NCBI GenBank assembly: GCA_964514615.1
Contig: CAZEUE010000001.1
Coordinates: 1 to 57,633 of the forward strand
Reading direction: 5' to 3'
Origin: an uncultured Bifidobacterium sp.
Lineage (GTDB): Bacteria > Actinomycetota > Thermoleophilia > Miltoncostaeales > Miltoncostaeaceae
Length of the DNA stretch: 57,633 bases
Every line of letters starts with the position of its first letter. Position 1 is the first letter of the stretch. Both the position numbers and the translations under genes were made by a program. The notes below the pieces were generated by a model. That model was not told where the DNA came from and did no database searches. It was given only the letters and a program-made list of their open reading frames with translations. Positions 1 to 57,633 of the stretch are shown here, piece after piece.

Positions 1-1
1 C

Positions 2-382
2 ACCGGTACGCTCCCGCCCGCGCTCGGGGAGGCCTATGCGGTGTGCCTCGAGGCCCAGCGGGCGGCCCTGGCGGCGTGCCGGGCCGGGGTCCACACGCGG
101 GACCTCGACTCCACGGCACGCGGGATCATCGCCGACGCGGGCCTGGGGGAGCACTTCGGGCACGGCCTCGGGCATGGAGTGGGGCTCGACATCCATGAGC
201 GGCCGTGGCTCCGCCAGGAGGGCGGGGAGGTGCTGCGAACCGGCATGGTTGTGACCATCGAGCCGGGGATCTACCTGGAGGGAGTGGGCGGAGTGCGCAT
301 CGAGGACCTGGCCATCGTCACCGACGACGGCTGCGAGGTGCTTACCCGCCTGCCCACCGACCTGACCATCACCACCACCTAG
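2..382 (+). CDS. pepP: Xaa-Pro aminopeptidase (M24B family), C-terminal fragment; the 5' end lies outside the window
   Basis: The frame is open from the window start. It carries the motifs HGLGHGVGLDIHE, GMVVTIEPGIY and GGVRIED, and ends at TAG 380-382. Confidence 0.85.
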   Translation, partial: TGTLPPALGEAYAVCLEAQRAALAACRAGVHTRDLDSTARGIIADAGLGEHFGHGLGHGVGLDIHERPWLRQEGGEVLRTGMVVTIEPGIYLEGVGGVRIEDLAIVTDDGCEVLTRLPTDLTITTT

Positions 383-391
383 GAGCGGGCC

Positions 392-952
392 GTGGGGGCC
401 ATCAGCAGCAACGACCTGAAGAACGGATGGGTGCTCGACATCGATGGCGATCTCGTCAGCGTGGTGTCGTTCCAGCACGTGAAGCCCGGCAAGGGCGGGG
501 CGTTCGTGCGCACCAAGCTCAAGAGCCTGGCCAAGGGCACCGTGGTGGACAAGACCTTCCGCGCGGGCGAGAAGCTCGAGCGCGTCACCACTGAGACCAA
601 GAACATGCAGATGCTCTACGAGGACGGCGACGGCCTGGTGTTCATGGATTCCGAGACCTTCGAGCAGGTCACGGTGCCCCGGACATCGATCGAGTCGGAC
701 GACCTGATCGTCCCGAACTCCGAGGTGCAGGTGCTGTTCGTGCGCGAGGCCCCGTTCCGCGCCGAGCCGCCCGCGTCGGTGGAACTGCAGGTGGCGCAGA
801 CCGATCCGGGGGTGAAGGGTGACACGGTGTCGAACGTGACCAAGCCCGCCACCCTGGAGACCGGCGCGGTGGTGAACGTGCCGCTGTTCGTGAACGAGGG
901 CGACCGCATCAAGGTGGACACCCGCACCCGGGAGTACGTGAGCCGAGCATGA
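392..952 (+). CDS. efp: Elongation factor P
   Basis: GTG 392 lies 6 nt after AGGAG (381-385). The 186-aa product has the [14 protein letters not shown] loop and typical EF-P length. Confidence 0.95.
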
Positions 953-2694
953 GCACCATCCCCGCCGAGACCGCCATCGGGCTGGTCGACGTCACCCTGC
1001 GCGACCTTGGCACCCCGCCATGGGGGTCGCGCATCGCTCCCGACGACCTGGGCGCCGCCGCCGCGGCCCTTGCCCCGGTGGGCGCGCGGGTGATCGAGGC
1101 CATGGACCCCTCGGCCGCGCGCGCCTGCATGGACGGTCGCACGGAGAGCCCGCTCGATCGCCTGCGGGTGGTTGCGCGTCATGCCGCGGCCGCGCGCCTG
1201 GGCCTGGTGGTGACGGGCCGTACCCTGCTGGGCGACGTGCCCGTGGGCGCCGGGGTCGCCGAGAGGCTCATGGCCTCCGCGGCCGTGAGCGGGGCTGCCC
1301 GGGTGCGCGCCTACGACCCGCTGAATGACCCGGACGCCCTGCGCGGCGTGGCCGAGGGCGCCCGCGCTGCCGGGATGGACTTCGTGCCCACGCTCATGCT
1401 GGGGCCGGTCCCCGATGCCGCGGACGCGCGCTGGGTGGACGAGGCCCTGGCGCTGGCGCAGTTGCCGGGGGCGTCGTCGCTGTGCATCTCGGATCTCGGC
1501 GGCAACCTCACGCCCGTGGCCATGGGGCTTCTGGTCGGCAATGTGGTGGAGGCGTGCGCGATCCCCGTGGAGGTGTCGCTGCGGGCGACGGGTGGCCTTG
1601 CGTCGATGTCGGCGCTCAGCGCCGCCCTGGCCGGCGCCCACGCAATCCATGCGTCGGTGGGCGCGGCGGCGCTGGTGGCCGGGCGCCCGTCCGCCGAGGC
1701 CCTGTACGTGGCGCTGCACGGCGGCGACCGCGAGTTCGACGTCGACGTGCCGGCGCTGGAGGAGGCCGGACGGGTGATCTGGCCGCTGGTGGCCCAGGAG
1801 CGCGTGCGTCGCGCGGCCGAGCTGGCCGGTGGCCCGCAGCTGCAGCTGCCGCCCGACCTGGCCGCGGGACTCCTGGCGCGCCTGGCCCGCCAGGGCCTTG
1901 CGGGGCGGGCGCACGAGGCCGCCGACGAGTGCGCCGCGGTCTGCGCCGACCTGGGCGGGCTCACGTTCGCGCCGCCGGTGGGCGAGGAGATCGTGGCCCA
2001 GGCCGCCCAGCACCTGCTGGACGGCGTGCGGTGGAGGGAGACCACCCCTGCACTCGCCGATGTGGCGCTGGGCGCCCGCGGCCGCCTCCGCGGCGCGGTG
2101 TCCGACGATGCCCTGGCGGTGTCGCGCGGTGCCGGCGGCACGGGCGAGGCACCAGACCTGGCCGCCGTGCTGGCCGCGGCGCCCGCCGACGTGTCGGAGG
2201 AGGACGCGGTGGTGCTGGCCCAGTTCCCCGAGTCGGGGCGCAGGCTGGTGGACCGCCGCCGGTCGCTGGCCGCGGAGGAGGCCGGCGAGGAGGGCATGGC
2301 AATCGACCGGGGCCTCATCGAGACCCTCGTGCAGGTGGTGGAGGGGGCCGGCCAGTCGGAGGTGAGCGTGGAGATCGGCGGGGCGCGCGTGACGGTGCGT
2401 CCGGCGGTGGCGGCCACGGCGCCCCTGGGCGGGGCCCCGGCCGCCGGTGCCGATGACGGCGTCACGGTGGAGAGCCCCATGGTGGGCACCTTCTACGCCG
2501 CGCCGAACCCCGACGCCGATCCCTTCGTGAAGGTCGGTGACCGCGTGGTGCAGGGCCAGGTGCTGTGCATCATCGAAGCCATGAAGATCTTCAACGAGAT
2601 CACCGCCGAGCGGGCGGGCACGATCACGGAGATCGCGGTGGGCAACGCCGAGCCCGTGGAGTTCGGCCAGACGCTGTTCGTGCTGGCGCCGTGA
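949..2694 (+). CDS. accB: AccB-type biotin carboxyl carrier domain fused to an N-terminal OadA/PycB/5S-like carboxyltransferase region with apparently substituted active-site residues
   Basis: ATG 949 overlaps the efp stop (ATGA). The C-terminus [43 protein letters not shown]...EFGQTLFVL is an AccB signature. Residues about 10-450 are colinear with the OadA alpha carboxyltransferase ([44 protein letters not shown]-like [17 protein letters not shown]). Confidence 0.8.
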
Positions 2695-4055
2695 AGCTGC
2701 TCGTGGCCAACCGCGGCGAGATCGCCGTGCGCGTCATCCGCACCGCCCGCGAGCTGGGAATCCCCACCGTGGCCGTGTACTCCACCGCCGATGCCCAGAC
2801 CCCCGCGGTCGAGATGGCCGACGAGGCCGTATGCATCGGCCCCCCGCCGGCCCGCGAGTCGTACCTGGACATGCGCAACGTGATCGGCGCGGCCGAGGTG
2901 ACCGGGTGCGATGCCGTGCACCCGGGCTACGGGTTCCTGTCGGAGAACCCCGAGTTCGCCACCGAGTGCGCGCGCAACGGGATCAGGTTCGTGGGCCCCG
3001 ATCCCGGCGTGATGCGCCGGATGGGCGACAAGATCCAGGCCAAGGAGGCCGCCATCGAGGCCGGCCTGCCGGTGCTCGGCGGCTCGGAGGGAGGCGTCAC
3101 CGACGTCGCCGCGGCCCTGGCGTCGGCCGAGGAGGCCGGCTACCCCATCCTCCTCAAGGCATCCGCCGGCGGCGGCGGCCGCGGCATGCGGCGGGTGGAC
3201 AGCGCCGACGAGCTCGCGCGCGCGTTCGAGAGCGCGTCGCAGGAGGCCCTGGCGGCGTTCGGCGACGGCTCGATGTACGTCGAGAAGCTGCTCGAGGGCG
3301 CGCGCCATGTGGAGGTGCAGGTACTGGCCGACGGGCTGGGCGGCGTGCTGATCGTGGGCGACCGCGAGTGCTCGATCCAGCGCCGTCACCAGAAGGTGGT
3401 GGAGGAGGGCCCCGCGCCGAACCTGCTCGACTCCACCCGCGAGGGGCTGCATGCGGCCGCCGAGCGCGCCTGCCGTGCGTGGGGCTACAAGTCGGCCGGC
3501 ACCCTGGAGTTCCTCGTGGACGCCACGGGCGATTTCTACTTCCTCGAGCTGAACGCCCGGCTCCAGGTGGAGCACCCGGTCACGGAGCTCGTGAGCGGCA
3601 TGGACATCGTGGCCGAGCAACTGCGCATCGCCGACGGCCAGGTGCTCTCGCGCACCGGGCGAATCGAGGCCAACGGCCACGCCATCGAGTGCCGTGTCAA
3701 CGCCGAGGACCCGGCGTTCGACTTCCGCCCGGCAGCCGGGCGACTCGGGCTGTTCCAGCTGGCCGCGGGTCCCGGCGTGCGCGTGGACACCTTCTGCCGC
3801 ACCGGCGGCTACGTGCCCCCGTACTACGACTCGCTCATCGCCAAGCTGTGCGTGTGGGCCCCCGATCGTCCCCGTGCCGTCGCCCGCATGCGGCGCGCCC
3901 TGGGCGAAAGCGTGGTGGAGGGCGTTCCCACCACGTTGCCGTTGCTCGAGGAGATCTCGCGCGAGGAGGTCTTCGTGTCGGGGCGCTACACCACCTCGTA
4001 CCTGGTGGAGCGCGCGGAGTTCCTGCCGTCGCTGGGCGGCGGCGGGGGTCGGTGA
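2691..4055 (+). CDS. accC: Biotin carboxylase (acetyl-CoA carboxylase subunit)
   Basis: GTG 2691 overlaps the upstream stop (GTGA). The N-terminus is [23 protein letters not shown], with an ATP-grasp GGGGRGMR motif and [14 protein letters not shown]. The ORF-track start at 2565 would overlap the BCCP domain. Confidence 0.93.
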
Positions 4056-4471
4056 TGACCTCCGCGGTGTCACGCCGGCAGGCGCGCCGGCAGGCGGTGA
4101 TCCTGCTGTACCAGCAGGATGTGACCGGGCTTCCCGTTCCCGAGCTGGTGGAGAACGCCCTTCGTGCCGGTGACCACGCGGACGACCCGTTCACGCGGGA
4201 GGTGGTGGATGGCGTTCAGGCCGACCGCGAGGACCTGGACGCACGCATCAGCGCCGCCGCCACGGGGTGGAGCGCCGATCGCATCGCTCCGCTCGAACGC
4301 AACATCCTCCGGGTGGGGGCATGGGAGATCGCGCACGACCACGTGCCGGTGCCGGTGGCAATCGACGAGGCCGTGGAGATGGCGAAGAAGTGGTGCGGCT
4401 CGGAAGCCCCCGGGTTCGTCAACGGGGTGCTGGGCCGCCTGGCCCGCGACGCATCCGGCGAGGCCGCATGA
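4055..4471 (+). CDS. nusB: Transcription antitermination factor NusB
   Basis: ATG 4055 (or GTG 4052) overlaps the accC stop. The product is about 138 aa with RRQARRQAVILLYQ...ERNILRVGAWEI...AIDEAVEMAKKW...FVNGVLG. Confidence 0.9.
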   Translation: MTSAVSRRQARRQAVILLYQQDVTGLPVPELVENALRAGDHADDPFTREVVDGVQADREDLDARISAAATGWSADRIAPLERNILRVGAWEIAHDHVPVPVAIDEAVEMAKKWCGSEAPGFVNGVLGRLARDASGEAA

Positions 4472-4710
4472 CCGCCCGCGACGAGCTGGAGCGGGCCACC
4501 CAGCGCCTGGAGGAACTCGCGCAGCGCATCTCGGACGCCGCGGACCGGCCCGCCGCCGAGGTGGAGGAGCTCGCGCGCCAGGCGGCCGACCTGTCGGCCG
4601 CCGTGGCCGAGATCATCCCCCGGGCCATCGCCGAGGCAGAGGCGGCGGCGCGCGATGACGACGTGCCGCGCATCGGCGACCCTGCCGTGGAGCCCGCCGA
4701 GCGGGCCTAG
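4468..4710 (+). CDS. Hypothetical small Ala/Glu-rich helical protein (80 aa)
   Basis: ATG 4468 overlaps the nusB stop (ATGA). The product is a predicted coiled-coil-like sequence (ELERATQRLEELAQRISDAA...) and I recognise no family. Confidence 0.45.
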   Translation: MTARDELERATQRLEELAQRISDAADRPAAEVEELARQAADLSAAVAEIIPRAIAEAEAAARDDDVPRIGDPAVEPAERA

Positions 4711-5489
4711 GCTCCCCCGCGGTGCGTCTCGGCGCGTCGGATGCCCTCCTGCATCGCCGCATCTGCCGCCTCCAGGCGCACGCCGGGAGGCAGTTCCACG
4801 TGCACCTCGTCCGCGGCATCGAGCCATGCGGTCCCGGAGGCCAGGTTGGCCACCAGCACGTGGCCGCCGGTCGACCCATCACGCGCGGCGGCGTGCAGGT
4901 GCCATCCCGGCACCTCGAGCCCCGCGGCCCGGGCCGGGAAGCGAAAGCCCACGAGCACGGCCTCGATGGTGCCGGCCTCCCACTCCTCCTGCATGCGCAC
5001 CACCTGGTCGAGTGGCGGGTAGGGGGGCTCCTGCCGCGGCACGCTGCGCAGGCGCAAGCGGCGGAATGCGCCCTCCAGGCGCACGGCGGAAACCGCGGAC
5101 GGCGCCAGCGAGTCGAGGCGAGCGAGGAGTTCGTGGTGATCGAGCGCGCCGAGCACGTGGGGAGGCCCGGGCGCGAAGGGGGTGACCACGGCGAAGGGCG
5201 TGGCGGTGGCGTGGTCGACGGGGGAGAGCGTGCGGTCCACCCGGGCCACCCGGGCCATGCCGTCGACGATCACCAGCTCGCCGTCGAGGCCGGCCAGCGT
5301 GCCAAGCCCCAGGTCGCCGTGCGCCAGCACCTCGCCCACCGTCAGGTCGCCGTCATACCGGCCGTCCATGAGCGCGGCGATGGTGGACGACTGGAAAACG
5401 TGATGCGGCGCGGGGGCATCGCGCGCTGCGCCCGCACGGTCCTCGGACAACAGGTGGAGCGCGCGCACCAAGTCGGGGTCAATCGCCAT
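4707..5489 (-). CDS. budA: Alpha-acetolactate decarboxylase
   Basis: The motif HVFQSSTIAALMDGRYDGDLTVGEVLAHGDLGLGTLAGLDGELVIVDG is typical of AlsD/BudA. I chose the start at ATG 5489 (alternative 5510). The longer ORF-track N-terminus runs antisense into dxs. Confidence 0.85.
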   Translation of the reverse strand: MAIDPDLVRALHLLSEDRAGAARDAPAPHHVFQSSTIAALMDGRYDGDLTVGEVLAHGDLGLGTLAGLDGELVIVDGMARVARVDRTLSPVDHATATPFAVVTPFAPGPPHVLGALDHHELLARLDSLAPSAVSAVRLEGAFRRLRLRSVPRQEPPYPPLDQVVRMQEEWEAGTIEAVLVGFRFPARAAGLEVPGWHLHAAARDGSTGGHVLVANLASGTAWLDAADEVHVELPPGVRLEAADAAMQEGIRRAETHRGGA

Positions 5490-5535
5490 GCCGGCAGTGT
5501 GCCCGCTCATCGCCGCCCGTGCACCGGGCGGTCGT

Positions 5536-7443
5536 ATGCTTGGCGGCGTGAACGACATCGCATCCGCATATCCGCTGCTGGCCGCGCTCGACGGGCCCGC
5601 CCCGCTGCACGACATGGACGACGCCCAGCTCGAGGCCCTCGCCGCCGAAATGCGGCAGGCCATCATCGACACGGTCTCGCAGACCGGTGGACACCTGGGG
5701 TCGAGCCTGGGCACCGTGGAGCTGACCATCGCCCTGCACTCCGAGCTCGAGAGCCCGCGGGACCGGGTGCTGTGGGATGTCGGCCACCAGGCATACGGCC
5801 ACAAGCTGCTGACGGGCCGCCTGAAGGACTTCCCGACCCTGCGGCAGTACCGGGGGATGTCGGGCTTCCTGCGACGCGAGGAGAGCGAGCACGACGTCAT
5901 GGGCGCCGGGCACGCGAGCACCAGCATCTCCTACGCGGTGGGGCTGGCCGAGGCCATGCGCGTGACCGGTCGCCGCGACCGGCGCATCGTGGCCGTCATC
6001 GGTGACGGCGCGATGACCGGGGGCATGGCCTACGAGGCCATGAACCACGCGGGCGACCTGGGCTCCCCGATCACCGTGGTGCTCAACGACAACGGCATGA
6101 GCATCTCGCAGAACGTGGGGGCCGTGGCCGGGGCACTGCAGAACGCCCGTCTCGATCCCATGCTCACGCGCGTGCGCACCGAGATCGAGAAGGGGCTCGG
6201 GCGCATCCCGGGCATGCACGACCTGGGGAACTCGCTCTCCAACGCCACCAAGGCGCTGTTCGTGCCCGGGCAGTTGTTCGAGGCGCTGGGGTTCGCCTAC
6301 ATGGGGCCGATCGACGGGCACGACATAAAGGCGGTACGGCGCGCCCTGCAGCGCACCGCCGACAGTGACCGGCCGGTGCTCCTGCATGTGCACACCGACA
6401 AGGGCCGCGGGTACGGGCCCGCCGAGGAGGACGGCGAGGCCATGCACGGCTCCGGGCCCTTCGCGGTGGACAGCGGCCGGGCCGCCGCACCCGCGACGCC
6501 GGGGCCGCCCGCCTATACCGAGGTGTTCGGCACGGCGCTCGTGCGCGAGGCCGAGGCGGATCCGCGCGTGGTGGGGATCACGGCCGCCATGCTCAAGGGC
6601 ACCGGGATCAGCCACATGCTCGCGCGCTTTCCCGAGCGCACCTACGACGTGGGCATCGCCGAGCAGCACGGCGTGGTGTTCGCCGGGGGGCTGGCCATCG
6701 CGGGCTACCGCCCGGTGTGCGCCATCTACTCCACGTTCCTGCAGAGGGCGTTCGATCCGATCGTGCACGACATCTCCCTGCAGGGGCTGCCGGTGGTGTT
6801 CGCCATCGATCGCGGCGGGCTGGTGGGCGATGACGGACCCACCCACCATGGCGTGTTCGACATCGCGTACCTGCGTGGCATCCCGGGCATGGTGGTGATG
6901 GCCCCGATGGATGAGGCCGAACTGGTGCACATGCTGCACACCGCCCTGCGGCTGGACGGCCCGTCGGCCTTCCGGTACCCCCGCGGGGCGGGTACCGGCG
7001 TGCCACTGCCGGACCGCCCCGAGGTGCTCGAGGTGGGACGCGGCGTGGTGCTGGAGGAGGGGTCCCAGGTGGCGCTGGTGGGCTACGGGTACGGCGTTCA
7101 GGTGGCGCGCGATGCCGCCGGGATCGTGTCGGAGGAGACCGGCACGCGGCCCACCGTGGTGAACGCCCGGTTCGCCAAGCCCATCGACGCCGCCCTCATG
7201 GAGGAGCTCGCACGCACGCACGACGTGATCGTGACCATCGAGGATCACGTGCTCGAGGGCGGCTTCGGCAGCGCGGTGCTGGAGGTCATCGGGGACGGGC
7301 CGGCTCACGTGGAGCGCGTCGGCATCCCCGACCGCTTCATCCAGCACGGCCGCCGCGACCTGCTGCTGGCGGAGGCGGGGGTCACGCCGTCTGCCGCTGC
7401 CGCCGCGGCGCTGTCGGCGATGGGGGCGCGGGCGGCGCACTGA
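5536..7443 (+). CDS. dxs: 1-deoxy-D-xylulose-5-phosphate synthase
   Basis: The product has GGHLGSSLGTVELTIALH, a DVGHQAYGHKLLTGR thiamine-PP enzyme signature and GDGAMTGGMAYEAMN. The start is ambiguous (ATG 5488, ATG 5536 or GTG 5548). Confidence 0.92.
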   Translation: MLGGVNDIASAYPLLAALDGPAPLHDMDDAQLEALAAEMRQAIIDTVSQTGGHLGSSLGTVELTIALHSELESPRDRVLWDVGHQAYGHKLLTGRLKDFPTLRQYRGMSGFLRREESEHDVMGAGHASTSISYAVGLAEAMRVTGRRDRRIVAVIGDGAMTGGMAYEAMNHAGDLGSPITVVLNDNGMSISQNVGAVAGALQNARLDPMLTRVRTEIEKGLGRIPGMHDLGNSLSNATKALFVPGQLFEALGFAYMGPIDGHDIKAVRRALQRTADSDRPVLLHVHTDKGRGYGPAEEDGEAMHGSGPFAVDSGRAAAPATPGPPAYTEVFGTALVREAEADPRVVGITAAMLKGTGISHMLARFPERTYDVGIAEQHGVVFAGGLAIAGYRPVCAIYSTFLQRAFDPIVHDISLQGLPVVFAIDRGGLVGDDGPTHHGVFDIAYLRGIPGMVVMAPMDEAELVHMLHTALRLDGPSAFRYPRGAGTGVPLPDRPEVLEVGRGVVLEEGSQVALVGYGYGVQVARDAAGIVSEETGTRPTVVNARFAKPIDAALMEELARTHDVIVTIEDHVLEGGFGSAVLEVIGDGPAHVERVGIPDRFIQHGRRDLLLAEAGVTPSAAAAAALSAMGARAAH

Positions 7444-7486
7444 CGCGCGCCCCGCGGGGCAGGCACGCGCCGTGCGCGTGGCATGC

Positions 7487-8299
7487 ATGGCTAGCATCCG
7501 CACCGTGCCTCGGCAGCGACTCGACGCGGCGCTCGTGGAGCGTGGCCTGTTCCCCTCGCGGGCGCGCGCGCAGGCGGCCGTGATGGCGGGGCGCGTGCGG
7601 GTGGACGGACGGTCCGACGTGAAGCCCGGGCTCCAGGTGGCGGCAGGGGCCGACCTGCAGGTGGATGCCGGCCCGGACTTCGCATCGCGCGGGGGACTCA
7701 AGCTGGACCATGCCATCCGGCGGCTGGGCACCCAGGTGCAGGGCGCGCGCGCCATCGACGTGGGGGCGTCCACGGGCGGGTTCACGGACGTGCTCCTGCG
7801 CCGTGGCGCGCGGGACGTGATCGCGGTCGACGTGGGGTACGGCCAGCTGGCCTGGGCGTTGCGCGGCGATGACCGGGTGCATGTGCTCGACCGCACCAAC
7901 GCCCGCGCCCTCGAGCCCGCTCTGCTTCCATGGCAGCCCGACCTTGCGGTGATGGACGTGTCGTTCATCTCGTCGGCCCTGGTGTGGCCTGCGGTGGCGC
8001 GCTGCCTCTCCCCGGCGTACGGTGCCCTCGTGATGGTGAAGCCGCAGTTCGAGGTGGGACGCGACAACGTGGGCTCCGGGGGCGTGGTGCGCGACCCCGC
8101 GCTCCGACGCGACGCCGTGATGCGCGTGGCCCGCGCCATGGAGGCGGCGGGGGCCGTCATCACGGGCGCGGTGGACAGCGGAACGCCCGGGCCCAAGGGC
8201 AACCGCGAGGTGTTCGTGGCCGCCGCCGGGCCCGGGGCCGGTGCGGTGGGCGTGGACGTGGAGGCCGCCGTGGCGGCGGCCGTGGCCGAGGGCGCATGA
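7487..8299 (+). CDS. tlyA: TlyA family rRNA (cytidine-2'-O)-methyltransferase / hemolysin A-like
   Basis: An S4-like N-terminus (RLDAALVERGLFPSRARAQAAVMAGRV) is followed by FtsJ-type IDVGASTGGFTDVLL. GTG 7472 is an alternative start. Confidence 0.88.
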   Translation: MASIRTVPRQRLDAALVERGLFPSRARAQAAVMAGRVRVDGRSDVKPGLQVAAGADLQVDAGPDFASRGGLKLDHAIRRLGTQVQGARAIDVGASTGGFTDVLLRRGARDVIAVDVGYGQLAWALRGDDRVHVLDRTNARALEPALLPWQPDLAVMDVSFISSALVWPAVARCLSPAYGALVMVKPQFEVGRDNVGSGGVVRDPALRRDAVMRVARAMEAAGAVITGAVDSGTPGPKGNREVFVAAAGPGAGAVGVDVEAAVAAAVAEGA

Positions 8300-9183
8300 C
8301 GCCGCACCGGCCCATCACCGAGCAGGCGGGCACCCGCGCGGAGCGCGTGCTCATCCTCACCCACGGCGCCGCGGAGGTGACCGAGGGAGTGATGCCCACC
8401 CTGCTCTCGGTCCTCGACGCGCGGGGCGTGGAGGTGGCCACCACCGATGAGGAGGCCGCCAAGCATCCGGCGCTGGCCGAGCGCTCCGTGATCGCCCCCA
8501 CCGACCTGCGCCCCGGGGGCGCCGACCTGGTGCTGGTGCTCGGCGGCGACGGCAGCATCCTGCGCGCGCTGTCGCGCGAGGCCACCACCGGCGCCCCCGT
8601 GCTGGGGGTCAACTACGGACGCGTGGGGTTCCTGGCCAGCGTGGAGCAGTCCGACCTCGAGCGCGGACTGCGCCGCGCGCTGGAGGGCGAGTACGTGACC
8701 CTGGGCCTGCCGTCGCTCAAGGCCGAGTGGAGCGAGGGCACCCTGCAGGCGGTGAACGACCTGGCCTTCCTGCGCGGCGGCGAGTCGCGGCTGGCCGACC
8801 TGTCGTATTCGGTGGCGGGTGAGCCGGTGGCCACCGTGCGGTGCGACGGGCTCATCTGCTCGACGCCGGTGGGGTCCACGGCCTACAACCTCGCAGCGGG
8901 CGGCCCCACGGTGTCGTGGAGGGTCAAGTGCTTCGTGCTGTCGTTCATCGCCGCCCATCACCTGGACACGCGGCCCCTGGTGCTGGCGGCGGACGAGATC
9001 CTCACGGTCACCAACTCGGCCATCGCGGGCGACTGCGATGTGCTGGCCGACGGCGTGCGCATCGCCACGCTGCCGCCCGGGCGGTCGATCGACGTGGGCC
9101 TGGGCGGCGAGGAGGTCCACCTGGCGATCTTCCCCGAGTCGTCGTTCTTCCGCCGGTACCGGGAGAAGTTCGGGCGCGCATGA
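8296..9183 (+). CDS. nadK: NAD kinase
   Basis: ATG 8296 overlaps the tlyA stop (ATGA). Motifs are LVLVLGGDGSILRA, GVNYGRVGFL and STPVGSTAYNLAAGGP. Confidence 0.92.
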   Translation: MTPHRPITEQAGTRAERVLILTHGAAEVTEGVMPTLLSVLDARGVEVATTDEEAAKHPALAERSVIAPTDLRPGGADLVLVLGGDGSILRALSREATTGAPVLGVNYGRVGFLASVEQSDLERGLRRALEGEYVTLGLPSLKAEWSEGTLQAVNDLAFLRGGESRLADLSYSVAGEPVATVRCDGLICSTPVGSTAYNLAAGGPTVSWRVKCFVLSFIAAHHLDTRPLVLAADEILTVTNSAIAGDCDVLADGVRIATLPPGRSIDVGLGGEEVHLAIFPESSFFRRYREKFGRA

Positions 9184-9202
9184 CCCCCCGGGCGGCGCGC
9201 GC

Positions 9203-10888
9203 GTGATCCGCGAGATCGAGATCCGCGATCTCGTGGTGATCGAGCGGGCGCACATCGAGCCCGGGGCGGGCCTGACGGCCATCACGGGCGAGACCGGGGC
9301 CGGGAAGACCGTGGTGGCACAGGCCCTGGCGCTGCTGGCCGGAGGGCAGGCCGACCCGGGCGCGGTGCGGCCGGGCGCCCGGCATGCGCTGGTGCAGGCA
9401 ACGGTGGCGGTGCCGGACGGCTTCTGGGAGTCGCTGGATGCGGACGACCCGGCCCTGCAGGTGCGCGACATGGCGGAGGACCCGGCAGAGGTGGTGGTGG
9501 CCCGCCGCGTGCCGGCGGAGGGGCGCGCGCGGGCGCTGGTGGATGGACAGGTCGCGTCGCGTGACGGCGTGGCGGCGTTCGTGGGGGCCCTGGTGCGCTT
9601 CTCGGGCCAGCACGAGCAGCGGCGCCTGGTGGGCCCCGCGGCGCAGATGGCGATCCTCGATGCCTTCGCCGGCCAGCCGGCTGTCGCCCTGGCGGCCCGC
9701 CTGCGGGTGATGCGGCGCGAGTTGGCGGCGCTCGACCGGCAGGCCGCGCAGGCGGCGGACCGGCGTGAGCGCGCCGCGCGCGAGCGCCTGGCGCTCGAGG
9801 CCCTGGTGGCCGAGGTGGACGAGGTGGGGCCCGACTCCGCCGAGGAGGATGCCCTGCGCGCCGAGCGCGGCCGCCTGGTGCACGCGGGCAGGCTCGTGGA
9901 GGCCGCGGCGTCGGCCATCGCGCTGCTCGACGGCGATGAGGGCGGTGCGATCACCGCGGCGGGGCAGGCCATGCGCGCGGTGGAGCAGGCGGCGGAGCTC
10001 GACCCCGGGCTGCACGAGGTGCTGGCGGACCTCGCGGCCGGGGAGGCCGCGCTGCAGGAGGCGCTGATCGGGTTGCGCCGGTACGCGGACGACCTCGATG
10101 CCGAGCCGGGTCGCCTGGAGTGGGTGGAGGCGCGGCTCGGCGCCTATGACGCCCTGTCGCGGCGGTACGGACCCGGGACGGATGTGGTGTGCGAGCGCGC
10201 GCGTGAGGCCCGCGCGGCGCTCGAGGCGCTGGCCGAGGGGGACGCAGGGGACGACGCCCTCGCGCGCCGTCGTGCCGACATGGTTGCCGAGGCACGCGAC
10301 GTCGCTGAGCGGCTGCATGCCATGCGCGGCGAGGCCGGGCCGTTGCTGGCGGGGCGGGTGGAGGCCGAGCTGCAGGACCTGGCGATGTCGGGGGCCAGCC
10401 TGCGCGTGGAGATCGCGCGCGATGACGCGGAGGTGCCGCACGACTCCGTGGCCCTCGTGATGCGCGCCAACCCCGGGCTGCCCGAGGCCCCCCTGGCGGG
10501 CGCGGCCTCCGGCGGCGAGTTGTCGCGGGTGCTCCTGGCGCTGCACTCGGTGGCGGCGGCGGCCGAGCCCGGCGTCGCATGGGTGTTCGACGAGGTCGAC
10601 GCGGGGATCGGCGGCGTGACGGCATCGGTGGTGGGGCGGCGCCTTGCCGACCTGGCCCTGGGTCGCCAGGTGGTGGTGATCACCCATCTCCCGCAGGTGG
10701 CCGCGGCCGCCGATCGGCACTACCGGCTGGTCAAGGGCACTGCCGACGACGGCCGGGCCATCACCACCATCGAGGCGGTGGAGGGCGACGCCCTGGTGGA
10801 CGAGATCTGCCGGATGCTGGGCGCGGCACCCGGCGACGGCGCCGCCCGCACCCATGCCGAGGAGTTGCTGGCCCGGCGCGCCGGGTGA
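9203..10888 (+). CDS. recN: DNA repair protein RecN
   Basis: GTG 9203. The N-terminus is IREIEIRDLVVIE...ITGETGAGKT, followed by a long coiled-coil middle and a C-terminal SGGELSRVLLAL...FDEVDAGIGG. Confidence 0.92.
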   Translation: MIREIEIRDLVVIERAHIEPGAGLTAITGETGAGKTVVAQALALLAGGQADPGAVRPGARHALVQATVAVPDGFWESLDADDPALQVRDMAEDPAEVVVARRVPAEGRARALVDGQVASRDGVAAFVGALVRFSGQHEQRRLVGPAAQMAILDAFAGQPAVALAARLRVMRRELAALDRQAAQAADRRERAARERLALEALVAEVDEVGPDSAEEDALRAERGRLVHAGRLVEAAASAIALLDGDEGGAITAAGQAMRAVEQAAELDPGLHEVLADLAAGEAALQEALIGLRRYADDLDAEPGRLEWVEARLGAYDALSRRYGPGTDVVCERAREARAALEALAEGDAGDDALARRRADMVAEARDVAERLHAMRGEAGPLLAGRVEAELQDLAMSGASLRVEIARDDAEVPHDSVALVMRANPGLPEAPLAGAASGGELSRVLLALHSVAAAAEPGVAWVFDEVDAGIGGVTASVVGRRLADLALGRQVVVITHLPQVAAAADRHYRLVKGTADDGRAITTIEAVEGDALVDEICRMLGAAPGDGAARTHAEELLARRAG

Positions 10889-13724
<2,836 letters not shown>

Positions 13725-13728
<4 letters not shown>

Positions 13729-14309
13729 GCCATCCGCTGGACGGCGGGCGGCCCATCACGGGACTCGAGGTCACGTCGCGCGAGCCCATCTACGCGGGCG
13801 ACGTGGTGGACCTCTCGGTAGTGCACTACCGCCGCCCGGCCGGGCTGGTGGTGCGCAGGGAGGTCATCGCGCACCCCGGGGCGGTCGTGATGGTGCCGGT
13901 CGAGGGCGATCAGGTGCTGATGGTCCGCCAGCCGCGCGAGGCGGTGGGGGAGTACCTGCTCGAGCTGCCGGCGGGCAAGCTCGACGTGCCGGGCGAGCCA
14001 CCCCTCGACTGCGCGCGCCGCGAGCTGGCCGAGGAGGTCGGGCGCGCGGCGGGTGCGTGGCGCGACCTCGGTGGCTTCTACACCGCGCCGGCGATCCTCG
14101 AGGAGTACATCCACTGCTTCCTGGCCACGGATCTGTCGCCGGTGGCGCACGAGCCCATCCCCGAGGAGGAGATCGAGGTGGTGCCGGTTCCGCTGGCCCA
14201 GCTTGACGAGGTGATCGCCCGGGTCCACGACGCCAAGTCGCTCATCGGCCTGCTGCGCCTGCGGGCGATGCGGGGCGGAACCGGGGGTGACGCCGCCGGT
14301 CTCGGCTGA
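13725..14309 (+). CDS. NUDIX hydrolase (ADP-ribose pyrophosphatase-like)
   Basis: The GTG start overlaps the upstream stop. The Nudix box is LPAGKLDVPGEPPLDCARRELAEEVG. Confidence 0.85.
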
Positions 14310-14354
14310 TGTCACCGATGTTCACCTCCCTGGCCCCCCACCGGAGCCCCGAGC

Positions 14355-15332
14355 ATGAGACGCCGTTCCATCATCCTGGCGGCAGCCATCCCCATTGCGG
14401 TCGCAGGCGCCGCTTCGGCAGCGACGACATCGCCCACCACGAAGTGCCACCTGCTGGGCGTCACCACGCCGGTCAGGGGCATCACCGTGTCGGGCTTCGA
14501 CAGGCAGGCGGTGTGCTTCGCGGTCACCAGCGACGTGGCCGTGCAGGCCCAGTTCAGCCCGGGACGCACGGCGTGCCTGTCGCTCCCGTTCTGCTCACCG
14601 GGCCATGGCGTGTCACCCATCGCGTTCACCGGCACCCAGGACGCCGTGAACGCCGCGCTCATGACGGTGAAGGTGACCACCGGCCTGGCAGGCACCTCCG
14701 GCTTCACCGGCAGGACCACGGCGTTCCAGAAGCAGTGGAACGACCTGCCGTTCTCGGACGGCGCCGGCGCGAACGACTTCGTGAGCAGCAACCGCACGGT
14801 TGCGGTGCCTGCGGCCCAGTCCACCTTCCTCGACAGCCTCTTCACCCTCGTGGGCTTCACGATCGTCGTCAAGCCGACGAAGGCGGCCCCGAGCCAGCTG
14901 TGCCCCGGCGATCCCAGGAAGAGCCGGTTCAGCGACACGCTGGTCATGGGCGAGCCCGATCGGTACTCGTTCTCCTTCACCGAGGCCAATGGCAAGCGGA
15001 TCCCGATGGAATGCGGCTCCAGGATGCAGAACCGGCTCATCACCCAGACCATCTCCGCCCCGGTCATCCAGTCCCCCAAGGCGCATGACCGCCTGGTCAT
15101 CACGGCGTACATCCCGAGTTCGTCGGTGGGTAGGACCGCCGACTACCCGTTGCTGAAGGTCATCCTGCGGTTCCCGGACGGCACCCTGGAGCGCCAGGAC
15201 CAGCCGAACCCGCCGCTGCCGGGCACGCCACTGCGCGAGCCCGCAGCACCCGTCGCGGTTGCGGGGACAGTCCCAGCGCCGGGACTGTCCCTCGCCCGGG
15301 ACTGTCCCTCGCCCGGGACCGTCTCCCTCTAG
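14355..15332 (+). CDS. Secreted cysteine-containing hypothetical protein
   Basis: It has a signal peptide (MRRRSIILAAAIPIAVAGAASA). I recognise no domain. The GC at third codon positions is visibly lower than in its neighbours. Confidence 0.6.
   Translation: MRRRSIILAAAIPIAVAGAASAATTSPTTKCHLLGVTTPVRGITVSGFDRQAVCFAVTSDVAVQAQFSPGRTACLSLPFCSPGHGVSPIAFTGTQDAVNAALMTVKVTTGLAGTSGFTGRTTAFQKQWNDLPFSDGAGANDFVSSNRTVAVPAAQSTFLDSLFTLVGFTIVVKPTKAAPSQLCPGDPRKSRFSDTLVMGEPDRYSFSFTEANGKRIPMECGSRMQNRLITQTISAPVIQSPKAHDRLVITAYIPSSSVGRTADYPLLKVILRFPDGTLERQDQPNPPLPGTPLREPAAPVAVAGTVPAPGLSLARDCPSPGTVSL
15264..15329. repeat. Inverted repeat plus 17-nt tandem repeat at a convergent gene junction (possible bidirectional terminator)
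   Basis: GGGACAGTCCC (15264-15274) and GGGACTGTCCC (15281-15291) form a perfect 11-bp stem with a 6-nt loop. The unit GGGACTGTCCCTCGCCC occurs at 15281-15297 and 15298-15314, with a degenerate third copy up to about 15329. Confidence 0.75.
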
Positions 15333-15955
15333 CGGACCGTGCTCAGGGTGATGCCGTCGCCCACCGGGACGATGGCGGTCACCAAGGCGGGGTCGGACAC
15401 CGCCTGCTCGGCGAAGGCGCGCATGGCCGCCACCTGGTCGGCGTCGCCGCTCGCGCCGAAGATGTTGTCGGCCACGACGATGCCGCCCGGGCGCACCAGC
15501 CGGGTGCACTCGCGCAGGTAGGCGGGGTACGACGGCTTGTCGGCGTCGATGTAGGCCAGGTCGTAGCCGGGGCCGAGGGCCGGGAGGGTGTCGAGCGCCG
15601 GGCCCACGTGGATCGTGACCTGGTCGTGGAATCCCGCGGCGCGCAGGTTGCCGGCGGCGGCGTCGGCGCGGTCGGGGTCGGCCTCGAGGCAGTCGATGTG
15701 GCCACTGGGCGCGAGGGCGGTGGCCATCCACAGCGCCGACGTGCCCACGAAGGTCCCGATCTCGAGCACCCGGTGGCCGCCGGTCGCCCGCACGAGCGCC
15801 TGCAACAGGGCGCCGAGGTCCGGGTGGGTCATCATGTTCTCCCACTCATCACCGGCCATGCGACCCTGCAGTTCGGCAACCGCGGCGGGGATGTCCGCTG
15901 CGGCGTCGAGCCACGCGACGATGTCGGGGGTGAGTCGCGTGCGCTCCACGCTCAT
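15329..15955 (-). CDS. Class I SAM-dependent O-methyltransferase (caffeoyl-CoA OMT-like, family 3)
   Basis: ATG 15955 overlaps the stop of the upstream permease (ATGA). Motifs are VLEIGTFVGTSALWMA, YDLAYIDADK and LVRPGGIVVADN. Confidence 0.85.
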   Translation of the reverse strand: MSVERTRLTPDIVAWLDAAADIPAAVAELQGRMAGDEWENMMTHPDLGALLQALVRATGGHRVLEIGTFVGTSALWMATALAPSGHIDCLEADPDRADAAAGNLRAAGFHDQVTIHVGPALDTLPALGPGYDLAYIDADKPSYPAYLRECTRLVRPGGIVVADNIFGASGDADQVAAMRAFAEQAVSDPALVTAIVPVGDGITLSTVR

Positions 15956-16719
15956 CGGTTCTCCAGGTGTCGAAGGGGTGCCAGCGCGAACGCCCCGACC
16001 ACGACGATCAGCCCCGCCGCCGCCAGCAGCCCGGGCCACGTGGCCGACCAGGTGACCGTGCCCGTGAGCTCGGCGCTTCGCGTGGCGTCGAGGATGTACG
16101 TGACGGGGTTGTACCGCGCAACCGCCCCGAGCCACCCGGTGAGCGCGTTCAGCGGCACGTAGGCCACCGACAGGAAGACCGACAGGAAGACGACCAGCTG
16201 CATGATGGGAGCGGCCTGCACGGTGCGCGCGCGAAGCGCCACCCCGATGGCCCAGAACGACGTGGCCGCCGCGAACATCAGCGCGAACGCGACGATGAGC
16301 AGGGTGGATGCGGCGCCGGGCAGCATGACGCCGCCGATCATCCCCGCGGCGAACACCACCACGGTGGTGAGCACGCTGCGTGCCTGGGCGGCCAGCATGG
16401 GGCCGAGGACAAGCGCCAGTCGCGGGGCCGGGCTCGCCTGCAGCCGGTCGAAGAAGCCCCCCTCGAGGTCGCGCGCGAGGGTCATGCCGGAGTTGATGCC
16501 CGCGAACCCCGCGCCCATGGTGATGGCCATCGGGATGGTGAACGCCAGGTAGGACTGCCCCGCGAACTGCGGCAGGGCCCCGATGCCGTGGAACGCCCCG
16601 GCCGTGGCGATGAGGATGAACAGGGGCATCACCAGCGAGGGGATGAACACCGACGGCACGCGCCGCACCAGCAGCAGGTTGCGCCCCGCAAGCCCCAGGC
16701 TTACCGACAGCACCCTCAC
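15952..16719 (-). CDS. ABC-2 type transporter permease
   Basis: The 255-aa product has six predicted hydrophobic helices and ABC-2 exporter-like organisation, downstream of a second permease and the ATPase. Confidence 0.8.
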   Translation of the reverse strand: MRVLSVSLGLAGRNLLLVRRVPSVFIPSLVMPLFILIATAGAFHGIGALPQFAGQSYLAFTIPMAITMGAGFAGINSGMTLARDLEGGFFDRLQASPAPRLALVLGPMLAAQARSVLTTVVVFAAGMIGGVMLPGAASTLLIVAFALMFAAATSFWAIGVALRARTVQAAPIMQLVVFLSVFLSVAYVPLNALTGWLGAVARYNPVTYILDATRSAELTGTVTWSATWPGLLAAAGLIVVVGAFALAPLRHLENR

Positions 16720-16729
16720 GCGGCCACCC

Positions 16730-17521
16730 TCACGCAGCCACCCGCAGGCGCCGCCTCAGCGCCAGCGCCGACATCCCGATGGTGATGGCCGCGAGGCCGG
16801 CGGCGATCCCGATGCCCGCCAGCGCCGTTCCCGGCGTGGCGCCGCCGATCACCTCGAGCCGCATGGCCTCCACCAGGTAGCTGATGGGATTGGCCCGGGC
16901 CACTGCCGCATACCAGCCGGTCATGGTCTCGATGGGGAAGAACGCCGACGAGAAGAACAGCAGGGCGAAGAACAGCGGGAACATGCCCTGCACGGCTTCG
17001 CCGGACCCGGTCCGGAGCGCCAGGTACACGCCGAGCCCGCCCACCGCCGCCGCGAAGAGCGCGGCGATGACCAGCACGATCAGGAAGCCCGCGAACCCCG
17101 CCTGCACCCGGGCGCCGAAGATCCAGGCGATGCCGATGAAGAGCACGGCCTGGAACACGCCCAGCGCCACGGACGCGCCGAGCCTGCCCGTCAGGATGGC
17201 CACGCGCGAGATGGGGGAGGCCACCAGGCGGTCGAAGAAGCCGCCCTCGATGTCGGTGGCGAATGCCGCCCCGGCGGTGGTTCCGCCGATCAGCACCCCC
17301 TGGATGACGGCCCCGCACACGGCGAAGTCGAGGAACCCCCGCACCGGCGGGAAGCCCGGCACCAGGCCCGGGGCGCCACCGAACGACGCCGTGAAGATGG
17401 CCATGAGCACCAAGGGGAAGAACAGCGCAGGAAACCACGCCTGCGGAAGCCGGATGGTGGTGATGATGGAGCGCCACGCCAGCGCGGCGGTCTGCCGCAC
17501 CGCGGGGGCGGCGGCGCTCAT
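16730..17521 (-). CDS. ABC-2 type transporter permease
   Basis: The 263-aa polytopic membrane protein is a paralogue-like partner of 15952..16719. Its start overlaps the ATPase stop (ATGA). Confidence 0.8.
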   Translation of the reverse strand: MSAAAPAVRQTAALAWRSIITTIRLPQAWFPALFFPLVLMAIFTASFGGAPGLVPGFPPVRGFLDFAVCGAVIQGVLIGGTTAGAAFATDIEGGFFDRLVASPISRVAILTGRLGASVALGVFQAVLFIGIAWIFGARVQAGFAGFLIVLVIAALFAAAVGGLGVYLALRTGSGEAVQGMFPLFFALLFFSSAFFPIETMTGWYAAVARANPISYLVEAMRLEVIGGATPGTALAGIGIAAGLAAITIGMSALALRRRLRVAA

Positions 17522-18498
17522 GCCGGTGCCCCCTCCTGCTCGGCACCCTCCAGGTGACGGCCGGTGCAGCGCAGGAACACGTCGTCGAGTGTGGGCTCGG
17601 CCAGGTCGATCGACTGGAACCGCACGCCGGCGTCATCGAGCGCACGCACGGCGTCGGCCATCGCGGAAGACCCGCCCGGCAGGCGCACCCCCGCGCCCCC
17701 GGCGGCCGATCCCGGCACGATCGCGCCGAACCGCCCCAGGACGGCGGCCACGGCCTCGGGCTCCACGCCGTCGGCGGCGATGACCGTGAGCAGGGGCTCG
17801 CCGATCTCGGCCTTGAGGGCGGCCGGCGAGCCGTCCGCGACGATGCGCCCGCCATCGATGATCGCCACGCGGTCGGCCAGTTGATCGGCCTCCTCGAGGT
17901 ACTGGGTGGTCAGGAAGATCGTGGTGCCATGCTCGGCGTTGAGGCGACGGACCTCCTCCCACAGGGCCACCCGCGAGCTGGGGTCGAGGCCGGTGGTGGG
18001 CTCGTCGAGGAACAGCACCACGGGCTCGTGCACGAGCGACAGCGCCAGGTCGAGCCGGCGCCGCATGCCCCCGGAGTACGTGCCCACGCGCCGGTCTGCG
18101 GCATCCTCCAGGCCCACGCGGCCCAGGAGGTCGTCGGCCCGCTCCCTGCAGGCGGCCCGCGAGAGCCCGTGCAGGACGCCCTGCAGGCGCAGCAACTCGC
18201 GGCCGGTCATGTAGGGATCGATCGCGGCGTCCTGCAGCGCCACGCCGATGCGGCGCCGGACGGCGTCGGGGTCGGTCATCACGTCGTGGCCGGCCACGCG
18301 CGCCGTGCCCGACGTCGGGCGGAGCAGCGTGGTGAGCATGCGCACGGTGGTGCTCTTGCCCGCGCCGTTCGGCCCCAGGAACCCGAAGATCCCGCCCGAG
18401 TCCACGCGCAGGGTCACGCCGTCCACCGCGCGGATCCCGCCCTTGTACTCGCGCACCAGGTCGCGGGTCTCCACTGCCGGTTCGCTCACTGCGACCAC
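17518..18498 (-). CDS. ABC transporter ATP-binding protein (DrrA-like exporter ATPase)
   Basis: It has Walker A GPNGAGKSTT, signature YSGGMRRRLDLA and Walker B VLFLDEPTTGLD. Confidence 0.92.
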   Translation of the reverse strand: MVAVSEPAVETRDLVREYKGGIRAVDGVTLRVDSGGIFGFLGPNGAGKSTTVRMLTTLLRPTSGTARVAGHDVMTDPDAVRRRIGVALQDAAIDPYMTGRELLRLQGVLHGLSRAACRERADDLLGRVGLEDAADRRVGTYSGGMRRRLDLALSLVHEPVVLFLDEPTTGLDPSSRVALWEEVRRLNAEHGTTIFLTTQYLEEADQLADRVAIIDGGRIVADGSPAALKAEIGEPLLTVIAADGVEPEAVAAVLGRFGAIVPGSAAGGAGVRLPGGSSAMADAVRALDDAGVRFQSIDLAEPTLDDVFLRCTGRHLEGAEQEGAPA

Positions 18499-18541
18499 CC
18501 TACAACCATCGGCCCGGCGGGGTGGTCCGGGGGGTCGTCGC

Positions 18542-18547
18542 TAGAGT
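18542..18547 (+). promoter_or_regulatory. Candidate -10 hexamer for a leaderless DksA/TraR-like transcript
   Basis: TAGAGT (a TANNNT match) ends 7 nt before ATG 18555, and no SD lies between them. Confidence 0.3.
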
Positions 18548-18554
18548 CACGGGC

Positions 18555-18908
18555 ATGGCGAAGGGTGAGGATCAGGCGGCGCGTCTGGCCAGGCTGGCCC
18601 GCGAGGCCCACGAGCGCGCTGAGGCGCACGACCTCGCGGCGGACGGCGGCGAGGCCAGCGACGCCCACCACCATCCGGCGGAAGCCGCCACCGATGCCGA
18701 GGCCCGCGAGCGCGAGCTGCGCGCGCACCTGCGTTTGCTCGAGGAGGAGGAGCGCCTGCTCCGGCTCGCCGAGGCCGCGCAGCGCGGTGAGTACGGCATC
18801 TGCATCGACTGCGGGCACCGCATTCCGGATGCCCGCCTGCAGATCGTGCCCGACGCCGAGCGGTGCGTCGCCTGCCAGGAGGCCGCCTCGGGTGGCCGCC
18901 GCCGCTAG
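18555..18908 (+). CDS. TraR/DksA family C4 zinc-finger protein
   Basis: The C-terminal CIDCGHRIPDARLQIVPDAERCVAC four-cysteine finger is preceded by a helical acidic region. The alternative upstream start is 18522. Confidence 0.8.
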   Translation: MAKGEDQAARLARLAREAHERAEAHDLAADGGEASDAHHHPAEAATDAEARERELRAHLRLLEEEERLLRLAEAAQRGEYGICIDCGHRIPDARLQIVPDAERCVACQEAASGGRRR

Positions 18909-19810
18909 CCCGCCGGCGCGTCCGCGGTGATGGGCCGCGCCAGTCGCCACAGCGCCGCCACGCCCGCCGCCCACACCAGGCCCGCCACCGCCACGTGGAA
19001 CACCACCACCTGCCAGGGCAGTTGGTTGCGCCACTGGACCTCGCCGATGATCACCTGCACCACGAACAGCGGGACGAACAGCAGGGCGGGCACCATGAAG
19101 CCCCGGTCCGCCCGCCGCGCGCGGGCGACGATGGCGATGATGATGCCCACCACGCCCAGCAGGATCACCGCGCGCACGTGCCAGTACGCCGCGGTGTCGA
19201 GGGTGCCGAAGCGGTGGTTCACGTCGGGGTCGCCCGAATGCGGACCCGCGGCCGTCACGAGTACCCCGCTCACCAGCGTGGTCGACAGCGCCACGCCGCC
19301 GAGGGCCGCCAGCCATGCGTACCCCGCCGACACGGCGCGCCGCAGGCCGCGCCGGAGGTCGTCGATGCCCAGGAAGGCGATCACGCCCGCGCCCAGCGCC
19401 ACGAGCGAGAGCACGAAGTGCGCGCCCACCAGGAGCGGGTGCAGCTCGAACACCACGGTCACGGCGCCGAGCGGCACCTGCGCCACGGTGGCGATGGCGG
19501 CGATGATGGCGGCGATCCGCGTGCCCGGGGTCGTCAGGCGCGAGGCCGTCACCACGATGGCCGAGAGCACGGCCGTGGCCATCACCACGCCCGACAGCAG
19601 CCGGTTGCCGTACTCGATCCACGCGTTCACGTCCATCGCGGGGATGACGCTGGTGTTCTCGCACAGGGGCCAGTCGGTGCATCCCAGCCCGGAGTCGGTC
19701 AGCCGCACGAACCCGCCACTGGGGATGATGATCCAGAGCAGCGCCATGGCCGCTCCGGTGAGCCACCACAGGCCCCGGGGGGACGTGAGCGCGGCCCATG
19801 CCCTCCTCAT
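18905..19810 (-). CDS. ctaA: Heme A synthase (COX15/CtaA family)
   Basis: ATG 19810. The product is polytopic with GLGCTDWPLC near the N-terminus, conserved His in the helices and a WHVRAV-type motif. The ORF-track N-terminal extension is discarded. Confidence 0.85.
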   Translation of the reverse strand: MRRAWAALTSPRGLWWLTGAAMALLWIIIPSGGFVRLTDSGLGCTDWPLCENTSVIPAMDVNAWIEYGNRLLSGVVMATAVLSAIVVTASRLTTPGTRIAAIIAAIATVAQVPLGAVTVVFELHPLLVGAHFVLSLVALGAGVIAFLGIDDLRRGLRRAVSAGYAWLAALGGVALSTTLVSGVLVTAAGPHSGDPDVNHRFGTLDTAAYWHVRAVILLGVVGIIIAIVARARRADRGFMVPALLFVPLFVVQVIIGEVQWRNQLPWQVVVFHVAVAGLVWAAGVAALWRLARPITADAPAG

Positions 19811-19855
19811 GCGACCGGTGGCGGGCGCGCTGCCGGGATCGGTGCTCACGTGGCG

Positions 19856-20422
19856 ATGGTAGACCCGCCCGGCCCCGCGGCGGAGGGGACGACCGTCCAT
19901 GGCGACGACGACGAATCGCCTCCGCGCGGGCTGGGTGCGGGCCTGGGCGTGACGGTGCTGGCCATCGGCCTGGCGGTGGCGTTCGGGGCCGGGCTCGAGT
20001 CGCCGGTGGAGACGGCGGTGCACGTGGTCACCGCGCAGTCGCAGCCGCCGCAGGCCGGGGCACCGCCCACCACGGCGGGGGGCCGGCCACTCGCGGGCGC
20101 GTTCGGCGTGCCGTTCCCCGACCTCGCGCCGCGGCTGGGGTGGAGGCCCGTCGCCCGGCGGATGGACGTGGTGGACGGGCGACGGGTGAGCACCCTGCAG
20201 TACGGCCGGCAGGGGCGGCGCCTGTCCTATTCGATCGTGGACGGCCCGCCGCTGCCGCCCCCGCCCGGGGCGGTGCGCGTGCCCCTGCGCGGTGCGACGG
20301 CGGTGCAGTTCGAGTCGGGCGGCCGCGTGGCGGTCATGCGCGCCCGCGGCGGTCACTCGGTGGTGGTGTCGGCCGCAGGGGTGCCGCGGGTGGCGTTGGT
20401 GCGGGCGGCGCGGGCGCGGTGA
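19856..20422 (+). CDS. Hypothetical single-pass membrane protein
   Basis: ATG 19856 (or GTG 19850). It has one TM helix (LGVTVLAIGLAVAFGAGL) and an about 130-aa extracytoplasmic domain. Its stop overlaps the mntH start (GTGA). Confidence 0.5.
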   Translation: MVDPPGPAAEGTTVHGDDDESPPRGLGAGLGVTVLAIGLAVAFGAGLESPVETAVHVVTAQSQPPQAGAPPTTAGGRPLAGAFGVPFPDLAPRLGWRPVARRMDVVDGRRVSTLQYGRQGRRLSYSIVDGPPLPPPPGAVRVPLRGATAVQFESGGRVAVMRARGGHSVVVSAAGVPRVALVRAARAR

Positions 20423-21738
20423 GTCCCTCCTCGGGACGCCACGAGCGCCCCGGCCCGCCGGACGCCCTTCCGGGCGACGCCATGGTGCTGCGCGCGGCCG
20501 AGGAGTCGCTGGCCGGGCGCCGCGGCGGGCTGCGCCGCTTCACGCCGTTCCTCGGGCCTGCGTTCATCGCGGCCGTGGCCTACGTGGATCCGGGCAACTT
20601 CGCCACCAACATGGCCGCGGGGGCCGAATACGGGTTCCTGCTGGTGTGGGTGGTGGTTGCCGCGGTGCTGATGTCCATGATCATCCAGTCGATGTCCGCG
20701 AAGCTGGGCATCGCCTCGGGACTCAACCTGGCCGAGGCCTGTCGCGCGCGGTATCGGCGTCCCGTCGTGCGGGGGCTGTGGGTGCAGGCCGAGGTCGTGG
20801 CCATGGCCACGGACGTCGCGGAGTTCGTGGGCGCCGCACTCGGCCTGTACCTGCTCTTCGGCATTCCGCTGCTCCCCGCCGCCGTCATCACGGCCGTGGC
20901 GTCGTACGCCATCCTCGCCATGCAGGCGCGTGGGTTCCGTCGCCTCGAGGCCATCATCGCCGCCTTCGTGGGGGTGATCGTGGTGGCATTCGCCGTGCAG
21001 GTGTTCCTGGCCAGGCCATCGCCCGGGGGCGTCGCAGGGGGGCTGGTGCCGGGGTTCGAGGGCACCGGAAGCGTTCTGCTGGCCGTGGGCATCCTCGGCG
21101 CCACCGTCATGCCGCATGTCATCTACCTCCACTCCGCGCTCACCCAGCGGCGCATCCCCGTGGCCGACGCGCATGCCCGCAAGCGCCTGTTCCGGTTCGA
21201 GGTGGTCGACGTGGTGGTGGCCATGACCATCGCCGGGCTGGTGAACCTGTCGATGCTCGTGATCGCCGCCACCGCCTTCAACGCCACCGGCATGACCGAC
21301 GTGGGGGAGGACCTGACCCAGGTGTTCGAGGGACTCGGCACGGTCGTGGGGGGGCATGCGGACATCCTGTTCGGGGTTGCCCTGCTGGCATCCGGGCTGT
21401 CGTCGTCGAGCATCGGCACGCTCGCCGGGCAGGTGGTGATGGAGGGCTTCCTGCGCCGTCGCATCCCGGTGTGGCTGCGCAGGACCATCACCATGGCTCC
21501 GGCCTTCGCGGTGCTCGCGCTGGGCGTGGACCCGGTGCTCGCCCTGGTCATCTCGCAGGTCATCCTGTCGTTCGGCATCCCCTTCGCGCTGATCCCCCTG
21601 ATCCACGTCACCTCGGACCGGCGGCTGATGGGCGTGCTGGTCAACCGACGGGTCACGGTCGCGGCAGGGGTGGTCATCGCGGCCGTGGTGATTACCCTCA
21701 ACGCGGTGTTGCTGATGCTCACGTTCGGGGTCGCATGA
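20419..21738 (+). CDS. mntH: NRAMP family divalent metal (Mn2+/Fe2+) transporter
   Basis: The NRAMP signature is GPAFIAAVAYVDPGNFATNMAAGAEYGF, together with MPHVIYLHSAL. The start is GTG 20419 (coupled) or ATG 20482. Confidence 0.9.
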   Translation: MSPSSGRHERPGPPDALPGDAMVLRAAEESLAGRRGGLRRFTPFLGPAFIAAVAYVDPGNFATNMAAGAEYGFLLVWVVVAAVLMSMIIQSMSAKLGIASGLNLAEACRARYRRPVVRGLWVQAEVVAMATDVAEFVGAALGLYLLFGIPLLPAAVITAVASYAILAMQARGFRRLEAIIAAFVGVIVVAFAVQVFLARPSPGGVAGGLVPGFEGTGSVLLAVGILGATVMPHVIYLHSALTQRRIPVADAHARKRLFRFEVVDVVVAMTIAGLVNLSMLVIAATAFNATGMTDVGEDLTQVFEGLGTVVGGHADILFGVALLASGLSSSSIGTLAGQVVMEGFLRRRIPVWLRRTITMAPAFAVLALGVDPVLALVISQVILSFGIPFALIPLIHVTSDRRLMGVLVNRRVTVAAGVVIAAVVITLNAVLLMLTFGVA

Positions 21739-23102
21739 TCCGCCTGCGCGCCCTCATGGCCGTGCTGGCCGTGGTGCTCGCGTGCGCGGCGGGCGCCTCG
21801 GCGGCCCGGGTGGAGCCCGCGGACGGAGCGCGGGTGCAGGCGGCCCCCGCCGCCCTGCGCGTGGTGGTGGACGCCCCGGTGGAGCCGGCGCTGGCGCGGG
21901 CGGAGGTGCGCGGGCCGGATGGTGCGGTGGCACGGCGGGCGGTGGTCACCGGGGCCGATCCGCAGGCCATCCTCGTGCCCATCCCCGCGGATGGCCCGGG
22001 CACCTACCGGGTGGCGTGGTGGGGGCTCACGACCGACGGACATCCGGTGGCGGGGCGCACCGGGTTCTCGGTGCGCTCGAGCACGCCCGTGGCCGGGGAC
22101 GTGCAGCCGGCGGGCGCGGACGACACCTCTCCGCTGGCCATCGTCGCGCGGTTCCTCGTGCTGATCGGGGTGTTCGGCACCGCCGGGATGGCCCTTGCCC
22201 GCGAGTGGTCGATCGCGGGCGCATGGGACGCCGGCGGCACTGGCCCGCCGGGCAGCGACCATGCCGCGCAGGTGCGCGCGGCGGCCGACGCGCACGCCGC
22301 CCGGCCCCTGGGCCTCTGGTGGGCGACCTGGTGGGCCCTGCTGGGCGCGTGGATCGCCGGGCTCGTCCTCGCCCTGCCCGTGCAGGCCTGGTCCACGGGG
22401 GGCCAGTGGAGTGCGCTGCTCCGCGATTCGCGCTGGGGAACGGCCTGGATCGGGCTGCTGGTACTGGGGGTCCTCGGAGGCCTCGCCGCCGCCGTGGCGC
22501 GTCGCGCCCCGCGTTCGCTCGCGCCCTCCCCCGCGCGCATGTACGCATTGGCGGTCCCCGGCCTCCTCGGGGCGGTGCTGCTGTCGTGGTCGGGTCACGC
22601 CGCGAGCGGCTCGGACGCCACGCTCGGCGTGGCGATCGACGTCCTGCACGGATGGGCCACGGCCGCCTGGCTCGGTGGCCTGGTGATGCTGCTGGTGCTG
22701 TGCGTCCCCCTGCTCGCGGCCATGGGCGCCGGGGATCGCGTGCGGTTCGGCGCCGCGGCCGTGGTGCGGTTCTCGTCGCTGGCGGTTGCGGCCGTGGTGC
22801 TCCTGGTGATCACGGGGGTGTACCGCGCCCTCGCCGAGCTGCCGTCGCTCGAATCCCTGTGGACCACCGACTACGGGGTGGTGCTGCTGGCGAAGCTCGC
22901 GGTGTTCGCGGTGATGCTGGTGATCGCGGCATGGAACCGCGCCGTCCTGCACCCGCGGCTCGAGCGCCGGGCCCTGGGCCTCGGCGCGGGGGACGCCACC
23001 GGCACGGCGCAGCTGCGTCGCAGCGTGCGGGCCGAGGTGGCCCTCGGCACCGTGGTGATGGCGCTCGTGGCCGTGATGGTGGGCCTGATGCCCCCGACCT
23101 GA
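21735..23102 (+). CDS. CopC-CopD fusion protein (YcnJ-like copper handling/transport)
   Basis: ATG 21735 overlaps the mntH stop (ATGA). A signal peptide precedes a CopC-like beta domain (GTYRVAWWGLTTDGHPVAG.FSV), followed by about 8 TM helices of CopD type. Confidence 0.8.
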   Translation: MIRLRALMAVLAVVLACAAGASAARVEPADGARVQAAPAALRVVVDAPVEPALARAEVRGPDGAVARRAVVTGADPQAILVPIPADGPGTYRVAWWGLTTDGHPVAGRTGFSVRSSTPVAGDVQPAGADDTSPLAIVARFLVLIGVFGTAGMALAREWSIAGAWDAGGTGPPGSDHAAQVRAAADAHAARPLGLWWATWWALLGAWIAGLVLALPVQAWSTGGQWSALLRDSRWGTAWIGLLVLGVLGGLAAAVARRAPRSLAPSPARMYALAVPGLLGAVLLSWSGHAASGSDATLGVAIDVLHGWATAAWLGGLVMLLVLCVPLLAAMGAGDRVRFGAAAVVRFSSLAVAAVVLLVITGVYRALAELPSLESLWTTDYGVVLLAKLAVFAVMLVIAAWNRAVLHPRLERRALGLGAGDATGTAQLRRSVRAEVALGTVVMALVAVMVGLMPPT

Positions 23103-23119
23103 CCGGCATCATCCCGGTC

Positions 23120-24409
23120 ATGGCCGACCGGGCGGGCGCACGCGTGTACGAGGTGGACGAGGTGGTCACGGCGCTCGAGCGCGTGATCGCCCAGCACACG
23201 CGGGCGGTGTACATCCGGGGCGAGGTCGTGAACCTGCGCAGCGGGCGCGACGGGCGCGTATCGTGGTTCCGGCTGGAGGACCCGCGCGATGGGCACGACG
23301 CCCGCATCGACTGCATGGCGTTCGCCACCGACGTCGCCGATGGCCACGTGCTGGCCGACGGATCCGTGATCCAGGCGGTGGCGCGCCCGGAGTTCTCGCG
23401 CCGCGACGGGCGCCTGCAGGTGCGCCTGCGGCGCATCGAGCCCGCCGGCGAGGGCGAGATCCTCCGCCTGATCGAGGAGCGCCGCCGGCGCCTGGCGGCG
23501 GAGGGCCTGTTCGACGCCGCGCTCAAGCGACCCCTGCCATTCGTGCCGCGGGGGGTGGGGCTGGTCACCGCGGCCACGGGGGCCGCCCGTGCGGACGTGC
23601 TGCGCCGCATCGAGTCGCGCTTCCCGGTGCCCGTGGTGGTGGCGCATGCGGCGATGCAGGGGCCGGCGTGCGCAGATGAGGTGTCGCGCGCCGTGGCGGC
23701 GCTCGACGCCGACCCCCGCGTGGACGTGATCGTGATCGCCCGGGGCGGTGGCGCCCTGCAGGACCTCCTGCCGTTCAGCGATGAGCAGGTGGTGAGGGCG
23801 ATCCGCGCATCGGGTACCCCCGTGGTGGCGGGCATCGGCCACCAGCCCGACGTGACGCTGGCCTGCCGTGCTGCCGACGCCATGGCGGCCACCCCCACCG
23901 CGGCCGCCGACCTCGTGGTGCCCGATGGCGCGATGCTGCGCGACGACCTGGCGGCGCTCGGCCGCCGGGTGCGGGCGGGCGGCCGCCGGGCCGTGGACGG
24001 GGCCCGGCGCGACCTGCGCATGCTCGGCGCGCGCCCGGGCCTGGTGCGCCCGCACCAGGCCGTCGTGCACCGGCCCCGCCTGGCCGTCGCCGCCATGGGG
24101 CTCCGGCTGGCGCGCGCGGGCGCGGGTGCCACGGCCGGACCGGCCCGCGACCTGCGCGACCTCCGCGGGCGCCGGTACCGGGCCATCGCGGCTGCCCGCT
24201 CGGGCGCCACGGCGCGCCTTGCCGTGCAGTCGGCGCGCCTGCGCGCGGGTGACCCCGCGCGACCGCTGGACGACGGGTTCGCGCTGGTACGGGGCGCGGA
24301 CGGGGGCATCATCACCAGCGCGGCCGCCGCGGCCCGCGCGGGGCGCGTCACGCTGCAGTTCGGGGATGGCCAGGTTGCCGCCCGCGTGGGCGGGGAGGAG
24401 GAGGCATGA
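23120..24409 (+). CDS. xseA: Exodeoxyribonuclease VII large subunit
   Basis: An OB-fold N-terminus is followed by GVGLVTAATGAARADVL, IVIARGGGALQDLLPFSDE and GIGHQPDVTLA. Confidence 0.88.
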   Translation: MADRAGARVYEVDEVVTALERVIAQHTRAVYIRGEVVNLRSGRDGRVSWFRLEDPRDGHDARIDCMAFATDVADGHVLADGSVIQAVARPEFSRRDGRLQVRLRRIEPAGEGEILRLIEERRRRLAAEGLFDAALKRPLPFVPRGVGLVTAATGAARADVLRRIESRFPVPVVVAHAAMQGPACADEVSRAVAALDADPRVDVIVIARGGGALQDLLPFSDEQVVRAIRASGTPVVAGIGHQPDVTLACRAADAMAATPTAAADLVVPDGAMLRDDLAALGRRVRAGGRRAVDGARRDLRMLGARPGLVRPHQAVVHRPRLAVAAMGLRLARAGAGATAGPARDLRDLRGRRYRAIAAARSGATARLAVQSARLRAGDPARPLDDGFALVRGADGGIITSAAAAARAGRVTLQFGDGQVAARVGGEEEA

Positions 24410-24639
24410 GCGACGAGTCACCGGAGGCGATCCCGGCCGACATGGCGTTCGAGGACGCCATGGCCGAGCTCGAGGACTGCGTGGACCGCCTCGAATCCGG
24501 CGAGGCGGGGCTGGACGAGGCCGTGCGGCTGTTCCGGCGCGGCGCGGCGCTGCAGGCGTGGTGCGAGGCGCGCCTCGACGCCATCAGCGCGCAGATCGAG
24601 GAGCTCACGGGCGCCGAGGACGCCGACCAGCAGTCCTAG
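24406..24639 (+). CDS. xseB: Exodeoxyribonuclease VII small subunit
   Basis: The 77-aa product has FEDAMAELEDCVDRLESGEAGLDEAVRLFRRG. Its start overlaps the xseA stop. Confidence 0.9.
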   Translation: MSDESPEAIPADMAFEDAMAELEDCVDRLESGEAGLDEAVRLFRRGAALQAWCEARLDAISAQIEELTGAEDADQQS

Positions 24640-24649
24640 CCGGGGCGGA

Positions 24650-25165
24650 TCACGCCGCGTCGGTGCCCGGCCGCAGCCACAGCTGGCGGCGGGCGGTGGA
24701 GAACGGCAGCGGCGCCGGCGCCCTCATCACCGTCACGTCGTCCGCCGCCTCCCTGCGGCGCACCCATGCGCGGGCGCGCAGGTCGGTCATGCCGGCGGCG
24801 AATGCCACGCCCGCGAGGAGCGCGGCGAACTGCACCCACCCCAGCAGGGCGACGGCGATCAGCACCACGGCGAGCGCCGTGGGCACGGCCGCGCGCCGCA
24901 GCGCGGTGCCGTCGGGTTCGTCCTCGAGGTTCGCCGGGGCCGGCGGGGCATCGGCCACGGCCTTCTGCAGCCATCCGCCGCTCACCACCACCTGTGCGAG
25001 TCCGAAGACCAGCGCCACGATGATGAACGGGACGATCGCACGGGCGGGCCCACCGGCCACGAGGGCCGCGGACAGGGCCACGCCGGCAACGCCCACGGCG
25101 GTGAGCCCCCCGCCGTTGATGGCGAGGTCGCGGCAGATGGGAGTTGCGACCGGCACGGCGGGCAC
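24650..25165 (-). CDS. Hypothetical membrane protein (about 171 aa, 4 predicted TM helices)
   Basis: GTG 25165 shares one nucleotide with the TAG stop of the upstream secreted protein. The product has hydrophobic helices and no recognisable family. Confidence 0.5.
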   Translation of the reverse strand: MPAVPVATPICRDLAINGGGLTAVGVAGVALSAALVAGGPARAIVPFIIVALVFGLAQVVVSGGWLQKAVADAPPAPANLEDEPDGTALRRAAVPTALAVVLIAVALLGWVQFAALLAGVAFAAGMTDLRARAWVRRREAADDVTVMRAPAPLPFSTARRQLWLRPGTDAA

Positions 25166-26733
25166 TAAACCACAACCAGCGTCAGCGAGCGCGGCGTTCC
25201 ATTGCGGGGGGTCGCCGTGATCACCCACCGGCCGCGGCCGAGCGACGCGCCGCCGAGGCCGCCCTGCAGCACCACGGCATTCGGCCCCGCAGGGCTGCTG
25301 ACGGACAGCCCGCCCACCACGCGGGACGATCCGGCGCGCCGCGCGGTGATGCGCACGCGGCTGGCAGTGGACAGCCCGAACGTGATCCGGATGGCCTGGC
25401 CCGGCCGCACGCGCGCCGGCCGGGCGCGCAGGTCCACCACCAGCGCCGGTGCCGTGACGCCCGTGCCCGCCAATCCGGTGGCGGCCATCACCCCGGATGG
25501 CGCGATGGCGGGTTCGGCCGCCGGGTTGGTCCACTGCCACGCCACCGGCGCCACGCCGTCGTCGCCGATCGCCGCCTGCGGGGCGATGGCGGGACGCCCC
25601 GGATCGCTGATCACTCCGGGCGGGCCGAATGCGCCACCCGCGGGCCGGAGCGCGGCCTGCACCTGCGCCACGGCCCCCGACTGCGCGGGCCACGCCACCA
25701 CGGCGGCGCCGCCGCCGCTGGCGGCAAGCGACGGGGCGCCGGCCGTCGTGCCCGCCGGCGACATGTCGACGGGGGCGCTCCACGCCCCGCCCGGGGGGCG
25801 CTCGGCCACCTGCACCACGCCCGACCGGCTCCATGCCACCAGGGCTGCGCCGCGCCCGTCCATGGCGGCGCGCGCCCCCCGTGCCTGGGCCGCAGGACGC
25901 GACAGGTCGGCGGGTGCGGTCCACTCGCCGGTGATCGCCCGGGTGGCGGCCTGCGCCGTCACGGATTCTCCGCGGGTGAGGGTCCACGCGGCCACGGCGG
26001 TGCCATCGGGGGCAAGGGCAACCGATGGGTCCACCACCACGGCGGTGCTGGCAGGCGACACCGTGACCGCGGGTGAGAAGCCCCCCACGGGCCCCCGGGT
26101 GGCGGCACGAACGCGGTAGGTGCCGCCCTCGTCCTGGCGCCACACCACGATCACGCCCGTCGGCCCGCCGGCAACCGCGGGCGTGGAGGCGCGCTCACCG
26201 GGCGGCGAGACCACCACGGCCGGGGCGAAGCGGCCATCGGCCCGGCCGCAGGCGGCCCGCACCTGGGAACGCCCCTGGGCGTCGGCCGAGGTCCAGGCCA
26301 CAAGGGGCGTGCAGCCGCGTCCGAAGGCCATGCGCGGCGACGAATCCACGCGCCCGCGCGGCGACAGGGCGGCGGCACGGAGGAACCGCCGGCGCTCCGG
26401 ACGGATGGCCGCGCGCACGCGGCCGCCCTGCACCCAGGCGGCGCCCGCGCGCCCGCCGGTGGTCATCGCCACCGACACCGACGACGCCCCGCGGACGCTC
26501 CCGGGAACCCGCGTGGGCGAGTACCACGGGCCCCCGGGGGTGCGCAGGGTCACCCGCACGCCGTCCCGGGTGGCCCACGCCGCCACGGCCCGCCCGGCAT
26601 CGTTGCCGGCCACCGCGGGCGCACCGGCCCCCCGCTGGGGCGGTGCGATGGCGGTCGGCGGCAGCCAGGGACCGCTGGCGCCCGCGGCGGCCGGGCAGCA
26701 CGTGATCAGGACAATGGATGCGATGCGCAGCAC
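25165..26733 (-). CDS. Secreted or lipoprotein-like repeat protein (7-8 beta-propeller-like repeats plus a C-terminal Ig-like domain)
   Basis: GTG 26733 gives VLRIASIVLITCCPAAAGA (signal or lipobox-like LITC). About 45-aa repeats with a G.A.VAW....V.A..R..GG.WS.P pattern recur at least 7 times. The ORF-track N-terminal 400 aa is antisense to rpiR/pdxS and is discarded. Confidence 0.6.
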   Translation of the reverse strand: MLRIASIVLITCCPAAAGASGPWLPPTAIAPPQRGAGAPAVAGNDAGRAVAAWATRDGVRVTLRTPGGPWYSPTRVPGSVRGASSVSVAMTTGGRAGAAWVQGGRVRAAIRPERRRFLRAAALSPRGRVDSSPRMAFGRGCTPLVAWTSADAQGRSQVRAACGRADGRFAPAVVVSPPGERASTPAVAGGPTGVIVVWRQDEGGTYRVRAATRGPVGGFSPAVTVSPASTAVVVDPSVALAPDGTAVAAWTLTRGESVTAQAATRAITGEWTAPADLSRPAAQARGARAAMDGRGAALVAWSRSGVVQVAERPPGGAWSAPVDMSPAGTTAGAPSLAASGGGAAVVAWPAQSGAVAQVQAALRPAGGAFGPPGVISDPGRPAIAPQAAIGDDGVAPVAWQWTNPAAEPAIAPSGVMAATGLAGTGVTAPALVVDLRARPARVRPGQAIRITFGLSTASRVRITARRAGSSRVVGGLSVSSPAGPNAVVLQGGLGGASLGRGRWVITATPRNGTPRSLTLVVV

Positions 26734-26790
26734 GGGATCATCGTAGGGGCACGGGAAGGGAGGGGGCGCTCCCCGGCGAAACAGCACCAC

Positions 26791-27594
26791 ATGCCACCCG
26801 ACGCACACGAACTCGCCGAGGTCCTCCGCCGCGACTACGAGCGGTTCAGCCCCGCGCAGCAGGCACTGGCCCGCTACCTGGTGGATCACCTTGCGGAGCT
26901 TCCCCTGGTATCCGCCCACGAGGTCGCGCAGGCCGCGCACTGCAGTCCCGCCACCGTGGTGCGGTTCGCGCAGGCCCTCGGCTACGCCGGGTATCCCGAG
27001 CTGCAGCGCACGGTGCGCCACGCGCACCGGCCCGGACTGGGCGTGCGGGCCGTGGGCGGGCCCGGCAACGGCAACCGGGTGCAGGTGCTCGATGCGGATC
27101 GCCTGGCCCTCGAGGACGTGGCCGCCCGCCTCGGGGTCGACGGCGTGCAGCCGCTGGTGACGCCGCTCGCCGCGGTGGCGCCCGTGGTCGTGGCCGGCGA
27201 CGCCGCCGCGCGCCCCGTGCTGGCCCTGCTGGAGGATCGCCTTGCGCGGGCCGGTCGCGAGGTGCTGGTGGTCGACTCGGGCGAGCCCCGGGTGCGCATG
27301 CGCCTGGGCGCGCTGGCCCGCGGCGGCGGGCTCATCGCCGTGTCGGTGGGCAAGGACACCCGCGTCGCCGAGTACGCGGTGGCTGCCGCGCGCGCGGCCG
27401 GCTCCCCGGCCGTCGCCCTGGTGGATTCCAGCCTCTCGGCTGCGGCGCGTGCCCCCGTGGTGCGCGTGGTGCCCGCGGAGGAGCGTGGCGGCGAGCCCAG
27501 CCTGACCGCCTTCGTCGCGGTGGCGCAGGCGCTGGCCCACGGGCTGGCGGCGCACCAGGTTCCGCGCAGGACCCTGACGGCCATCCCCGCTTAG
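26791..27594 (+). CDS. MurR/RpiR family transcriptional regulator (HTH plus SIS domain)
   Basis: The N-terminal HTH_6-like region is FSPAQQALARYLVDH...SAHEVAQAAHCSPATVVRFAQALGYAGYPELQ, followed by a SIS-like C-terminal half. Confidence 0.8.
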   Translation: MPPDAHELAEVLRRDYERFSPAQQALARYLVDHLAELPLVSAHEVAQAAHCSPATVVRFAQALGYAGYPELQRTVRHAHRPGLGVRAVGGPGNGNRVQVLDADRLALEDVAARLGVDGVQPLVTPLAAVAPVVVAGDAAARPVLALLEDRLARAGREVLVVDSGEPRVRMRLGALARGGGLIAVSVGKDTRVAEYAVAAARAAGSPAVALVDSSLSAAARAPVVRVVPAEERGGEPSLTAFVAVAQALAHGLAAHQVPRRTLTAIPA

Positions 27595-27673
27595 CCGGTC
27601 CGGTCCGGAACCGGTGCCCGTGCGGCATCGCTCCGTTCTACACTCCCCGGGGTCCCGATCAGGAGTGGATTGA

Positions 27674-28588
27674 GTGAGCGACGACGTCGCAGGCAACGGC
27701 GCCCAGGGCGCCACCGGAACGGACGCGGTGAAAGCCGGCCTTGCCCGCATGCTCAAGGGTGGCGTCATCATGGACGTCGTCACGCCCGAGCAGGCCAAGA
27801 TCGCCGAGGACGCCGGTGCATGCGCCGTGATGGCGCTCGAGCGCATTCCCGCCGAGATCCGCAAGATGGGCGGCGTGGCGCGCATGAGCGACCCCGAGAT
27901 GATCATGGGCATCCAGGAGGCCGTGACCATCCCCGTCATGGCCAAGTGCCGCATCGGGCACCACCTCGAAGCCCAGGTCCTGCAGTCGCTCGAAATCGAT
28001 TACATCGACGAGTCCGAGGTGCTCACCCCGGCCGACGAGGCCAGCCACGTGGACAAGCGCGCCTTCACCGTGCCGTTCGTGTGCGGCGCCACCAACCTCG
28101 GCGAGGCCCTGCGGCGCATCGCCGAGGGCGCCGCGATGATCCGCACCAAGGGGGAGGCCGGCACGGGCAACGTGGTCGAGGCCGTGCGCCACATGAAGAC
28201 CATCACGCAGGACATCCGCCGGGTCGTCACCGCCACGGCCGAGGAGCGCTTCGCCATCGCCAAGGAGATGGCCGCACCCCTCGAGCTGATCGAGTGGGTG
28301 GGCGAGCACGGGCGCCTCCCGGTGGTGAACTTCTCGGCTGGCGGCATTGCCACCCCGGCCGACGCCGCCCTGATGATGTACCTGGGCGCCGAGGGAGTGT
28401 TCGTGGGCAGCGGCATCTTCATGAGCGAGGACCCGCCGGCCCGCGCCCGCGCCATCGTGGAGGCCACCACGCACTGGGACGACCCCTCCGTGGTGGCCCG
28501 GGTATCGCGCGGACTGCGCGAGGCCATGCCGGGCATCGAGATCGGCGAGCTCGGCGAGGCCGGGCTGCTGCAGACCCGGGGCTGGTGA
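27674..28588 (+). CDS. pdxS: Pyridoxal 5'-phosphate synthase lyase subunit PdxS
   Basis: GTG 27674 lies 8 nt after AGGAG. Motifs are [22 protein letters not shown] and [18 protein letters not shown]. Confidence 0.96.
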
Positions 28589-29229
28589 GCACGGGCGAGG
28601 CCACGCGGCCCCGGATCGGCGTGCTGGCGGTCCAGGGCGCCGTGTCGGAGCATGAGGAGGCCCTCGCCGACGTGGGCGCGCGGACCTGCAGGGTGCGCGA
28701 CGCGCGGGACCTCGAGGGCCTCGACGGCCTGGTCATCCCGGGGGGCGAGAGCACCACGTTCGGCCTGGTGGCGGGCGAGTCGGGCCTGCTGCCGGCGCTG
28801 CGCGCGCGGGTGGATGCCGGGCTGCCGGTATTCGGCACGTGCGCCGGCATGATCATGCTCGCCGACTCCATCGCGGGGGGCGGCCCGCAGCCGCTCGTGG
28901 GCGGCATGGACATCGTGGTCCGGCGCAACGCCTTCGGGCGGCAGGTCAACTCGTTCGAGGCCGATGTGGCCGTTTCGGCGCTGGGTGATCCGCCCATGCG
29001 CGGTATCTTCATACGCGCCCCCTGGATCGAATCCGCTGGTTCATCGGTGGAGGTGATCGCCCATCAGGGGGGGCATGCGGTCGCGGCACGCGACGCCACG
29101 CGCATCGTGGCGGCGTTCCACCCCGAGCTCACGGGGGACCGCAGGCTGCACAGGCTGTTCGTGGATGGCGTCCGCAGCGCGGGCGCGCGGCAGGAGCACG
29201 AGGAGGACACCGTTGTCGGGGCACAGTAA
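28585..29229 (+). CDS. pdxT: Pyridoxal 5'-phosphate synthase glutaminase subunit PdxT
   Basis: GTG 28585 overlaps the pdxS stop (GTGA). Motifs are [33 protein letters not shown] and AAFHPELT. Confidence 0.93.
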
Positions 29230-29965
29230 GTGGGCCACCATCAAGCGCAAGAAGGGCGCGGCCGATGCCAAGCGCGGCCAGCTCTTCTCCAAGCTCTCGC
29301 GGGCCATCACCGTGGCCGCGCGCGAGGGCGGCGGCGACCCGGCCTCGAATGCGGCCCTCGCCACTGCCATCGAGAAGGCACGCGCCAACTCGATGCCCAA
29401 GGACAACATCGAGCGCGCCATCCAGAAGGGCACCGGCGGCGGCGACGGCGCGGTCGACTACGAGGCCGTCACGTACGAGGGCTACGGGCCCGGGGGCGTG
29501 GCGATCATCTGCGTGGCGCTCACCGACAACCGCAACCGCACCGCCAGCGACGTCCGCCACATCTTCACCAAGAACGGCTCCGAGCTGGGCACCCCCGGCA
29601 GCGTGGCCTGGCAGTTCGAGCGCAAGGGGATCATCCTCGTGGATGGGGACGGCGTGGACGAGGAGTCCCTGATGGATGCGGCGCTCGAGGGTGGCGCCGA
29701 GGACATCAGCGAGGACGGCTCGCAGTGGCAGGTGGTCACCGATCCCGTCGACCTGTCGGTGGTGCGCATGGCGCTGGAGGGCGCGGGATTCGCCGCGGCG
29801 TCCGCGGACATCACCATGCTTCCCAAGACCACGGTGGAGACGGGCGAGAAGGAGGCCCGTCAGCTGCTCCGCCTCATCGACAGCCTCGAGGAGAATGACG
29901 ACGTCCAGGACGTCTATGCGAACTTCGACATCTCCGAGGAGGTCATGGAGGCCGTCGCCGGCTAG
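29213..29965 (+). CDS. yebC: YebC/PmpR family DNA-binding transcriptional regulator
   Basis: TTG 29213 lies 6 nt after AGGAGG and gives (M)[21 protein letters not shown], the canonical family N-terminus. It overlaps the pdxT 3' end by 17 nt. Confidence 0.9.
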   Translation: MSGHSKWATIKRKKGAADAKRGQLFSKLSRAITVAAREGGGDPASNAALATAIEKARANSMPKDNIERAIQKGTGGGDGAVDYEAVTYEGYGPGGVAIICVALTDNRNRTASDVRHIFTKNGSELGTPGSVAWQFERKGIILVDGDGVDEESLMDAALEGGAEDISEDGSQWQVVTDPVDLSVVRMALEGAGFAAASADITMLPKTTVETGEKEARQLLRLIDSLEENDDVQDVYANFDISEEVMEAVAG

Positions 29966-29977
29966 GGCGGAGGTCGC

Positions 29978-30475
29978 GTGATCGTCTTGGGCATCGACCC
30001 GGGGCTGGCCAACACCGGGTACGGCGTGGTGCGCCGTGCGGGAAGCCGCATGGAGGTGCTGGCGCACGGCACCCTGCGCACGCAGGCATCCACGCCCACG
30101 GAGGAGCGCCTGCTCGCGCTGCACGAGGGCCTGGCTGAGGTGATCAGCCGGCAGTCGCCGCAGGTTGCCTGCATCGAGGCGTTCTTCGTGCACCCGGTGA
30201 GCCGGGCGGCAATGGGGATGGCGGCGGCCCGGGGCGCCTTGCTGGTTGCGTGCTCCCGCGCCGGGCTGTCGGTGGCCGAGTACACGCCCACGGCCATCAA
30301 GCAGTCCATCGCCGGCAACGGGCGCGCCGGCAAGGACCAGGTGCGCGCCATGGTGGCCCGCCTCACCGGCGTGTCCACGGGCACCGACCACGAGGCCGAC
30401 GCCATCGCGGCCGCCATCTGCCATGCGTCGGCGGGGCCCTTGCAGGCCGCGATCGGCGTCCGGGAGCGGCGATAG
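29978..30475 (+). CDS. ruvC: Holliday junction resolvase RuvC
   Basis: The GTG start follows GGCGGAGG. Motifs are IVLGIDPGLANTGYGVV and HEADAIAAAICHA. Confidence 0.94.
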   Translation: MIVLGIDPGLANTGYGVVRRAGSRMEVLAHGTLRTQASTPTEERLLALHEGLAEVISRQSPQVACIEAFFVHPVSRAAMGMAAARGALLVACSRAGLSVAEYTPTAIKQSIAGNGRAGKDQVRAMVARLTGVSTGTDHEADAIAAAICHASAGPLQAAIGVRERR

Positions 30476-30485
30476 CCTGCCCCGC

Positions 30486-31064
30486 ATGATCCGGTTCGTG
30501 CGCGGTCACCTGACGGCCGCCGATCCAGACGGCGTGGTCGTGGGCATGGGCGGCATGGGATTCCACGTGCGCGTCAGCGACTCCACGCGGGCCGACCTGC
30601 CCGCCGTCGGCAGCGAGGTGGTGCTGCACACGCACCTGGTGGTGCGCGAGGATGCGCTCGACCTGTACGGCTTCTCGGCCGAGGCCGAGCGGCTGCTGTT
30701 CGAGGCGCTGCTCGGGGTGAACGGCGTGGGGCCCCGAAGCGCCCTGGCCATCTGCGGCCTCGGCACCCCCCGGGCCCTGGCGGTGGCCATCGGCGGCGGC
30801 GACGCCGCGTACATCGCCAAGGCCGCGGGCGTGGGGAAGAAGACGGCCGAGCGGGTCATCCTCGAGTTGCGCGACAGGGTGGGCGTGGCCGGGGCACCGG
30901 CCGCCGACGGCGCCATCGCCACGGGTGCGCGCGGTGGGGCACGCGAGGGCCTGGTGGCCCTCGGCTTCCCGCCGGACCAGGTGGATGCCGTGCTGGCCGG
31001 GGCCGATGCCGGGCTCGACGAGGAGGCGCTCATCCGCCACGGCCTGGCGGTGCTCGGACGATGA
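30486..31064 (+). CDS. ruvA: Holliday junction branch migration protein RuvA
   Basis: The N-terminus is MIRFVRGHL, with LYGF, the helix-hairpin-helix [15 protein letters not shown] and [14 protein letters not shown]. Confidence 0.93.
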
Positions 31065-32152
31065 CCGACGACGAGCGCCTTGCCGATCCCGCGCTGGTCA
31101 CGGGCGAGGATGGTGTGGACACGTCGCTCCGGCCGCGGAGCCTCGACGACTTCGTGGGGCAGGACTCCGTGCGCGAGCAGCTGGGGATCTTCCTCGAAGC
31201 CGCGCGGCAGCGCGGCGAGGCCCTGGACCACGTGCTCCTGGCGGGTCCGCCCGGCCTGGGCAAGACGTCCCTCGCCATCATCCTGGCCTCCGAGATGGGC
31301 GTGGAGATCACGGTCACCAGCGGTCCGGTGCTCGAGCGCAAGGGCGACCTGGCCGCCATCCTCACCGCGCTGGGGCCGGGCGACGTGCTGTTCGTGGACG
31401 AGATCCACCGGATGAACCGGTCGGTCGAGGAGGTGCTCTACCCGGCGATGGAGGACTTCCAACTGGACGTCGTGCTGGGCCAGGGCCCGCAGGCGCGCAC
31501 CCTGCGGCTGGATCTTCCCCGGTTCACCCTGGTGGGCGCCACCACCCGTTCGGGCCTGCTCACCACGCCGCTGCGCGACCGCTTCGGCGTGGTGCAGCGC
31601 CTCGACTACTACGGCCCGGACGACCTGGGCCGCATCATCACGCGGTCAGCCGAGCTGCTGGGGGTGGAGATCACCCCCGAGGGGGCAGTGGCGATCGCCG
31701 TGCGCTCGCGAGGTACCCCGCGCATCGCCAACCGGCTGCTGCGCCGCGTGCGCGACGTGGCGCAGGTCAAGGGCATGGGGCGCGTGGATGCCACGGTGGC
31801 CCAGCAGGCCCTCGCCGTGCTCGAGGTCGACGAGGCGGGCCTGGACGACCTCGACCGCAAGATCCTCACGCAGTTGGCCGTCACGTTCGCCGGCCGGCCC
31901 ACGGGCCTCGGCACCCTCGCCGACGCCGTGGGGGAGAGCCCCGACACCATCGAGGATGTCTACGAGCCATTCCTGCTGCAGCAGGGCCTGCTGGCACGCA
32001 CCCCCCGGGGCCGGGTGGCCACCGCGCGCGCCTACGTGCACCTGGGGCTCGAGGTGCCGCGCGAGGTGCGCGCGCAGGATGGGTCGCAGCAGCCCCTGTT
32101 CGGCGACGACGACCCCGGGGCGCCCGGTGCCGCCTGGGGCTCGGTGCCCTAG
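31061..32152 (+). CDS. ruvB: Holliday junction ATP-dependent DNA helicase RuvB
   Basis: It has Walker [10 protein letters not shown] and Walker B LFVDEIHR, plus [15 protein letters not shown]. Its start overlaps the ruvA stop. Confidence 0.96.
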
Positions 32153-32177
32153 CCCCGGGCGGATCGCGGGGGGCGGG

Positions 32178-32597
32178 CTACCGCCTCCGGGCGAAGCCCA
32201 TCTCGAGGGTGACGCCCTCGGGGATCGACTCCACGGCATTGAGCGTGAACTCGTACACCGAGCCACCGGTGGTGAACTCGGCGTCGCTGATCTCGTAGGC
32301 GCCCTCGTACTCGGAGTCCACGTCGACGGTGGGCTCGCCCATGTCGGTGCCGGTCAGCTCCACGGCGATGCGCTCGTTCGATGCGCCCCCGCCGAGGGGC
32401 ACCATGACCGAGCAGGCCTCCTCCGCGCCCATGCACGTGAGCGTCTTCGCTGCGACCGCGGTGCCCGTCGTGGTGGCCGCTGCCGTGGCGCCCGCCTCCG
32501 TGGTGGCGGCGCTGTCGGAGCCACCGCAGGCCGACAGCGTGAGGGCGGCGCCCGCGACGCCGATGGCGGCGATTGATGCGATGCGGCGGCGGATCAT
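32178..32597 (-). CDS. Hypothetical lipoprotein
   Basis: The signal peptide carries the lipobox LTLSAC. The start overlaps the stop of the upstream glycosyltransferase (ATGA). Confidence 0.6.
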   Translation of the reverse strand: MIRRRIASIAAIGVAGAALTLSACGGSDSAATTEAGATAAATTTGTAVAAKTLTCMGAEEACSVMVPLGGGASNERIAVELTGTDMGEPTVDVDSEYEGAYEISDAEFTTGGSVYEFTLNAVESIPEGVTLEMGFARRR

Positions 32598-33793
32598 GTG
32601 GTTCCTCCCGTGGGGGTTGCGGCGGCCCGGGTGGAGCCCGGGCGCTTTGACTCGAGGACCTCGCGGTAGATCTCCTCGATGGCATCGGTGACGCGCGGCC
32701 AGTCGAACTCGGCCTCCACCGCCTTTCGCCCCTGCACGGCGATCTCCTCGGCCCGCGCGGGGTCGTCGAGCACCTCGGCGAGACCGCGCGCGAGGTCGGC
32801 CGGATCATGCGGCTGCACGAACCTGCCGGGCACGTCCCCCCTGATCACCTGGCGGAACCCCACGTTGTCGGCGGCCACCACGGGCGTCCCCGATGCGAGG
32901 GCCTCCAGCAGCACCACCCCGAACGACGCCAGCACGCACGGGGCGGCCATGACATCGGCCTCGCGATAGAAGCGGGGGCGCTCCTCGTTGAGGAGGCCCA
33001 GCCACTCCACGCGGTCCCATATGCCGAGCGTGCGCGCCTTGCGCTCGTACACGGGCCGGGCCGGGCCGTCGCCGATGACCTGCACGGTGAAGTCCCGGCC
33101 CCCGTCCTGCAGGATGGCCGCGGCCTCGAGCAGGTCGCCCAGGGCATTGCGGGGGTCGAACCGGCCCACGAACAGTATGCGCGGGGGCCCGGGCGGGCGC
33201 TGCTCACCGGGGCCCAGCGGGCGGTACAGCGAGCAGTCGATGCCGTTGGGCACGACGTCCCACTCGCCCGGGAAGTACGGGGAGAGGGCGGTGATGCAGG
33301 CGTCCGACACCGCGATGCGACGGTCGAGCCGTGCAAGCGAGTTGCGCACGTACGTGCCGATGCGGTCGTAGAGCCAGTGCCCTTCGTCGAAGTACGTGTG
33401 GAACGTGCCCACGGTGCACGGCGCGGTGGACACCCGCAGCACTCCCATGGGAAGCGTGGGGGAGGCCAGTCCCTGCGCATGGACCACGTCCATTCCGCGG
33501 ACGGCGCCCGCGATCAGGTGCTTGACCCCCAGCGCCACCGTGAGGCGCGCGATGGACCCGTTGGCCACCACGGGCACCGAGCGCCCGATGCGCGTGGTGC
33601 GGTAGCCGTGCTCCCGGTGCGCCTGGCGGTCGAGTTCTGCCGTGGCAGCCGCATCGCCCACGTTTCCGGTGACCACCGTGACGTCGTGGCCGCGCTGGGC
33701 GAGTTCCCGCGAGAGGAAGTGCACGTGCTCGCTGACACCCCCCAGGACCGGATAGGCGTACTCGGTGACCATGGCGATGGACAGGGTCCTCAC
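32594..33793 (-). CDS. GT4 family glycosyltransferase (PimA-like GT-B fold)
   Basis: GTG 33793 (alternative ATG 33772) gives VRTLSIAMVTEYAYPVLGGVSEHV. The C-terminal EASFGVVLLEALASGTPVVA resembles the E-x7-E region. The ORF-track N-terminal extension is antisense to yajC/secDF. Confidence 0.8.
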   Translation of the reverse strand: MRTLSIAMVTEYAYPVLGGVSEHVHFLSRELAQRGHDVTVVTGNVGDAAATAELDRQAHREHGYRTTRIGRSVPVVANGSIARLTVALGVKHLIAGAVRGMDVVHAQGLASPTLPMGVLRVSTAPCTVGTFHTYFDEGHWLYDRIGTYVRNSLARLDRRIAVSDACITALSPYFPGEWDVVPNGIDCSLYRPLGPGEQRPPGPPRILFVGRFDPRNALGDLLEAAAILQDGGRDFTVQVIGDGPARPVYERKARTLGIWDRVEWLGLLNEERPRFYREADVMAAPCVLASFGVVLLEALASGTPVVAADNVGFRQVIRGDVPGRFVQPHDPADLARGLAEVLDDPARAEEIAVQGRKAVEAEFDWPRVTDAIEEIYREVLESKRPGSTRAAATPTGGTT

Positions 33794-33901
33794 GGGCGGC
33801 CACCGTACCATGGTGCGCGGGCCCACCCGCACGCCCCGGGCCGTCGGTGGCACTGCTAGCCTGCCCGCGTCCCAGACCCCGTAACGGAGGCCGGATCCCG
33901 C

Positions 33902-34210
33902 ATGTCGTCGGCGGTCCTTCTGCCCATCTACATCATCATCTTCGTCGCCCTGATCTACTTCGTGGGCATCCGCCCGCAGCAGAAGCGCAGGCGCGAGATG
34001 GAAGAGTTGTCCCGGTCGCTCAAGGTGGGCGATGAGGTCGTCACGACCTCGGGCATCTACGGAATCGTGTCCGAGGTGGAGGCCGGCGGAACCCTCATCC
34101 TGCAGGTGGCAGAGGACGTGGACATCCGCATCGCGCAGGCCGCGGTGTCGCGCAAGACCACCGCCGAGGACCACGCCGCGCCCGTCGCCGACGAGCCCGC
34201 CAAGGGCTAG
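33902..34210 (+). CDS. yajC: Preprotein translocase subunit YajC
   Basis: A single TM helix is followed by RPQQKRRREMEELSRSLKVGDEVVTTSGIYG. Confidence 0.9.
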   Translation: MSSAVLLPIYIIIFVALIYFVGIRPQQKRRREMEELSRSLKVGDEVVTTSGIYGIVSEVEAGGTLILQVAEDVDIRIAQAAVSRKTTAEDHAAPVADEPAKG

Positions 34211-34249
34211 CCGCATCACCTCCGCAGTCCGCACGCCCGGGGGCCGACG

Positions 34250-37090
34250 GTGAGGACCGGTCGCCGCGCCCTGCTGTACCTGCTGGTCGTGATCGGCCTG
34301 GTGGCGGCGTCCGCCATCGCAATCGCGCTGCGCCCGGCCGTGCTGGGCCTCGACCTGCAGGGCGGCGTCGAGGTGGTGCTGCAGGGCAAGGCCACCCGCG
34401 ACTCCGAGGTGAACCAGGAGGCGATTGACCGGTCGGTCGAGGTCATCCGCAGCCGCGTCGACTCGTTCGGCGTCGCCGAGCCCGAGATCCAGACCCAGGG
34501 CAGCGACCAGATCGTGGTGTCGCTGCCGGGCGCGCGCGATCCCGACCAGGTGGTGCAGGACCTCATCAAGCCCGCTCAGCTGGTGTTCACCGACTACCAG
34601 GCCAACTTCGTCGCGCAGGACCCCAGCCTGTGGAAGATGACCCAGCGGGCGCAGACCACCACGCCCAAGCCGCCGGTCGAGGGGCAGGCCACGTACTACC
34701 TGTTCCGGAGGAACGCCGCGCATACGCTGGTGGCGGGTCCTGAGTTCGAGAGATCCGAGCTGCTGCTCGAGTACGACGGCAAGGTGCCGGCCAATCTCGA
34801 GCTCGTGACGGTCCCCCGGGGGCTGGTCATCTACTCCGACCTCCAGCAGCTCGATCCCAACCGGCCCGACGGTCCATCGCGCACGGTCTACGTGCTCATG
34901 CAGGACAAGCCCGCGCTGACGGGGCGCGACATCACGTCGTCGGCCCAGAGCTTCGATTCCGGGTCGCAGGGTGGCGACCAGGAGCCCATCGTCACCATGC
35001 AGTTCACCGACCAGGGCGCCCAGGCGTTCCAGGACGTCACGCGCGACCTGGCGCAGCGCGGTGCCCTGCGCCAGGAGCTCCAGAGCTTCGCGATCGTCCT
35101 CGACGGCCGGATCATCAGCAATCCGACGGTCGACTTCCGCCAGTACCCCAACGGCATCAGCGGCAACAACGGCGCGCAGATCTCGGGCAACTTCACCACC
35201 GAGAGCGCGCGCACGCTGGCCGACCAGCTCAACTCCGGCGCCATCCCCATCCGGCTCGAGGTCATCAGCCAGAAGCAGGTGTCGGCAACGCTGGGCGCCG
35301 AGTCGCTGCGGCAGGGGCTCATCGCCGGCGTCATCGGCCTGCTCATCGTGGTGCTGTTCCTCATCGGCTACTACCGCCTGCTGGGGCTCATCGCGGCGGG
35401 GGCGCTGCTGTTCTATGCATTGCTGTTCAGCGCGGTCATCGTGCTGGTGCCCATCACGCTGACCCTGCCGGGAATCGCCGGCGTCATCCTGACCATCGGC
35501 GTGGCATCAGACGCCAACGTGGTCATATTCGAACGAATGCGCGAGGAGACCCGCGCCGGGCGCAGCAGCAAATCGGCCCTGCTCACGGGGTATTCGAAGG
35601 GCGTCAGCGCGATCGTCGACGCCAACGTGGTGACGTTCCTCACCGCGGCCGTGCTGTTCCTCTTCAGCACGGCAGGCCCCAAGGGCTTCGCATTCACCCT
35701 GATGATCGGCGTGGTTCTCTCGTTCTTCACCGCCGTGGTGGTCACACGCCTGATCATCGAGGGCATTTCCGGCACCAAGGCCTTCAGCGACAGCAAGTTG
35801 CTGGGGCTCGACGTGCGCGAGCCCAAGTGGACCTTCGACTTCGTGGGCAGGTGGCGCCTGTGGCTCGCCATCTCGTTCGTGCCCGTGGCCCTCGGCGCCA
35901 TCTTCATCGGCATCAACGGACTCAATCTGGGGCTCGACTTCCAGAGCGGCACGCGCGTGGTGGTGGCGTTCGAGCAGGGGCAGCCCACCGAGGGCGAGGT
36001 GCGCCGGGTGGTCTCGAGCCAGGGGTACCCCGAGGCCAAGATCCAGGAGACCACCGATCCCGCCACGGGCCAGCGCGGGTTCCAGGTGCAGACGCCCACG
36101 CTGCAGCCGCCGCAGCTGGCAGCCCTCAAGTTCCAGCTCGATCGTGACCTCGGGGGCATCGACGAGCGGTCGTACCAGGTGGAGACCGTCGGCCCCACGT
36201 TCGGGCGCCAGGTGGTGGAGCGTGCCGCATGGGCCATCGGGCTGTCATTCCTGCTGGTCATCATCTACCTGAGCATCCGGTTCGAGTACCGGTTGGCCCT
36301 GCCCGCGCTGCTGTCGGTGGTGCAGGACGTGTGGCTGTCGCTCAGCATCTACTCCATCGTGGGGCGCGAGATCACCAGCGCCACCATCGCCGCGTGGCTG
36401 ACCATCCTCGGTTACTCGCTCTACGACGTGGTGGTGGTGTACGACCGCGTGCGCGAGAACGAACGCCTCATGCGCAACGCCCGGTACAAGGACGTCATGA
36501 ACCGGTCGGTGCATGAGACCCTCAACCGCACCCTCATCACCAGCTTCACCACCGTCGTCCCGGTCCTCGCGCTGCTGCTCTTCGGCGGCGAGACCCTGCA
36601 GGACTTCGCCTTCGCGCTGCTGATCGGCCTGCTCACGGGTGGCGTGTCGTCGCTGCTCATCGCGGGTCCGCTGGCGGCCATCTGGAAGGAGCACCAGCCC
36701 GAGGGCCGCAAGCGGGCCCGCAAGGCGGGGAAGAAGGCCTCCCGGGCCGGTGTCGTGGCCGGGGGCCACGATGACGACCTGGTGGACGCCGAGGTGCTGG
36801 CGCGAGCCGAGGCCGCGCTCGACGACGAGCCCGAGATCGCACCCGATGCGCTCCAGGAGCCCGAACCCGAACCCGAGCCCGAAGCCGAACCCGAACCCGA
36901 ACCCGAACCCGAACCCGAACCCGAACCCGGGGCCGCGCCGTCGCCGGGAATCGTGGCCGGGACTGAACCGAAGCCCGAGGCGCCGCCCGCCCCGGCACGC
37001 GATGATGTGGCCTCGTCCGGGGACGCACCCGCGCCGCCTCCGCAGCGCGAGCGCCGCCACAGCCAGGTCAAGAGGAGGAAGCGCTCATGA
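34250..37090 (+). CDS. secDF: Fused protein translocase subunits SecD-SecF with an acidic Pro/Glu-rich C-terminal tail
   Basis: The SecD part has LGLDLQGGVEVVL and 6 TM helices. The SecF part starts around FDFVGRWRLWLAISF...GLDFQSGT and has a further 6 TM helices. The about 130-aa tail includes the EP repeat. Confidence 0.9.
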   Translation: MRTGRRALLYLLVVIGLVAASAIAIALRPAVLGLDLQGGVEVVLQGKATRDSEVNQEAIDRSVEVIRSRVDSFGVAEPEIQTQGSDQIVVSLPGARDPDQVVQDLIKPAQLVFTDYQANFVAQDPSLWKMTQRAQTTTPKPPVEGQATYYLFRRNAAHTLVAGPEFERSELLLEYDGKVPANLELVTVPRGLVIYSDLQQLDPNRPDGPSRTVYVLMQDKPALTGRDITSSAQSFDSGSQGGDQEPIVTMQFTDQGAQAFQDVTRDLAQRGALRQELQSFAIVLDGRIISNPTVDFRQYPNGISGNNGAQISGNFTTESARTLADQLNSGAIPIRLEVISQKQVSATLGAESLRQGLIAGVIGLLIVVLFLIGYYRLLGLIAAGALLFYALLFSAVIVLVPITLTLPGIAGVILTIGVASDANVVIFERMREETRAGRSSKSALLTGYSKGVSAIVDANVVTFLTAAVLFLFSTAGPKGFAFTLMIGVVLSFFTAVVVTRLIIEGISGTKAFSDSKLLGLDVREPKWTFDFVGRWRLWLAISFVPVALGAIFIGINGLNLGLDFQSGTRVVVAFEQGQPTEGEVRRVVSSQGYPEAKIQETTDPATGQRGFQVQTPTLQPPQLAALKFQLDRDLGGIDERSYQVETVGPTFGRQVVERAAWAIGLSFLLVIIYLSIRFEYRLALPALLSVVQDVWLSLSIYSIVGREITSATIAAWLTILGYSLYDVVVVYDRVRENERLMRNARYKDVMNRSVHETLNRTLITSFTTVVPVLALLLFGGETLQDFAFALLIGLLTGGVSSLLIAGPLAAIWKEHQPEGRKRARKAGKKASRAGVVAGGHDDDLVDAEVLARAEAALDDEPEIAPDALQEPEPEPEPEAEPEPEPEPEPEPEPGAAPSPGIVAGTEPKPEAPPAPARDDVASSGDAPAPPPQRERRHSQVKRRKRS
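36857..36928 (+). repeat. Hexanucleotide (GARCCC)n microsatellite encoding (Glu-Pro)12 within the secDF tail
   Basis: There are twelve consecutive 6-nt units, the last seven being perfect GAACCC (36887-36928). They translate as EPEPEPEPEAEPEPEPEPEPEPEP. Confidence 0.95.
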
Positions 37091-37449
37091 TGAGCCCACG
37101 CGAGGCCGTGGAGCAGGCCATCTTCGTCGCGGTCGGGGCCGCATCCCTCACGCGGGATCGCGCCCAGGCGATCGTGGACGACCTGGTTCGCCGGGGCCAG
37201 ATGAGCGACGAGGAGGGCCGCCTCACGGTGGATGGCCTCATGGCGCGCGTGCGTGCCAGCGGCGAGCAGCAGGGGCTCATCGACAAGATCGAGGGCGGCG
37301 TGCACGGCCTGCTGCGCGAGCTCGGCATCGCCCAGCGCGATGACATCGCGGATGTCGACCAGCGCATCGCGGAGCTCGAGCACCGCATTCGCCTGCTCGA
37401 GGAAGCGGCCGGCACCGTGCCGGCCCCGCCCGCCGACGCGGACGGCTAG
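37087..37449 (+). CDS. Phasin-like protein (PhaF/COG3937-type helical protein)
   Basis: The ATG overlaps the secDF stop (ATGA). The motif AIFVAVGAASLTRDRAQAIVDDLVRRGQMSDEEGR and the C-terminal coiled coil resemble polyhydroxyalkanoate synthesis regulator/phasin-family proteins. Confidence 0.6.
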   Translation: MMSPREAVEQAIFVAVGAASLTRDRAQAIVDDLVRRGQMSDEEGRLTVDGLMARVRASGEQQGLIDKIEGGVHGLLRELGIAQRDDIADVDQRIAELEHRIRLLEEAAGTVPAPPADADG

Positions 37450-37461
37450 CGGCCTGCTGCC

Positions 37462-39120
37462 GTGGGCCGCGGCGAGCGCAGGAGGACCCTGGGGCGGCTG
37501 CGCGAGATCGCGCAGGTGGCCACCAAGCACGGCTTCGGCTACGTGTTCTCGCGGCGCGGCGCCCCGGAGGCGGACGGCCTGGAGGGGGAGACCGCCGAGG
37601 AGCGCGCCACCCGTGGTCGTCGCCTGCGCGAGACGCTCGAGGAGCTCGGCCCGACCTTCGTGAAGTTCGGGCAGCTGCTGTCCACCCGTCCCGACGTGGT
37701 GCCGCCCGACATCATCGCGGAGCTGCGCAAGCTGCAGGACGAGGCCCGGCCCGAGCCGTTCGAGGCGGTGCGCCAGGTGGTGGAGGAGGAGCTGGGGCTC
37801 ACTCTCGAGCAGGCATTCGAGTCGTTCGACCGGGAGCCCATCGGCAGCGCGTCGGTGGGCCAGGTGCACGCGGCCCGCCTCCCGGGGGGGCGCGAGGTGG
37901 TGGTGAAGGTGCAGCGGCCCGGGGCGGCCGACACCCTCAACGCCGACATCGACCTGCTCTACCGCATCGCGCGAATCACGCGCGACCGCGTGAAGCGCCT
38001 GTCGTTCATCGATCTGCAGGGCCTGGTGGACGAGTTCGCCAAGACGGTTCGGCAGGAGCTCGACTACCGCAACGAGGCGCGAAACGACGAGGCCGTGCGC
38101 CGGAACTTCGCCGGCAACGAGCACGTGGTGGTGCCCCGCATCCACTGGCGGCAGTCCACCGGGCGGGTGCTCACGCAGGACCGCATCGAGGGACCCACGC
38201 TGGCGCACTTCGACCTCGCGTCACTCGATGCCGAGGAGCGGCGCACCCTGGCCGCCCGGATGGCCGAGACGTGGATGCAGATGATCTTCGGCGACGGCCT
38301 CTTCCATGCCGACCCGCACCCCGCCAACGTCATCGTCCTGGGGCCCGACCGCATCGGGCTGATCGACTTCGGCATGGTCGGCCGCCTGTCGCAGGATGAC
38401 CGCGAGTCGGCCATCCGGCTCTTCACGGACATCATGTCGCAGAACACGGCGCGCCTGCCGCGCGACCTCCGCGCGCTGGGCATCCGGTACCCGCGGGAGC
38501 TCGAGGAGGAGTTCTCCCTGCGGTTGCAGGACCTGATGGGCCGCTACATGGGCATGTCCATGGACGAGCTGGACGTGCGGGAGATCCTGCACGAGCTGTT
38601 CGGCGTCATCTACGAGCTCGAGATCACCCTTCCCTCGCGCTGGATCCTGCTGGACAAGGCCCTCGCCACCCTGGCCGGGGTCGCGCTGGAGATCTCCCCC
38701 GAGTTCAACGTGTTCGAGACGGCCAAGCCGTATGCGCGCAAGCTGCTCTACGCGAAGTACAGCCCGGAGCGCATCGCCGGCCGCGTGCAGACCGACATGG
38801 GTCGCTATGCCTCTGCGCTGCTCGAGTACCCCATCCAGTTCGGCGAGCTGCTCGAGGAGTTCAAGGACGGCGAGGTGCATGTCGCCATCGACCTGGAGGA
38901 ACTGAAGGACGCCAGCGACAAGGCGCTCACGGCGGCGAACCGCCTGGCCATCGCCCTCGTGGCGGCCGCCGTCATCCTGGCGTCGGGGATCATCGGCACG
39001 TTCGTCCGGGAGGGGCCCGAGTTGTTCGGGCTTGCCATCATCGGGGTGCCGGGCTTCGTGGCCGGCCTTGCGCTGTTCGGATGGCTCGTGGTGGGCATGA
39101 TCCGCTCGGGGCACTGGTAG
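37462..39120 (+). CDS. ABC1/UbiB family atypical protein kinase
   Basis: Motifs are FVKFGQLLSTRPD, FDREPIGSASVGQVHAARL and GLFHADPHPANV, with two C-terminal TM helices. Confidence 0.88.
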   Translation: MGRGERRRTLGRLREIAQVATKHGFGYVFSRRGAPEADGLEGETAEERATRGRRLRETLEELGPTFVKFGQLLSTRPDVVPPDIIAELRKLQDEARPEPFEAVRQVVEEELGLTLEQAFESFDREPIGSASVGQVHAARLPGGREVVVKVQRPGAADTLNADIDLLYRIARITRDRVKRLSFIDLQGLVDEFAKTVRQELDYRNEARNDEAVRRNFAGNEHVVVPRIHWRQSTGRVLTQDRIEGPTLAHFDLASLDAEERRTLAARMAETWMQMIFGDGLFHADPHPANVIVLGPDRIGLIDFGMVGRLSQDDRESAIRLFTDIMSQNTARLPRDLRALGIRYPRELEEEFSLRLQDLMGRYMGMSMDELDVREILHELFGVIYELEITLPSRWILLDKALATLAGVALEISPEFNVFETAKPYARKLLYAKYSPERIAGRVQTDMGRYASALLEYPIQFGELLEEFKDGEVHVAIDLEELKDASDKALTAANRLAIALVAAAVILASGIIGTFVREGPELFGLAIIGVPGFVAGLALFGWLVVGMIRSGHW

Positions 39121-39156
39121 ATCCCGCGTCCGCCCGCGTCATTACGATCGGCCGGG

Positions 39157-41808
39157 TTGAGCGAGCCTGCGGAAACCCCGTCTGCCGCCGCCGCGCCGTG
39201 GCGGGCGGCGCGCGCTGCCTATTCGGACGTCCGCCAGCTGGAGCGCGAACTGGGGTGCTCGGAGCCCATGGCATGGATCCTCGCGCGCCGGGGGCTGGCC
39301 GACCCCGGGGATGCGCGGGCGTTCCTGGCCACCGACGGCGAGCTGGGCGACCCCCTGGCCATCGATGGCGTGCAGGCGGCGGCCGACAGGCTGCGCGCGG
39401 CCCTGGCGCGGGGCGAGCACGTGGCCATCCATGGCGACTACGACTGCGACGGGGTGTGCTCCACGGCCATCATGGCGGGTGCCCTGCGGGCGCGTGGCGG
39501 CGAGGTCACCACCTTCCTGCCCAATCGCTTCACCGACGGGTACGGGGTATCCGAGGGCACCGTCGAGGCCCTCGCGGACTCCGGCGCGCGCGTCCTGTGC
39601 TGCGTGGATTGCGGCACGTCCAGCGTGCAGGCGCTCGGCCGCGCGACCGAGTTGGGAATGGACGTGATCGTGCTCGACCACCATCTGGCGGCAGGGGCCC
39701 GTCCGCCGGGCATCATCGCCAACCCGGCCCTCGGCCGCGGGACCGACGCCCTCCCGGCGGCGGCGGGCGTGGTGTTCGACGTCGTGCGCGCGATCGCCGT
39801 GCACGACGACCACCTCCTGGGGCCGGCCCCGGATGCCGGGGTCGACCTGGCGGGCCTGGCCACGGTGGCCGACGCCGTCCCCCTGGTGCAGGGCAACCGC
39901 CGGCTGGTGCACCGGGCGCTCGAGTCGATTCGCCGTGGCGAGCGCCCAGGCCTCGTCGCCCTGCTCGCCGCCGCCGGCCAGGGGCATCGGGGCATCACCC
40001 CTCGCGGGCTGTCGTTCACCCTGGCTCCGGCCATCAACGCCACCGGCCGCCTCGCGGAGGCCTCCCTCGCCCTCGACCTGCTGCTCGAGGACGACCCGCG
40101 GCGCGCCCGTGACCTGGCGGACGAGATCTGGCAGCTGAACAGCCGACGCCGCGAGGTGGAGAGGCAGGTCACTGCGGAGGCCGTGCAGGTGATTGAAGCC
40201 GATGTCGACCGGGTGGGCGATGCGCCCATCACCGTGGTGGCCGGCGAGGGCTGGCACGAGGGCGTGGTGGGCATCGTCGCGTCGCGGATGGTGGAGCGAT
40301 TCGGCCGTCCGGCGATCGTGCTGTCGGTGCAGGGCGACCAGGCAAAGGGGTCGGGGCGCAGCCTCCCCGGGCTCGACCTGCATGCCATCGTGGCGGACGC
40401 CGCGGCACCGCTCACGCGCTGGGGGGGTCACTCGGGCGCGGTCGGCGTGTCGCTGGCGGCGGATGACATCCCCGCCTTCCGCAAGGCGCTGGAGGCATCG
40501 GCCGCGGGGCGCCGGCGCGAGATCGCCCGCGCACGCACGCGCATCGTGGACGCGGTGGTGGCGGGTGCGGACCTCACGCTGGCCACTGCGGAGGAGCTCG
40601 AGGCCCTCGCGCCATACGGGCGCGGCAACCCGGAGCCGCGCATGGTGGTCCCGGCATGCGCGGTGGGCGGCGTGAGCAGGGTGGGGGAGGGGCGCCACCT
40701 CCGTGCCCGGTTGTCCGCGGGCGGCGTCACGGTGCCGGCGATCGGCTTCTCCATGGGGCGGCGGGCCGCCGACCTGGAAGCCGCGGGCGACGGCGTGCGG
40801 TACGACGCCGTGGCGCGCCTGGAGGTCGAGCGGTGGCAGGACACCGTGGGCCCCCGGGTGTCGCTCGAGGACCTCGCCGCCCTGCCCGCGGGCCCCGCGG
40901 TGACGGGGGGATGCGCCGACGCATGCGACATCGGCTGCGGCCTGCGCGTGCCGCCCGCGGCCATCCCCGCGATGGTGGCCACGCCCTTCGGCGCGATGGC
41001 GCCGGAGGCGGGCGTGGAGTCACCCCGCGAGGTGCGCGACCGCCGGGGGGAGGGGCGGGCCCTCGCGCTGATCTGCGCCCTGGCCGGGGCGGACCGGGGT
41101 GTGGCCGCGGTGGTGTCCGACGTGCCCCGCCGCCGCGCGGCGCTGCGCGACGTGCTGGCGCCCGGCCGGCTGGGGGTGGAGGTCGCCGTGCTGGGCGGCG
41201 ACCGGTGCGACGTCGAGGCCATGGCGGCGCGGCTTGCCCTGGCGCGCGGCGGCCCGCTGCTCGCGATCCTCGACTATGCCGCGCTGGAGCAGGTGGTTGT
41301 TCCCGACGACGTCCACCTCGTCGTGGTGGACCCCCCGGTCCTCGAGCAGCAGGCCGCGTGGTTGCGGGTGGCGGCGGCCGGCCGGTTCGTGCACCTGGCC
41401 TGGGGCGCGGACGAGGCCGCCCTGGCGTGCGCCGTGGCCCAGGCCGACCTTGCCGTGCGCGACGTGGCACGGGCCCTCTGGCCCGCGCTGGCTGCCGAGC
41501 CCGGACGCGTTCCGTGGGGCGCACGGGCCGATGCACTGCTGGCCGGCGATGGCCCGGTGGCGCGGTCGCCACGGGCCGTGGCCCTGGCGCTGGCGGCGCT
41601 GGCCGAGGCCGGCCTGGTGCAGGTGGGCCCGGGTGGCGTGGCGGTGGTGCCCGGGGCCCCTCCGGCGGACCTCGATGACGGCGCGGTGGGCCGCCGCGCC
41701 GCGGCGCTCCGCGACGAGGCCCGCGTGCTCGCCGGGCGGGCCATGACCATCGACCTGCTGGGGGCCGTGCCGGATTGGCTTCCGCAGGCGGACGGCGCGT
41801 TATCGTAG
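39157..41808 (+). CDS. recJ: Single-stranded-DNA-specific exonuclease RecJ with a long C-terminal extension
   Basis: The start is TTG. DHH motifs are VAIHGDYDCDGVCS and LDHH, with a DHHA1-type GGHSGAVG. The RecJ core covers about the first 570 aa and about 310 extra residues follow. Confidence 0.88.
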   Translation: MSEPAETPSAAAAPWRAARAAYSDVRQLERELGCSEPMAWILARRGLADPGDARAFLATDGELGDPLAIDGVQAAADRLRAALARGEHVAIHGDYDCDGVCSTAIMAGALRARGGEVTTFLPNRFTDGYGVSEGTVEALADSGARVLCCVDCGTSSVQALGRATELGMDVIVLDHHLAAGARPPGIIANPALGRGTDALPAAAGVVFDVVRAIAVHDDHLLGPAPDAGVDLAGLATVADAVPLVQGNRRLVHRALESIRRGERPGLVALLAAAGQGHRGITPRGLSFTLAPAINATGRLAEASLALDLLLEDDPRRARDLADEIWQLNSRRREVERQVTAEAVQVIEADVDRVGDAPITVVAGEGWHEGVVGIVASRMVERFGRPAIVLSVQGDQAKGSGRSLPGLDLHAIVADAAAPLTRWGGHSGAVGVSLAADDIPAFRKALEASAAGRRREIARARTRIVDAVVAGADLTLATAEELEALAPYGRGNPEPRMVVPACAVGGVSRVGEGRHLRARLSAGGVTVPAIGFSMGRRAADLEAAGDGVRYDAVARLEVERWQDTVGPRVSLEDLAALPAGPAVTGGCADACDIGCGLRVPPAAIPAMVATPFGAMAPEAGVESPREVRDRRGEGRALALICALAGADRGVAAVVSDVPRRRAALRDVLAPGRLGVEVAVLGGDRCDVEAMAARLALARGGPLLAILDYAALEQVVVPDDVHLVVVDPPVLEQQAAWLRVAAAGRFVHLAWGADEAALACAVAQADLAVRDVARALWPALAAEPGRVPWGARADALLAGDGPVARSPRAVALALAALAEAGLVQVGPGGVAVVPGAPPADLDDGAVGRRAAALRDEARVLAGRAMTIDLLGAVPDWLPQADGALS

Positions 41809-41813
41809 GAGCG

Positions 41814-44054
41814 ATGGGAACGCCTCTCGCCGACCTCGGACTTGCCGCCTCAACGGGTGACTCCGACGTGGAGGTCCTCGTGCGCGAGGTGCACGAACGC
41901 CACCCCGACGCCGATGGCGACGCCATCCGCAAGGCCTACTGGTTCGCCGAGGAGCGCCACCGCGGGCAGGACCGGCACTCGGGGGAGCCCTACATCACCC
42001 ATCCGCTCGGGGTGGCGCGCATCGTGGCGGGGCTGGGCCTCGACGTGGACACCATCCAGGCCGCGCTGCTCCACGACGTGGTGGAGGACACCGGGACCAC
42101 CCTCGACGACGTCGAGGCGGCGTTCGGGCCGCAGGTGGCGGCCATGGTGGACGGCGTCACCAAGCTCACGCGCATCCACTTCGAGAGCCAGGAGGAGCGA
42201 CAGGCCGAGAACTACCGCAAGCTCATCATCTCGATGTCGTCCGACATCCGCACCCTGCTGGTGAAGCTGTCCGACCGGCTGCACAACATGCGCACGCTCT
42301 CGTACATGAGCAAGTCGAAGCAGATGCAGAAGGCCCGCGAGACCCTCGAGGTGTACGCGCCACTCGCGCACCGCCTGGGCATCCACTCGCTCAAATGGGA
42401 GCTCGAGGACCTGTCGTTCGCGGCGCTGCACCCAAAGCGCTACGCCGAGATCCAGCAGATGGTCAACCAGCGGCGTGGCGATCGCGAGGCCTACGTGCAC
42501 GACGCGGGCGAGATCCTGCGCGGGGAACTCGTGGCCGTGGGGATCGAGCCGGTGGAGATCACCGGCCGGGCCAAGCACTTCTACTCGATCTACGAGAAGA
42601 TGACCCGCAAGGGCAAGGAGTTCAACGAGATCTACGACCTCACGGCGATGCGGGTGATCGTGGAGTCGGTGAAGGACTGCTACGGCGCGGTGGGCATCAT
42701 CCACTCACTGTGGAAGCCCATGCCGGGGCGGTTCAAGGACTTCATCGCCATGCCGCGGCTCAACATGTACCAGTCGCTGCACACCACCGTCATCGGGCCG
42801 CAGGGCACCCCGCTCGAGATCCAGATCCGCACGCCCGAGATGCACCACACCGCCGAGTACGGCGTGGCCGCCCACTGGCTGTACAAGCAGGACGCCCGGT
42901 CGCCCGGCGGCCCGGGTGCGGGTGCCGGCTCGGGGGACCGCCTGGAGTGGCTGTCGCAGATGATGGACTGGCAGCAGGACACCACGGACCCCGGCGAGTT
43001 CATGGAGAGCCTGCGCAGCGACCTCTACTCGCAGGAGGTCTATGTCTTCACGCCCAAGGGCGAGGTGCGGGCGCTGCCCGCGGGCTCCACGCCCCTGGAC
43101 TTCGCGTACGACGTCCACACCGACGTGGGGCACCGCTGCGTGGGCGCCAAGGTCAACGGCCGCATCGTGCCGCTCACCCATCAGCTGGAGTCGGGCGACT
43201 TCGTGGAGATCCTCACGTCGAAGTCGCCCCGCGGTCCGTCACGCGACTGGCTGGGCGTGGTGCAGACCTCGAAGGCCCGGTCCAAGATCCGCTCGTTCTT
43301 CAGCCGCGAGCGCCGCGAGGACGCCGAGCACCAGGGGCGCGACTCGCTGCAGGACGCCCTGCGCAAGGCCGGCTTGCCCAGCCAGCGCATCGTGGGCTCG
43401 CCCTTGTTCGCGCAGGTCACCCAGGAGATGGGCTTCAAGCGGGCCGAGGACTTCTACATCTCACTGGGCTCGGGCAAGACCTCGGTGCAGGTGGTGGTCA
43501 ACAAGATCATCGCGCGCCTCAAGACCGATGACGGGCAGGTGGACCCCACGCCCACGGTGCCCGACGCCCGTGAGGGCCGTTCCCGGCAAGCAGCCCCGTC
43601 CAGCGACCTGGGCATCGAGATCGACGGCGTGGCCGACGTGATGGTGCGCCTCGCGAAGTGCTGCAAGCCCGTGCCCGGGGACGACATCGTGGGCTACATC
43701 TCGCTGGGGCGCGGCATCACCATCCATCGGGAGGACTGCCCCAACGCGCGGGCGCTCATGCGCAGTCCCGAGCGGTTCACCCCCGTGGCCTGGGGCGGCG
43801 AGGCCCGGCAGTCCTTTCGCGTGGAGCTGGCGGTGGAGGCCTGGGACCGTCACCGCCTGCTGGAGGACATCTCGCGCACCATCGCGGAGAACGGCGTCAA
43901 CATCCTGGGCGCCAACTGCCAGGTGGACGACCAGATGGCGCGTCACCGGTTCGTGCTCGAGATGGCCGACACCGAGACCCTCCGCCACCTCACCAACCAG
44001 TTGCGCAATGTCGAGTCGGTGTTCGATGCCTACCGCGTGACCCCGGGAGCCTGA
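41814..44054 (+). CDS. rel: Bifunctional (p)ppGpp synthetase/hydrolase (RelA/SpoT homologue)
   Basis: ATG 41814 follows AGGAG. It has an HD hydrolase domain (HRGQDRHSGEPYITHPLGVA...LLHDVVEDT), a synthetase domain (YSIYEKM, RFKDFIAMPR.NMYQSLHTT), and TGS and ACT-like C-terminal domains. Confidence 0.95.
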   Translation: MGTPLADLGLAASTGDSDVEVLVREVHERHPDADGDAIRKAYWFAEERHRGQDRHSGEPYITHPLGVARIVAGLGLDVDTIQAALLHDVVEDTGTTLDDVEAAFGPQVAAMVDGVTKLTRIHFESQEERQAENYRKLIISMSSDIRTLLVKLSDRLHNMRTLSYMSKSKQMQKARETLEVYAPLAHRLGIHSLKWELEDLSFAALHPKRYAEIQQMVNQRRGDREAYVHDAGEILRGELVAVGIEPVEITGRAKHFYSIYEKMTRKGKEFNEIYDLTAMRVIVESVKDCYGAVGIIHSLWKPMPGRFKDFIAMPRLNMYQSLHTTVIGPQGTPLEIQIRTPEMHHTAEYGVAAHWLYKQDARSPGGPGAGAGSGDRLEWLSQMMDWQQDTTDPGEFMESLRSDLYSQEVYVFTPKGEVRALPAGSTPLDFAYDVHTDVGHRCVGAKVNGRIVPLTHQLESGDFVEILTSKSPRGPSRDWLGVVQTSKARSKIRSFFSRERREDAEHQGRDSLQDALRKAGLPSQRIVGSPLFAQVTQEMGFKRAEDFYISLGSGKTSVQVVVNKIIARLKTDDGQVDPTPTVPDAREGRSRQAAPSSDLGIEIDGVADVMVRLAKCCKPVPGDDIVGYISLGRGITIHREDCPNARALMRSPERFTPVAWGGEARQSFRVELAVEAWDRHRLLEDISRTIAENGVNILGANCQVDDQMARHRFVLEMADTETLRHLTNQLRNVESVFDAYRVTPGA

Positions 44055-44086
44055 CCGTCCCGGCCTGCTGGTAGCGTCCAGCGCCA

Positions 44087-44968
44087 GTGGACGTGGTGGA
44101 GATCATCATCCTGGCGGCCGCCGGTCTGGGGCTCGTCGCCTTCGTGGTGCTGGCGGTCCTCATCGTCCGGCAGGGGCGCGTGCTCAAGGACCTCGAGGAG
44201 CGCATCGGACCACCGGTGCCCCCCGCGGCCGCTCCCTCGTTGGAGCGCGTGCGCGCGGTGTCAGCGGCATCGGCCGCCGTCGCCGCCCCCGCCGCCGAGC
44301 CCGGGCCCGCGGACCCATCGGGGGATGCCCCCCAGCCCGACGCCCCCGCGGCGACGCCGGAGGCGCCCCGCCAGACCGCCCGCCAGGCAGCGGAGGCCCG
44401 CGAGCGGGCCAAGCAGGAGGAGCGCGCGCGCAAGGATCGCGAGAAGGCCTCCCGGGCATCGGCAGCAGGGGCGGAGGATCCGGGGTCGTCCGGGCGCGGT
44501 CTCGTGGTGGGCGCGGTGGCCATCGTCGTGGCGGGCCTGCTTGCCGCCGGGGGCTGGTACCTGTTCATCCGCGACGACGGCGCCGGGCCGTCGGCTCCGG
44601 CCGCGCAGGCGACCACGGCGACCACGGCGGCCACCACCGGCGAGGTGCCCGATGACGTGCCGCCCCTCGCCAACAAGGCCGCGTACACCGTCGCCGTGCT
44701 GAACGCCAGTAACGTCACCGGTGCCGCCGCCAACAAGGTCGCGCCCCGGGTGCAGGCCGACGGCTACACGCTCGGCGTGGTGGACAACGCCGCCAAGCAG
44801 GACATCGCGGTGTCGCAGGTGCAGTACGTGAAGGGGCGCCAGGAGGTGGGGTGGAACCTGGCCAAGGACCTCGGGGTCACCACCGCGGTGGAGGTGGACA
44901 GCCTGGCCAAGGGGCGCATCGGCACGGCCGATGCCGTGGTCATCGTGGGGAAGGACCTGGCCCGCTAG
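44087..44968 (+). CDS. LytR_C domain-containing membrane protein
   Basis: An N-terminal TM helix and a low-complexity Ala/Pro linker precede a second TM helix. The C-terminal VAVLNASNVTGAAANKV...ADAVVIVGKDL is typical of the LytR C-terminal domain. Confidence 0.7.
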   Translation: MDVVEIIILAAAGLGLVAFVVLAVLIVRQGRVLKDLEERIGPPVPPAAAPSLERVRAVSAASAAVAAPAAEPGPADPSGDAPQPDAPAATPEAPRQTARQAAEARERAKQEERARKDREKASRASAAGAEDPGSSGRGLVVGAVAIVVAGLLAAGGWYLFIRDDGAGPSAPAAQATTATTAATTGEVPDDVPPLANKAAYTVAVLNASNVTGAAANKVAPRVQADGYTLGVVDNAAKQDIAVSQVQYVKGRQEVGWNLAKDLGVTTAVEVDSLAKGRIGTADAVVIVGKDLAR

Positions 44969-46493
44969 GCGTCCCGTGCCCCCCTCCGCCCGGGGTGCGC
45001 TGCTCGATCACCGACCCCGCGGGCAGTCGGCCGCGCCATTTGCCCGCGACGGGCTGGTCATCCACCAGGGTCCGTCCCGGCTCGCCGGATTCCCCGCCGC
45101 GGGCACCTGCCGGGGCGCTGCGCCGCCGCTCTGCGATGAGTGACACGTCGGCATCGGCGAGCAGGCGGATGCGACGGACGACGCCATCGCCTCCGGGCCG
45201 CGCGCCAGTCCCTCCCGACCCGCGCCGCACGGCATAGCGCTCCACGCGCACGGGCATGGCCAGCTCCAGTGCCTCCACGGGCGTGTTGAGGGTGTTGCTC
45301 ATGGCCACGTGCACCGCCGAGGGCCCGGGCGCGCGCGACGACGCACCCTGCCCTCCGGCGAGGGTCTCGAAGTACACGCGGTCGCCGAAGCCCAGGGTGA
45401 GGTTGTTCATCGTGCCCTGGCCCTGGGCGGGCATGTCGGTGGCCCCCGAGAGCGCGCCCATCACGGCATCGGCGATGCGACTGGATGCCTCCACGTTGCC
45501 GGCGGCCACGGCGCATCCGCGCGGGGCGTTCACCAGCGTCCCCGGTGGTGCCACCACGGTCACCGGGGCGTACGCGCCCGCCGACGCGGGGATGTCCGGA
45601 TCGGTGGCCACGCGCACGGCGAAGAACACGCACGACCGGGTGACCGCGATGGGGCAGTTGAGGTTGCCCGGGCCTGCCGCATCGGTGCCGGTGAAGTCGA
45701 CGGTCATCGCCTCTCCCGCGATGCGCAGGCATACGCGGATGACCAGGTCGTCGTGGGTGACCCCGTCGCCCTCCAGGCGCTCCTCGTGGCGCCACTCGCC
45801 ATCGGGCATCGCCGCCACGGCCGCGCGCGTGCGGCGTTCGGCATAGGCCAGAAGATCGTCCATTGCCGCCGCGACGGCCCCGGGGCCCCCGCGCGTGGCG
45901 GCGAGGGACTCCATGCGCTCCTGCGCCAGGCGGTGGGCGGCCACCTGGGCCCCGATGTCCCCGCGCCGTTCGTCGGGAGTGCGCGAGTTGGCGGCGATGA
46001 TGTCCATCACCGCCGGTTCGGTGCCGGTCGGGTCCGCCAGTCGCACGGGGGGCAGAACGAGACCCTCCTGCAGCAGCTCCCGGGCGCCCGCGGGCATGGA
46101 GCCCGCGGTCATCCCGCCCACGTCCGCGTGATGGGCGCGCGACACCGCGTGCGCCACCAGGCGACCGGCCACCGCGATGGGCGACACCACGGTCAGGTCG
46201 GGAAGGTGCGTGCCCCCGGTGAAGGGGTCGTTCACCACCCACATCTCGCCGGCGGCGGCCCCGGCATCCATGACCGCGCGCACGGCCTCGGGCATGGCGC
46301 CCAGGTGCACGGGTATCGAGTCGGACTGCGCGACCATGCGCCCCTGCGCGTCGAACACCGCCGTGCTGCAGTCGCGCCGCTCCTTGATGGTCACGCTGAA
46401 CGCCGAGCGCACCAGGGCCGCCTGCATCTCCTCGGCCACCGAGCGCAGGGCCGCCCCCCACACCTGCAGGCCCACGGGGTCGAGGTGGCTCAC
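44940..46493 (-). CDS. hyuB: Hydantoinase B / oxoprolinase family protein
   Basis: GTG 46493 overlaps the hyuA stop (GTGA). Motifs are DPVGLQVWGAALRSVAEEM, IKERRDCSTAVFD and, near the C-terminus, TPGGGGHG. Confidence 0.85.
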   Translation of the reverse strand: MSHLDPVGLQVWGAALRSVAEEMQAALVRSAFSVTIKERRDCSTAVFDAQGRMVAQSDSIPVHLGAMPEAVRAVMDAGAAAGEMWVVNDPFTGGTHLPDLTVVSPIAVAGRLVAHAVSRAHHADVGGMTAGSMPAGARELLQEGLVLPPVRLADPTGTEPAVMDIIAANSRTPDERRGDIGAQVAAHRLAQERMESLAATRGGPGAVAAAMDDLLAYAERRTRAAVAAMPDGEWRHEERLEGDGVTHDDLVIRVCLRIAGEAMTVDFTGTDAAGPGNLNCPIAVTRSCVFFAVRVATDPDIPASAGAYAPVTVVAPPGTLVNAPRGCAVAAGNVEASSRIADAVMGALSGATDMPAQGQGTMNNLTLGFGDRVYFETLAGGQGASSRAPGPSAVHVAMSNTLNTPVEALELAMPVRVERYAVRRGSGGTGARPGGDGVVRRIRLLADADVSLIAERRRSAPAGARGGESGEPGRTLVDDQPVAGKWRGRLPAGSVIEQRTPGGGGHGTPSGPGPSPR

Positions 46494-48409
46494 CGCCGCT
46501 CCATCCGGATCGTGCCGTCCGAGTGCACCTGCGCCACCCAGCCGTCCGCCACCCAGCACGTGCTGCCCGGCATCGCCAGTGCGCATGGCCCCTCGTGCCC
46601 GGCCACCGGGTCGGGGAGGTGCAGGGGCACGTCGGGGCCGTCCGCCACGGCGGCCACGCGCACCGACACCACCTCCACCGGGGCGTCCGGCATGGCGCGT
46701 CCCGCGGCGCGGGCGTGCGCCGCATGGAACCGCTCCGCAAGGGCCGGAGGGGGCTCGTTCGGGTCCCACGCCACGGTGAGGGCGTGGCTCTGCCCCGCGT
46801 AGCGGCAGTCCGCTGCCACCTCGACGCGCCCATCGGGCAGCTCGGTGGCCGCGCGCGCCACCAGGGGCTCCACGGCCCGGGCCAGCCGCGCGGCATCACC
46901 TGCCGGCAGCAGCACGCTCTGCACGTGGTCACGGCGCTCGCCAGCGACCACCATGCCGAGGGCCGCGAGCACGCCGGCGGTGGCCGGGCAGGTGATGCGG
47001 GTCATCCCCAGGCCGTCCGCCACCGCGCACGCGTGAAGAGGGCCCGCGCCGCCGAGGGCGATCAGCACCCCATCGCGGGGATCCACCCCGCGCTCCACGC
47101 TGACCACGTGCAGGGCCGACACCATCTGCTGCACCGCAACCGCCACGATGCCCGCCGCGCACGCCGGTACCTCCATTCCGAGCGCATCCGCGAGGGCGCC
47201 CACGGCCTCGTGCGCGGGTTGGGCGACCAGCGGCAGTGACGCGCCCAGTCCCAGCGTGCCCGAGAGCCTGCCGAGCACGACGTTGGCATCGGTGACGGTG
47301 GGTGCGCGGCCACCGCGCCCGTATGCGGCCGGACCCGGAACGGCGCCCGCCGATCGCGGCCCCACCCGCAGCGCCCCGCCGGCGTCGGCCCATGCGATGC
47401 TGCCGCCGCCTGCCGACACGGTCTGCACGTCGAGCATGGGCAGGTGCACGGGGTGCCCCGCCACCACGCTGCCGTGCGCGCGGCCGGGCCGGCCGTCCAC
47501 GATCAGGGCCACGTCGCACGAGGTCCCGCCCATGTCGAACGCCAGCGCCACCCGGGCATCGTCCGCCCGGGCCACCGCCGCAGCGCCGACCACCGCTCCC
47601 GCCGGCCCCGAGAGCACGGTGCGCGCACCGCTGGTGGCGGCCTGCGCAAGCGGCAGGAGACCGCCGCTCGACTGCATGATCCCCGGCTCCGGCAGGCCGG
47701 CATCCCGGGTGCGCCTGCCGAGCGCGCCCAGGTAGCCCGCGAGGACGGGGGTGAGGTAGGCATCCAGCGCGGTGGTGGCGATGCGCTCGTACTCGCGCAC
47801 CTCGGGCAGCACCTCGCACGACGCCGACACGTGCACGCCCGGCATCTCCCGGCGCACCCGATCGGCGATCGCCCTCTCGTGCGCGGGATGCGCATATGAG
47901 AACAGCAGTCCCACGGCCACGGCCTCGGGGGCGCGCGCGCGCAGGGCGTCGCTCACCTGGCGAAGCGCCGCGTCGTCGAGGGGGGTCACCACCCCGTCCG
48001 GGCCCATGCGCTCGCGGGCCGCGACCACGCGCTCCGCGGGCACCAGCGGATCCGGATGGGTGGCGTCCAGGTGGTACAGGGAGGCTCGGTCCTGGCGTCG
48101 CAGCTCGAGGACGTCCTCGAGGCCCTCCGTGGCCACCAGGCACGTCCGCGCGCCCGTGCCCTCCAGCATCGCGTTGGTGCCCACGGTCATGCCGTGCGCG
48201 ATGCGCCCCACCGCTCCGGCGGGCACCTGGGCCACCTCCAGGGCGGCCAGCACGGCCTGCACCACGCCCTCGCCCTGGTCATCGGGAGTGGTGGGAACCT
48301 TGGCCGCGTGCAACCGGCCCCGGTGCACCACGACGGCATCGGTGAACGTGCCCCCGACGTCGACGCCGACCAGGGCCGGGAGGGTGTCGCCCAGGTTGGG
48401 ATCTACCAT
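46490..48409 (-). CDS. hyuA: Hydantoinase A / oxoprolinase family protein
   Basis: ATG 48409 gives MVDPNLGDTLPALVGVDVGGTFTD, and a second ATPase motif AFDMGGTSCDV is present. Confidence 0.85.
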   Translation of the reverse strand: MVDPNLGDTLPALVGVDVGGTFTDAVVVHRGRLHAAKVPTTPDDQGEGVVQAVLAALEVAQVPAGAVGRIAHGMTVGTNAMLEGTGARTCLVATEGLEDVLELRRQDRASLYHLDATHPDPLVPAERVVAARERMGPDGVVTPLDDAALRQVSDALRARAPEAVAVGLLFSYAHPAHERAIADRVRREMPGVHVSASCEVLPEVREYERIATTALDAYLTPVLAGYLGALGRRTRDAGLPEPGIMQSSGGLLPLAQAATSGARTVLSGPAGAVVGAAAVARADDARVALAFDMGGTSCDVALIVDGRPGRAHGSVVAGHPVHLPMLDVQTVSAGGGSIAWADAGGALRVGPRSAGAVPGPAAYGRGGRAPTVTDANVVLGRLSGTLGLGASLPLVAQPAHEAVGALADALGMEVPACAAGIVAVAVQQMVSALHVVSVERGVDPRDGVLIALGGAGPLHACAVADGLGMTRITCPATAGVLAALGMVVAGERRDHVQSVLLPAGDAARLARAVEPLVARAATELPDGRVEVAADCRYAGQSHALTVAWDPNEPPPALAERFHAAHARAAGRAMPDAPVEVVSVRVAAVADGPDVPLHLPDPVAGHEGPCALAMPGSTCWVADGWVAQVHSDGTIRMERR

Positions 48410-49499
48410 GAACGGGGAATCTAGACCCCGTCCGGGAGCACCTGTCCTGCGCCTCGCCGCACCGATCGCCGCCATCATCGCCCTGCCCGCCCCCGCGGCG
48501 GCCCAGCCGGCACCGCCGCCCACGGGCCCCCCGGTGCCCGTGGCCGCGGTGCCCAACGGCGACCTGTCCGCCGGCCTCGCGGGCTGGGCAGCCGTGGGGC
48601 CGGGCCTCTCGCTCGTGGCCGGCCCGATCATCCAGGCGTCCGACAACACCACGGTGCTCACCCCGCCGCTGGAGATCCCGCCCACGGCGCAGGCGATCAC
48701 CGTGGTCATGGGCGTCCCCGGCGCCAATTCCGTTGTGCAGGTGAGCGCGCGCCCCGTGGACGGGGGCGTGGGCATCCCGCTCGCCGTCATCACGCCCGAC
48801 AGGGCGGTACGCGCGTGGAGCGTGGGGGTGGGCGCGGCCCGTGGTCGCACCGTGCGGCTTGCCATCGATCCCGTGAGCAGCCTGGGCCGGAGGCTCTACG
48901 TGCGCTCGGTGGGACCGGTTCGCGAGGTGCTCCCGGGGTGGCAGGTATCCACCGGGCTGCCCGAGGTGCGGCGGGCGTGGGGCCGCCGCGCCATCGTGGC
49001 GCAGGATGCGCGGCTGGTCATGCGCACGCCCGACGTGGGCGTTCCCGCGGGCACCCGCTTCCTCGGGCTGGCGGTGCGCGGTACCGGCGTCGTGCGCGCG
49101 GCGGCGGGCGGTCGCGCGGCCCGCGTGTCGGCGTCGCGTGCGCGGTGGACCGCGCTGCGGGTACCGGTCCCCCGGAGGGGCAGCGCACGCATGTCGGTGA
49201 CGGCCATTCCGGCCCCCGGGGAGCGCCTTGCCCTCTCGGGCGTGGCCACCCCGGTACGCGTCGTCCGGCTGCGCGGCGTGAGCGTCTCGGGTGCGGGCGT
49301 GGTGCGCGCGCAGGCCGGCCCGGCGGCGGCGGGCGCCCGGGTCGAGGTGCGCATCGGCTCGCGGGTGGTGGGGCGTGCCACGGTGAGGCCGGGCGGGGCG
49401 GTGGTGGTACGCACGCGGGGCGCGGGCCCCGCGCGCCTGGTGCTGCGCGACGACGCCGCCGTCATCGGCACGTCGGTGCCGGTGGTGCTCCCGGGCTGA
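48408..49499 (+). CDS. Secreted hypothetical protein
   Basis: ATG 48408 gives a positively charged N-terminus, a hydrophobic core and AAAQP (signal-peptide-like). The product is beta-rich and Arg/Val-rich, and I recognise no family. Its start codon overlaps the divergent hyuA start. Confidence 0.45.
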   Translation: MNGESRPRPGAPVLRLAAPIAAIIALPAPAAAQPAPPPTGPPVPVAAVPNGDLSAGLAGWAAVGPGLSLVAGPIIQASDNTTVLTPPLEIPPTAQAITVVMGVPGANSVVQVSARPVDGGVGIPLAVITPDRAVRAWSVGVGAARGRTVRLAIDPVSSLGRRLYVRSVGPVREVLPGWQVSTGLPEVRRAWGRRAIVAQDARLVMRTPDVGVPAGTRFLGLAVRGTGVVRAAAGGRAARVSASRARWTALRVPVPRRGSARMSVTAIPAPGERLALSGVATPVRVVRLRGVSVSGAGVVRAQAGPAAAGARVEVRIGSRVVGRATVRPGGAVVVRTRGAGPARLVLRDDAAVIGTSVPVVLPG

Positions 49500-49505
49500 T
49501 CCCGC

Positions 49506-50387
49506 CTAGGCGTCGACCTGACGCGGGTAGGCGCCGGGCCAGGAGGACACCAGGGTGCGCGCGTGCGACAGGGCCTCGTCGCGGGAGGTGTAGGTGCCCG
49601 AGAACGCCACCCAGTAGCCCGGGCGGAGCGGCGGGTGGTCGCTGCTGAACAGCACGCCCGATGGCTGGCCCTGGGCCTGCAGACGGTTGGCGGCGGCGCG
49701 CGCGCCCGCCTCGGTGCTGTCGCTCGCCACGATGACGGTCCAGCCCGACGTGCCGGCGGGCCAGTCGTCGGAGCCCGTGCCGCCGGAGGTGCCGTCGTCG
49801 GCCGGGAACTCGCTGGTGGTCTGGCCCCCCGGGTCCGCGGCGGTCTCGGTGACCAGCCCCGAGTCGGGCGCCGTCGCGGACGGATCCACGGGCAGTGCTC
49901 CCGTGGTGTCCACCGTGGGCGTGGTGAACGTGGTGTCCATCGGGAGGGTGGGGGTGGTCAGCACGGTGTCGCCGGGGAGGCTGGAGTCGGTGAGCGTGGT
50001 GCCCGTGGTGGCGGTGGGAACCGTGATGAGCGGAGATGTCGCGGGCTGCGTGACGGCGGCCTGCCCTCCGGAGTCGCCATCGGCGGCCACGAACGCCAGG
50101 GCACCGGCGCCGGCGCCGAGCAGCGCGAGCCCGGCGGCCACGACCACCAGCCCGCCGGCGCCGCGCCGAAGCTTGGGAGCCGCCGGGGTAGGTGAACCGC
50201 ATTCCAGGCAGTAGGCCTGGCCGGGGTCCAGTTCGGCCCCGCACACGGTGCATGCGGGCGGCGGGGAAGGTGGTTGCGGTGGCTCCCCCGCGGCCCCGTC
50301 GCCCCCTGACGCGCCCCCGGCGTCCGCGGGGCCCGGCTCGTGCGATGGCCCGGGCGGGGGCGGGCCGGGGTACGGGCTCTCGGGCAT
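49506..50387 (-). CDS. Zinc-ribbon / TM / SPOR domain protein
   Basis: A Pro-rich N-terminus is followed by CTVCGAELDPGQAYCLECG, one TM helix and a Thr/Pro linker. The C-terminus is SPOR-like (WTVIVASDSTEAGARAAANRLQAQG...YWVAFSGTYTSRDEA). Confidence 0.7.
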   Translation of the reverse strand: MPESPYPGPPPPGPSHEPGPADAGGASGGDGAAGEPPQPPSPPPACTVCGAELDPGQAYCLECGSPTPAAPKLRRGAGGLVVVAAGLALLGAGAGALAFVAADGDSGGQAAVTQPATSPLITVPTATTGTTLTDSSLPGDTVLTTPTLPMDTTFTTPTVDTTGALPVDPSATAPDSGLVTETAADPGGQTTSEFPADDGTSGGTGSDDWPAGTSGWTVIVASDSTEAGARAAANRLQAQGQPSGVLFSSDHPPLRPGYWVAFSGTYTSRDEALSHARTLVSSWPGAYPRQVDA

Positions 50388-51028
50388 CAGGCGTCGTCCC
50401 GGCCGGCGGGCGGGATGGCCGCGGTGGGCTGCGGGTCGGGCTCCGCCACCACCGCCTGCTCGATGACCGTCGTCACCTGGTCCGCGCCATCGCCGTCCGT
50501 TCCACCCGCCGCGGCGGGGGCCAGCGGGACGCCGCACGATGCGCAGAAGTTGGCACCGGCCGGCGAACGCGCGCCGCACGCGGGGCAGGTGACGCCCGGC
50601 CGGCGCCCCGACGCGCGGCGGTCGCGGCGCTCCTTGCGGAGCTCATCGAGCCGGGTACCGAGCTCGTCGAGCTGCTGCCGCATGTCCGCCACCTCGGCCG
50701 CCTTGCGGCGCATGACGTCCTCGGCCAGCAGTCCGCGCGAGTAGAGCTCCATTGCCAGGCCGCCGAGGTCGAACAGCGCCTGCTGGTAGGCGTCGTCCAA
50801 TTGGCGGCGGCGGCGGCGCAGCACCCCCGGCCGCACGCGCTCGGCGGGATCGGGCGGTGCCTCCGCCACCTCGGCGCGCACCTCCTCGGCGACCACCTCC
50901 TCGGTGACCACCACGTCGCCGGCGGGCGAGGTCTCCGACGTGGTCCTGCGGCGCAGGAACAGGAAGCGCTTCGGCTGCGCGGGCTGGGCCTCGGTGGAGG
51001 CGCCCGTCTCGGGAGCGGGTTCGGTCAT
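50387..51028 (-). CDS. Zinc-ribbon domain protein with a central coiled coil
   Basis: ATG 51028. A coiled coil (EVADMRQQLDELGTRLDELRKERR) is followed by CPACGARSPAGANFCASCG. Its stop shares one nucleotide with the downstream start (TGATG). Confidence 0.6.
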   Translation of the reverse strand: MTEPAPETGASTEAQPAQPKRFLFLRRRTTSETSPAGDVVVTEEVVAEEVRAEVAEAPPDPAERVRPGVLRRRRRQLDDAYQQALFDLGGLAMELYSRGLLAEDVMRRKAAEVADMRQQLDELGTRLDELRKERRDRRASGRRPGVTCPACGARSPAGANFCASCGVPLAPAAAGGTDGDGADQVTTVIEQAVVAEPDPQPTAAIPPAGRDDA

Positions 51029-51111
51029 CGCGTGCGGCCAATCGTAATCCCGCAGTCCGGACGACGGGCTGGGCCGGTTACAGCCATGCCGCCTGGCGCC
51101 CTGCCCCGCCA

Positions 51112-51141
51112 TTGACGCACCGCGGGGCCGTCGTGTAGCGT
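51112..51141 (+). promoter_or_regulatory. Candidate sigma-70-type promoter for the riboswitch-led operon
   Basis: TTGACG (51112-51117) and TAGCGT (51136-51141) are separated by an 18-nt spacer. This places a start site a few nt before the riboswitch P1 helix. Confidence 0.4.
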
Positions 51142-51151
51142 CCCGCCCGCT

Positions 51152-51258
51152 TGACGCATCAAGAGCGGTGGAGGGACATGGCCCTGTGAAACCGCGGCAA
51201 CCAGCGCGATAGCGCCAGGTGCCAATTCCTGCAGGCATTCGTGCCTGGGAGATGCACG
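51152..51258 (+). promoter_or_regulatory. SAM-I (S-box) riboswitch aptamer
   Basis: P1 is formed by GCATC (51156-51160) and GATGC (51251-51255). The conserved core is ATCAAGAGCGGTGGAGGGACATGGCCCTGTGAAACCGCGGCAACC ... GGTGCCAATTCCTGCAGG ... GGGAGATGC, which matches the S-box consensus blocks (AGAG.GG.GGAGGGA..GGCCC..GAA.CC..GCAACC, GGTGC.AATTCC, AGATG). Confidence 0.85.
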
Positions 51259-51290
51259 GGGCACATGCCTGGACATACCACGGCGCCCTC

Positions 51291-51315
51291 GGACTCCCGG
51301 CAACGAAAGGAGTTC
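51291..51315 (+). promoter_or_regulatory. Candidate SD-sequestering hairpin (riboswitch expression platform)
   Basis: GGACTCC (51291-51297) can pair with GGAGTTC (51309-51315) in 7 bp including one G-U. This would occlude the SD AAGGAG (51307-51312) that precedes ATG 51320. Confidence 0.4.
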
Positions 51316-51319
51316 GAGG

Positions 51320-52591
51320 ATGGGACATCATCATCAAGGCCGGGTCACGGGTGCCCGTGGCCTCCGGTGCAAGGAATGCGGTGAGGAGCTCCCGCTCGGG
51401 GCGTCATACGCCTGCGAGTTCTGCTTCGGCCCGCTCGAGGTGGTCTACGACCGCGACCACCTGCGCGCATCCGTGACGCGCGAATCCATCGCGGCGGGGC
51501 CGCCGTCCATCTGGCGGTACGCCGACCTGCTGCCGTGCGCCCCCGAGGACCCCACCGCGGGTCTTCCCGTGGGGCTGAGCCCCCTGGTGCGGGCGCCGCG
51601 CCTGGCCGAGCGGCTGGGCCTGGGCGAGGTCTGGGTGAAGAATGAGACGGCGAACCCCACGCACTCGTTCAAGGACCGCGTGGTCAGCGTGGCCCTGCAG
51701 AAGGCCCGCGAGCTGGGGTACGAGGTGGCCGCGTGCGCGTCCACGGGCAACCTCGCGCAGTCGGTGGCCGCCCATGCGGCCGCGGCGGGCATGCGCAGCT
51801 ACGTCTTCGTGCCCGCCGACCTGGAGCACCAGAAGATCATCGCCACGGGCATATACGGCTGCACGCTGGTGGCCGTCGATGGCACGTACGACGATGTCAA
51901 CCGGCTGTGCATGGAGTTGGCCGCCGACCGTCCGTGGGCCTTCGTGAACGTCAACGTGCGCCCGTACTACAGCGAGGGCTCGAAGACGCTCGCCTATGAG
52001 ACCGCCGAGCAGCTGGGGTGGACGCTTCCTGATCGCTGCATCGTGCCGATCGCCTCGGGGTCCCTGTACACCAAGATCCACCGCGGCTTCACGGAGCTGA
52101 TCGACCTCGGGCTGGTGCAGGGCGGGGTGCCGGCGATGAACGGCGCGCAGGCCCGGGGCTGCGGACCCGTGGCGGCCGCATACGAGGCCGGCCTGGACTT
52201 CGTCGCCCCGGTGCGCCCGGACACGATCGCCAAGAGCCTGGCCATCGGGAATCCCGCCGACGGCCTGTTCGCGCTGGACGTGGCCCGGGGCACGGGCGGT
52301 GGAATCGACGCCGTGTCCGAGCAGGAGATCACCGAGGGCATCCAGCTGCTGGCCGAGACAACCGGCATCTTCACCGAGACCGCCGGGGGCGTCACCACCG
52401 CGGTGCTGCGCCGCCTTGCCGAGCGCGGCGACATCGGGCCCGACGAGCGGGTGGTCATCTACATCACGGGCGACGGCCTCAAGACCCTCGACGCCGTGGC
52501 CGATCGGGTGGAACCGGTCACCATCTCACCCACGGTGGATGCCTTTGAGTCCGCCGTCGGCACCACGACCCGCCTGGAGGCCAACCGATGA
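51320..52591 (+). CDS. Threonine synthase-like PLP enzyme with an N-terminal zinc ribbon (candidate MetM-type homocysteine synthase)
   Basis: It has CKECGEELPLGASYACEFCFG and the PLP-lysine motif NPTHSFKDRV, and is a fold-type II PLP enzyme of ThrC length (423 aa). The functional assignment comes from the SAM riboswitch and the adjacent sulfur carrier. Confidence 0.75.
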   Translation: MGHHHQGRVTGARGLRCKECGEELPLGASYACEFCFGPLEVVYDRDHLRASVTRESIAAGPPSIWRYADLLPCAPEDPTAGLPVGLSPLVRAPRLAERLGLGEVWVKNETANPTHSFKDRVVSVALQKARELGYEVAACASTGNLAQSVAAHAAAAGMRSYVFVPADLEHQKIIATGIYGCTLVAVDGTYDDVNRLCMELAADRPWAFVNVNVRPYYSEGSKTLAYETAEQLGWTLPDRCIVPIASGSLYTKIHRGFTELIDLGLVQGGVPAMNGAQARGCGPVAAAYEAGLDFVAPVRPDTIAKSLAIGNPADGLFALDVARGTGGGIDAVSEQEITEGIQLLAETTGIFTETAGGVTTAVLRRLAERGDIGPDERVVIYITGDGLKTLDAVADRVEPVTISPTVDAFESAVGTTTRLEANR

Positions 52592-52860
52592 GCGTGACCG
52601 TGCGCATTCCGTCCCCGCTCCGTCCCCTCACCGGCGGCGCCGGCACGGTGGAGTGCAGCCCCGGGACGGTGGGGGCCATCATCGATCAGCTCGAGGCCGG
52701 CCATCCCGGCTTTCGCGATCGCGTCACGCAGGACGGGCAGCTGCGTCGGTTCGTGAACGTCTTCGTCGCGGGCCAGGACGTGCGCTTCGAGCAGGGCATC
52801 GACACCGACGTCGCGGACGGCCAGGAGGTCACCATCCTGCCGGCCGTGGCCGGGGGCTGA
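52588..52860 (+). CDS. ThiS/MoaD family sulfur carrier protein (C-terminal Gly-Gly)
   Basis: The 90-aa product starts at an ATG overlapping the upstream stop (ATGA) and ends ...ILPAVAGG-stop. It has the beta-grasp length and the pattern VRIPSPLRPLTGG...FVNVFV.G. Confidence 0.8.
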   Translation: MSVTVRIPSPLRPLTGGAGTVECSPGTVGAIIDQLEAGHPGFRDRVTQDGQLRRFVNVFVAGQDVRFEQGIDTDVADGQEVTILPAVAGG

Positions 52861-53714
52861 GCACCTCGCGCACCGCGTTCGTCACGGGCGGCACCGGCCT
52901 CGTGGGCGGTGCGCTCGTCGAGGCCCTGGTCGCCCAGGGCGTCGAGGTGACCGCCCTCGCCCGCGGGTCGGCGGGCGCGGAGCGCCTGGCGCAGGCCGGC
53001 GCGCGCGTGGTGCGTGGTGACCTGGGGGAATCCGGGCGGTGGGGCGCGCGCGCGGCGGATGCCGAGGTGGTGTTCCATCTCGCACTGCCCCGCTTGATTC
53101 CCCCGGTGCGCGGCAGGCATGTGCGGCGGGCCGCGCGCGAGGCGCGTGCCGGGGCCGAGGTGGTGCTCGAGCAGGCCGCGGGCCGCCCCATCGTCATGGC
53201 CTCGTGCGCGATCGCCGACCAGCGCGGGCCGCTCGACATCGCGCGTCCGGCACGGGCCGCCGAGCAGGTGCTGGCGCAGGGCGATGCGCGCGCCGTTCGC
53301 CTGCCATGGGCCTATGGGCCCTCGGGGTTCATCTGCGACATCTCGCGCGGCCTTCAACTGCGCCGCTTCCGCATGGTCGGCCCGGCGGGCAACCGCATTG
53401 CCCTGATCAGCGCGCATGACGCGGCGAACGCCCTGGCGCTGGCTGCGGGCGCGCCCGCGGGCACGTACTGCGTGGCGGAGGAGTCGTGTCCCACGCAGGA
53501 GGAGCTGGTGGCCCACATGTGCGCGGCGCGCGGGGCCACACGGCCGGACCACCTGCCGCCGCGCATGGCGGGCCTGGGCATGGGCGCGGTGGTGGTGCAG
53601 GCGATCACGGCCGACCAGCGGATCGATCCGGCGCCGCCGCCGGGATTCACCTGCGCATCACGCTGGGATCGGGACATGATGCCTGCCCTCGGTGGCGAGG
53701 AGAGCCCGCGCTGA
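52857..53714 (+). CDS. NAD-dependent epimerase/dehydratase family (atypical SDR) protein; start codon uncertain
   Basis: The Rossmann motif AFVTGGTGLVGGALVEAL begins 7 codons after the sulfur-carrier stop. The only in-frame candidate start that keeps the motif is CTG 52857, which overlaps the TGA. There is no ATG, GTG or TTG before the motif short of a GTG more than 100 nt inside the carrier gene. Confidence 0.55.
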   Translation: MSTSRTAFVTGGTGLVGGALVEALVAQGVEVTALARGSAGAERLAQAGARVVRGDLGESGRWGARAADAEVVFHLALPRLIPPVRGRHVRRAAREARAGAEVVLEQAAGRPIVMASCAIADQRGPLDIARPARAAEQVLAQGDARAVRLPWAYGPSGFICDISRGLQLRRFRMVGPAGNRIALISAHDAANALALAAGAPAGTYCVAEESCPTQEELVAHMCAARGATRPDHLPPRMAGLGMGAVVVQAITADQRIDPAPPPGFTCASRWDRDMMPALGGEESPR

Positions 53715-53767
53715 TCGCACCCGGGGTCCCGGCGGTGGTCTATCCTCCGCCCGGAAGCCTCGAATCC

Positions 53768-55588
53768 ATGCCCGACCTTTCCCCACAGCCCGCGGGGGGC
53801 GATCCCCCGCCCCTTGACGTCGTCCCGGGCGGCCAGCCGCCCGCGCTTCCGGCCGATGAGGCCGAGCGGCTCGCCGACCTCCGCGCGCTCGGGGCGCTCG
53901 ATTCGGGCCCCGACCCGGATATCGATTCGCTGGTCGACCTGGCGGCGCTCATCGCCGACACGCGTATCGCGCTCCTCAGCCTCGTGGACGAGCACGAGCA
54001 GGTCTTCAAGTCGTCCGTGGGCCTCGACGTCGAACGCCTCCCGCGCGAGACGTCGTTCTGCGGGCACGCGATCCTCGACGGCGCACACCCCATGGTGGTG
54101 CCGGATGCCACCCTCGACACGCGCTTCGCCGACAACCCCCTGGTCACCGATGGGCCGGTGGGCTTCTACGCCGGGGTGCCCATCCTCACGTCACAGGGGC
54201 ACGCCATCGGCACCCTGTGCGTGGTGGACGACTCCCCCCGCGACCTCAGCGACCGCCAGCTGGCGGCGCTGGGCCGGCTTGCCGCGCAGGCGGCGGGGAT
54301 CCTCGAGGCGCGCGGGCGCAGCGCGGCGGAGCGCCGCCGTGCCGCAGCCCACGAGGGCGACATCGACCCGAGGACCGGCCTGCTCCTGCGCGACGCCCTC
54401 GTGCAGTCGCTCTCCGGGGCACCCCTGCCCCCATTGTCGTCGGCCATCGCGTTGCGCATCGACGAGATCGACGCGACGGCGGGTCGCGCGGGCCTGCTCG
54501 CGGACGGGGCCATCGAGGCCGTCGGCGGCGCCATCAGCGCCTGCCTGCCCCCTGCGGCGCGCCTCGGCCGATCGTTCGGCACCTTCGTGGTGATGCTGCC
54601 GGGCGTCGACGGCGCGGCCGCCCGCGCCGTGGTCGCCTCCATCCGCAACCGCATGCGGGGAGCGGTCATCGTGGGTGAGCGGACGTCGCTGCACGTGGGG
54701 GTGACCGCCGGCGTGGCCACGGCCGGGCATGCCACCACGGTGGGGGCGGAGGACCTCATCGCCGCCGCGGAGGACGCCCTGCAGCAGTCGGAGACCTTCG
54801 GCATCACGTGCTTCGTCCTCGACGACGACGCCCGCGAGGCGCGGGCCCGGACGGCGGCCATCCGCTCCGCCCTCGGCGACGCCGTCGCCCAGGGGCAGCT
54901 GGTGGTGCACTACCAGCCCATCGTGGCGCTGCCATCCCGCGAGGTGGTGGGGGCCGAGGCGCTGGTGCGCTGGCGGCACCCCGGTCTCGGCCTGCTCGGA
55001 CCGAACGAGTTCATCCCCTTCGCCGAGGACATGGGGATCGTCCAGGAGATCGACCGGTACGTGCTGCGGCGCGCCCTCAACGACCTCAGCCACGGGCGCA
55101 CCCCCGGACGGGAGGTCAGCGTCAACCTCTCGCCCGTGAGCGTCCGGCCTTCGTTGCCGGAGGTGGTGGCGTCGGACCTGCGCGAGGCGCGCGTGCCCCC
55201 GTCGTCGCTGGTGCTGGAGCTCACCGAGCGCGTGCGGTTCGACCGCGACCCCGATGTGGTGGAGATCCTGCGCGCGGTGGGCGACGTGGGCGTGCAGGTG
55301 GCCATCGACGACTTCGGGGCGGGCACCACGTCACTCGCCCACCTGCGGGCCCTGCCGGTGTCGCGGCTCAAGCTCGACCGGTCTCTCACCGCGGACCTCA
55401 CGGGCCCGGATGCCGATCGCGCCCGCGTGGTGGTGCGGACGCTGGTGGAGCTTGCCGGGCACCTCGGGCTCGAGGTGGTGGCCGAGGGCATCGAGACCGA
55501 GGGCCAGGCACAGGTGGTGTCCGACCAGGGCGTGCCGTTGGCGCAGGGATTCCTGTTCGGCCGCCCGGGCCCGCTGAGCGAGGCCTGA
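53768..55588 (+). CDS. GAF / degenerate GGDEF / EAL domain protein (probable c-di-GMP phosphodiesterase)
   Basis: The GAF-like N-terminus contains FCGHAILDG...FYAGVPI. The GGDEF position reads LGRSFGTF, so it is degenerate. The EAL motifs are intact (EALVRW, DDFGAGTTSL, LKLDRSL, EGIET, QGFLFGRP). Confidence 0.85.
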   Translation: MPDLSPQPAGGDPPPLDVVPGGQPPALPADEAERLADLRALGALDSGPDPDIDSLVDLAALIADTRIALLSLVDEHEQVFKSSVGLDVERLPRETSFCGHAILDGAHPMVVPDATLDTRFADNPLVTDGPVGFYAGVPILTSQGHAIGTLCVVDDSPRDLSDRQLAALGRLAAQAAGILEARGRSAAERRRAAAHEGDIDPRTGLLLRDALVQSLSGAPLPPLSSAIALRIDEIDATAGRAGLLADGAIEAVGGAISACLPPAARLGRSFGTFVVMLPGVDGAAARAVVASIRNRMRGAVIVGERTSLHVGVTAGVATAGHATTVGAEDLIAAAEDALQQSETFGITCFVLDDDAREARARTAAIRSALGDAVAQGQLVVHYQPIVALPSREVVGAEALVRWRHPGLGLLGPNEFIPFAEDMGIVQEIDRYVLRRALNDLSHGRTPGREVSVNLSPVSVRPSLPEVVASDLREARVPPSSLVLELTERVRFDRDPDVVEILRAVGDVGVQVAIDDFGAGTTSLAHLRALPVSRLKLDRSLTADLTGPDADRARVVVRTLVELAGHLGLEVVAEGIETEGQAQVVSDQGVPLAQGFLFGRPGPLSEA

Positions 55589-55590
55589 CC

Positions 55591-55607
55591 GCGCGCCGGC
55601 GGCGCGC
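55591..55607. terminator. Candidate bidirectional hairpin between convergent c-di-GMP genes
   Basis: GCGCGCC-GGC-GGCGCGC forms a perfect 7-bp stem with a 3-nt loop inside the 24-nt gap. There is no U tract. Confidence 0.3.
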
Positions 55608-55612
55608 CCGCG

Positions 55613-56716
55613 CTACCGCGCCGCGGTGATCACCCGGGCCCGCCCGCCCTTCTTCGCGGCGTAGAGCGCGTCGTCCGCGGCGTTGAGCGCCACCTGGGGG
55701 TCGGTGCCCGGCGGGCACCCCGCCACCCCGGCGCTCGCGGTCTGGTGCATGGGCACGAGGGCGATGAGCCGCTCGGCCACGGCGCGGGCGTCGTCGACGT
55801 CGCCCTCCACGATCAGGCCGAACTCCTCGCCGCCGATGCGCGCCAGCACGTCGCGCTCGCGAATGGCGTCCATCCATGCCGCGGCCGTCGCCTCGAGCAG
55901 GCGGTCGCCGGCGTCGTGCCCACGGGAGTCGTTGAAGGCCTTGAACCGGTCGAGGTCGATGATGGCCACGGCCAGTGGACGCCCCGCGCCGGCGCCCGCC
56001 ATCGTGCCGCGCCGGCGCAGAACCGCCATGAACACCCGGCGATTGGGAAGGCCGGTCAGGACGTCGCGCGATGCCGCGTCGGTGGCCAGGCGCAGCGCGG
56101 TGGCCACGAAGATGATGATCGTCAGGACCACGATGGTGAGCACGTACGACTGCGTGCTGTAGTGGTCCTCGCCCAGCAGGAACTGATCGAGCCACGGCGG
56201 CAGGAGTATGAGCCCGGCGGTGAGGGCAAGCGCGAGGAGCAGCTGTCCGGGCGGGCCGTACAGTGCGAGCCACGCCACCGGCAGCAGGTAGAGGATGGTG
56301 TAGCCGCTGCCCTCCGCTCCCTGGGCGTGCACCACGAGCATGACCGTGAGCAGGTAGGCGAGCGGCACCAGGAACTGCGTCCACGGGGGCCAGCGGTCCC
56401 ACGGGAACAGCACCGCCGCCACGATGGTGCCGCCGAACAGCACGGCGCCCACCACGGCGGCATCGGGGTGGGCCGCCTCGGCGTCGGCGGCCCCGGTGGG
56501 CAACAGGGTGAGCACCAGCGACAGCACTGCGATGAGCCCGAACGGCAGCACGCGCACCAGGCGGCCGTCGCTCCGGAGGGGCCCGCCGCTGCGCGAGAGG
56601 GATGCGTCACCCGCGCGGGTAAGTCGCACGGCCGCGCGGTGCGCGCCGCGCACGATCGCGCCCCGCACGCGGGCATGCAGGGGCGGGGCCGCGCCGCGCC
56701 GCGCCGTCGTGGTCAC
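55613..56716 (-). CDS. Membrane-anchored diguanylate cyclase (GGDEF domain with I-site)
   Basis: About 5-6 N-terminal TM helices are followed by DVLTGLPNRRVF and RERDVLARIGGEEFGLIV, i.e. RxxD five residues before GGEEF. I chose GTG 56716 because it overlaps the upstream stop (GTGA); later GTGs are possible. Confidence 0.8.
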   Translation of the reverse strand: MTTTARRGAAPPLHARVRGAIVRGAHRAAVRLTRAGDASLSRSGGPLRSDGRLVRVLPFGLIAVLSLVLTLLPTGAADAEAAHPDAAVVGAVLFGGTIVAAVLFPWDRWPPWTQFLVPLAYLLTVMLVVHAQGAEGSGYTILYLLPVAWLALYGPPGQLLLALALTAGLILLPPWLDQFLLGEDHYSTQSYVLTIVVLTIIIFVATALRLATDAASRDVLTGLPNRRVFMAVLRRRGTMAGAGAGRPLAVAIIDLDRFKAFNDSRGHDAGDRLLEATAAAWMDAIRERDVLARIGGEEFGLIVEGDVDDARAVAERLIALVPMHQTASAGVAGCPPGTDPQVALNAADDALYAAKKGGRARVITAAR

Positions 56717-57015
56717 TGCGGGGGGATGACGGGCAGTCCGGTGGCGTGCTGCACCGTTCCCGCACGGTGGTAGCGCAGGTCCACCACGTCCGCCTGCTGG
56801 TCGCTGTACACCCCCACCCCGGCGAGCATGGCCATCCGTCGTCCGAAACCGCGCTTGGCCCGTGGCGTGGCGGGCACGAGGGGGGTCGTGAACCTGAGCC
56901 ACCGGCCCTCCACCGTGTAGTCGGCGCCCTCCTCCCGCGGGGCGCCGTTCACCCACACCTGGAATGGGGGCTCCGCGCCCTCGGGCAGTGCGACGCTCCA
57001 GACCGGGTCATCCAT
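56713..57015 (-). CDS. Hypothetical small protein (100 aa)
   Basis: ATG 57015. I recognise no motifs, but it is translationally coupled to the downstream GGDEF gene. Confidence 0.4.
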   Translation of the reverse strand: MDDPVWSVALPEGAEPPFQVWVNGAPREEGADYTVEGRWLRFTTPLVPATPRAKRGFGRRMAMLAGVGVYSDQQADVVDLRYHRAGTVQHATGLPVIPPQ

Positions 57016-57046
57016 CGGCGCGATGCTACCGATGCGCCGGCACGGG

Positions 57047-57052
57047 TAGGCT
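57047..57052 (+). promoter_or_regulatory. Candidate -10 hexamer for a leaderless cupin transcript
   Basis: TAGGCT (a TANNNT match) ends 6 nt before ATG 57059, and there is no SD. Confidence 0.25.
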
Positions 57053-57058
57053 TGCCGC

Positions 57059-57562
57059 ATGCGCCGCTTCGTGCCCCCCGCCATCGCGGGCCTTGCCCTC
57101 GTCGCCGCGGCCGCGGGCACGGCATGGGGCATCCCCACCGAGGGTGCCCAGCGGCTCGACGTGGCCGAGGGCCGCGCGGCGGGCGCCGGGGGCCAGGGGC
57201 TGGCCATGTATCGGGTCACCATCCCCCGGGGCACCACGCTTGACTGGCACTACCACCCGGGCACCCAGGTGGCGTGGATCATGCGCGGGAAGCTCCTGTA
57301 CTCGGTGGTGAAGGGCACGGCCTTCGAGACCATCCCCCGCCCGGGCGGCCCGCCCCGGCGCATCCCCATCCGGGCAGGCACCCGCGCCGTGATCGAGCAG
57401 GGCCATGGGCTGCTCGAACCGCGCGGCATGCAGCACTATGCGTCCACGCCGTACGGCCAGGTGATCACCATCGTCACCGTGCTCAAGCCGCCGCGGATGC
57501 TCGGCACCATCAACATCGCCCCCGCCGCGGACAGCCCGTTCCCCCCGTCGGCGCCCCGATAG
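57059..57562 (+). CDS. Secreted cupin domain protein
   Basis: A signal peptide (MRRFVPPAIAGLALVAAAAGTAWG) is followed by the cupin-like motif LDWHYHPG...(about 50 aa)...HY. Confidence 0.6.
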   Translation: MRRFVPPAIAGLALVAAAAGTAWGIPTEGAQRLDVAEGRAAGAGGQGLAMYRVTIPRGTTLDWHYHPGTQVAWIMRGKLLYSVVKGTAFETIPRPGGPPRRIPIRAGTRAVIEQGHGLLEPRGMQHYASTPYGQVITIVTVLKPPRMLGTINIAPAADSPFPPSAPR

Positions 57563-57580
57563 GCGCCGGGAGGGGCACAG

Positions 57581-57633
57581 CACGCGCGGCAGGATTCGAA
57601 CCTGCGACCCCTGGCTCCGGAGGCCAGTGCTCT
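57581..57633 (-). tRNA. tRNA-Arg (anticodon CCG), 3' two-thirds; the 5' part lies outside the window
   Basis: The reverse complement reads ...GAGCA CUGGC CUCCGGA GCCAG GGGUC GCAGG UUCGAAU CCUGC CGCGCGU G. This gives an anticodon stem-loop with U33-CCG-G37, a T arm with the GGUUCGAAUCC box, a 7-nt acceptor strand and a discriminator. CCA is not encoded. Confidence 0.85.

Follow-up and report, generated by a model that had tools for sequence, protein, structure and literature searches.

A degenerate pyruvate-type carboxyltransferase joined to the AccB carrier in an aquatic Thermoleophilia genome is probably a retained pseudoenzyme scaffold

We analysed a 57,633-nucleotide stretch of contig CAZEUE010000001.1 (the window, by which we mean the whole of this stretch) from a small aquatic Thermoleophilia genome that is 91% complete. 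Between efp and accC the window carries a gene whose product joins a carboxyltransferase (CT) that has lost its catalytic residues to an AccB-type biotin carrier. The best reading of this fusion, and a probable one, is that the dead CT is a pseudoenzyme retained as a scaffold on the carrier of ACC. The features on which this reading is based are listed in Table 1.

Table 1. Features of the efp–nusB region and of the fusion protein (window positions; aa, residues of the fusion)
Feature	Position	Strand	Evidence
efp (elongation factor P)	392..952	+	Pfam EFP_N, EFP, Elong-fact-P_C
Fusion gene, pseudo-CT plus putatively complete AccB, 581 aa	949..2694	+	ORF, Pfam, NCBIfam, HMMER alignments
Pseudo-CT TIM barrel (predicted fold), aa 9-280	973..1788	+	HMGL-like match; 5KS8_C and 2NX9_A alignments; AF2
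Former active-site positions D19, G21, T22, P23, T89, R91, T92, S181, D182, L183, S210, R212	barrel		substitution table
Stretch containing the whole predicted symmetric homodimer interface (49 residues), aa 185-297	1501..1839	+	complex prediction
Pseudo-CT helical C-terminal subdomain (predicted fold), aa 281-447	1789..2289	+	PycB/OadA colinearity; AF2 helices H283-H444
Former T-P-x-S-Q loop, P342-P343-V344-G345-E346	helical subdomain of pseudo-CT
AccB N-terminal domain (putative), aa 452-485	2302..2403	+	weak 4HR7_B match; AF2
Ala/Pro/Gly-rich flexible linker, aa 486-503	2404..2457	+	low pLDDT; variable alignment
AccB-type biotinyl domain, aa 504-580	2458..2688	+	Biotin_lipoyl, TIGR00531, 4HR7_B match
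accC (biotin carboxylase), 454 aa	2691..4055	+	Biotin_carb_N, CPSase_L_D2, Biotin_carb_C (Pfam)
nusB	4052..4471	+	Pfam NusB, E 3.5e-28

An earlier reading of the window, made from the letters alone (the sequence-only reading), had placed the gene in an efp-accB-accC-nusB context with overlapping stop and start codons on both sides, and this is what we observed. The ATG of the fusion and the efp stop share ATGA (949-952), and the stop of the fusion and the GTG start of accC share GTGA (2691-2694). The accC stop overlaps the nusB start (GTG 4052 or ATG 4055) within GTGATGA (4052-4058). The accC product passes the NCBIfam model for ACC biotin carboxylase, NF006367 (612.7 bits, cut-off 597). Across Actinomycetota, the order efp-fusion-accC is kept in 26 of the 30 loci fetched; the reading frame is unbroken at 581 aa in 11 genus-level relatives, and homologues of ~580–590 aa form 45 database clusters. 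Among the public runs listed as carrying the sequence, none was of RNA; the DNA runs were metagenomes labelled sediment, seawater or aquatic, and the source sample may itself be among them.

The N-terminal part of the fusion is homologous to CTs. The NCBIfam PycB model PRK09282 aligns with aa 9-579 nearly end to end (model 3-589 of 591, E 4e-54), and Pfam HMGL-like (PF00682) with aa 10-276 (model 2-259 of 260, E 2.4e-7), the latter at a score marginally above the gathering threshold (30.9 vs 29 bits). The scores are far under the cut-off of every curated CT model (184 bits against 402 for PRK09282, 157 against 756.5 for OadA TIGR01108 and 159 against 892 for PRK14040). The best PDB match is PycB of Methylobacillus flagellatus (5KS8, E 6e-35; PMC5059739). 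With PycB, OadA (2NX9) and transcarboxylase 5S (1RQB) the fusion shares its predicted fold, the order of CT followed by carrier, and colinearity over the full length. The colinearity with OadA, PycB and 5S that had been seen by eye is thus real, and the N-terminal region does have a significant HMM match to CTs. The sequence-only reading had also called the C-terminal part of the CT PYC_OADA-like. This holds in part: the C-terminal subdomain is colinear with PycB and OadA to ~aa 395 in the NCBIfam and PDB alignments, but Pfam PYC_OADA (PF02436) gave no match at E <= 1 in an hmmscan of the protein, and none in a search of the whole genome.

From the residue-by-residue HMMER alignments to 5KS8_C and 2NX9_A, we observed that the active site has been dismantled. 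RDGHQS has become RDLGTP, IKDM has become ISDL and HLHAHATSG has become EVSLRATGG, and each of the replacements first noticed by eye (RDLGTP, ISDLGG and VEVSLR) was confirmed in this way. The loss goes beyond them, to LLRGQN, now VVTGRT, and TPTSQ, now PPVGE. Of the ligands of the divalent metal, the carbamylated Lys is replaced by S181 and the two His by S210 and R212, and only Asp19 is kept; the suspected loss of the metal site is therefore upheld by a proper alignment. Among the residues that handle substrate and biotin, R18 is kept and the others are substituted (Q to T22, R to T89, T to P342, S to G345 and Q to E346), in which, together with the missing Lys, His and His ligands, the fusion differs from PycB, OadA and 5S. 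Because the metal ligands are lost, the fusion and accC are not an ordinary PycA/PycB pair, a description that does fit the intact relatives described below.

The C-terminal 130 residues, judged by profile and structure matches, appear to make up a complete AccB, with an N-terminal domain, a linker and a thumbed biotinyl domain. They match the BCCP equivalog TIGR00531 above its cut-off (122.9 vs 115.2 bits; aa 483-579 on model 57-154), Pfam Biotin_lipoyl (aa 506-579, E 3e-21) and E. coli BCCP 4HR7_B (aa 485-579, thumb included, E 1.4e-22). The ACC-specific thumb, starting from Y516, aligns without gaps to FYRTPSPDAKAF of 4HR7_B. The predicted biotinylation site is K546 in E543-A544-M545-K546 (codon 2584-2586), which is invariant in 34 aligned sequences. 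These observations agree with the earlier view that the product ends in an AccB-type biotinyl domain. The N-terminal domain is fainter: aa 449-493 give a weak local match (3.8 bits) to residues 18-63 of 4HR7_B, and the AF2 model has a helix (454-467) and strands (472-483) at lower confidence (pLDDT ~56–65). Relatives with an intact CT match TIGR00531 over model positions 1-155 of 156, this domain included. In E. coli BCCP, the N-terminal domain is the part that touches biotin carboxylase. The linker has pLDDT <50 at aa 487-502 and varies in length and sequence in the alignment.

Compared with AccB/BCCP of the E. coli type (TIGR00531; 4HR7 chain B, 1BDO), the fusion shares the thumb and the EAMK lysine, the putative N-terminal helix-plus-hairpin domain and Ala/Pro linker, the place directly upstream of accC, the efp...nusB neighbourhood, and AccD/AccA in the genome. 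It differs in its 447 extra N-terminal residues with a predicted CT fold, E. coli AccB being a stand-alone protein of 156 aa. With these residues added to an apparently complete AccB and catalytic residues lost, the protein is indeed neither a normal AccB nor a convincing active PycB. Like PycB, it has as its partner a biotin carboxylase encoded by a gene of its own. The two differ in the carrier: that of the fusion is of the AccB type and has a thumb, while the classical PycB of family f14 lacks the thumb loop and any TIGR00531 match. Where each PycB gives a four-stranded sheet to the BT-like domain, the fusion has the putative AccB N-terminal domain instead (PMC5059739). AccC here has 454 aa compared to ~471 aa for bacterial PC alpha subunits, in which the extra residues make up an Ala-rich helix at the C-terminus, inserted into the BT-like domain (PMC5059739).

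No AccB-class carrier other than the fusion was found in the 91%-complete assembly. Searches of the whole genome (tblastn with the AccB part, and Pfam Biotin_lipoyl) revealed no stand-alone accB and no other AccB-type BCCP. The remaining Biotin_lipoyl matches, which might have included a separate accB, are PDH/OGDH-type E2 subunits, GcvH and an acyl-CoA carboxylase alpha subunit. The sequence-only reading had proposed to look for AccA/AccD as well, and these were present: in addition to accC next to the fusion, accA (395 bits, cut-off 357) and an adjoining accD (313.8 bits, just under the cut-off of 317.45) lie on contig C101. An acyl-CoA carboxylase on contig C17 is a second route to malonyl-CoA, which counts against the reading proposed below.

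The AF2 model of the fusion (pLDDT 88, pTM 0.75) suggests that the pseudo-CT keeps the TIM barrel and helical C-terminal subdomain of CTs. Its barrel is built of alternating strands and helices with pLDDT mostly >90. Foldseek with this model retrieved 5KS8_D (E 3e-34), 2NX9_A (TM 0.81) and 1RQB (TM 0.77), the TM values being normalised to target length and the probability being 1.00. The pseudo-CT is also predicted to homodimerise in the manner of PycB. Two copies of aa 1-447 gave a median ipSAE of 0.85, the best of three controls giving 0.00; among proteins of solved structure, 20 of 30 pairs and one of 23 single chains reach the ipSAE mark. At least 89% of the contacts were common to the runs, with partner pLDDT of at least 91. 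Because the CT dimers of PC, OadA and 5S have solved structures, this pass may reflect likeness to them. Within the family, the predicted interface is slightly more conserved than the rest (entropy 0.95 vs 1.15), a marginal difference (permutation P about 0.05–0.06).

The pseudo-CT is under purifying selection about as strong as that on accC. Among 12 genus-level sequences the median dN/dS of aa 1-447 is 0.097; the corresponding values are 0.086 (accC), 0.132 (efp) and 0.157 (AccB part). The conservation does not extend to the replaced catalytic positions. In 33 non-redundant family members, the 13 positions have a mean entropy of 1.46 vs 1.13 for the domain, while in 17 live homologues the same positions have 0.08 vs 0.89. 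The family has S, Q, A or L at the first metal-binding His, R, Q or V at the second, Y, P, A or H at the catalytic Thr, and T, G, A or S at the substrate Arg. Because these positions vary within the family, we rejected the idea that a new conserved chemistry has been fixed at the old active site. Three residues of that site, R18, D19 and D182, are invariant or nearly so; at 30 positions the family is invariant for a residue that live enzymes seldom have, and an RRRSL motif (aa 436-440) is family-invariant.

A survey of related genomes for this architecture, another suggestion of the sequence-only reading, found the same fusion with intact motifs in sister families and in Bacillota. A CT-AccB fusion keeping RDAHQS, LLRGQN, IKDM, HxH and TPxSQ occupies the efp-X-accC slot in Thermoleophilia families f2, f4 and f6, in other Actinomycetota, in Eggerthellales and in Bacillota (for example Desulfosporosinus fructosivorans, Thermincola and Syntrophomonas). 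Outside Thermoleophilia, it was found with synteny in 10 of 13 sampled families; f25 and f33 are degenerate and f14 has the classical PycB. These uncharacterised fusions have the same architecture, synteny and AccB-type carrier as the window's protein, with only 24–28% identity in the CT part, and they pass both models (PRK09282 at 834–880 bits, TIGR00531 at 143–167 bits). Five good genomes each have AccA, and in each of them the fused copy is the single BCCP of the TIGR00531 class. Those Thermoleophilia families that lack the fusion also lack any AccB-class BCCP; therefore, in this sample of the class, AccB is not seen without a CT domain.

The dead state is a derived one, the sister families and Bacillota holding the intact fusion in the same slot. 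The window's type (f1) and a second dead type from Gaiellales/Gaiellaceae (RLL; f3, f9 and f10) are sister groups in one clade (SH-aLRT 100 under both LG+G4 and C20-PMSF), nested within live Thermoleophilia; the nearest live relatives are the fusions of f2, f4 and f6. Long-branch attraction and odd amino-acid composition are caveats to this placement. The RLL type has the same loss of Lys and His ligands, has also lost the Asp (RLLSQEP), and retains the arginine of LRG. It has moved less far from the PycB models (PRK09282 368 bits vs 184 for the window's protein) and is 31–33% identical to the window's domain. Independent inactivation of the two types is not supported, given the single clade under two models and the shared derived residues (L20, P24, R246, L304, G345 and H355, with P124 in most f1 members). 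The dead clade has long stem branches (0.99 and 1.11 changes per site), a sign that change once came in a burst. Another lineage degenerated on its own, and catalysis was lost at least twice independently.

We propose that the fusion acts as the AccB of heteromeric ACC, with a 447-residue pseudoenzyme permanently joined at its N-terminus. The neighbouring, translationally coupled AccC would carboxylate biotin on the fusion, and AccD/AccA would transfer the carboxyl group to acetyl-CoA. The pseudo-CT would descend from a working pyruvate-type CT of the PycB/OadA/5S family, the enzyme-AccB fusion being already present in an ancestor common to many Actinomycetota and Bacillota. In intact relatives, the fusion and AccC together would resemble a pyruvate carboxylase of two subunits, with the carrier doubling as the sole AccB. 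The ancestor of the window's Thermoleophilia clade would have lost the metal site together with the residues that handle substrate and biotin, while purifying selection would have kept the fold and dimer interface. The pseudo-CT would most likely serve as a dimeric structural core that pairs two carriers and positions AccC through the AccB N-terminal domains; such a core could not have been deleted once catalysis was dispensable.

The sequence-only reading had offered either a pseudoenzyme scaffold or a CT with different chemistry. We favour the scaffold because the replaced positions are variable, the domain is under purifying selection and a homodimer is predicted. That the protein is still an enzyme, performing carboxyl transfer or decarboxylation by a different, possibly metal-independent chemistry or on another substrate, seems very unlikely to us. 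The low dN/dS, similar to that of working enzymes, and the invariant Asp19 and Asp182 would suit it. So would a gap in anaplerosis, which also counts against the scaffold: searches of the 91%-complete genome found neither another pyruvate carboxylase nor PEP carboxylase nor GTP-PEPCK, although they did find a malic enzyme. However, 13 positions near-invariant in live homologues are replaced with above-average variability, the sister dead group lost even Asp19, and the protein scores far under every CT cut-off. Slightly less probable still is a functionless relic or annotation artefact, the real product being a free AccB from an internal start near Met449. The clade's long stem branches and the SD-like GGAGGAGG and GAGGAGGGC upstream of ATG 2293 are set against a within-genus dN/dS as low as that given above, a frame intact over ~447 residues in all sampled relatives of several families, and a confident AF2 domain model. 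The internal start is rejected as a conserved feature because Met449 varies even within the genus, being Ile, Leu, His, Pro or Ala in close relatives.

A regulatory role deserves more weight than either of these, though we regard it as unlikely. The dead barrel might bind a metabolite (pyruvate, oxaloacetate or acyl-CoA) or park the (carboxy)biotinyl domain, and so tune ACC to central-carbon status. A ligand-binding role is conceivable since R18, D19, D182 and the 30 family-specific positions are conserved, and the invariant RRRSL motif and the strong purifying selection across the whole domain, beyond the predicted interface, would also fit it. On the other hand, the pyruvate and biotin residues and the metal ligands are replaced, most of them by residues that vary between members, which is unexpected for a conserved ligand pocket.

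Alongside the retained scaffold we put forward, tentatively, a broader view of how it arose. Intact relatives may possess a single BC-BCCP hub feeding two CTs, in which one AccC-charged carrier would serve the pyruvate CT in cis for anaplerosis and AccD/AccA in trans for fatty-acid synthesis, the CT dimer being the architectural core of the combined holoenzyme. The window's lineage would then have switched the pyruvate branch off without being able to remove the core, and its ACC, unlike that of E. coli, would be built round a pseudoenzyme dimer.

The usual picture of heteromeric ACC has a small, free BCCP. Here, as in much of Actinomycetota and in some Bacillota, the only AccB is joined to a pyruvate-type CT, and a carrier joined to an intact CT may work for anaplerosis as well as for fatty-acid synthesis. 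We found no description of a CT-AccB fusion in the literature searched, and the passages of Lombard & Moreira 2011 (PMC3199775) that we consulted do not mention one. Databases name proteins of this kind 'oxaloacetate decarboxylase alpha subunit' (JGI) or 'AccB' (NCBI); under the JGI name, metabolic models of these actinobacteria, which are abundant in water and soil, would be given a sodium pump or pyruvate carboxylase in error. The window's clade amounts to a natural experiment, in which catalysis is gone and the domain stays full-length under purifying selection, and would offer a clean case of a pseudoenzyme kept for a structural or regulatory job.

The efp gene, the 581-aa frame, accC and nusB are translationally coupled, with a stop/start overlap at every junction, and the efp-accB-accC-nusB context described in the sequence-only reading was thus confirmed. 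As the G+C content of this region is 72-78%, long spurious open reading frames are common in it. Despite this setting, the 581-aa frame has strong homology over its entire length, and its 581 codons align without gaps in 11 genus-level relatives.

Genes of the coupled cluster, with their overlaps
Feature	Position	Strand	Junction
efp	392-952	+	Stop overlaps start of the 581-aa ORF, ATGA at 949-952
581-aa ORF (CT-AccB fusion)	949-2694	+	Stop overlaps accC start, GTGA at 2691-2694
accC	2691-4055	+	Stop overlaps nusB start, GTGATGA at 4052-4058
nusB	4052 or 4055 to 4471	+	Start overlaps accC stop

Two SD-like purine-rich runs, GGAGGAGG and GAGGAGGGC (window 2272-2295), were observed upstream of ATG 2293, which encodes Met449 at the start of the AccB part. 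Met449 is not conserved even in close relatives, where Ile, Leu, His, Pro or Ala replaces it, and a free AccB made from this codon was therefore ruled out as a conserved product. Judged from these residues, a conserved internal start is unlikely.

The NCBIfam model PRK09282 ('pyruvate carboxylase subunit B', 591 positions) is colinear with aa 9-579 of the fusion (E 4e-54; 184 bits, cut-off 402), in agreement with the proposed likeness to PycB/OadA-type carboxyltransferases (CT). The suggested hmmscan matched HMGL-like at aa 10-276, barely above threshold (E 2.4e-7), and Biotin_lipoyl at aa 506-579 (E 3e-21). The C-terminus also passed the AccB equivalog model TIGR00531 (122.9 bits versus 115.2), so it is of the AccB type, as had been read from the sequence. 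Among solved structures, the best-matching relatives are 5KS8 (beta subunit of the two-subunit pyruvate carboxylase; E 6e-35), OadA 2NX9 and Escherichia coli BCCP 4HR7_B. The alignments showed every substitution that had been listed at the active site: RDGHQS reads RDLGTP, IKDM reads ISDL, and H-x-H reads S-L-R. The family alignment added three further losses: Thr89 takes the place of the substrate Arg in LLRGQN, and Pro342 and Gly345 replace the Thr and Ser, both catalytic, in TPxSQ. Only Arg18, Asp19 and Asp182 survive of the classical CT site.

The CT-like domain was present in 246 of the 301 Thermoleophilia genomes searched. Among 14 loci fetched from seven families of this class, 12 have the complete efp-fusion-accC order; one of the remaining two has a contig end before efp, and in the other accC was unmatched downstream. 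Families f2, f4 and f6 retain TLRDGHQS, LLRGQN, CIKDM, LHCHY and VTP(M/T)SQ in the alignment (one f4 copy has Pro for His), and by these motifs their fusions look catalytically competent. The CT is dead in the window's family (f1) and in f3, f9 and f10. Public records label the latter three, which read RLLSQEP (RLL type), as Gaiellales or Gaiellaceae. Two intact f2 fusions (L034 and L042) have the biotinyl-lysine context EMMKM for EAMKM, and SKWVATFY for SPMVGTFY. In L031 (G007:C1:1744000-1756000), a locus of the window's family from a single-contig genome, the biotinyl domain (~4778-5190) is out of frame with both the CT-like part and the AccB N-domain, owing to a frameshift or assembly error. 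In genome G193, accC was matched as two overlapping pieces in different frames (L035, on C9) and accA (C3:148096-149003) has an internal TGA, both probably assembly errors.

A profile search of 401 Actinomycetota genomes showed that many other families also have full-length fusions (550-750 bits). In all 16 loci fetched outside the class accC lies directly downstream, and in 9 efp lies upstream. Intact motifs with an AccB-type carrier were observed in 11 of these loci, classical PycB in two (family f14) and a separate degenerate lineage in three (L062 and L068 of f25, L061 of f33). In this lineage f25 reads RDIFQNT, with S-x-S for H-x-H, and f33 reads GDANQS and IMD; 27 of the 28 sampled f25 genomes carry the degenerate fusion. 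In a scan of named genomes, Eggerthellales and members of Bacillota (among them Syntrophomonas, Peptococcaceae, Thermincola, Desulfitobacterium and Desulfosporosinus fructosivorans) also proved to carry the intact fusion. Intact fusions score above the cut-off with PRK09282 (834-880 bits) and also with the full-length AccB model (143-167 bits); the classical PycB of f14 passes PRK09282, not the AccB model. The dead forms score 368 bits (Gaiellales type) and 184 bits (window's type) with PRK09282, and among the forms examined that of the window's family has diverged furthest. No published description of a CT-AccB fusion was found in the literature searched.

When the CT part was analysed by maximum likelihood, the f1 and RLL types grouped together (SH-aLRT 100) within the live Thermoleophilia families, at the end of a long stem (0.99 changes per site); the f1 type has an additional stem of 1.11 changes per site. 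Leaving out the other degenerate clade and using a site-heterogeneous model did not break this grouping, which is to be read with the long branches and unusual composition in mind. It is further supported by derived residues common to both types: L20, P24, P124 (in most f1 members), R246, L304, G345 and H355. Degeneration in the f25/f33 lineage is separate from that of this clade.

The window's assembly (206 contigs, 91% complete) has only two biotin carboxylase domains, one in accC and one in an acyl-CoA carboxylase alpha subunit (BC-BCCP) on contig C17. The latter follows the C17 part of a PccB-type CT that is split over two contig ends (C17:3-974 and C202:1071-1622), and these genes indicate that carboxylated CoA esters can be made by a second route, of the acyl-CoA carboxylase type. 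Contig C101 has an accD-accA pair, with AccA over its equivalog cut-offs and AccD slightly below (313.8 versus 317.45). The recommended genome search for a stand-alone accB found no second AccB-type carrier by tblastn or Pfam in this assembly, where E2 subunits and GcvH account for the other Biotin_lipoyl matches. This leaves the fused protein as the sole candidate carrier to serve AccC and AccD/AccA in this genome. Searches of the assembly detected neither a PYC_OADA-containing protein or pyruvate carboxylase nor PEP carboxylase (PF00311) or GTP-PEPCK (PF00821); a malic enzyme is present on C76. In five good genomes (from f1, f2, f3, f4 and f6) the sole AccB-class BCCP is the fused copy, and AccA is present in all five; in class families lacking the fusion no AccB-class BCCP was found at all.

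An AlphaFold2 model of the fusion, built from a 34-sequence alignment, was confident (pLDDT 88, pTM 0.75), with disorder limited to the two linkers. Foldseek placed it with the PC, OadA and 5S carboxyltransferases (TM 0.81 to 2NX9, 0.77 to 1RQB), which bears out the expected CT fold. Where the last pseudo-CT helix ends, directly ahead of the AccB N-domain, 47 of the 49 family sequences listed keep an RRRSL motif (aa 436-440, window 2254-2268), which is absent from intact fusions.

Genus-level dN/dS (Nei-Gojobori) was 0.097 for the CT-like part, similar to the values for accC (0.086) and efp (0.132). This value, together with the gap-free alignment of the 11 relatives, rules out a decaying relic or a mis-called frame. 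The 13 catalytic positions that were replaced are more variable than the domain as a whole across 33 non-redundant members of the family (mean entropy 1.46 versus 1.13); in live sequences the same positions have an entropy of 0.08 versus 0.89 for the domain. Thus no new chemistry has become established at the former active site, an argument against re-purposing as another enzyme. The main rival is a regulatory role for the pseudo-CT, and the same variability weakens the idea of a conserved ligand pocket.

For two copies of aa 1-447, a symmetric dimer with its interface in aa 185-297 was predicted, with a median ipSAE of 0.85 (best of three controls, 0.00). Among proteins solved as pairs, 20 of 30 attained the pass mark; among those solved as single chains, 1 of 23 did. 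The runs had at least 89% of contacts in common and a partner pLDDT of at least 91. Since CT dimers of relatives are already solved, the prediction speaks for an interface that looks preserved rather than for self-binding; conservation of this interface exceeds that of the remaining domain only slightly (P about 0.05). In the 5KS8 enzyme, beta-subunit CT dimers are the core, and the alpha subunit is held via a BT-like domain built with its own C-terminal Ala-rich helix (PMC5059739). The AccC of the window is shorter (454 aa versus ~471 aa for alpha subunits of two-subunit enzymes), and in the fusion an AccB N-domain stands where PycB supplies strands to the BT-like domain; from these differences, the contact with AccC would be expected to be of the AccB type.

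The proposal of a pseudo-enzyme scaffold on the carrier is supported by the lost catalytic residues, the kept fold, the low dN/dS and the predicted dimer. We consider it likely, as the best-supported mechanism, that the pseudo-carboxyltransferase on AccB is a retained dimeric structural module.

Follow-up and report, generated by a model that had tools for sequence, protein, structure and literature searches.

A SAM-I riboswitch precedes genes for a ThrC-like enzyme and a CysO-like sulfur carrier in a probable metM-metO operon

The locus described here lies in a window of 57,633 nucleotides (the whole stretch of DNA that was analysed) and is very probably a SAM-repressed metM-metO operon for the synthesis of homocysteine from O-phosphohomoserine, a reading to which we assign a probability of about 0.85 by analogy with a characterized pathway. 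Carrier-dependent homocysteine synthesis by a ThrC-like enzyme had been proposed in the first-pass annotation, and this proposal is supported by the conservation of the unit, the separation of the enzyme clade from canonical ThrC proteins, the CysO-like character of the carrier and the paralogy found in Nonomuraea.

The Streptomyces precedent that had been named for this proposal proved to be real. In the accounts available from PMC12172450 and two 2026 preprints, S. albulus MetM/MetO makes homocysteine from O-phosphohomoserine and MetO-thiocarboxylate (Hasebe et al. 2024, Appl Environ Microbiol 90:e01247-24, cited in PMC12172450), with Mec and MoeZ as accessory steps of the route (GapMind 2026 preprint), and the pair rescues methionine auxotrophy (PMC12172450; GapMind 2026 preprint; 2026 preprint). 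The same accounts place a SAM riboswitch upstream of S. albulus metM (PMC12172450), and the literature on this pathway, as far as it was accessible, describes MetM as 'often misannotated' as threonine synthase. The S. albulus and window systems therefore have in common a ThrC-homologous PLP enzyme annotated as threonine synthase, an adjoining carrier gene and a SAM riboswitch. This likeness was drawn through context and through a similar distance from Bacillus subtilis ThrC (in the accessible part of a 2026 preprint, S. albulus MetM is given as 33% identical to that protein; the figure for the window enzyme is 34%). The riboswitch link had also been put forward as direct regulatory evidence for a methionine role; the link is present, but it is not new evidence because the S. 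albulus metM riboswitch is already published. S. albulus is a Streptomyces, whereas the host of the window locus is a member of the Thermoleophilia (Miltoncostaeaceae-like). Further differences from S. albulus are the Gly-Gly-final carrier, the ATGA overlap of metM and metO, a Shine–Dalgarno (SD)-sequestering platform that lacks a terminator and a conserved SDR-like ORF that overlaps the metO stop codon.

The aptamer and its predicted expression platform

A SAM-I (S-box) aptamer comprising P1-P4 occupies positions 51153-51258 on the plus strand. The covariance-model search with RF00162, a check that had been set beforehand for this leader, returned 83.3 bits (gathering score 44.4; E = 3.1e-18) and aligned model positions 1-108 of 108, and this was the sole riboswitch match in the whole window. 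The core strings that the first-pass annotation had read by eye were all found, including P1 (GCAUC 51156-60 paired with GAUGC 51251-55). Across the 15 sequences of the close clade, P1-P4 are 100% paired in every sequence (15/15) and one P3 pair is altered on both sides (CG to AU); as most pairs are invariant in this set, covariation contributes only a small signal. The full-length P1-P4 architecture and conserved core, located in the leader of a methionine-pathway gene, are as expected for the RF00162 family, and by analogy with that family the leader RNA probably acts as a SAM-binding repressor of the downstream gene.

One correction concerns the segment 51112-51152, which falls outside the aptamer and is promoter-like. 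Positions 51112-51141 on the plus strand feature a -35 element (TTGACG, 51112-51117), an 18-nt spacer and a -10 element of the TANNNT type (TAGCGT, 51136-51141). This arrangement is found approximately 10-15 nt 5' of the aptamer in the window and in 14 close relatives, the hexamers varying somewhat between sequences. A sigma-70 consensus scan made no call at TTGACG-N18-TAGCGT, and it is the conservation of these elements that suggests a promoter.

Downstream of the aptamer, a short linker hairpin (51267-51284, plus strand) is supported by pairing across 15 relatives, with 80% of cells paired and one pair changed on both sides, from UA to GC or CG, in 5 of the 15 sequences. It is followed by a putative SD-sequestering hairpin (51287-51319, plus strand), in which the anti-SD segment 51287-51297 pairs with 51309-51319. 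This hairpin covers the SD sequence AGGAG (51308-51312) and ends one base 5' of the ATG at 51320, which bears out the earlier suggestion that a hairpin could bury the SD. It is part of the unconstrained minimum-free-energy fold (z = -4.09 versus shuffles), recurs in every fold computed, including those in which the aptamer was enforced or otherwise constrained, and is maintained in the 15 relatives, where 77.8% of cells are paired and two pairs are changed on both sides. Classical Bacillus SAM-I riboswitches use a terminator and antiterminator, whereas the platform in the window is predicted to be translational. No T-run intrinsic terminator was found in the window leader, and transcription attenuation was therefore rejected for the window clade.

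For a candidate anti-sequestering pairing of 51245-51262 with 51285-51300, the relatives show 100% and 85% pairing, and its outer helix carries little covariation signal because it is nearly invariant. In thermodynamic folding of the window sequence, this fold is 3.1-4.1 kcal/mol worse than the aptamer plus sequestering fold, and it is 2.5-17.5 kcal/mol worse in 13 of 14 relatives. The aptamer plus sequestering-hairpin fold is at or near the energy minimum even without ligand. We therefore put forward no definite ON structure, as the candidate is less stable and its SD is predicted to remain paired.

The ThrC-like enzyme and its CysO-like carrier

The metM-like gene (51320-52591, plus strand) encodes a 423-aa fold-type II PLP enzyme of the ThrC family that matches PALP (PF00291, 7.7e-68) and TIGR00260 thrC (266.6 bits, cut-off 167.1). 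The latter score would lead to automatic naming as threonine synthase, as had been anticipated, and all named homologues among the database matches listed carry that name. The PLP lysine (K118, within NPTHSFKDRV) and the invariant N-terminal Cys4 ribbon (C17, C20, C32 and C35) were likewise confirmed. Despite this family membership, the protein sits within a clade that is set clearly apart from canonical ThrC. Members of this clade share 52-82% identity with each other and 33-41% with canonical ThrC proteins, which are 55-63% identical among themselves across phyla. The window enzyme is 34-38% identical to solved ThrC proteins, and 54% identical to a riboswitch- and carrier-linked paralogue from Nonomuraea. 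Tight clustering with functional ThrC had been named beforehand as part of an outcome that would speak against a MetM assignment, and such clustering was not observed.

Comparison with canonical ThrC structures (1uim/1v7c, 2zsj, 6cgq and 2d1f) showed a common fold and PLP-lysine motif (SFKDR), and the substrate, O-phosphohomoserine, is presumably common to both groups. The window enzyme differs in its additional N-terminal Cys4 ribbon of approximately 60 aa and in a series of active-site motifs: NPTG is replaced by NPTH, DRGM by DRVV, ASTGNT by ASTGNL, VNSVNPxR by VNVNVRPYY, PVGNAGN by PIASGSL, EPASAA by ETAGGV and TGNGLKDP by TGDGLKTL. Also replaced are T88, S155, R160 and N188 of T. thermophilus ThrC, which we take to be the residues that hold the substrate/product phosphate (compare Omi et al. 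2003; Murakawa et al. 2011). The corresponding window positions are L145, N/V at 211-212 (with a one-residue insertion), Y217 and S246, and the same replacements are present throughout the window clade. Unlike canonical ThrC, the window enzyme is associated with a riboswitch and a carrier gene and lies outside a hom-thrC-thrB cluster. Given the S. albulus precedent, the metM-like product is probably a homocysteine synthase that uses O-phosphohomoserine.

The metO-like gene (52588-52860, plus strand) encodes a 90-aa ThiS/MoaD beta-grasp sulfur carrier (PF02597, 3.9e-14) with the C-terminus ...AVAGG. Its start codon overlaps the metM stop codon as ATGA and is preceded by its own GGAGG 7 nt upstream, so the small beta-grasp protein, its Gly-Gly end and its overlap with the enzyme gene are all as originally reported. 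In a PDB search, the closest solved relative of the carrier was Mycobacterium tuberculosis CysO (3dwg_C, E = 8.1e-24, full-length alignment), followed by 4n6e_B, a ThiS/MoaD-family protein (E = 1.3e-22). CysO scored 86.7 bits compared with 38-42 bits for MoaD-type chains, a difference of approximately 45 bits. The carrier is CysO-like in sequence, in line with the analogy with CysO and CysM that had been drawn for this locus. Among 73 related carriers, 16 extend one or two residues beyond the Gly-Gly; the window carrier ends exactly at this motif, which means that no Mec-type C-terminal trimming would be needed.

The M. tuberculosis CysM-CysO-Mec-MoeZ system has a comparable beta-grasp carrier whose C-terminal Gly-Gly is thiocarboxylated, and CysO, as we propose for the window carrier, passes its sulfur to a fold-type II PLP enzyme whose substrate is an O-phospho amino acid. 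The partner enzymes differ: CysM is CysM/CysK-like, whereas the window partner is ThrC-like with a Cys4 ribbon, and CysM structures match it at ~1e-6 over part of the protein only. The window genes also differ in their SAM riboswitch, and in their probable substrate (O-phosphohomoserine) and product (homocysteine).

Conservation of the unit and alternative explanations

The same three-part arrangement of riboswitch, enzyme gene and carrier gene is found in members of the Thermoleophilia, Acidimicrobiia and Actinomycetes. A genome scan with the window enzyme gave a best 80 loci at 63-95% identity from these three classes, with no Streptomyces among them. Among the matches listed, homologue searches with the window protein and the Nonomuraea paralogue returned only Thermoleophilia and only Streptosporangiaceae, respectively; a profile built from Actinomycetes members returned MAGs, and 50%-identity representatives and cluster look-ups gave Micromonosporaceae and archaeal entries, among others. 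Downstream of metM, 80 of 83 loci contain a MetO-like ORF; of the remaining three, two are sequences that end no more than 150 nt past metM. RF00162 was detected in all 22 related leaders scanned with Rfam (19 + 1 + 2), and aptamer motifs are visible in the remaining related leaders. SAM-IV was considered for the P4-less Acidimicrobiia aptamers and rejected, as Rfam clan competition keeps RF00162 at 62-75 bits. The expression platform varies by clade: some clades sequester the SD and others have a terminator with a T-run, and the SAM-I aptamer is retained despite these differences. This persistence of SAM control through a change of platform provides independent evidence that the pair serves methionine/SAM metabolism. 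In the complete genome of Nonomuraea gerenzanensis, a SAM-I riboswitch, a metM-like gene and a metO-like gene are found at one locus, while a separate thrC-thrB-rho locus features neither riboswitch nor carrier; the metM-like and ThrC proteins of this organism are 33% identical.

The ORFs called in the 57-kb window include no hom, thrB, moaE, thiG, moeZ or mec gene, which agrees with the first-pass annotation for the first four of these, and a hom/thrC/thrB context was not seen for the enzyme at the window locus. Neither a MoeZ/ThiF-type E1 gene nor a Mec/JAMM gene was found in the window or within 7-10 kb at related loci, and ORF clustering across 82 loci revealed no moeZ or mec beside the pair and only lineage-specific synteny. 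The lack of these genes in the window counts against the metM-metO reading. The neighbours encode RelA, a LytR_C protein, HyuB/HyuA, a SPOR protein, a zinc-ribbon protein, an SDR-like protein and GGDEF/EAL proteins.

These data bear on the possibility that the enzyme is a bona fide paralogue of threonine synthase, SAM-controlled to balance the O-phosphohomoserine pool, and that the small protein is an unrelated MoaD/ThiS-type carrier. We consider this highly improbable. Its TIGR00260 score and the naming of its listed homologues are what a threonine synthase would give, but the enzyme is far less similar to functional ThrC proteins (33-41%) than these are to one another across phyla (55-63%), the four presumed phosphate-binding positions are all replaced, and the carrier is closely conserved beside the enzyme, with overlapping genes in the window clade. 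In addition, the canonical thrC locus of Nonomuraea does without riboswitch and carrier. In plants, SAM activates ThrC, and a ThrC that is lowered at high SAM would be the reverse of this logic. A Microcystis homologue that is 51.6% identical to MetM and has no riboswitch does favour threonine synthesis, as the accessible part of PMC12172450 reports threonine synthase/deaminase activity for it and no increase in methionine. Not every family member need be a homocysteine synthase.

It is also very unlikely that the pair is a CysM/CysO analogue in which O-phosphoserine and carrier-thiocarboxylate yield cysteine or a similar thiol and SAM reports in a general way on sulfur amino acids. The nearest solved relative of the carrier, CysO, was crystallised in complex with CysM, and ThrC-fold enzymes that use O-phosphoserine exist; however, the match of the window enzyme to one of these, cysteate synthase (TIGR03844), is weak and far under the cut-off (79.7 bits versus 324.9). 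Some Bacillus cysteine and sulfate genes are under S-box leaders, which would be compatible with such a role for SAM. Set against this, the available descriptions of the characterized S. albulus pair have it using O-phosphohomoserine and rescuing a methionine auxotroph, and cysE- or serB-type neighbours are absent from the window and from the related loci read. Least credible is a MoaD or ThiS subunit for molybdopterin or thiazole synthesis that adjoins a ThrC-like gene by coincidence. The Pfam family of the carrier is ThiS and its score against TIGR01687 (archaeal-type MoaD) is just under the cut-off (43.7 versus 49.5 bits), but a ThrC-like gene adjoins the carrier in the 80 of 83 loci noted above, across three classes, and CysO outscores the MoaD-type chains by the margin given earlier. 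No moa genes, including moaE and moaA/C, and no thiG, thiF or thiH were present in the window or the related loci read.

A possible third cistron and implications for methionine biosynthesis

A possible third cistron (52857-53714, plus strand) encodes an NAD(P)-binding SDR/epimerase-like protein, in which matches to Pfam Epimerase, NAD_binding_10 and NmrA cover only the N-terminal part. The ORF contains no ATG, GTG or TTG before the Rossmann motif, and the only candidate start upstream is a CTG sharing bases with the metO stop codon (CTGA). Fourteen of 15 close relatives keep this overlap, as does the cultured Miltoncostaea marina, while synteny of the SDR-like gene extends to 23 loci, apparently from Miltoncostaeaceae alone. 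It is conceivable, although rather doubtful, that SAM-controlled metM, metO and the SDR-like gene form a translationally linked three-gene chain in the Miltoncostaeaceae-like clade. If so, coupled termination and re-initiation would place three proteins under one translational riboswitch, and the thiocarboxylate route to methionine would gain the SDR-like protein as a new accessory component. A MetO-SDR fusion generated by a +1 frameshift at GGC-UGA was judged unlikely, as re-pairing of the glycine tRNA is not expected after such a shift.

The S. albulus precedent, together with SAM-I and CysO/CysM biology, suggests a model for the metM-metO operon. At high SAM, P1-P4 would be locked, so that the anti-SD segment (51287-51297) could pair with the SD and metM would not be translated. 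Through translational coupling, repression could then spread to metO, which overlaps metM, and possibly to the SDR-like ORF, which may in turn overlap metO. At low SAM, 51285-51300 may pair instead with the 3' portion of the aptamer (51245-51262), which would free the SD. The C-terminal Gly of MetO would be adenylated and thiocarboxylated by a MoeZ-type E1 encoded elsewhere. MetM would convert O-phosphohomoserine to a PLP-vinylglycine intermediate, to which MetO-COSH would be added at C-gamma. An acyl shift or hydrolysis would then free homocysteine, whose methylation would yield methionine.

As the pathway and its connection with a riboswitch have been in print since 2024, the system is already known and opens no new question; the locus would represent a MetM/MetO-type system in an actinobacterial class other than that of Streptomyces. 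On the basis of its riboswitch and carrier context, a large clade of proteins currently named 'threonine synthase' in Thermoleophilia, Acidimicrobiia and many Actinomycetes is more likely to consist of MetM homocysteine synthases. Reannotation of this clade would alter methionine-pathway reconstructions for lineages that are mostly uncultured.

Organisation of the riboswitch, enzyme and carrier genes

The window (G+C 73.5%) is a housekeeping chromosomal stretch whose nearest relatives, among the matches listed, are Thermoleophilia/Miltoncostaeaceae MAGs with protein identities of up to 95%. Its gene order is efp, biotin-carboxylase genes, dxs, recN, pyrG, an ABC-2 transporter, ctaA, pdxS, yebC, ruvC, ruvB, yajC, secDF, an ABC1 kinase, recJ, relA, a LytR_C protein and hyuB/hyuA, then minus-strand genes for a SPOR and a zinc-ribbon protein, the riboswitch unit and, 3' of this, genes for an SDR/epimerase-like, a GAF-GGDEF-EAL, a GGDEF and a cupin protein and a truncated tRNA. 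The unit and the gene directly upstream of it are divergently oriented, and the order around the unit is shared by the window, cultured Miltoncostaea marina and one close MAG. Gene calls are uncertain in a 7-kb minus-strand stretch (21123-27954), where three long ORFs (21123-22952, 22871-24421 and 25165-27954) lack Pfam matches and are GC-rich at third codon positions. The c-di-GMP turnover pair directly 3' (53486-56956; plus-strand GAF-GGDEF-EAL and minus-strand membrane GGDEF proteins) is not evidently linked to the met unit, and the tRNA gene (57581-57633, minus strand; RF00005, 38.6 bits) is clipped by the window end, its 5' part missing.

Rfam identified a single riboswitch in the window, a plus-strand SAM-I aptamer (RF00162, 51153-51258) that scored 83.3 bits with the full covariance model (gathering score 44.4), contains the core strings quoted in the first-pass annotation, and has P1 formed by GCAUC (51156-51160) and GAUGC (51251-51255). 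A promoter-like TTGACG-N18-TAGCGT (51112-51141), some 12 nt 5' of the aptamer, was proposed from conservation, as the window and 14 relatives share this layout with somewhat variable hexamers; a generic sigma-70 scan did not call it. Downstream of the aptamer, a short hairpin (51267-51284) is followed by a second one with an 11-bp stem, formed by 51287-51297 and 51309-51319, that encloses the Shine–Dalgarno (SD) sequence AGGAG (51308-51312) and stops one base short of the ATG at 51320. No terminator with a T-run was found in this leader.

The metM-like ORF (51320-52591, plus strand, 423 aa) belongs to the PALP/ThrC family (PF00291, 7.7e-68; TIGR00260, 266.6 bits, with the cut-off at 167.1), with its PLP lysine within NPTHSFKDRV and an invariant N-terminal C17/C20/C32/C35 ribbon. 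It overlaps, as ATGA, a 90-aa metO-like ORF (52588-52860; Pfam ThiS) that has its own GGAGG 7 nt upstream and encodes a C-terminal AVAGG. The observation that prompted this analysis, comprising an aptamer, a hairpin able to bury the SD, a ThrC-like PLP enzyme with a Cys4 ribbon and a translationally coupled Gly-Gly carrier, was thus confirmed in full, coordinates included. The best solved relative of the carrier is Mycobacterium tuberculosis CysO (3dwg_C, solved in complex with CysM; E = 8.1e-24), which aligns end to end, PAVAGG included, followed by the ThiS/MoaD-family protein 4n6e_B (E = 1.3e-22); MoaD-type proteins and SAMP1 scored far lower. The claim that hom, thrB, moaE and thiG neighbours are absent also held, and a search of the window for hom, thrB, moa, thi, moeZ (ThiF-type E1) and mec (JAMM) genes found none.

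Separation from canonical threonine synthase

An identity matrix showed that the riboswitch- and carrier-linked proteins share 52-82% identity across classes, and that canonical ThrC proteins (M. tuberculosis, Bacillus subtilis, Thermus thermophilus, Aquifex aeolicus and Nonomuraea) share 55-63% across phyla, whereas identities between a protein of one group and a protein of the other fall to 33-41%. The groups are also told apart by fixed motifs near the active site: canonical NPTG, DRGM, ASTGNT, VN-SVNPxR, PVGNAGN, EPASAA and TGNGLKDP correspond in the metM-like clade to NPTH (or NPTN), DRVV, ASTGNL, VNVNVRPYY, PIASGSL, ETAGGV and TGDGLKTL, respectively. The positions aligned with T. thermophilus ThrC T88, S155, R160 and N188 (numbering checked) are all replaced in the metM-like clade. 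In work by Omi and colleagues in 2003 and Murakawa and colleagues in 2011, these residues reportedly bind the phosphate group that directs water to C-beta. Remodelling of the phosphate site would fit a shift from water-dependent beta,gamma-replacement to gamma-replacement with sulfur as the nucleophile.

Both types of enzyme could be compared within one genome using the 11.85-Mb Nonomuraea gerenzanensis record NZ_LT559118.1 from PLSDB. This entry, titled 'Nonomuraea gerenzanensis plasmid I' (loci L081 and L084), has an annotation of only 10 features; it contains groEL, rho and thrC-thrB and is a chromosome filed as a plasmid. One locus comprises a SAM-I riboswitch (68.7 bits), a metM-like gene whose product shares 54% identity with that of the window, and a metO-like gene. 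The other, ~2.5 Mb away on the circular record, comprises thrC (TIGR00260, 309.7 bits), thrB and rho, and neither a riboswitch nor a carrier was found there. In N. gerenzanensis, the ThrC-like enzyme is a paralogue with a different context and not the housekeeping enzyme.

Conservation of the unit and its regulation

A scan of one genome per species found 566 relatives, of which the best 80 (63-95% identity; Miltoncostaeaceae, Thermoleophilaceae, Solirubrobacterales, Acidimicrobiia and Actinomycetes MAGs) were analysed together with Nonomuraea, M. marina and one close MAG. A MetO-like ORF lies 3' of the enzyme gene in 80 of these 83 loci, and two of the remaining three are on contigs that stop within 150 nt of metM. 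The third, L041, is the sole locus with more than 400 nt after metM in which a MetO-like ORF was undetected; it has a SAM-I aptamer upstream. Three related MAG loci (L003, L011 and L021) carry metM genes 88-93% identical to the window's Thermoleophilia-type gene under the record titles 'uncultured Bifidobacterium sp.', 'Bifidobacterium breve' and 'Acidobacteria bacterium', which probably reflect mis-binning or mislabelling.

Among 73 MetO-like ORFs read end to end, 57 terminate exactly in Gly-Gly, while 16 (L026, L039, L042, L043, L045, L047, L048, L050, L052, L053, L057, L061, L070, L076, L077 and L080) extend one or two residues further (A, R, C, Q, G, M, T or AR). On the predicted C-termini, these extensions imply Mec/JAMM-type trimming in those lineages, not the window's, and fit the Mec trimming step listed for the MetM/MetO pathway (GapMind 2026).

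Rfam scans of 22 related leaders gave an RF00162 match exceeding the threshold in every case, and aptamer motifs are visible in the remaining leaders. Comparison of window positions 51259-51319 with L013-L034 and L037-L064 showed that the SD-sequestering hairpin is the platform of the window clade, while in other Miltoncostaeaceae, Thermoleophilaceae and Solirubrobacterales a GC-rich hairpin precedes a T-run (terminator). Aptamers from Acidimicrobiia and some Actinomycetes (L049, L056, L057, L059, L063, L066-L068 and L070-L080) lack P4, so that GGUGCCAAUGCC leads directly into the P1 3' strand, and the seven scanned gave 62-75 bits with RF00162; some have a conserved CUCGAG...CGUCGAG hairpin directly 3'. 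The pair has therefore stayed under SAM control while one read-out mechanism gave way to another.

For the window riboswitch, the predicted OFF state has good support: the aptamer and sequestering hairpin occur together in the lowest-energy folds obtained for the window and most relatives, and the hairpin pairing is preserved in relatives via changes on both sides. In a candidate ON state, 51245-51251 would pair with 51294-51300 and 51258-51262 with 51285-51289, which would be incompatible with P4/P1 and with the sequestering hairpin; the aptamer GGGAG would mimic the SD by pairing with the anti-SD CUCCC. Across 15 relatives, the two sets of pairs form in 100% and 85% of cells, but the outer helix is nearly invariant and its conservation therefore says little. 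The candidate fold is also worse by 3.1-4.1 kcal/mol in the window and 2.5-17.5 kcal/mol in 13 of 14 relatives, and still has the SD predicted as paired elsewhere. Given these three points, support for the proposed ON state is weak; switching is thus inferred, and the ON state may be kinetic.

Relationship to MetM/MetO

The window unit resembles the Streptomyces albulus MetM/MetO system (Hasebe et al. 2024, as cited in PMC12172450) in its enzyme family, in the carrier gene alongside and in the SAM riboswitch that PMC12172450 places upstream of metM. MetM 'is often misannotated' as threonine synthase (GapMind 2026). The window protein, a putative orthologue of MetM, is 34% identical to B. subtilis ThrC, compared with 33% given for MetM (2026 preprint). 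PMC12172450 also reports threonine synthase/deaminase behaviour for a Microcystis homologue with 51.6% identity to MetM and no riboswitch, which calls for caution in the MetM assignment. The proposed role in homocysteine synthesis is supported by clade separation, the conserved unit, the CysO-like carrier and Nonomuraea paralogy. By precedent from S. albulus and CysO/CysM, MoeZ would thiocarboxylate MetO, and MetM would join thiocarboxylated MetO to O-phosphohomoserine to yield homocysteine.

Directly 3' of metO, an SDR/epimerase-like ORF (52857-53714, plus strand) lacks any ATG, GTG or TTG 5' of the codons for its GxxGxxG motif. The window has a CTG that overlaps the metO stop as CTGA, and comparison with L001-L012, L028, L082 and L083 showed this overlap in 14 of 15 close relatives and also in M. 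marina, whose gene is called from that CTG; L004 has an overlapping GTG instead. Synteny of this ORF is restricted to 23 loci, apparently all Miltoncostaeaceae. The ORF may be a third, translationally coupled cistron, the one remaining point that could be novel. The MetM/MetO route with its SAM riboswitch was already known; the window unit differs from it in a translational platform, in a carrier that would need no trimming and in its class, and what is new here is the Thermoleophilia host.
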